A DNA stretch of 34,109 nt from Deltaproteobacteria bacterium. GTDB taxonomy: Bacteria > Myxococcota > UBA727 > JABDBI01. Shown piece by piece: positions 1-34,109 of this stretch. Position 1 is the stretch's first letter. Each line of letters opens with the position of its first letter. Both the position numbers and the translations under genes were made by a program. The notes below the pieces were generated by a model. The model did no database searches and had not been told where the DNA came from. It was given only the letters and a program-made list of their open reading frames with translations. Location: NCBI GenBank assembly GCA_016432245.1, contig CP066680.1, positions 1 to 34,109 of the forward strand. Direction: 5' to 3'.

Positions 1-17451: not shown

Positions 17452-19026
17452 TTAATAGTGTAAATGTTGGTTTCTTTGCTTATTTTTAAAGTAATTGATA
17501 TTTTTTTCATAGTCAAATTCTGGCTTTTTGTATTCGTGATCTATATCATCGGTTTGTTTTACAATTTCAGGGTGCATTTCATGAAAATCTCCTTCTTCTT
17601 CATCGAAGTTGTCTTCATCTATGTTTACAAATTTAGTTATATTACTTAAAAATTTTAAGGAAGATATTCCAGTAGGCCCATTGCGATTTTTTGCAATAAT
17701 AATTTCTGTCATACCAATCTTTTCTTCAGGAGTATTTTCTTTAGTGTAATAGTCTTCTCTATATAGAAAGACTATTAAATCTGCGTCTTGCTCAATAGCA
17801 CCAGACTCCCTTAGATCGCTCATTAGAGGTCTTTTATCCAATCTTGATTCTACGCTACGATTTAATTGAGAAAGTGCTATTACTGGAATTTTTAATTCTC
17901 TGGCAATACTTTTTAATCCTTTAGAAATTTCTCCAACTTCGATAGTTTTATTCTCAATACCAGGGGGCCCATCCATTAATTGTAAATAATCTACAATAAT
18001 TAATTTTATATGATGATGAAGGGCTAGTCTTCTACATTTATTTCGTAGCTCAGCGATAGATAATGTAGGGCTGTCGTCAATAAATAAAGGAGCTCGACTT
18101 AAAAAGCTAGTTGACCCAATAAAATCAGAAAACTCTTCGGCATTAATCAATCCTGTTTTTAGTCGAGAAAGATCGACACGTGATTCTGCACTTAAGATTC
18201 TAAATACCAATTGATCGGCACTCATTTCTAGGGAAAACATTACAACAGGAATCTGATTATGCATGGCAATATGAGTAGCCATATTTAAGGTTAATGCAGT
18301 TTTTCCCATAGAAGGTCTTGCAGCGATAACTATAAATTCACCTGGTTGAAAACCACCAGTAGTTTTATCTATACTTTCAAATCCAGAAGCAAGCCCAAGA
18401 ATCTCTATTTCATTGTCATAAGATACTTCAATTTTATCTAATACAATATTAATTAATTCATTCATAGGAATCATTTCTTTTTGAGGAGAATCATCTCGAA
18501 TTTTTAAAATGGCTTGCTCAGCAGCATCTAATATATGTGGTATTTTTTCTTTTTGAGAATAAGCAGTTTGAGCAATCTTTGAGGCAGTAAGGATCAATTT
18601 TCTTAGAATAGATTTATCTTTTACAATTTTTATGTATGTTTTAATATGAGCCGAGCTTGGAAATAAAGATTCTAAATGTGCAATAAATGAAGGGCCTCCA
18701 ATTGTGTCTAGCTTTTGTAATTGAATTAATTCATCTACTATAGTTACGGTATTTATTGGCTTATTATTATAATAAGCGCTTGAAATAGCTGAAAAAATAA
18801 TTTGATGAGATGGGTGATAAAAATCGTCAGATTTTATTCCAAATTTACTTGCAATTTCAAATGCTTCTGTGTCGATAAGTAGAGAACATAAAATGCCACG
18901 CTCTGCGTCTAAGGATTGCGGAATAGATAATTCAATAGTATGTTTTTTATTTTCAAGATGTTTTAATTGAGATTTAATATTTTCTGTAAAAGATTCAAAA
19001 GGAAAAATTGTATGATGTGAGTTCAT
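17452..19026 (-). CDS. dnaB: Replicative DNA helicase DnaB with a ~55-aa acidic/aromatic C-terminal extension
   Basis: It has the Walker A motif ARPSMGKT and the DnaB blocks IPQSLDAERGILCSLL, VDYLQLM, LSQLNRSVE and ESGAIEQDAD. Length is 524 aa against about 471 aa in E. coli. Confidence 0.95.
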   Translation of the reverse strand: MNSHHTIFPFESFTENIKSQLKHLENKKHTIELSIPQSLDAERGILCSLLIDTEAFEIASKFGIKSDDFYHPSHQIIFSAISSAYYNNKPINTVTIVDELIQLQKLDTIGGPSFIAHLESLFPSSAHIKTYIKIVKDKSILRKLILTASKIAQTAYSQKEKIPHILDAAEQAILKIRDDSPQKEMIPMNELINIVLDKIEVSYDNEIEILGLASGFESIDKTTGGFQPGEFIVIAARPSMGKTALTLNMATHIAMHNQIPVVMFSLEMSADQLVFRILSAESRVDLSRLKTGLINAEEFSDFIGSTSFLSRAPLFIDDSPTLSIAELRNKCRRLALHHHIKLIIVDYLQLMDGPPGIENKTIEVGEISKGLKSIARELKIPVIALSQLNRSVESRLDKRPLMSDLRESGAIEQDADLIVFLYREDYYTKENTPEEKIGMTEIIIAKNRNGPTGISSLKFLSNITKFVNIDEDNFDEEEGDFHEMHPEIVKQTDDIDHEYKKPEFDYEKNINYFKNKQRNQHLHY

Positions 19027-19078
19027 GCTTTTATGATATCAGATTTGATAATTTTTGCAAAAAATAAAAATAACATGA

Positions 19079-20128
19079 TTAAGATATTGAAGAGCCTATT
19101 CTAAGGAATTTAATTTGAGGCAAATAAAAGAATTTAAATTTGAGAATTTCTTTAGATTTGTGAATATTAAATGAAATCCCGATAATCTTTCCTTTAATAT
19201 GATTGCAAGGTACAGCTCCCCAGGTACGACTATCTAAAGAATTTCCTCTGTTGTCTCCTAATACAAATACGTATCCTTCTTTTATAGTGCAATGATTTTC
19301 GGAGCAGATTAATCCATTAAGATGCGGTGTGGATTTATTTGGCCAATTCTGTTTAGACAAAGAAGAGTATATTTTATGGGGAAGTATGGAATGGATTTTT
19401 TCTTGGCTTTCTATAATAATCTTTTTTAAGAATAATTTCTCTTTAAAAGGGATATACCATTTATATTTAAATTTTGATTGATACAATGGCTTGTTATCTA
19501 TATAGATTATAGAATCTTTTATAGAGATATTCTGACCTGCAAGAGCGATTACTCTTTTGGTCCAGACTTGGTTTGCATATTTTGGCACATAGTTTGGAGC
19601 TTCAAAAATAATAATATCTCCTTGTTTAGGGTTGCACCATGTAATTGTGTATTGATTTCGAAAAATAGGGCTTTTTAGGCCATAACAAATTTTTGAAGTG
19701 AATACAAGATCGCCTATTTGTAAGGTAGGCAGCATAGATCCAGAATATATCCTGTAATGTTGAAATGTTGATAGAAGTAAAATAAAAAGAATAAAGAAAA
19801 ACAGTAAATGTTTTTTATATTTATTTCTAGAAAAATTTGGAATATATCTATTATAGATCTTATCAATATTTTCAGTATGATTTTGAAGGTATATATTTGA
19901 TGATAATTTCATTTTATTTAGCTCTTCACTGATCTGCAAGATATTATATGTATTTGATAAGTATTTCTTTTTTGAAAAGTTATAAATTCTCTTTTTTAGA
20001 ATGTGAAATTTTATTTGAAATAGGATCCAGATAAAGAATTGATTTTTAATAAGTTTATTTATCCCGAATAGAAGTGCAATTAGGGATAGTAAATAAGGAA
20101 GTAAAATCATTTTAAAATGTTTAATCAA
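19079..20128 (-). CDS. lepB: Signal peptidase I
   Basis: It has the catalytic Ser box SGSMLPTL, the Lys box KRVIALAG, and GDNRGNSLDSR. There are two N-terminal hydrophobic segments. It follows lepA, as in the classical lepA-lepB operon, and its start overlaps the lepA 3' end by 8 nt. Confidence 0.9.
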   Translation of the reverse strand: MIKHFKMILLPYLLSLIALLFGINKLIKNQFFIWILFQIKFHILKKRIYNFSKKKYLSNTYNILQISEELNKMKLSSNIYLQNHTENIDKIYNRYIPNFSRNKYKKHLLFFFILFILLLSTFQHYRIYSGSMLPTLQIGDLVFTSKICYGLKSPIFRNQYTITWCNPKQGDIIIFEAPNYVPKYANQVWTKRVIALAGQNISIKDSIIYIDNKPLYQSKFKYKWYIPFKEKLFLKKIIIESQEKIHSILPHKIYSSLSKQNWPNKSTPHLNGLICSENHCTIKEGYVFVLGDNRGNSLDSRTWGAVPCNHIKGKIIGISFNIHKSKEILKFKFFYLPQIKFLRIGSSIS

Positions 20129-21932
20129 TTTTTAGTATAGATAAAAAAGTTTCTTGAGGAATATTTATTGATCCAAATTGTTTCATTTTTTTTTTCCCTT
20201 GTTTTTGCTTTTCTAGGAGTTTTCTTTTTCTTGAAATATCTCCGCCATAACATTTCGCAGTTACATCTTTTCTTAGAGCTGAGAGAGTTTCACGAGAAAT
20301 AATTTTTGATCCAATTGCGGCTTGAATAGCTATTGGGTATTGATGTTTTGAAAGAGTTTCTTTTATTTTTTGGCATAACAATTTGCCACGATTATAAGAA
20401 GCGTTTCTATGGCATATAAAAGATAATGAATCTACAATCTTATTATTTAGTAATATATCTATTTTTACAAGATCAGATTTTTGAAAATCTTTAAAAGTAT
20501 AGTCTAAGGTTGCGTAACCTTTGCTTATAGATTTTAGCTTGTCAAAAAAATCAAATATAATTTCTGCCATAGGAAACTCATACGTTAAGATAGCATTTGC
20601 TTGATTCATATATTCAATTTCTATTTGTTTTCCACGTTTGGATTCAGCTAATAACATGATTGCACCTATAAATTGGGATGGTGAATATATATGAGATGTA
20701 ATATAAGGTTCTTCTAGTGAAGATATGTCATGTGCATTTGGTAGCTGAGAAGGATTATTTATTAATAAAGATTGACCAGCTTTCATTGTAACACGTAAAG
20801 TTGTTGATGGCGCACTTACAATGATGTCTAAATTGAACTCTCTTTGAAGTCTTTCCTTTATAATTTCCATATGAAATAGTCCTAAAAAACCGCATCTAAA
20901 ACCAAGTCCTAAAGCCTGACTTGATTCTTGAGAAAAAGATAAAGAAGCATCATTTAATGATAGTTTAAGAAGAGCTTTCTGTAAGTTTTCAAAATCTGAA
21001 GAGTTTATTGGAAAGATTCCAGCAAATACCATTGGCTTGGACTCTTTTAATTTTAAAATAGGGGAATGAGTTTGATATTCTGTTTGAGTAATAGTGTCTC
21101 CTACTTTCGCATCTGTTATTGTTTTGATGTTGGCAATAACAAATCCAACATCACCGCAAATTAAACTGGGTATAAATGTAGGATTTGGATTAAATATGCC
21201 AACCTCTTGGACTAGAAATTCTTTTAACGAACTCATAAATAATATTTTCTTTCCAGGTTCAATGCGTCCATTAAATACTTTAATTAATATAATAACCCCT
21301 CTATAGTTATCAAACCAGCTGTCAATTATTAGTGCTTGTAATGGCAGTAGTGGATCTCCCTGTGGTGGTGGAATTCGATGAATAATAGATTCAAGTATAT
21401 TTACAATTCCAAATCCAGTTTTACCAGAAGCCGCAATACACAGACTAGCATTAATTCCAAGTATCTTTTCTATTTCTTGAGATGTTTTAATAAAATCTGT
21501 CGTTTCTAAATCTATTTTATTTATGACGGGAACAATTTCTAAGTTATTTTCTAATGCCAAATAAGCGTTTGTTAATGTTTGAGCTTGAATTCCTTGTGAC
21601 CCGTCAATAATCAGTAAAGCTCCCTCGCAAGCAGATAGCGAACGAGAAACTTCATGGTTAAAATCTATGTGACCAGGGGTGTCTATTAGAGAGATAGAAT
21701 AATTTTGATTATTTCTAGCTCTATAATAAATAGAAACAGTTTGAGATTTTATGGTTACGCCTCTTTCTCTTTCTATTTCCATTTTGTCTAAAAACTGATC
21801 GCGCATTTCCCTTGGGTTTAGAATACCTGTATATTCTAAAATTCGATCTGCTAAAGTGCTTTTCCCATGGTCGATATGGGCGATTATTGAAAAATTTCGA
21901 ATATTAGCCTGATTTTTTGGAAGTGTAGACAT
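20121..21932 (-). CDS. lepA: Elongation factor 4 (LepA)
   Basis: It has the GTPase motifs AHIDHGKST, DTPGH and NKID, and the LepA-specific C-terminal region (...YGGDISRKRKLLEKQKQGKKKMK). Length is 603 aa. Confidence 0.95.
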   Translation of the reverse strand: MSTLPKNQANIRNFSIIAHIDHGKSTLADRILEYTGILNPREMRDQFLDKMEIERERGVTIKSQTVSIYYRARNNQNYSISLIDTPGHIDFNHEVSRSLSACEGALLIIDGSQGIQAQTLTNAYLALENNLEIVPVINKIDLETTDFIKTSQEIEKILGINASLCIAASGKTGFGIVNILESIIHRIPPPQGDPLLPLQALIIDSWFDNYRGVIILIKVFNGRIEPGKKILFMSSLKEFLVQEVGIFNPNPTFIPSLICGDVGFVIANIKTITDAKVGDTITQTEYQTHSPILKLKESKPMVFAGIFPINSSDFENLQKALLKLSLNDASLSFSQESSQALGLGFRCGFLGLFHMEIIKERLQREFNLDIIVSAPSTTLRVTMKAGQSLLINNPSQLPNAHDISSLEEPYITSHIYSPSQFIGAIMLLAESKRGKQIEIEYMNQANAILTYEFPMAEIIFDFFDKLKSISKGYATLDYTFKDFQKSDLVKIDILLNNKIVDSLSFICHRNASYNRGKLLCQKIKETLSKHQYPIAIQAAIGSKIISRETLSALRKDVTAKCYGGDISRKRKLLEKQKQGKKKMKQFGSINIPQETFLSILKID

Positions 21933-21940
21933 GGATAATT

Positions 21941-22495
21941 TTAGTGAGGAGTTATGGAATATAAATCTTTAATTTCATTTAATGAAAGTGTTTTGTATTC
22001 ACCAGGCTTTAATCCTGCAATAGATAGATTTCCAAAATGAGTACGAATGATTCTTAAGGTAGGATGATTGATTTTCCAGAATATTCTTTTGATTTGTCTA
22101 TTTTTTCCTTGTGTAAGGATAATTCGTATCCAAGTATTTGAAGAGGTAGTGGAAATGGGTTCTATATAGCAACTTCTTGAGCATCCCTCTTCTAAATATA
22201 TTCCTTTGTGAATTTTAAGCAGATTTGAACGGGATGGAATATTTTTTATTTTAATTTCGTAGATTTTTGGAATAAAAGAAGAGGGGTCAGTTAATTTGCC
22301 AGCAAGCAACTTGTCATTTGTTACAAGTAAGGCGCCTTCTGTGTCATAATCTAAGCGCCCAACGGTAGTTAGAGTATTGTCTTTTATTTGAAGAATATTG
22401 AAAAGTGATTTATTTAAAGGTAATTGCTTTGTGGTTGATATAAAGTTTTTTGGCTTATATACTAAGATATAGCTATATTGGTTATTGTTTAGCAT
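21941..22495 (-). CDS. RsuA/RluB/RluE-family pseudouridine synthase lacking an S4 domain (RluE-like)
   Basis: It has the catalytic motif VGRLDYDTEGALLVTND and the GKNRQIKR block. Length is 184 aa. Confidence 0.8.
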   Translation of the reverse strand: MLNNNQYSYILVYKPKNFISTTKQLPLNKSLFNILQIKDNTLTTVGRLDYDTEGALLVTNDKLLAGKLTDPSSFIPKIYEIKIKNIPSRSNLLKIHKGIYLEEGCSRSCYIEPISTTSSNTWIRIILTQGKNRQIKRIFWKINHPTLRIIRTHFGNLSIAGLKPGEYKTLSLNEIKDLYSITPH

Positions 22496-23202
22496 AGGGG
22501 TATTTCATTTTTTTTAGATATTTCGAATAAAAAAATCAATAGAGCGTCAGAGGCATTTAAGGATTCTTTGTTAAGAGTTGGAATAGATACAATAAAATCG
22601 CACTTGTTTTTTATTTTATTGGGAATTCCAGAAACTTCATTTCCAATGATAAGGGCGATCTTATTTGGAAATTGGAAATTATTAATAGAATAACTATTCC
22701 TGTTGGTGCAACTTCCAATAATCCAAAATCCATTTTTTTTTAGTTGAGTGATTGTTTTGTATATATTTGATATTTGAACAACCGGAATCCTTGAGGCATA
22801 ACCAGTGGCAACTTTCTCAGCCATGGGAGAAATTGGAGTTGTTTTGTTTTTTGTTATCATAATAAGATTTGCATTGAGTAAAAAGGAAGATCTAAAAGCT
22901 CTACCTAGATTTCCTGGGTTTTCAATTTCGTTTATTATTATACAGAGATAGATTTTATTAAGGTCAATTGATTTGAGTTTTTGGTATGGAAATTGTTTCG
23001 AGATCAGGCAAAGTCCTTGATTGGAGGTTGCCTTTCCAAATACTTGTTTGAAAGTGTTTTTTTCCCAAATTTCATATGGAATATGTAGTTGTTTTCTATT
23101 TAAAAATTTTGGGTATTCGGAAAATATTAAGCGAACAATCCTTTGAGGTTGATAATCAATAATTGATTGAATAGTTCGAATGCCGAATATGAAAGCATAC
23201 AT
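22489..23202 (-). CDS. rlmB: SpoU/TrmH-family 2'-O-ribose RNA methyltransferase (RlmB-like)
   Basis: It has the SpoU motifs NPGNLGRAFRS, IIGNEVSGI and IP...ESLNASDA, and an N-terminal substrate-binding-like segment. Length is 237 aa. The exact substrate assignment is an inference. Confidence 0.7.
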   Translation of the reverse strand: MYAFIFGIRTIQSIIDYQPQRIVRLIFSEYPKFLNRKQLHIPYEIWEKNTFKQVFGKATSNQGLCLISKQFPYQKLKSIDLNKIYLCIIINEIENPGNLGRAFRSSFLLNANLIMITKNKTTPISPMAEKVATGYASRIPVVQISNIYKTITQLKKNGFWIIGSCTNRNSYSINNFQFPNKIALIIGNEVSGIPNKIKNKCDFIVSIPTLNKESLNASDALLIFLFEISKKNEIPLC

Positions 23203-23257
23203 GATATTAATATATACTATAAATAAAGTATTTAAAACAAAAGCTTCGATTTATTTT

Positions 23258-25372
23258 CTATTTTACAAGTGGCATGAGGGAATTGAAGAGAAATGGATTT
23301 GAGATTTGTGTTTGCATTAGGAATCGCGTTAGAGAGTTTCCGTAACTGTTATCTTGTTTGTCTATTACGAAGTATAAATAATTTTTTGCTCTGGTAATTC
23401 CGACATATAGAAGACGAGCTGATTCTGCTTCTGTTGTTTTTTTTATTTCATGCACAGTTTTGTCTAAAATAGTTTGAGTTTTAAATCCTTTGTCTTTTTT
23501 TAAAGTTTGTGATGATATATATAGTTGAGGTAAGGAATCTGAGACTGGATTGTATAGGATAGTATCTTGTTTAAGTGTATAATAAAAATTTAAATCGATT
23601 AGAACAACTACAGGAAATTCAAGACCTTTTGATTGATGTAATGTCATTAGATTTATCGCAGGAGAGGAAGGCTCGACTTCATTTTTTTTATTGTTATTTT
23701 TATGTGAGAATCTTATTGAATCTAGGAAATTATTAATTTCATTTTTATAATTCTCAACGAAGTCTGTTGTTGATTCTTTTAGTTTGCTTATATTAAATAG
23801 CTTTTGAGGGAGATCAGGATGCAGTGAAAGATTTGTTAGATATTGTCCTTCAATAAGGATACGATCAATAATTTGCGATAAAGGCTTTATTCCAAGCATC
23901 GTTTTTAGGGAGAGTATAAATGATGTTGAGAGCCAAGTAGGGGTATGATTTGCATATACAGAAAATGAGCAAATACATTTTTTTATTTTAATAAATGTCG
24001 ATTTATGTAGAGTAAGAATGTATAAAATAGATATTATGTCTATAATTTCTCTTTGATCATATATATTGTAGCTATGAGATAAATTTGTAGGAATTTTCGC
24101 ATTTCTTAATGTTTCTTGAATCTTGTAAAAAACATTGCTTCTTCTGGAAAGGATAGTTATGTCGGAAAGATGAAATTTATTTGTTTGTATCCAAAAGATT
24201 ATCTTTTGAATGAAATTTTTGCCAAGAATTCCACCAGCAATTTTATTTTTTTTTTCTGAGGTTAATAAGTCGGCTGGTTTTAGTCTTGCAATAGTGGAGG
24301 CTGATACGAAATTTGAGAAATATATAATACTAGAAGATGATCTTCTTGAAGATACTAAATATGTATTTCTTGTATTGAAATATGAACTTTCTAGTGTTGC
24401 GCCTCTAAATGAGTAAATGCTTTGTTTTTGGTCTCCAATAAGGAAGGTCTTAGTATTTTTTTTAGAGAGTAGGTATATTAATTTATTTTGATTTGGAGAT
24501 ATATCTTGGCATTCATCTATTAAAATGCAGTTAAATTGAGGTAGTTTAGTGTGAGTTTGAAGTGTTAATATTCCTTCTTTTACTAGGTTGGTTAGGCTAT
24601 AATGATTTGGAATTTTGGTTTTGGTAATTCTTTTTAAAATTTGAATAATCATGTTGGATATGAATACCGAATTTAGATATTGAATTGTGGATAAAAGTTT
24701 AGCAAGAATAGATTTTAATTGGATTTTTTCTAGTTGTTTTGTTTGATTGAGTGAGAATAAAATTGTGGTTTTATCTAGTATATATTTAGCCGTTAATTTG
24801 TTTTTATTTTGCATAAAGATATTTGCAAGCAGATACAGGGTAGGATGAGTGTTTTCTATGTTGATAATTGAGGATAGTAGAAAGTACATTTTAATATCAA
24901 CATCTAGATGCCATTTCATTCTGGTAGGCGTATTTCTGTTAATTAAGGGTGAAATGTCATTTTCTTGAATCTTACAGATTGAAGTAAAGATTCCTTTGAT
25001 AAATGATTTTTTATTTATTTGATATGAATAAGATACATTTTCTTTCAGTGTGTTATGAATTTCTTGTAAGATTTCTTTGAAGTTTTCATCAGGTGATATT
25101 ATTTGAATAGGGGCATGCTTGTATGAAAGGCTTTGAATACAAAATGAGTGAAAGGTTTGTATTGGTAAGTCTAATAGATTATTGATTGGTAAATTGTTTT
25201 TTATAATACTGTTGATTATTCTTTCTTTTATTTCGTTCGTTGCTTTCTGAGAAAATGTGATGGCGAGTGGTCTCTTGTTTTCTAAGATAGATTTTAAAAA
25301 ATATAAGGTTAAAAGGTGTGTTTTTCCAGTTCCTGCTCCTGCAAGAATTAGTGTAAAAGTTGAATCTGACAT
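23258..25372 (-). CDS. Superfamily 1 UvrD/Rep/RecB-family DNA helicase with RecB/AddA-like motifs and no nuclease domain
   Basis: It has AGAGTGKT (motif I), TFHSFC, ILIDECQD (motif II), IGDQKQSIYSFRGA (motif III in the RecB/AddA style), LHQSKGLEFPVV and YVGITRAK (motif VI). It is 704 aa, shorter than RecB, which I recall as about 1180 aa. Confidence 0.8.
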   Translation of the reverse strand: MSDSTFTLILAGAGTGKTHLLTLYFLKSILENKRPLAITFSQKATNEIKERIINSIIKNNLPINNLLDLPIQTFHSFCIQSLSYKHAPIQIISPDENFKEILQEIHNTLKENVSYSYQINKKSFIKGIFTSICKIQENDISPLINRNTPTRMKWHLDVDIKMYFLLSSIINIENTHPTLYLLANIFMQNKNKLTAKYILDKTTILFSLNQTKQLEKIQLKSILAKLLSTIQYLNSVFISNMIIQILKRITKTKIPNHYSLTNLVKEGILTLQTHTKLPQFNCILIDECQDISPNQNKLIYLLSKKNTKTFLIGDQKQSIYSFRGATLESSYFNTRNTYLVSSRRSSSSIIYFSNFVSASTIARLKPADLLTSEKKNKIAGGILGKNFIQKIIFWIQTNKFHLSDITILSRRSNVFYKIQETLRNAKIPTNLSHSYNIYDQREIIDIISILYILTLHKSTFIKIKKCICSFSVYANHTPTWLSTSFILSLKTMLGIKPLSQIIDRILIEGQYLTNLSLHPDLPQKLFNISKLKESTTDFVENYKNEINNFLDSIRFSHKNNNKKNEVEPSSPAINLMTLHQSKGLEFPVVVLIDLNFYYTLKQDTILYNPVSDSLPQLYISSQTLKKDKGFKTQTILDKTVHEIKKTTEAESARLLYVGITRAKNYLYFVIDKQDNSYGNSLTRFLMQTQISNPFLFNSLMPLVK

Positions 25373-25419
25373 AGGTTTTTTATTGACTTCTTTGCAAATA
25401 GTATAAAATATTCTTTGAT

Positions 25420-25863
25420 ATGGGTGTCAAATTGTTTGTTGATGGAGCTTGCTTAAATAATCCAGGTCCTGGAGGATGGGCTGCTATGATTGTTACTTCG
25501 TATTCTAGCACAATTTTTTCCGGGGGAGAAGTAGAAAGTACGAACAATAAAATGGAATTAGTGTCAATAATTAGAGGAATAGAGTTTATTCGTGCGAATT
25601 TTATGATAAAAAGCGAAATTAAGATTTTTTCGGATAGTAGCTATGTTGTGCATGGGGCTTCTAGATGGTTGGCTATCTGGAAAAAGGCACAATGGAAAAG
25701 GTCTGGAAAATTAATTCCTAACTTTTATTATTGGAAAGAGATAGCAGAGTTAATTAGGGAAATAGATATAAGATGGGTTTGGATCAGAGGTCATTGTGGT
25801 ATAATGGAAAATGATATTGTTGATAAAGTGGCGAAATTAGAAGCTTTAAGGTTTTTAAATTGA
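25420..25863 (+). CDS. rnhA: Ribonuclease HI
   Basis: It has DGACLNNPGPGGWAA, TNNKMEL, SDSSYV and RGHCG..END..D, which are the RNase H catalytic residue blocks. Length is 147 aa. Confidence 0.92.
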   Translation: MGVKLFVDGACLNNPGPGGWAAMIVTSYSSTIFSGGEVESTNNKMELVSIIRGIEFIRANFMIKSEIKIFSDSSYVVHGASRWLAIWKKAQWKRSGKLIPNFYYWKEIAELIREIDIRWVWIRGHCGIMENDIVDKVAKLEALRFLN

Positions 25864-25907
25864 GGCTTGCAATTGTAGAAATACTTTATTATATAAAGAT
25901 AAAGCCT

Positions 25908-25921
25908 TTGATGGAGATCAG
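25908..25921. promoter_or_regulatory. FNR/CRP-family-like palindrome TTGAT-GGAG-ATCAG upstream of the cytochrome c / nos cluster
   Basis: It matches the FNR/DNR consensus TTGAT-N4-ATCAA at 9 of 10 positions. Its centre (about 25914.5) lies about 41.5 nt upstream of the start predicted from a GAAAAT -10-like hexamer (25945-25950). This is the spacing of class II FNR promoters. The site is about 80 nt upstream of the cytochrome c ATG. Confidence 0.3.
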
Positions 25922-25995
25922 TGTGGTTTTTAAGAGTTATTCCTGAAAATGGTTTATTTTAAAATGATTAGGAATCAGGGCTGGAGGTATAGTTT

Positions 25996-26508
25996 ATGAA
26001 AAAATATTTAATGGTATTTATTTGTACAACTTCATTATTTATGAGCTCTTGTATGTTTTTTAAAAAGAATACGCATTCTGGTAGTGGAGTGAATACACAA
26101 ACAGCTGTTAAATCTTTGAAAAACAAAGAAGTAGTTCGCGAAAATATGGTTACAAGTAAGATAGTTATTCCTGGTATTGGAATAGGTCCAATAAAAGATA
26201 AAATTGAAGTGTCTCTTCAAATAGATGAGTCTAAAGCGCAGCAAGGAATGACTTTATTTGGTCAAAAATGTAGTGCATGTCATAAGATTGAAGAGAAATA
26301 TGTGGGACCAGCATTAAAGGGTGTTACTAAGAGACGGCAGCCTGAGTGGATTTTAAATATGATAATGAATCCAGTTGAGATGACTCAAAAAGACGAAGTG
26401 GCAAAAGAGTTGTTAGCTGAACACTTGACTCAAATGACATATCAGAATGTTGATATAAAAGAAGCGTACGCTATTTTAGAGTACTTTAGGTTAGAGGATT
26501 CTAGATAG
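25996..26508 (+). CDS. Monoheme c-type cytochrome, probable lipoprotein and candidate electron donor to NosZ
   Basis: It has a single CSACH heme-binding motif with a downstream NPVEM (candidate Met ligand). The N-terminal signal has a lipobox-like LFMSSC. A GGAGG Shine-Dalgarno lies 8 nt upstream. The gene sits directly upstream of nosZ. Confidence 0.85.
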   Translation: MKKYLMVFICTTSLFMSSCMFFKKNTHSGSGVNTQTAVKSLKNKEVVRENMVTSKIVIPGIGIGPIKDKIEVSLQIDESKAQQGMTLFGQKCSACHKIEEKYVGPALKGVTKRRQPEWILNMIMNPVEMTQKDEVAKELLAEHLTQMTYQNVDIKEAYAILEYFRLEDSR

Positions 26509-26772
26509 AGTGACTTTTTCTGTTATTTAGTAATTTTTTTTTAAAAAAAGTTGGGAGTCTTTTAAAGATTCATTGAAATGATAAAAAAAAGATGTAATAG
26601 TATTTTTGGTGCGAGCATGCTGAATGGATAGTGTGCTTGATGGTTCTTTTTGCGTAAGTGAAAAGAGGTAGGACATGTGGAAAGGTCATATAAGATTTTC
26701 TTATGCGATTTCTTAAACTAAGTTTGGATTTTAAATTTAGCTGCATGTCTGAGTTTTAGTGGGGGATATGTT

Positions 26773-28869
26773 ATGTTAAAAGCTAAAACGTTATTTTGGG
26801 CTGTTTTATCAGCTTTAATTATTCAAGTTGGTTGTGGAAAATCTATCGAATTGCCATTCTTAAAGAAGGGAAGTAAAGAAGTTAAAGTTAACAAAGAAGT
26901 TAAAATTAACAAAGAAGTGGCAATAGAGAATGTTACAAAAGAAGGATCGAAGGATGAATTAGTGGATTCTGAAATGAATATTGGGGAAAATATGGAGAAA
27001 AAAGAAGAAGCAGGTGTTAGTATGAATCTAAGTCTGCCAAGTGATGAGGTAATCGCAGCTTCAATGACCTATGTTGCTCCAGGTTCATATGATGAATTTT
27101 ACTGGTTCATGTCAGGTGGTTATAGTGGGCAAGTTTCAGTTTATGGAATTCCATCAGGAAGATTGTTTAAGATTATTCCAGTGTTTTCCTTATTTCCAGA
27201 AAATGGATATGGATTTGAGGAAGAGACAAAAGATATGTTGCTAACTTCATATGGACATATACCATGGGATGACTCTCATCATCCAGAGGTATCATTGACT
27301 AAAGGAGAGCAAGATGGAAGGTGGCTTTTTATAAATGGAAATAATACACCACGAATCGCACGTATCGATTTAAAGTCTTTTGAAACGACTCAAATTATTG
27401 AGATCCCAAATTCTGCAGGGAACCATGGGTCTCCTTTTCTTACTGAAAATACAGAGTATTTGATGGCATCTACGCGGTTTTCAATTCCGATATTGCAATC
27501 TAACGTAGCAATTCAAGATGCTGCTAAAGGAAAGTTTAAAGGTACAATTTCTTTGGTAAGTGTTGATAAAGATACGGGAGATATGAATTTAAAGGGACAA
27601 GTTTTGGTACCAGGATATGATTATGACATTGCTCATTGTGGAAAAGGTGCGTCCCATGATTGGTGTTTTTTTACATCCTATAATACAGAACAAGCTTACG
27701 AGATGTTAGAAAGTAATTCTGCTAAAAATGAAAAAGATTATATTTTGGCATTTAATTGGGTTGGTGCGCAAAAGTGTTTTAATGATGGGAAGGCAAAAAA
27801 TGTTACTACAGCGTACTATAGGAATACGCATCCTGAGAATAAGCCGACAGTTTCGGAAAAGTTTACTAAGACAAAGTTGTTAGATCCTAAGGATTGTCCA
27901 GGAATAATGTATTATTTGCCAACGCCTAAAAATCCACATGGGTGCGATGTTGATCCGACAGGGGAATATATAGTTGCGGGTGGAAAGCTAGCTTCAATGA
28001 TACCGGTTCATTCTTTTTCTAAGTTTATGCAAGCAAAAGATAATATGGACAGTAGAGAAAGTGTAATCGACGGAATTCCCGTATTGAAGTATGAATCTAC
28101 TTTGGCAGCAGAGGTTAGTAAGCCATGCATAGGACCGCTTCATACTGAATTTGATGGCAATGGGTATGGGTATACATCATGCTTTGTAAGTTCAGAGGTT
28201 GTAAAGTGGAAATTAGGGACATGGGAAATTGTAGATAGAGTTCCTTCGTATTATAGTATAGGGCATTTGAGTATTTCTGGAGGAGATTCTGCAAAGCCGA
28301 ATCCAAAATATTTACTTGCTTTAAATAAGATAACTAAGGATAGATATCTTCCTGTTGGCGCAGAGCTTGCTCATAGTGCACAGTTGTATAGCCTTGGAGG
28401 CGATAAAATGAAATTACTTTTAGATTTTCCAACGGTTGGTGAGCCGCATTATGCACAAGGAGTTCCGGCTTCATTGTTGCAGGATAATGCACAAAGGATC
28501 TACAGACTAGATCATAATGCTCATCCATATGCAACAAAGCAAGAATCAGAAGCAAAAGTTGTCAGAGCGAAAAACGTTGTACATGTTTATATGACAGCAA
28601 TTCGTTCTCATTTTAAACCTGACACTGTTGAAGTAAAAGTAGGAGATGTTGTATATTTTCATGTAACGAATCTAGAACAGGATTATGATATTCCACATGG
28701 GTTTGCAGTTAAGGGTTCAAAAAACTCTGGAGTGTTAATTATGCCGGGCCAGACGAAAACAGTTAAATGGAATGCTGAAAAAGCAGGAATTTATCCGTTT
28801 TACTGCAGTGACTTCTGTTCAGCGTTGCATCAAGAAATGCAGCAGTATATTTTAGTAAAGGGAAAGTAA
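26773..28869 (+). CDS. nosZ: Nitrous-oxide reductase NosZ, clade II (Sec-type / lipoprotein-type signal)
   Basis: - The C-terminal CuA motif is present: HGFAV...CSDFCSALHQEM.
- The CuZ-region motif is WDDSHHPE, that is DxHH without the extra His of DxHHxH, as reported for atypical clade II enzymes.
- There is no twin-arginine motif. The signal peptide ends in IIQVGC.
- There is no C-terminal cytochrome domain.
- Length is 698 aa. Confidence 0.93.
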   Translation: MLKAKTLFWAVLSALIIQVGCGKSIELPFLKKGSKEVKVNKEVKINKEVAIENVTKEGSKDELVDSEMNIGENMEKKEEAGVSMNLSLPSDEVIAASMTYVAPGSYDEFYWFMSGGYSGQVSVYGIPSGRLFKIIPVFSLFPENGYGFEEETKDMLLTSYGHIPWDDSHHPEVSLTKGEQDGRWLFINGNNTPRIARIDLKSFETTQIIEIPNSAGNHGSPFLTENTEYLMASTRFSIPILQSNVAIQDAAKGKFKGTISLVSVDKDTGDMNLKGQVLVPGYDYDIAHCGKGASHDWCFFTSYNTEQAYEMLESNSAKNEKDYILAFNWVGAQKCFNDGKAKNVTTAYYRNTHPENKPTVSEKFTKTKLLDPKDCPGIMYYLPTPKNPHGCDVDPTGEYIVAGGKLASMIPVHSFSKFMQAKDNMDSRESVIDGIPVLKYESTLAAEVSKPCIGPLHTEFDGNGYGYTSCFVSSEVVKWKLGTWEIVDRVPSYYSIGHLSISGGDSAKPNPKYLLALNKITKDRYLPVGAELAHSAQLYSLGGDKMKLLLDFPTVGEPHYAQGVPASLLQDNAQRIYRLDHNAHPYATKQESEAKVVRAKNVVHVYMTAIRSHFKPDTVEVKVGDVVYFHVTNLEQDYDIPHGFAVKGSKNSGVLIMPGQTKTVKWNAEKAGIYPFYCSDFCSALHQEMQQYILVKGK
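26875..26919 (+). repeat. Tandem 18-bp repeat (2.5 copies) in the NosZ N-terminal linker
   Basis: The units are aaagaagttaaagttaac (26875-26892), aaagaagttaaaattaac (26893-26910) and aaagaagtg (26911-26919). They encode KEVKVN-KEVKIN-KEV. Confidence 0.9.
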
Positions 28870-28882
28870 ACCAAGAAAGACA

Positions 28883-29506
28883 ATGCGTGTATTAAAATTT
28901 AATCATGTTTTGGTAGGCCTCAGCATAATTTTTATGTTTGGGGCTTATTTTTTCCCAATTTGGCAAATAAGGTTGGCGGCTCCACAATATCCAGAAGGGT
29001 TAGGAATGGAGATATGGCTTAATAAGATAGTTGGTGTTGGAGAATTCGATTTGCAGAATATCAATCTACTAAATCACTATATCGGAATGGCGACAATAAA
29101 TGAACATAATATTTCAGAGTTGCAATATATGCCATATATGGTGTTTGCGTTGATGTTTTTTTCTTTTATTATTCTCTGTATTGATCGATCATTTGCTTTA
29201 AATCTATTGTTTAAGGGGTTGCTAGCAATTGGTCTTGTTGGTGTTTTTGATTTTTGGTATTGGGAGTATTCCTATGGGCATAATTTGAATCCAAAAGCAT
29301 CTATTAAGATCCCGGGTATGACGTATCAACCTCCGTTTTTGGGTTGTGAGAATTTATTAAATATTGTAGCATGTAGTTATCCAGGAATCGGTTTTATCTT
29401 GATTGGATTAGCTGGTTTTTGTATTTTCATTGCAGTTTTTAAGCAAAAAATTGTTGAAATTTTAAAGAGCACTGCTGAAAAGGAATTAGAGGAGATTGTG
29501 GAGTGA
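28883..29506 (+). CDS. nosB: Integral membrane protein with about 4 TM helices, NosB-like (conserved partner downstream of clade II nosZ)
   Basis: It has four hydrophobic segments: VLVGLSIIFMFGAYFFPIW, MPYMVFALMFFSFIILCI, LLAIGLVGVFDFWYW and GFILIGLAGFCIFIAVF. It lies immediately 3' of a clade-II-type nosZ, and its end overlaps nosL in a GTGA overlap. The name is assigned from gene context only. Confidence 0.5.
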   Translation: MRVLKFNHVLVGLSIIFMFGAYFFPIWQIRLAAPQYPEGLGMEIWLNKIVGVGEFDLQNINLLNHYIGMATINEHNISELQYMPYMVFALMFFSFIILCIDRSFALNLLFKGLLAIGLVGVFDFWYWEYSYGHNLNPKASIKIPGMTYQPPFLGCENLLNIVACSYPGIGFILIGLAGFCIFIAVFKQKIVEILKSTAEKELEEIVE

Positions 29507-29904
29507 GGGAGTTTGTGTTATTGCTGTGTTTTGTTTTGATAGGCTGTCAATATAGAGAACCGCTAGATGAAACGCATCGAGGAAAGGCTCAGTGTGCCAA
29601 TTGTAAAATGAATATAGTAGATTATAAGTTTCGATCTATAATTATAACGGAGAAAGGCAAAATAATTCCATTTGATTCCATAGAGTGTTTGCTTGGGTGG
29701 GGGCGTATTTATAGAAAAAAATGTCAAGTTTTTTTTTCTGATTTTAGGGCTCCGGATACTTTAATCGTAGGGAAAAAAGCTTTTATCTTAAAAAGTGATA
29801 AAAGACCATCTCCGATGGGAGGTGGATTAAGTGCATATTCAACTTTAGAATCTGTATTACAGGCACAAAGACAAGTTGGAGGCGTAAGGATTGAAATTAA
29901 ATGA
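29503..29904 (+). CDS. nosL: Copper chaperone lipoprotein NosL (GTG start)
   Basis: It has a perfect lipobox LIGC and the NosL-type CANCKM motif. Its size is about 130 aa. A GAGGAG Shine-Dalgarno lies upstream. The GTG start overlaps the nosB stop codon. Confidence 0.8.
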   Translation: MREFVLLLCFVLIGCQYREPLDETHRGKAQCANCKMNIVDYKFRSIIITEKGKIIPFDSIECLLGWGRIYRKKCQVFFSDFRAPDTLIVGKKAFILKSDKRPSPMGGGLSAYSTLESVLQAQRQVGGVRIEIK

Positions 29905-31091
29905 ATATATTTTTTTTATTATTAGGAATCTGTTTTAGTAATTTTGCTTATGCAATCGATATTCACCATCTAATAGAGATTGCTAAGCCTTTCGATGAAA
30001 TAACAATTCCTTTCGGAGCGTATAAGGTTGGGACAATTTTAATTGATAAGCCGTTGACAATAAAGGGAATAGGTATGCCTATTTTGGATGGACAGGGAGA
30101 AAAGAACACAGTAAAAATTGAGGCGCCAGATGTGATAATTGAGGGTTTTGAAATTATTGGATCTGGATATAGTGAAGTGGCAGAATATGCAGGGGTTAAG
30201 ATAGAAGCAGGAGAAAGATGTGAGGTTAAAAATAATAAATTTAACAATAATACATATTCAGTTTTCCTCGTAAAGTCAAAAGATTGTCGGATTTTTAATA
30301 ACATTATTAGTGCAGATGCAAAATATGAAGCTACAAGTGGAAATGGTGTTCATTTATGGAATTGTAAAGGTATAATTGTTGAAGATAATGTTATACGAGG
30401 ACATCGGGATGGAATATATATAGAGTTTACAACAGATTCGATGATAAAAAATAATTTATCTGAGCAAAATATTCGATATGGCCTTCATTTTATGTATTCA
30501 CATAGAAATAAATATGTAAGAAATTCTTTTTTAAACAATCAAACAGGAGTCGCAGTAATGTATTCAAAAAATATTGAAATGCTTGAGAATGATTTTCAAA
30601 AGAGCTGGGGACGGTCTTCTTATGGGTTGTTATTAAAGGATATTTCAGATAGTTATATAGGGTATAATAGTTTTAGGGGAAATACAATGGGAATTGTATG
30701 TGATGCCGCAAGTAGAAATATTTTTATTGGAAATTCTGTTAAGGATAATGGATGGGCTTTAAATATACTAGGGAATTCAGAGTCTAATTTTTTTAAGAAC
30801 AATGTTTTTATTTCTAACTTTTTTGACGCAATGACAAATGCTGAAAGAACCACAAATGTATTTTGGGGAAATTATTGGAATTTATATTTTGGATATGACT
30901 TAAATTATGATGGAATAGGGGATTCTCCATATAGGCCTATGAAGATGTTCGCTAAATGGGTTGCAAAATATCCGGAATTAACAGTTTTATTAGGATCGCC
31001 TGTAGTAGAGTTTTTAGAAATTGCAGAAAAGGTCTTTCCAATTCTTACGCCAATTACATTTATGGATTCAGCTCCATTAATGAGGAGGTAA
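29901..31091 (+). CDS. nosD: NosD, periplasmic beta-helix (CASH-domain) component of the NosDFY system
   Basis: It has an N-terminal signal and many ~22-aa N/G/I-rich repeat turns (...NN.I.....GI.L...) typical of parallel beta-helix NosD. It lies between nosL and the ABC ATPase gene, and its start overlaps nosL (ATGA). Confidence 0.85.
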   Translation: MNIFFLLLGICFSNFAYAIDIHHLIEIAKPFDEITIPFGAYKVGTILIDKPLTIKGIGMPILDGQGEKNTVKIEAPDVIIEGFEIIGSGYSEVAEYAGVKIEAGERCEVKNNKFNNNTYSVFLVKSKDCRIFNNIISADAKYEATSGNGVHLWNCKGIIVEDNVIRGHRDGIYIEFTTDSMIKNNLSEQNIRYGLHFMYSHRNKYVRNSFLNNQTGVAVMYSKNIEMLENDFQKSWGRSSYGLLLKDISDSYIGYNSFRGNTMGIVCDAASRNIFIGNSVKDNGWALNILGNSESNFFKNNVFISNFFDAMTNAERTTNVFWGNYWNLYFGYDLNYDGIGDSPYRPMKMFAKWVAKYPELTVLLGSPVVEFLEIAEKVFPILTPITFMDSAPLMRR

Positions 31092-31093
31092 AA

Positions 31094-31792
31094 ATGGATG
31101 ATTTAGTATTAGAGATTCAAGGTTTAAGGAAAAGCTATAAAAAGCAATGTGTCTTGCAACATGTGAATTTACAGGTGCAACATTCTTCAATATGTGCTTT
31201 GCTTGGACCGAATGGTTCAGGGAAAACAACGTTGCTAAAGATAATTTTAGGGCTTATATATCCCACTTCGTATATATTATTTAAAAACATCGACAAAGAG
31301 GATATTAGGTATATGCCACAGCATCCAAACTTTCCGCCAAATATAAAAGTTAGCGAATTATTGTCACTTATTCAAAGTTTAAAAAAACAAAAAGGCGAAG
31401 ATTTGGAAGAGCTTATTTACACTTTTTCAGTAGAATCTTTTTTAGATAAATGCATAAGAGAGTTATCTGGCGGAATGAAGCAAAGGGTAAATATTGTACA
31501 AGCATTTATGTTTCCAGGGTATTTGTATTTGCTAGATGAGCCAACAATGGGGCTAGATCCTCATGTTGCATTTTTATTTAAAAATCTTTTGAGAAGGAAA
31601 AGAGATCAAGGAGCTGCAATATTATTTACATCTCACATTATGAGCGAAGTGGAACAGCTTGCAGATGAATTAGTGCTTATGATTGAAGGATATGTGTATA
31701 TGCAGAGTGATCCGCAAACTATCATCACAGAGGGAGATGCTATGAATTTAGAGCAAGCACTACATCATTATTGGATTGCAAAGGTAGATTAA
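31094..31792 (+). CDS. nosF: NosF, ABC-type ATPase; the start is trimmed from the ORF-track 30956 to the ATG at 31094
   Basis: It has Walker A GPNGSGKTT, the signature LSGGMKQR and Walker B LYLLDEPTMGLD. An AGGAGG lies 5 nt upstream of the ATG at 31094. The longer ORF would overlap nosD by 136 nt, and that extra segment has no homology. Confidence 0.9.
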   Translation: MDDLVLEIQGLRKSYKKQCVLQHVNLQVQHSSICALLGPNGSGKTTLLKIILGLIYPTSYILFKNIDKEDIRYMPQHPNFPPNIKVSELLSLIQSLKKQKGEDLEELIYTFSVESFLDKCIRELSGGMKQRVNIVQAFMFPGYLYLLDEPTMGLDPHVAFLFKNLLRRKRDQGAAILFTSHIMSEVEQLADELVLMIEGYVYMQSDPQTIITEGDAMNLEQALHHYWIAKVD

Positions 31793-31793
31793 A

Positions 31794-32558
31794 ATGAAAA
31801 CTATTATATTTTACGAACTAAAAGAGATGATTAGAAATAAATGGTGGTTAGGGTATGGGTTGTCTTTTTTTATATTAAGTTCACTTATTTTTCATACAGG
31901 GGTTACGGAGTCATTAAGGGCAAGTGCATCATTGTTAAATTTAGTGCTGTTGCTTGTGCCGTTATTTTCATTGGTTTTTGGATCTATAAGCTTTGTAGAG
32001 AATATGCCATTTCAAGAGGTTTTATTGGCAATTCCAACAAGTAGGTTTTCTATATTTTTTGGCAAATGGCTTGGATTATCGATTGGTTTATCTTTGTCTT
32101 TTGTATTAGGAATGGGAGTATCTTCTCTTTGGTATTCTGTAAACGTAGTATTTCTAATGGGTTTAGGGGTGGTTTTAACATTTATATTTGTTAGTATTTC
32201 TTTTTTGTTGTCAAATTTTTTAAAAAAGAAAGAATTAATTTTTGGAATTGTTCTGCTTATATGGTTGTTATTTTTTTTAGTGTATGATGTTGCGATAATG
32301 GCAATAGTATCCTTATTGAGTGATTACCCATTGGAAAAATTAATAGTGTTGTTGGTTTTTTTTAATCCTATTGATGTTGTGCGAACAATGGTAACTATAC
32401 AAGAGGATTTATCTGCCATGATGGGATATTCAGGTGCATTGTTTTATAAATATTTTGGGAGTGGAATGGGAGTTTCTCTTTGTGGAGGGATATTGATATT
32501 GTGGATTCTTTTTCCACTAATCTTAGGATATTGGAAATATAAACGGAAAGACCTGTAA
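31794..32558 (+). CDS. nosY: NosY, ABC-2-type membrane permease
   Basis: It is a hydrophobic protein with about 6 TM helices, 254 aa long, starting 1 nt after the nosF stop codon in the canonical nosDFY order. Confidence 0.85.
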   Translation: MKTIIFYELKEMIRNKWWLGYGLSFFILSSLIFHTGVTESLRASASLLNLVLLLVPLFSLVFGSISFVENMPFQEVLLAIPTSRFSIFFGKWLGLSIGLSLSFVLGMGVSSLWYSVNVVFLMGLGVVLTFIFVSISFLLSNFLKKKELIFGIVLLIWLLFFLVYDVAIMAIVSLLSDYPLEKLIVLLVFFNPIDVVRTMVTIQEDLSAMMGYSGALFYKYFGSGMGVSLCGGILILWILFPLILGYWKYKRKDL

Positions 32559-32559
32559 T

Positions 32560-33297
32560 ATGAGAAATATTGTGTATGTTGTTTTCAGCTATTTTATAGT
32601 CTCAATTGGATTTTTGGTTAGTGGAGAAATGATTAGAGTTCCAGATGGGTTATATCATCCACTTACAATAGGGAACGATTTAGATTTTGAATATGTCAAA
32701 TCCTTTGAAATAGATCAGTATCCAGTAACTGTATTTGAGTATTTGAGGTTTTTAAAAGAGAATCCACATTGGGTAAGGTCGCAAGCGTCACCTATATATG
32801 TAGGATTTTCTTATTTGAAAAACTGGAAGAGTGACTTTGATCCAGGAGAAAAAGTTGAGTTACAAGCACCTGTTTCTCAAGTTTCATGGTTTGCTGCAAA
32901 GTATTTTTGTCATTACTATGGGAAGAGATTACCTACATTGGCTGAGTGGGAATATATAGCAGCAGAGCCTATGCCTTCAATTAAGAAAATCCTTACATTT
33001 TATATTAAACAAGACTTGCATGCGTCAACAAAGGTTGGCTTCTCTTATAAAAATAGAAATGGCATATATGGTTTGCATGGGTTGGTTTTTGAATGGGTAT
33101 TTGATTACGATTCGGATGTTTATCTTGGAGATGGAAGAGAAAGTAGTGAAGCAGAAAAGGTTGAATCTTTTTGTGGGGGAGGTGCTTTTGGAGTTTCAGA
33201 CCTGGCTAATTATCCAGCTTTTATTAGAAAATCATTTCGAAATAATTTGTATGCACAGTATTCTTCAACCAATTTAGGATTTAGGTGTGTTAAATGA
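32560..33297 (+). CDS. Formylglycine-generating-enzyme (SUMF1/FGE-sulfatase) family protein with an N-terminal membrane anchor or signal
   Basis: It has the family blocks YPVTVFEYLRFL, PVSQVSWFAAKYFCHYYGKRLPTLAEWEYIA, GLHGLVFEWVFD and LGFRCV. It starts 1 nt after the nosY stop codon and overlaps the sco start (ATGA). Confidence 0.8.
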   Translation: MRNIVYVVFSYFIVSIGFLVSGEMIRVPDGLYHPLTIGNDLDFEYVKSFEIDQYPVTVFEYLRFLKENPHWVRSQASPIYVGFSYLKNWKSDFDPGEKVELQAPVSQVSWFAAKYFCHYYGKRLPTLAEWEYIAAEPMPSIKKILTFYIKQDLHASTKVGFSYKNRNGIYGLHGLVFEWVFDYDSDVYLGDGRESSEAEKVESFCGGGAFGVSDLANYPAFIRKSFRNNLYAQYSSTNLGFRCVK

Positions 33298-33860
33298 TTT
33301 TTTGTCATAAGATGTTGCTTTTATATTATTCTATTTCAGTTTTATCGGCTAGCTTGCATGAAAAATATTCTTTCCCTTTATATACCATAAATTCAGTTTG
33401 GTATGATGATAATGGGAATCTGACCACGATGCAGTCTTTAAGAGGAGGGGTGAAAATATTTCTCATGGCTTATACGGGCTGTGAGGCTGCATGCCCCTTA
33501 TTAATAGAGGAAATTTTGAAAATAGATAAATTTTTCAATAAAGACGGAAAGGTCAATGTTTCTTTTGTTTATTTTTCGATAGATCCGGAGAATGATACGC
33601 CTGCTCGCTTAAGAGAATATAGGGAAAAAAATGGATTATCGAGAGCAAAGTGGACCCTTCTTACTTCCGATGAAAACACGGTTAGAGAACTGGCTGCTGT
33701 ATTGGGCTTTAAAATGAAAAAAGACGCAAGGGGATATTCTCATTCTAATTTGTTAACTGTAATAAATCAGAGTGGTCTTATAATGCATCAGCAGCATGAG
33801 ATCAATCAAATACAAACAGAAGCTACTATAGAAGGCATTAAGCAGGTCTTAAGCGAATAG
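33294..33860 (+). CDS. Sco1/SenC-family copper chaperone (thioredoxin fold)
   Basis: It has the CxxxCP motif YTGCEAACP and a downstream conserved His (YSHSNLL), plus an N-terminal hydrophobic anchor. Length is 188 aa. Confidence 0.85.
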   Translation: MIFCHKMLLLYYSISVLSASLHEKYSFPLYTINSVWYDDNGNLTTMQSLRGGVKIFLMAYTGCEAACPLLIEEILKIDKFFNKDGKVNVSFVYFSIDPENDTPARLREYREKNGLSRAKWTLLTSDENTVRELAAVLGFKMKKDARGYSHSNLLTVINQSGLIMHQQHEINQIQTEATIEGIKQVLSE

Positions 33861-33873
33861 ATAGGAGGAACGT

Positions 33874-34109
33874 GTGATAACGAAGTCGGGGGCTAAAAAC
33901 TTTTTTGTAATAGGTACAGTTTTATGTGGGCTTTCATTTATTGGATTAGCGTTGCTTACGTTTAGAGCAATTCCGTCTAGGACAAATGTGGTTGATATGG
34001 ATGAGTCTGTTATTCGAGGGAAAAAAATTTGGGAAAGAAAAAATTGTATGGGATGCCATACGTTGTTGGGTGAAGGTGGGTATTACGCACCAGAGTTAAC
34101 CAAAGTAAC
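33874..34109 (+). CDS. norC: NorC-like membrane-anchored cytochrome c (small subunit of nitric-oxide reductase), 5' fragment running off the window
   Basis: This gene is not in the ORF track, because it has a GTG start and is truncated by the window end. An AGGAGG (33863-33868) lies 5 nt before the GTG at 33874. The translation is VITKSGAKNFFVIGTVLCGLSFIGLALLTF...GKKIWERKNCMGCHTLLGEGGYYAPELTKV. That gives one TM helix followed by CxxCH and the GEG.Y.APEL block that I recall from NorC-type subunits. Confidence 0.7.
   Translation, partial: MITKSGAKNFFVIGTVLCGLSFIGLALLTFRAIPSRTNVVDMDESVIRGKKIWERKNCMGCHTLLGEGGYYAPELTKV

What the first reader, a model, noticed from the sequence alone, without database searches (positions are those of the whole stretch)
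25908..34109. Complete clade-II N2O-reductase module joined to a NO-reductase gene inside a genome with obligate-endosymbiont architecture
The first 25 kb carry only core information-processing and secretion genes, and they show hallmarks of extreme genome reduction. These hallmarks are AT richness (about 27% GC in two hand-counted lines), overlapping genes, degenerate priA, shortened rsmA, a detached rplC and tRNAs wedged 3-16 nt from CDS ends.

The last 8 kb are a contiguous, translationally coupled respiratory cluster: cytochrome c, nosZ, nosB-like, nosL, nosD, nosF, nosY, FGE-like, sco and norC. Every maturation component is intact, most genes have Shine-Dalgarno-like purine-rich sequences (clearest for cytochrome c, nosL, nosF and norC), and the two nosZ lines I counted were 38% and 43% GC.

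Retaining an expensive multi-copper enzyme and its assembly line in such a genome implies that denitrification is the organism's main function. That would make it an organelle-like anaerobic respiratory symbiont. From memory this matches the concept described for 'Candidatus Azoamicus' endosymbionts of anaerobic ciliates. If the 16S does not fall in that group, this would be an independent lineage with the same lifestyle.
Basis: partly seen in the sequence, partly recalled or inferred. Interest (0 to 1): 0.85.

Follow-up and report, generated by a model that had tools for sequence, protein, structure and literature searches.

The report
Denitrification operon in a tiny non-Azoamicus genome
An intact gene cluster for turning nitric oxide and nitrous oxide into nitrogen gas sits next to the replication origin of a very compact, AT-rich bacterial genome that is unrelated to the only known 'respiratory endosymbionts' (Azoamicaceae), so it is probably a second, independently evolved lineage of that kind, although its lifestyle cannot be shown from this window.

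Summary
Window 25996-34109 carries an uninterrupted + strand cluster: cytochrome c, clade II NosZ, NosB, NosL, NosD, NosF, NosY, an FGE-like protein, Sco and NorC. An independent assembly shows NorB following just past the window end. All catalytic ligands of NosZ and NorB are conserved.

The cluster belongs to the AT-rich genome around it:
- A second assembly spans the junction.
- Codon and tetranucleotide usage match on both sides.
- GC skew is continuous.
- The window's proteins sit on a 311,843-bp contig.

The organism is not an Azoamicaceae member:
- Its 16S is 76.6% identical to Ca. Azosocius agrarius, no closer than to E. coli.
- LepA and SecA group with Myxococcota-like MAGs.
- Its NosZ is clade II with NosB, whereas Azoamicaceae use clade I with NosR and ApbE.
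- Only the NO reductase is of the same subfamily (NorB 64% identical, NorC with two hemes in both).

A divergent sister with the same gene order exists in one other sample set.

Genome size (312 kb is a lower bound), the host, an ATP/ADP translocase, and nar and nir genes could not be tested here.

The parts
25864..25995 (+). Intergenic region upstream of the cluster. It probably holds the promoter and contains an FNR/Crp-like half-palindrome, TTGATggagATCAg, at 25908-25921.
   Evidence: Read from the sequence. The box count in the window equals chance, 6 found against 5.6 expected, so this is only a lead.
25996..26508 (+). Monoheme c-type cytochrome, a lipoprotein; the likely electron donor to NosZ.
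   Evidence: PF00034 match. CxxCH at residue 92 and an N-terminal ...FMSSC lipobox. A cytochrome c sits directly upstream of nosZ in most of about 80 relatives, at 34-67% identity.
26509..26772 (+). Unusually long spacer for this genome, containing a hairpin followed by a T-run at 26612-26639.
   Evidence: Relatives have 17-90 bp here. The sister lineage has about 670 bp. Function unknown.
26773..28869 (+). nosZ: clade II (Sec-dependent) nitrous-oxide reductase. It has a lipoprotein signal and a Lys/Glu-rich linker of about 70 aa.
   Evidence: TIGR04246 scores 882 bits. All CuZ and CuA ligands are conserved against 1QNI. It is 83% identical to the sister lineage, which shares the same signal peptide, and 71-75% identical to free-living clade II NosZ.
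28883..29506 (+). nosB: polytopic membrane protein specific to clade II nos clusters.
   Evidence: No Pfam or NCBIfam hit. About 4 hydrophobic segments, and the motifs LNHYIGM and YGHN are present (motifs taken from PMC9697520). It is 38-57% identical to the gene in the same position in relatives.
29503..29904 (+). nosL-like copper chaperone lipoprotein.
   Evidence: PF05573 at E=0.002, below the cut-off. Lipobox LIGC. Syntenic with NosL in relatives at 27-45% identity.
29901..31091 (+). nosD: periplasmic beta-helix maturation protein.
   Evidence: TIGR04247 scores 423 bits against a cut-off of 300.
31094..31792 (+). nosF: ABC ATPase of the NosDFY system.
   Evidence: PF00005 match. The 232-aa gene call on the Logan contig is preceded by GAGGAGG.
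31794..32558 (+). nosY: ABC-2 permease.
   Evidence: PF12679 match. It is 31-55% identical to NosY in most relatives and lies in the same position.
32560..33297 (+). FGE-sulfatase-domain protein (NirV-like), part of a nirK/nor-associated pair.
   Evidence: PF03781 at 8.7e-27. Absent after nosY in all 80 nosZ relatives. Found as an FGE-Sco pair beside nirK and/or norCB in L125, L143, L134, L099 and others, and in Ca. Azosocius agrarius at 34.5% identity.
33294..33860 (+). Sco/SenC-type copper chaperone.
   Evidence: PF02630 at 4.9e-16. The GCEAACP motif and a distal His are present. It is paired with the FGE-like gene elsewhere.
33874..34109 (+). norC, 5' part. The full gene is 237 aa and runs to window-equivalent position 34587. 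It has two hemes: a NorC domain plus a second cytochrome c domain.
   Evidence: L001 17102-17815. Matches 3O0R_C at 6.5e-34. CxxCH at residues 58 and 165. norB (cNOR; 2.6e-111 to 3O0R_B, catalytic His and Glu kept) follows at window-equivalent 34597 onward.
10870..11140 (.). Context: candidate replication origin, 15 kb from the cluster. The cluster lies on the leading strand.
   Evidence: The cumulative GC-skew minimum falls at about 11 kb, and the skew is independent of gene strand. DnaA-box-like 9-mers cluster directly upstream of dnaN.

Best explanation
**What it is.** The region is a functional, co-transcribed respiratory operon for the last two steps of denitrification.
- A cNOR (NorC with two hemes, plus NorB) reduces NO to N2O.
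- A membrane-tethered clade II NosZ reduces N2O to N2.
- NosZ is probably fed by the lipoprotein cytochrome c encoded just upstream.
- NosB, NosL, NosDFY and a Sco/FGE-like copper-handling pair support maturation.

**How it arose.** The operon fuses two modules that occur separately in free-living bacteria: cytc-nosZBLDFY, and (nirK)-FGE-sco-norCB.

**Where it sits.** It lies about 15 kb from the replication origin, on the leading strand. The genome is very gene-dense and AT-rich, and its contig is at least 312 kb long.

**Who carries it.** The organism belongs to an undescribed lineage. Its nearest relatives are low-GC, Myxococcota-like metagenomic bacteria. It is not a member of the gammaproteobacterial Azoamicaceae.

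**Inferred, not shown.** The genome is small (about 0.3 Mb) and host-dependent, and N-oxide respiration is one of the few energy functions it has kept. That would make it a second, convergent lineage of respiratory symbiont.
For: **Cluster identity and intactness.**

**Modules.** The nos order is conserved in about 80 relatives. FGE-sco occurs with nirK/norCB in L125, L143 and Azosocius.

**Same genome as its surroundings.**
- An independent Logan contig runs from dnaN to norB.
- GC3 is low throughout.
- RSCU correlation between the two halves is r=0.83 and tetranucleotide correlation is r=0.97.
- GC skew is continuous across the junction.

**Selection.** Between the window and its sister, NosZ (83%) is better conserved than LepA (74%), DnaB (70%), SecA (66%), LepB (46%) and PriA (37%).

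**Not Azoamicaceae.**
- No match to the Azoamicus probe.
- 16S is 76.6% identical to Azosocius and 76.5% to E. coli.
- LepA and SecA are 57-61% identical to Myxococcota MAGs, against 53% and 46% to E. coli.
- Azosocius NosZ is only 31.6% identical and scores as the TAT/clade I type.
- The Azoamicaceae nos locus contains apbE and nosR.

**Reduction.**
- The contig is 311,843 bp.
- Coding density is 95%.
- There are 6 dispersed tRNA genes and 2 aminoacyl-tRNA synthetase genes in 34 kb.
- rsmA is truncated, and genes between rsmA and dnaN have been lost relative to L089 and L177.

**Habitat.** The organism occurs in run SRR12113422. The neighbouring run, SRR12113421, yielded Ca. Azosocius agrarius and a plagiopylean 18S.
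Against: - 311,843 bp is only a lower bound on genome size. The contig itself could not be read.
- No ATP/ADP translocase, nar/nap, nir, bc1 or ATP synthase could be examined.
- Relatives with ordinary gene content already have 31-35% GC, so AT richness is partly ancestral.
- Most proteins are not shortened. SecA is 864 aa against 866-923 aa in relatives, and ValS is 941 aa against 926-955 aa.
- Many clade II NosZ carriers are free-living N2O reducers that do not denitrify.
- Phylum placement rests on two proteins and 1 kb of 16S, and the closest relatives are unnamed.
- No expression data are available.
Confidence: 0.7

Rival explanations
1. The organism is a free-living, epibiotic or predatory bacterium with a small, streamlined genome. 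It uses NO and N2O respiration only for itself. It is not an intracellular, ATP-supplying symbiont of a protist.
For: - Nearest named relatives are Myxococcota or 'Deltaproteobacteria' MAGs.
- Related low-GC contigs (L175, L177, L090) carry ordinary genes such as mur, glmM, ribF and ATP synthase.
- Clade II nosZ is common in free-living N2O reducers.
- Groundwater is rich in small-genome organisms that are not endosymbionts.
- Nothing in the window speaks to host contact.
Against: - Universal genes are very dense: a 16S gene, 6 tRNAs, 2 aminoacyl-tRNA synthetases, and replication and secretion core genes. There are no regulators, transporters or biosynthetic genes in 25 kb.
- rsmA is truncated and neighbouring genes are lost.
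- Housekeeping proteins have evolved fast relative to the sister lineage.
- The 312-kb contig is in the size range of the known respiratory endosymbionts, 234-374 kb.
Confidence: 0.25
2. The window comes from a member of the already described Candidatus Azoamicaceae, for example Ca. Azosocius agrarius, which comes from the same groundwater project.
For: - Same BioProject and a neighbouring sequencing run.
- Similar contig size.
- The NO reductase is of the same subfamily: NorB 64% identical, NorC with two hemes, and an FGE-like/Sco pair present in both.
Against: - 16S is 76.6% identical to Ca. Azosocius agrarius, the same as to E. coli.
- The Azoamicus probe site is absent.
- The 16S shows non-gammaproteobacterial signatures, for example GTTGTTCGGAATTATTGGGCGTAAAG against GTTAATCGG....
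- LepA and SecA are nearest to Myxococcota-like sequences.
- NosZ is of the other clade, 31.6% identical.
- There is no nosR or apbE in the cluster.
- GC is 32%, against 20-26% in Azoamicaceae.
Confidence: 0.02
3. The junction of housekeeping genes and the nos/nor cluster is an assembly chimera, or a very recent foreign insertion that says nothing about the organism's biology.
For: - GC rises slightly at the cluster, to 31-39% from 23-35%.
- Shine-Dalgarno sequences are clearer in the cluster than in most housekeeping genes.
Against: - A separate Logan assembly of SRR12113422 carries dnaN through rnhA, cytochrome c, nosZ and on to norB on a single contig.
- GC3 in the cluster is 0.22-0.33, far below that expected from close homologues with 41-45% GC.
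- RSCU correlation is r=0.83 with the window's housekeeping genes but 0.21 with the L083 nos cluster. Tetranucleotide correlation is r=0.97.
- GC skew stays positive across the junction.
- The sister lineage has an equally AT-shifted nosZ (36.9% GC) with the same lineage-specific signal peptide.
Confidence: 0.03

Closest known systems
Candidatus Azoamicaceae (Ca. Azoamicus, Ca. Azosocius): denitrifying, ATP-supplying endosymbionts of plagiopylean ciliates (Graf 2021, PMC7969357; Speth 2024, PMC11549363; PMC12676724)
   Same: - A compact AT-rich genome, on a contig of the same size class (312 kb against 234-374 kb).
- It retains nos and nor with their maturation genes.
- The cNOR is of the same subfamily. 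NorB is 64% identical, NorC has two hemes in both, and an FGE-like/Sco pair is present in both.
- It occurs in the same California groundwater project.
   Different: - The phylum or class differs. 16S is 76.6% identical, and LepA and SecA are Myxococcota-like.
- NosZ is clade II/Sec-type with NosB here. In Azoamicaceae it is clade I/TAT-type with NosR and ApbE.
- nos and nor are fused into one locus here but sit at separate loci there.
- GC is 32% here and 20-26% there.
- tlcA, nar and nirK are unknown here.
Clade II nos clusters of free-living bacteria (Leptospira, 'Deltaproteobacteria' CG11 MAG PCXA01, Ignavibacteria/Melioribacter, Gemmatimonadota, Bacteroidota)
   Same: - The gene order is identical: cytc-nosZ-nosB-nosL-nosD-nosF-nosY.
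- NosZ is 60-72% identical.
- The NosB motifs and a Sec-type export signal are shared.
   Different: - These are ordinary large genomes with regulators nearby, for example PAS kinase, Crp and NnrS in L083.
- None has FGE-sco-norCB directly after nosY.
- NosZ there lacks the lipoprotein anchor and the 70-aa linker.
nirK-nirV(FGE-like)-senC/sco-norCB denitrification clusters (metagenome contigs L125 and L143; nirV of Rhodobacter sphaeroides as cited in PMC4770552)
   Same: - The gene string FGE-like, Sco, NorC, NorB occurs contiguously in L125.
- L143 even has nosY followed directly by norCB.
   Different: - In those clusters nirK immediately precedes the FGE-like gene. In the window that position is taken by nosY, with a 1-nt gap, so nirK lies elsewhere or has been lost.
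- norQ and norD follow norB in L125. Whether they do here is unknown, because the contig ends.

Membership tests
Candidatus Azoamicaceae (Gammaproteobacteria, order UBA6186/Azoamicales) | 16S rRNA groups with Azoamicus/Azosocius and carries the target of probe eub62A3_813 | tested here: not met
   No probe match with up to 3 mismatches. Identity to Ca. Azosocius agrarius 16S is 76.6% over 911 nt, against 76.5% to E. coli.
Candidatus Azoamicaceae (Gammaproteobacteria, order UBA6186/Azoamicales) | Housekeeping proteins of gammaproteobacterial descent | tested here: not met
   The named hits nearest the top for LepA and SecA are Myxococcota or Deltaproteobacteria, and no Gammaproteobacteria appear among the best 120 listed. 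Identity to E. coli is lower than to these hits. See also the NJ tree.
Candidatus Azoamicaceae (Gammaproteobacteria, order UBA6186/Azoamicales) | nos locus of type apbE-nosZ-nosR-cytc5-nosDFYL, with a clade I-type NosZ | tested here: not met
   The window has cytc-nosZ(clade II)-nosB-nosL-nosDFY and no nosR or apbE. The Azosocius NosZ fragment scores TIGR04244 436 against TIGR04246 265. The same stretch of the window's NosZ scores 187 against 437.
Candidatus Azoamicaceae (Gammaproteobacteria, order UBA6186/Azoamicales) | nirK adjacent to norBC; cNOR with accessory FGE-like and Sco genes | tested here: inconclusive
   cNOR of the same subfamily and the FGE/Sco pair are present. nirK is not in the window or on L001, and the contig ends inside norB.
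Candidatus Azoamicaceae (Gammaproteobacteria, order UBA6186/Azoamicales) | Genome of 234-374 kb with 20-26% GC | tested here: inconclusive
   The contig is 311,843 bp, a lower bound. Window GC is 31.9%.
Candidatus Azoamicaceae (Gammaproteobacteria, order UBA6186/Azoamicales) | ATP/ADP translocase tlcA, narGHI, and complexes I, II, III and V | not testable with these tools
   These lie outside the window. The source contig was not returned by either collection scan.
Clade II (Sec-dependent) nos gene cluster | NosZ above the TIGR04246 cut-off, with all CuZ and CuA ligands | tested here: met
   882 bits against a cut-off of 625. Ligands checked against 1QNI.
Clade II (Sec-dependent) nos gene cluster | Sec-type rather than twin-arginine signal peptide | tested here: met
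   The N-terminus MLKAKTLFWAVLSALIIQVGC has no RR motif and carries a lipobox.
Clade II (Sec-dependent) nos gene cluster | nosB next to nosZ; no nosR or nosX | tested here: met
   The 207-aa membrane protein carries LNHYIGM and YGHN. No NosR or NosX family hit occurs in the cluster.
Clade II (Sec-dependent) nos gene cluster | nosL, nosD, nosF and nosY present and full length | tested here: met
   NosL is supported only by a sub-threshold Pfam match plus synteny.
cNOR (cytochrome c-dependent NO reductase, NorCB) | NorB with heme b and b3 His ligands, FeB His3 + Glu, plus a NorC subunit | tested here: met
   2.6e-111 to 3O0R_B. The equivalents of H60, H207, E211, E215, H258, H259, E280, H347 and H349 are conserved. 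NorC matches at 6.5e-34.
cNOR (cytochrome c-dependent NO reductase, NorCB) | norQ and norD maturation genes | not testable with these tools
   The Logan contig ends within the norB 3' extension.
Obligate-endosymbiont-type reduced genome | Total genome well below 1 Mb, with loss of biosynthesis and regulation | tested here: inconclusive
   Only a 311,843-bp contig length is known. The window shows 95% coding density, no regulators, and dense tRNA and aminoacyl-tRNA synthetase genes. Relatives are also low in GC.
Obligate-endosymbiont-type reduced genome | Physical location inside a host cell | not testable with these tools
   Needs FISH or single-cell data.

The most novel reading that the evidence does not exclude
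This is a second origin of an organelle-like, N-oxide-respiring endosymbiont of anaerobic protists, phylogenetically independent of the first. It arose in a Myxococcota-like lineage rather than in Gammaproteobacteria. It was built from a different N2O reductase clade (clade II with NosB) but the same cNOR subfamily. It lives in the same nitrate-rich groundwater as Ca. Azosocius agrarius. If so, respiratory endosymbiosis would be a repeatable evolutionary outcome, not a one-off.
Probability: 0.45. Interest if true: 0.9.

Novelty: new variant of a known kind. Interest (0 to 1): 0.8.

Why it matters
In the papers searched here, Azoamicaceae are the only described bacteria that appear to act as anaerobic, mitochondrion-like power plants for a eukaryote.

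A second lineage would allow several questions to be asked for the first time:
- Which features of such symbioses are necessary. Both lineages share the cNOR subfamily, the copper chaperone pair and the genome size class.
- Which features are contingent. NosZ clade I and clade II differ, as do locus organisation and donor lineages.
- Whether the denitrification genes were inherited vertically from denitrifying ancestors, as low-GC relatives with 73-75% identical NosZ hint, or were acquired laterally, as proposed for Azoamicaceae.

It also matters for N2O budgets. Clade II NosZ carriers are N2O sinks, and protist-hosted ones are not counted in current models.

The 515F and 806R primer sites are intact in this 16S, so the lineage can be searched for in existing amplicon surveys.

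Tried and rejected
1. **P0005.** This NosZ (72% identical) lies on a 369,688-bp JGI contig and looked like a possible endosymbiont. Its neighbourhood has PAS kinase, Crp, NnrS and a P-type ATPase at 41% GC, so it is an ordinary bacterium.
2. **L140.** This contig comes from Hainich well H41, the site of Ca. Azosocius aquiferis, and was checked as a possible Azoamicaceae norB. It has 54% GC and 41% identity, so it is unrelated.
3. **FNR/Crp box upstream of cytochrome c (25908-25921).** The number of such boxes in the window equals chance, so it is kept only as a lead.
4. **Scans for the source genome.** Scans of GTDB genomes and JGI metagenomes, for the source genome or for contigs extending past the window, found only relatives at 75% identity or less.
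5. **Walking outward through Logan contigs.** The contigs end at dnaN, norB (25.4 kb) and the 16S (9.9 kb).
6. **Window 16S against all fetched loci.** No hits.
7. **Promoter and terminator consensus scans.** Counts do not differ from shuffled sequence.
8. **Literature searches.** Searches for a Myxococcota or deltaproteobacterial denitrifying endosymbiont, and for the run accessions, found no description of this lineage.

Full report
**1. What is in the window**

Rfam places the 5' 1,038 positions of a bacterial 16S rRNA at 1-1036 on the - strand, and there are six tRNA genes.

NCBIfam and Pfam identify these genes between 1.8 and 25.9 kb:
- rplC, valS, rho, pepA and cysS
- dnaN, rsmA, secA, priA, dnaB, lepB and lepA
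- a pseudouridine synthase, rlmB, a UvrD-like helicase and rnhA

From 25,996 to the end of the window, all genes are on the + strand:
- A monoheme cytochrome c.
- NosZ, which scores 882 bits on TIGR04246 (Sec-dependent) against a cut-off of 625. The TAT-type model scores 345.
- A 207-aa membrane protein.
- A 133-aa lipoprotein with a weak NosL match.
- NosD, NosF and NosY.
- An FGE-sulfatase-domain protein, Sco, and the start of NorC.

The 207-aa protein has no family hit. It does contain both sequence motifs published for NosB, LNHYIGM and YGHN (PMC9697520).

A Logan assembly of run SRR12113422 (contig 18257, 25,411 bp) covers dnaN through this cluster and continues 2.1 kb past the window end. 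It shows NorC complete at 237 aa, followed by NorB.
- NorC residues 2-135 match P. aeruginosa NorC at 6.5e-34. A second CxxCH lies at residue 165.
- NorB residues 2-436 match P. aeruginosa NorB at 2.6e-111.
- All seven CuZ histidines and the CuA ligands of NosZ are conserved, as are the heme and FeB ligands of NorB.

**2. The cluster belongs to this genome**
- The independent Logan contig spans the suspected junction.
- GC3 is 0.22-0.33 in the cluster and 0.17-0.29 in the housekeeping genes.
- Codon usage of the cluster correlates with the window's housekeeping genes (r=0.83). It does not correlate with a close free-living nos cluster (L083, r=0.21). Tetranucleotide composition correlates at r=0.97.
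- GC skew switches sign at about 11 kb, independently of gene orientation, and stays positive through the cluster.
- The switch coincides with an AT-rich 270-bp spacer upstream of dnaN that holds several DnaA-box-like 9-mers.

The cluster therefore lies about 15-25 kb from the likely origin, on the leading strand.

**3. Anatomy compared with relatives**

A scan of one genome per GTDB species returned 80 loci with NosZ 56-71% identical. Nearly all show the order cytc-nosZ-nosB-nosL-nosD-nosF-nosY. None has the FGE-like gene or Sco after nosY. Only one, a Leptospira MAG, has norCB within 10 kb.

A scan of metagenome contigs with NorB showed where the FGE-like/Sco pair belongs:
- In L125 the order is nirK, FGE-like, Sco, norC, norB, a porin, norQ, norD.
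- In L143 a complete nos cluster is followed directly by norCB, and nirK-FGE-like-Sco lies further on.

The window's locus is thus a head-to-tail fusion of two known modules. In the window, nosY occupies the position where nirK usually sits. The FGE-like protein is best read as NirV-like. NirV is the accessory gene often found beside nirK (PMC4770552). That name rests on domain and context, not on a test.

**4. Who carries it**

The window's LepA and SecA are each recorded on a contig of 311,843 bp.

One sister organism exists in public data (ENA ERZ27297709; Logan SRR14366756 and SRR14366757):
- Identities are LepA 74%, DnaB 70%, SecA 66%, LepB 46%, PriA 37% and NosZ 83%.
- It has the same rlmB-rlu-lepA-lepB-dnaB-priA order and 29% GC.
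- Its NosZ has the same lipoprotein signal peptide.

NosZ is the best conserved of all the proteins compared. This argues for strong purifying selection on it.

Beyond the sister, named LepA and SecA hits are Myxococcota or 'Deltaproteobacteria' MAGs at 57-61%, against 53% and 46% for E. coli. The list of the best 120 hits contains no Gammaproteobacteria.

In a SecA neighbour-joining tree, the window and its sister join a group of unnamed sequences beside the Myxococcota clade. The contigs read from that group have low GC. Those contigs (L175, L177, L178; 31-35% GC) share local synteny with the window:
- secA-rsmA is convergent with dnaN.
- valS is followed by a homologue of the window's orf131, at 60% identity.

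They have longer rsmA genes (255-286 aa against 194 aa). L177, and the more distant L089, carry extra genes between rsmA and dnaN.

The window lineage is therefore a more compact offshoot of an already AT-rich clade. Phylum assignment remains provisional.

**5. Direct test against Azoamicaceae**
- Azoamicus probe eub62A3_813 (PMC7969357) has no match in the window at up to 3 mismatches.
- The genome of Ca. Azosocius agrarius is given as Supplementary Dataset 1 of PMC11549363, and I read the relevant parts. Its 16S is 76.6% identical to the window's over 911 nt. E. coli is 76.5% identical.
- The C-terminal 293 residues of its NosZ are 31.6% identical to the window's. That fragment scores 436 bits on the TAT-type model and 265 on the Sec-type model. 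The same stretch of the window's NosZ scores 187 and 437.
- Its nos locus is apbE-nosZ-nosR-cytc5-nosD-nosF-nosY-nosL.
- Its NorB is 63.8% identical and its NorC 45.6% identical over the full two-heme length. FGE-like (34.5%) and Sco (29%) genes lie between norD and nirK.

The two lineages share a cNOR subfamily and a copper-handling pair. They use different N2O reductase systems and belong to different phyla or classes.

The window's organism was sequenced in SRR12113422. The adjacent run, SRR12113421, from the same California groundwater project, is the source of Ca. Azosocius agrarius and of a plagiopylean ciliate 18S.

**6. How it most likely works**

Shown:
- The gene products, their cofactor ligands and their export signals.
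- The operon-like packing and the position near the origin.

Established for these enzyme families:
- cNOR takes electrons from c-type cytochromes and reduces 2 NO to N2O.
- NosZ reduces N2O to N2.
- NosDFY and NosL build CuZ, and Sco-type proteins serve CuA-type sites.
- NosB is required for clade II N2O respiration in Wolinella (cited in PMC9697520).

Inferred:
- The upstream lipoprotein cytochrome c and the second heme domain of NorC wire both enzymes to a bc-type complex encoded elsewhere.
- Anchoring NosZ and the cytochrome c to the membrane keeps the chain together.
- The organism depends on a host.

**7. Limits**
- I could not read the 312-kb contig, so genome size, tlcA, nar, nir, bc1 and ATP synthase are open.
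- Density of universal genes gives a rough size estimate. There are six tRNAs and two aminoacyl-tRNA synthetases in 34 kb. If these are evenly spread, the genome would be about 0.2-0.35 Mb. This is an estimate, not a measurement.
- No paper in the searchable library describes this lineage. The genome may nevertheless already be deposited without comment.

**8. Verdict**
Every testable element favoured it, apart from the role assigned to FGE and Sco and the weight placed on AT richness.
- The lifestyle remains an inference.
- The most interesting reading, a convergent second lineage of respiratory endosymbionts, is plausible at about 0.45. It can be tested directly with the public reads.

Noticed in passing
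window 10870-11140: Probable chromosomal origin. The cumulative GC-skew minimum falls here. The AT-rich spacer holds two copies of TTTTCCACA and three more near-consensus DnaA boxes, directly upstream of dnaN. No dnaA gene is adjacent: the neighbours are tRNA-Lys and cysS.
   Followed up: partly
L001 19130-19459 (window-equivalent about 35900-36232, beyond the window end): NorB continues past its catalytic core (about residue 440) into a tail of at least 100 aa. The tail is extremely acidic (runs of D and E) and reaches the contig end without a stop codon. It is absent from Azosocius NorB (444 aa) and from metagenome relatives.
   Followed up: partly
window 33874-34109 and L001 17102-17815: NorC has two hemes: a NorC domain fused to a second cytochrome c domain. 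The same architecture occurs in the closest NorB relatives (L092, L093, L095, L105, L138) and in Ca. Azosocius agrarius.
   Followed up: yes
window 26773-27060 and 25996-26060: NosZ and the upstream cytochrome c both begin with lipoprotein-type signals. In NosZ the signal is followed by a Lys/Glu-rich linker of about 70 aa. The signal is nearly identical in the sister lineage while the linker has diverged. Free-living relatives lack this extension.
   Followed up: partly
window 26509-26772: A 264-bp non-coding spacer lies before nosZ in a genome that is otherwise 95% coding. It contains an 11-bp-stem hairpin plus a T-run at 26612-26639. The sister lineage has an even longer gap (about 670 bp), while relatives have under 100 bp. 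It could be a regulatory leader or a decayed gene.
   Followed up: no
window 5821-6216: orf131 has no family hit but is a real gene. A 60% identical homologue sits in the same place after valS on the low-GC relative L175 (8823-9230).
   Followed up: partly
window 505-525 (16S, - strand): The near-universal 16S stretch GCGGTAATAC reads GCGGTAAATC here, which fits a fast-evolving rRNA. The 515F and 806R primer target sites are intact, so amplicon surveys should detect the lineage.
   Followed up: partly
window 1856-2644: rplC stands alone between valS and a tRNA-Lys, with no S10-operon neighbours. Its product is 262 aa, about 55 aa longer at the C-terminus than the L3 model.
   Followed up: no
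window 1263-1766: A 167-aa ORF (TTG start, 40% GC, no family hit) lies between the 16S 5' end and tRNA-Lys and overlaps the tRNA. It may be spurious, and the region may instead be an rRNA leader.
   Followed up: no
L090 (10001-11929), L178, L086: Low-GC contigs (33-35% GC) from one run series (SRR22387xxx to SRR22388xxx) carry the next-closest NosZ (73-75%) and, in the same run SRR22388219, a SecA from the window's clade. In L090, nosZ sits among housekeeping genes with no nos accessory genes downstream. This hints that nosZ was inherited vertically within this clade.
   Followed up: partly
window 25908-25921: TTGATggagATCAg, one mismatch from an FNR/DNR-type box, lies about 75-88 bp upstream of the cytochrome c start codon. 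It is the only such site in an intergenic region, but the total count in the window is at chance level.
   Followed up: yes
window 12250-12253, 12831-12834, 20121-20128, 22489-22495, 29503-29506, 29901-29904, 33294-33297: Short gene overlaps (4-8 bp) occur throughout. They include a convergent overlap of dnaN and the truncated rsmA.
   Followed up: yes

What the first reader, a model, noticed from the sequence alone, without database searches (positions are those of the whole stretch)
32560..33297. FGE/SUMF1-family gene embedded in the translationally coupled nos operon between nosY and sco
A formylglycine-generating-enzyme-family protein is not part of the canonical nosZDFYL(R/X) set. Here it starts 1 nt after nosY and overlaps the Sco gene by ATGA, so it is almost certainly co-translated with the Cu-centre assembly genes. 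No sulfatase gene, the usual FGE client, is present in this window, and I would not expect one in a genome this reduced.

FGE enzymes are themselves copper-dependent. As far as I recall, the nirK-linked NirV protein belongs to the same family. Only one Cys (FCGGG) is visible in the region where canonical FGEs carry a catalytic Cys pair. This suggests a periplasmic or membrane-tethered copper-handling or maturation factor for NosZ (or NirK or Nor) whose role in N2O reduction has, to my knowledge, not been assigned.
Basis: partly seen in the sequence, partly recalled or inferred. Interest (0 to 1): 0.6.

Follow-up and report, generated by a model that had tools for sequence, protein, structure and literature searches.

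The report
NirK-linked FGE-fold helper, displaced beside nosY
The gene is real, but it is the widespread and still uncharacterised "NirV-like" partner of copper nitrite reductase and the Sco copper chaperone, which a rearrangement in this 312-kb genome has placed after nosY, so it is probably not a dedicated helper of nitrous-oxide reductase.

Summary
ORF 32560-33297 (245 aa) is a PF03781 FGE-fold protein. It starts 1 nt after the nosY stop and overlaps Sco by ATGA. The genome has no sulfatase and no other FGE-family gene.

- **Not a true FGE:** the copper-binding Cys pair is absent. The only universally conserved Cys, C205, lies 7 residues upstream of where that pair would be.
- **Linked to nirK, not nos:** in 78 of the 80 best homologous loci nirK lies directly upstream, and in 77 Sco lies directly downstream. 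nos genes lie within 10 kb in only 5.
- **Flavobacteriales (301 genomes):** the subfamily occurs in 37 of 38 NirK+ genomes, in 0 of 263 NirK- genomes, and in 0 of 36 NosZ+ NirK- genomes.
- **A verrucomicrobial class (151 genomes):** the pattern is the same, restricted to one NirK clade.
- **Fusions:** at least 18 natural FGE-like-Sco fusion clusters exist.
- **Rearrangement:** the nearest reduced relative keeps nirK-FGE-sco-norCBQD. Here nirK sits after norB, so nosY now abuts the FGE-like gene.

Best reading: an exported, single-Cys partner of Sco that helps assemble or maintain the copper centres of Sec-exported NirK. That mechanism is inferred, not shown. This scan has noted the same nirK-nirV-sco module on other DNA. 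It is a new member of a known but functionally unassigned kind.

The parts
32560..33297 (+). FGE-fold, NirV-like gene (P0001, 245 aa), a member of the Sco-coupled, nirK-linked subfamily
   Evidence: PF03781 at E 8.7e-27. It scores 283 bits against the subfamily profile, whereas other FGE paralogues score below 91 bits. It keeps 27 of 27 invariant and 46 of 50 columns that are at least 90% conserved.
32560..32628 (+). N-terminal signal peptide or membrane anchor (residues 1-23: a basic residue, then a 17-residue hydrophobic stretch, then VSG)
   Evidence: Read from the sequence. All 58 homologues with a complete N-terminus have a hydrophobic h-region, and 3 have a lipobox.
33172..33174 (+). Codon of Cys205 (motif FCG), the only universally conserved cysteine of the subfamily
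   Evidence: C205 is present in 64 of 64 aligned members and in 126 of 126 aligned representative clusters. C243 (motif GFRC) is replaced in 9 clusters. C205 aligns with Leu of RVLRGGS in S. coelicolor FGE, not with a catalytic Cys.
33294..33860 (+). Sco/SenC copper chaperone gene, overlapping the FGE-like gene by ATGA
   Evidence: PF02630 at E 4.9e-16. CxxxCP and His150 are invariant in 38 module Sco proteins. It is the only Sco in the genome.
31794..32558 (+). nosY, the last gene of the nos module, ending 1 nt before the FGE-like start
   Evidence: PF12679 ABC-2 membrane protein. It matches NosY of flavobacterial nos clusters.
25996..32558 (+). Clade II nos module: cytochrome c, nosZ, a 207-aa NosB-like protein, nosL, nosD, nosF, nosY
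   Evidence: The genes are tightly packed, with overlaps or 1-nt gaps.
33874..34109 (+). Start of norC, cut by the window end. Beyond the window follow norB, nirK (genome 36452-37552), a 783-aa cytochrome c protein, norQ and norD.
   Evidence: on L002 (G000:33800-46000).

Best explanation
P0001 belongs to a distinct, widespread subfamily of exported FGE-fold proteins whose ancestral place is nirK, then the FGE-like gene, then sco.

- It has lost the Cu(I)-binding Cys pair of true formylglycine-generating enzymes and keeps a single invariant Cys in a flexible loop.
- It most likely acts in the periplasm together with the Sco chaperone, to which it is translationally coupled here and physically fused in many other lineages.
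- The probable role is to load, or to keep competent, the copper centres of the Sec-exported nitrite reductase NirK. One way this could work is that it holds an unfolded or apo segment of NirK, as FGE holds its Cys-containing substrate peptide, while Sco supplies Cu(I) or reducing equivalents.
- In this 312-kb genome nirK has moved to a position after norB. The FGE-like-sco pair therefore directly follows nosY, and one tightly packed gene string runs nos, FGE-like, sco, norCB, nirK, norQD.

Shown: family membership, loss of the Cys pair, the export signal, the linkage to nirK and sco, the fusions, and the rearrangement. Inferred: copper delivery, and NirK as the client.
For: **Synteny**
- In the 80 best homologous loci, 78 have nirK immediately upstream (median gap about 12 nt), 77 have Sco downstream and 76 have both.
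- The same triad is annotated in Azoarcus KH32C and Ralstonia solanacearum replicons.
- In Neisseria gonorrhoeae the gene after aniA is a homologue.

**Co-occurrence**
- Flavobacteriales, 301 genomes: all 37 genomes with the FGE-like gene are NirK+ (38 NirK+ in total), and 0 of 263 NirK- genomes have it.
- A verrucomicrobial class, 151 genomes: the 12 genomes with the FGE-like gene are exactly the 12 with the best-scoring, long NirK genes, and the gene is adjacent in each.

**Fusions with Sco**
- 18 clusters of FGE-like-Sco fusions were found. Sixteen of the 17 representatives of 400-484 aa were scanned against Pfam and all have both domains; P0054 has both by its precomputed annotation, and the unscanned one, P0199, also carries CxxxCP. 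All 18 keep C205 and the Sco CxxxCP motif.
- Two fusions were checked in context, and both lie downstream of nirK.
- An AlphaFold2 model of one fusion has pTM 0.84 over both domains.

**Copper context**
- The Sco keeps CxxxC and His.
- It is the only Sco in the genome. There is no PCuAC and no CuA oxidase, so NirK and NosZ are the only evident cuproenzymes.

**Need for periplasmic metallation**
- NirKs of the module have Sec or lipoprotein signals; only 3 of 73 match a Tat-like regex.

**Rearrangement**
- The nearest reduced relative, G010, has nirK-FGE-sco-norC-norB-norQ-norD, and its protein groups with P0001 in the tree.

**Selection**
- P0001 keeps all 27 invariant residues despite a very long branch.
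Against: - There is no biochemical evidence for this subfamily. The literature treats NirV as of unknown activity (PMC10356946) and says NirK maturation needs no other gene (PMC4770552).
- From my own recollection of Jain and Shapleigh 2001, which I did not read here, a nirV mutant of Rhodobacter sphaeroides had no clear Nir defect.
- The subfamily has no invariant His or Met and only one universal Cys, so on its own it is not an obvious Cu(I) site.
- The Cys-containing loop is modelled with low confidence (pLDDT below 50-66).
- Many FGE-fold proteins are non-catalytic binders, for example pFGE, PorK/GldK and Tsi3 (bioRxiv 10.1101/2021.05.21.445229).
- In this genome the gene is not next to nirK.
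- Neisseria has the homologue without an adjacent Sco.
Confidence: 0.6

Rival explanations
1. It is a non-catalytic, non-metal adaptor. The FGE fold would serve only as a periplasmic binding module, as in pFGE/SUMF2, PorK/GldK or Tsi3. It would bind NirK for folding, trimer stability, membrane tethering or docking to NorCB or its electron donor, and Sco would act independently.
For: - The catalytic Cys pair is lost.
- The closest solved relatives include the inactive paralogue pFGE (83.8 bits) and structural FGE-fold lipoproteins.
- There is no conserved His or Met.
- Some homologues are lipoproteins.
- Neisseria has the gene without an adjacent Sco.
Against: - A Cys that is 100% conserved in a flexible loop is unusual for a mere scaffold.
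- Fusion specifically to Sco recurs in at least 18 clusters, and the pairing with Sco is nearly universal (77 of 80). Both point to shared chemistry with a copper and thiol protein.
Confidence: 0.2
2. In this reduced genome the FGE-like-Sco pair also, or instead, serves NosZ, for example in assembling its CuA site. That would explain why it is co-translated with nosDFY.
For: - The gene is 1 nt from nosY and is packed into the nos gene string.
- The genome has a single Sco and no PCuAC, yet has two cuproenzymes, NirK and NosZ.
- Some nos clusters carry their own Sco, such as the CusF-Sco fusion after nosY in L006.
- Earlier scan notes e1-695201 and e1-925966 report a different, roughly 395-aa FGE-like family next to nosY in other bacteria. 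I did not verify those notes.
Against: - The subfamily was not found in any NosZ+ genome that lacks this NirK type: 0 of 36 Flavobacteriales and 0 of 5 verrucomicrobial genomes. In those 5, no PF03781 gene lies on the nosZ contig.
- Only 5 of 80 loci have nos genes within 10 kb.
- Flavobacterial nosY is followed by unrelated genes.
- The relative G010 has nirK, not nosY, upstream.
- Tight packing is general in this genome.
Confidence: 0.12
3. It is a genuine formylglycine-generating, or otherwise oxidising, enzyme that modifies a Cys or Ser of some client protein.
For: PF03781 membership, and canonical FGE structures as the best matches.
Against: - Both Cu-binding catalytic Cys positions are Ala in the subfamily.
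- The genome has no sulfatase.
- The host pathway is anaerobic denitrification, whereas FGE needs O2. This last point rests on established knowledge of FGE and on the titles of PDB entries 6muj and 6xtp.
Confidence: 0.03

Closest known systems
NirV of Alphaproteobacteria (the gene downstream of nirK in Rhodobacter sphaeroides 2.4.3 and Sinorhizobium meliloti pSymA; Jain and Shapleigh 2001, as cited in PMC4770552 and PMC10356946)
   Same: - It is a PF03781 protein encoded with nirK.
- It lacks the FGE Cys pair.
- It has a Cys that aligns with C205 (SCG against FCG).
- Its function is unknown.
   Different: - It is only 22% identical, and scores 27 bits against the subfamily profile. Canonical FGEs score about 92 bits.
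- It lacks the GKRLPxxEWE motif and the Cys of GFRC.
- It is not followed by Sco; an Fnr/Crp regulator follows in S. meliloti.
- Its NirK carries a Tat signal, whereas the module's NirKs use Sec.
The nirK-FGE-like-SCO modules of Bacteroidota, Ignavibacteriota, Verrucomicrobiota, Bdellovibrionota and Betaproteobacteria. PGAP annotates the two genes as 'formylglycine-generating enzyme family protein' and 'SCO family protein', for example in Azoarcus sp. KH32C pAZKH, the R. solanacearum megaplasmid, and N. gonorrhoeae NGO_1277.
   Same: - It belongs to the same subfamily: 35-46% identity, 283 bits against the profile, and all invariant residues present.
- It has the same overlap with Sco and the same export signal.
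   Different: - Here nirK is not upstream. It lies about 3.1 kb downstream, after norCB, and nosY takes its place.
- The protein is the shortest and most divergent member (branch length 2.5).
- Its NirK lacks the C-terminal cytochrome c domain.
Formylglycine-generating enzyme (human SUMF1, S. coelicolor and T. curvata FGE; PDB 1y1e, 6muj, 5nxl)
   Same: It has the same fold and the family-wide motifs VSW, GKRLPTxAEWE, EWxxD and GFRC.
   Different: - The Cu(I)-binding Cys pair is replaced by Ala and Ala.
- Residues 68-92 form a subfamily-specific segment with invariant W71, Y85, L86 and W89.
- It is exported.
- There is no sulfatase client.

Membership tests
Canonical aerobic FGE (SUMF1 type) | FGE-sulfatase fold and Pfam PF03781 | tested here: met
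   E 8.7e-27. Foldseek's best hits are FGE structures, with probability 1.00 and TM about 0.5.
Canonical aerobic FGE (SUMF1 type) | The two catalytic, Cu(I)-binding cysteines (C-x4-C, as in LCHDSYC of S. coelicolor FGE) | tested here: not met
   The profile alignment to 6muj places Ala and Ala of the subfamily (GAxD..NYAA) opposite both Cys. C205 aligns 7 residues upstream.
Canonical aerobic FGE (SUMF1 type) | A sulfatase client encoded in the genome | tested here: not met
   No PF00884 match in the 311,843-bp single-contig genome, whereas the control search found it in 10 of 14 reference genomes.
NirV in the strict sense (alphaproteobacterial) | Sequence orthology to characterised NirV | tested here: not met
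   22% identity by BLASTP (E 0.008), and 27 bits against the subfamily HMM. That is lower than canonical FGEs, which score 92 bits.
NirV in the strict sense (alphaproteobacterial) | A PF03781 gene immediately downstream of nirK | tested here: not met
   Not met in this genome, where nosY is upstream and nirK lies after norB. It is met in 78 of 80 homologous loci and in the relative G010.
Sco-coupled, nirK-linked FGE-like subfamily | A high score against the subfamily profile, clearly separated from other FGE paralogues | tested here: met
   283 bits, against less than 91 bits for paralogues in related genomes.
Sco-coupled, nirK-linked FGE-like subfamily | The invariant single Cys (LFCG) and the subfamily-specific W71, Y85, L86 and W89 | tested here: met
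   27 of 27 invariant columns are kept. C205 is present in 126 of 126 aligned clusters.
Sco-coupled, nirK-linked FGE-like subfamily | A Sco gene directly downstream, or fused | tested here: met
   ATGA overlap here. Sco is downstream in 77 of 80 loci, and there are 18 fusion clusters.
Sco-coupled, nirK-linked FGE-like subfamily | Co-occurrence with nirK in the genome | tested here: met
   nirK lies in the same gene string at genome position 36452-37552. All 49 genomes carrying the subfamily in the two taxon samples (37 and 12) are NirK+.
nos accessory gene set (factors that mature NosZ) | Co-occurrence with nosZ independently of nirK | tested here: not met
   0 of 36 NosZ+ NirK- Flavobacteriales genomes carry it, and 26 of the 37 carriers lack nosZ. 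None of the 5 verrucomicrobial NosZ+ genomes without this NirK type carries it.
Copper metallochaperone | Demonstrated Cu(I) binding or transfer | not testable with these tools
   The evidence is only contextual: coupling and fusion to Sco, and one invariant Cys.

The most novel reading that the evidence does not exclude
The FGE fold has been turned from a copper oxidase into the second subunit of a two-part periplasmic copper insertase. The single-Cys FGE-like protein would grip the unfolded Cys-containing copper-site loop of Sec-exported NirK, as FGE grips its substrate peptide. It would complete a transient three-thiolate Cu(I) site with the CxxxC of Sco and so hand copper to the enzyme. 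Its retention in a 312-kb genome would mean the pair is close to indispensable in vivo. Here the single pair may also serve the CuA site of NosZ.
Probability: 0.25. Interest if true: 0.65.

Novelty: new member of a known kind. Interest (0 to 1): 0.38.

Why it matters
- NirV-type genes have accompanied nirK in annotations since 2001 without an assigned function, and NirK is usually said to need no maturation factor.
- This case adds three pointers toward a role in copper-centre assembly:
  - The gene survives in a genome of only 312 kb.
  - It tracks one Sec-exported NirK clade almost one to one.
  - It is repeatedly fused to Sco.
- If that role is correct, predicting nitrite-reductase activity from genomes, and expressing NirK in other hosts, should take this pair into account.
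- For this window, the practical message is that the gene should be annotated as nirK-associated (NirV-like), not as a new nos gene.

Tried and rejected
- **Complex prediction:** FGE-like residues 24-245 with Sco residues 26-188, using alignments A2 and A3, returned 'no answer' (score 0.07, mark 0.32). This is not evidence either way.
- **Promoter and terminator scan of 25300-34109:** counts equal those of shuffled sequence, so it is uninformative.
- **Literature:**
  - No paper holds nosZ, 'formylglycine-generating enzyme' and 'clade II' together.
  - None holds nirV, nirK and sulfatase together.
  - The two papers on Azoamicus-type endosymbionts do not mention this gene.
- **Host identity:** I first assumed the host was Candidatus Azoamicus, and I did not confirm it. 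The genome has an alternative complex III (scan notes e1-1486341 and e1-1486342). No other species of its genus is held in the collection searched. The other genomes of its family are larger, 0.5-3.4 Mb.
- **ATP/ADP translocase (PF03219):** nothing was found, but the control found nothing either, so this is uninformative.
- **Orthology with alphaproteobacterial NirV:** considered and not supported.
- **A C205-C243 disulfide or two-Cys copper site:** considered and weakened, because C243 is replaced in 9 of 125 aligned clusters, including 3 fusions.
- **One NirK-FGE-like fusion (P0170):** it lies on a contig whose name suggests a nanopore assembly and may be an assembly artefact, so I gave it little weight.
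- **Model coordinates:** these are not available, so the 3-D position of C205 relative to the FGE copper site could not be measured.

Full report
**1. Observation**

ORF 32560-33297 on the + strand encodes a 245-residue protein, P0001. It matches Pfam PF03781 (FGE-sulfatase) at E 8.7e-27. In NCBIfam it gives only sub-threshold hits to EgtB, SenA and PvdO.

The sequence shows the nosY stop ending at 32558 and the ATG at 32560. An ATGA overlap with the next gene sits at 33294-33297. That next gene is a Sco/SenC protein, PF02630.

Upstream lies a Sec-type clade II nos module: cytochrome c, nosZ (TIGR04246, 882 bits), a 207-aa NosB-like protein, then nosL, nosD, nosF and nosY. Downstream of Sco, partly beyond the window, come norC, norB, nirK, a 783-aa cytochrome c protein, norQ and norD.

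The window is the start of a single 311,843-bp contig. That genome holds one PF03781 gene and no PF00884 sulfatase. It has one Sco, no PCuAC and no COX2.

**2. It is not a formylglycine-generating enzyme**

A profile of 28 subfamily members finds canonical FGEs as the best solved relatives, at about 92 bits. In the alignment to S. coelicolor FGE (6muj), both Cu(I)-binding catalytic cysteines face alanines of the subfamily consensus. The subfamily's own conserved Cys, C205 in LFCG, faces the Leu of RVLRGGS, seven residues upstream.

- C205 is present in 64 of 64 aligned members and in 126 of 126 aligned representative clusters from an exhaustive search.
- The second frequent Cys, C243 in GFRC, is replaced in 9 clusters.
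- No His or Met is invariant.
- An AlphaFold2 model has the FGE fold (mean pLDDT 80.9; Foldseek's top hits are FGE, pFGE, CalU17, EgtB and PvdO). The loop that carries C205 has low confidence.
- P0001 and all 58 homologues with complete N-termini begin with a hydrophobic signal or anchor, and a few have lipoboxes. The protein therefore works outside the cytoplasm.

**3. What it travels with**

The 80 best loci from one-genome-per-species contigs come from Flavobacteriia, Ignavibacteriota, Verrucomicrobiota, Bdellovibrionota, Gemmatimonadota, Leptospira and Pseudomonadota. I annotated them with this genome's own Nos, Nor, NirK and Sco proteins.

| Feature in the 80 loci | Count |
|---|---|
| nirK immediately upstream | 78 |
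| Sco downstream | 77 |
| Both | 76 |
| norB nearby | 27 |
| Any nos gene within 10 kb | 5 |

PGAP annotations of Azoarcus sp. KH32C and Ralstonia solanacearum replicons show the same triad of nirK, 'FGE family protein' and 'SCO family protein'. In N. gonorrhoeae the gene after aniA is a 35%-identical homologue, listed as NGO_1277 in PMC12421842.

**4. Co-occurrence**

Subfamily members score above 260 bits and other FGE paralogues below 91 bits, so the two are easy to tell apart.

*Flavobacteriales, 301 genomes:*
- The subfamily is in 37 genomes, NirK in 38 and clade II NosZ in 47.
- All 37 carriers are NirK+, with the two genes adjacent.
- 0 of 263 NirK- genomes carry it.
- Only 11 NosZ+ genomes carry it, and all 11 are NirK+.
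- 0 of 36 NosZ+ NirK- genomes carry it.

*A verrucomicrobial class, 151 genomes:*
- The 12 carriers are exactly the 12 genomes with the best-scoring, long NirK genes.
- 17 genomes with another NirK type lack it.
- 5 of the 7 NosZ+ genomes lack it. In those five, no PF03781 gene lies on the nosZ contig.

Related genomes are not independent, so the Fisher p of 1e-46 overstates the case. The pattern itself is nonetheless clear-cut. The gene follows one NirK clade, not NosZ.

**5. Link to Sco**

An exhaustive profile search returned 1,444 clusters at E of 1e-30 or better. That count includes large multi-repeat FGE proteins.

- Among the top 150, 17 are 400-484 aa long. Sixteen of them were scanned against Pfam, and all are FGE-like-Sco fusions.
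- With P0054 this makes 18 fusion clusters. P0054 has both domains by its precomputed Pfam annotation. All 18 retain C205 and the Sco CxxxCP motif, including the one not scanned against Pfam, P0199.
- Two fusions were examined in context, and both follow nirK.
- An AlphaFold2 model of fusion P0099 has pTM 0.84 over both domains. This suggests a defined packing of the two domains, but it is only the model's own confidence. The Cys loop is again disordered.
- The module's Sco proteins keep the canonical CxxxC and His copper ligands.

**6. Why it is next to nosY here**

The nearest reduced genome of the same family is G010 (about 0.5 Mb). Its gene order is nirK-FGE-sco-norC-norB-norQ-norD. Its protein is the closest relative of P0001, at 46% identity, and the two group together in the tree. 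Both sit on long branches, so that grouping is tentative.

In this genome nirK and a large cytochrome gene lie between norB and norQ, and nosY occupies the place nirK has in G010. The 'embedding in the nos operon' is therefore a lineage-specific rearrangement in a genome where genes are packed end to end.

P0001 still keeps 27 of 27 invariant columns and 46 of 50 highly conserved ones. The four misses are Tyr to Phe, Trp to Phe, Phe to Tyr and Leu to Ser. It is therefore under purifying selection.

**7. Mechanism**

*Shown:*
- It is an exported FGE-fold protein without the FGE copper site.
- It has one invariant Cys in a mobile loop.
- It is obligately linked to nirK, and it is linked or fused to Sco.

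*Supporting context:* NirKs of this module carry Sec or lipoprotein signals, and most have a C-terminal cytochrome c domain. From general knowledge of Sec export, such proteins cross the membrane unfolded and must receive copper in the periplasm.

*Inferred:* the protein cooperates with Sco to metallate NirK or to keep its copper ligands reduced. It may use the peptide-binding groove of the FGE fold to hold a Cys-containing segment of NirK.

*Main rival:* a purely structural adaptor, as in other inactive FGE-fold proteins.

*Weaker possibility:* a role for NosZ in this genome. It cannot be excluded, because this is the only Sco present, but comparative data do not support it.

**8. Comparison with what is known**

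Alphaproteobacterial NirV (S. meliloti pSymA, L083:22737-23651) is also a PF03781 protein downstream of nirK, and it has a Cys that aligns with C205.

- It is only 22% identical and scores 27 bits against the subfamily profile. That is less than canonical FGEs score.
- It is not Sco-coupled.
- Its NirK has a Tat signal.

The literature says nirV is common in nirK operons and that its activity is unknown (PMC10356946). It reports NirV in about 61% of NirK genomes, Bacteroidetes included (PMC4770552), and lists NirV among uncharacterised FGE-family proteins (bioRxiv 10.1101/2021.05.21.445229).

Earlier notes of this scan describe the same nirK-nirV-sco module and its Sco fusions on other DNA (e1-363241, e1-2807344, e1-4312993, e1-4149084). 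They also describe a different, longer FGE-like family beside nosY (e1-695201), which I did not test beyond section 4.

**9. Verdict**

The gene is real and was correctly recognised as a non-canonical FGE-family protein. It should be filed as a member of the nirK-associated, Sco-coupled NirV-like subfamily, displaced next to nosY by rearrangement. It is a new member of a known, functionally unassigned kind.

Interest is moderate. The gene's survival in a 312-kb genome and the recurrent Sco fusions sharpen a testable hypothesis for an old open question, namely what NirV does. The nos-specific reading is not supported.

Noticed in passing
whole genome G000 (window = G000:C1:1-34109): This is a 311,843-bp single-contig genome. 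It carries a contiguous string of nos, sco, nor and nirK genes and, according to earlier scan notes, an alternative complex III. No other species of its genus is held in the collection searched, and the other genomes of its family are 0.5-3.4 Mb. It looks like a denitrifying endosymbiont, but I could not confirm that it is an Azoamicus-type organism. A search for the ATP/ADP translocase family (PF03219) found nothing, but its control found nothing either.
   Followed up: partly
L002:2653-6205 (= genome 36452-40004): This genome's NirK is 366 aa long and lacks the C-terminal cytochrome c domain that most NirKs of the module have (about 485 aa). The next gene encodes a 783-aa protein that ends in a cytochrome c domain. 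The electron-donor domain may have been split off or replaced.
   Followed up: no
alignment A3; for example L005:10777-11493 and L044:10777-11499: In many Flavobacteriia the Sco protein of the nirK module carries an extra N-terminal segment of about 45 aa that is rich in Cys, with the pattern YQCPMxCEG...CPxCKMDL. It looks like a further metal-binding domain. The window's Sco lacks it.
   Followed up: no
L006:19769-20692: In a Limisphaerales genome, nosY is followed by a CusF (PF11604)-Sco (PF02630) fusion. This is a second Sco, dedicated to the nos cluster, and it exists in addition to the Sco of the nirK module.
   Followed up: no
window 28883-29506: The 207-aa protein between nosZ and nosL has no Pfam or NCBIfam hit. 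It does match the gene at the same position in flavobacterial nos clusters (84-121 bits), which PMC9697520 discusses as NosB-like.
   Followed up: partly
L002:7048-8634 (= genome 40847-42433): The NorD-position protein (528 aa) has no Pfam hit at E 0.001. It nevertheless matches NorD-position genes of other nor clusters at 156-400 bits. It is a very divergent NorD.
   Followed up: no
L103:4001-6088: A single 695-aa ORF joins a NirK-like N-terminal part to the FGE-like domain, and a Sco gene follows with a 4-nt overlap. The contig name suggests a nanopore assembly, so the fusion may be an assembly artefact.
   Followed up: partly
L060 (Microbacterium karelineae contig) versus L069 (Epilithonimonas tenax): The nirK-FGE-sco locus assigned to an actinobacterial assembly is nearly identical in the tree to one from a Weeksellaceae genome. 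This suggests either contamination of that assembly or a very recent transfer.
   Followed up: no
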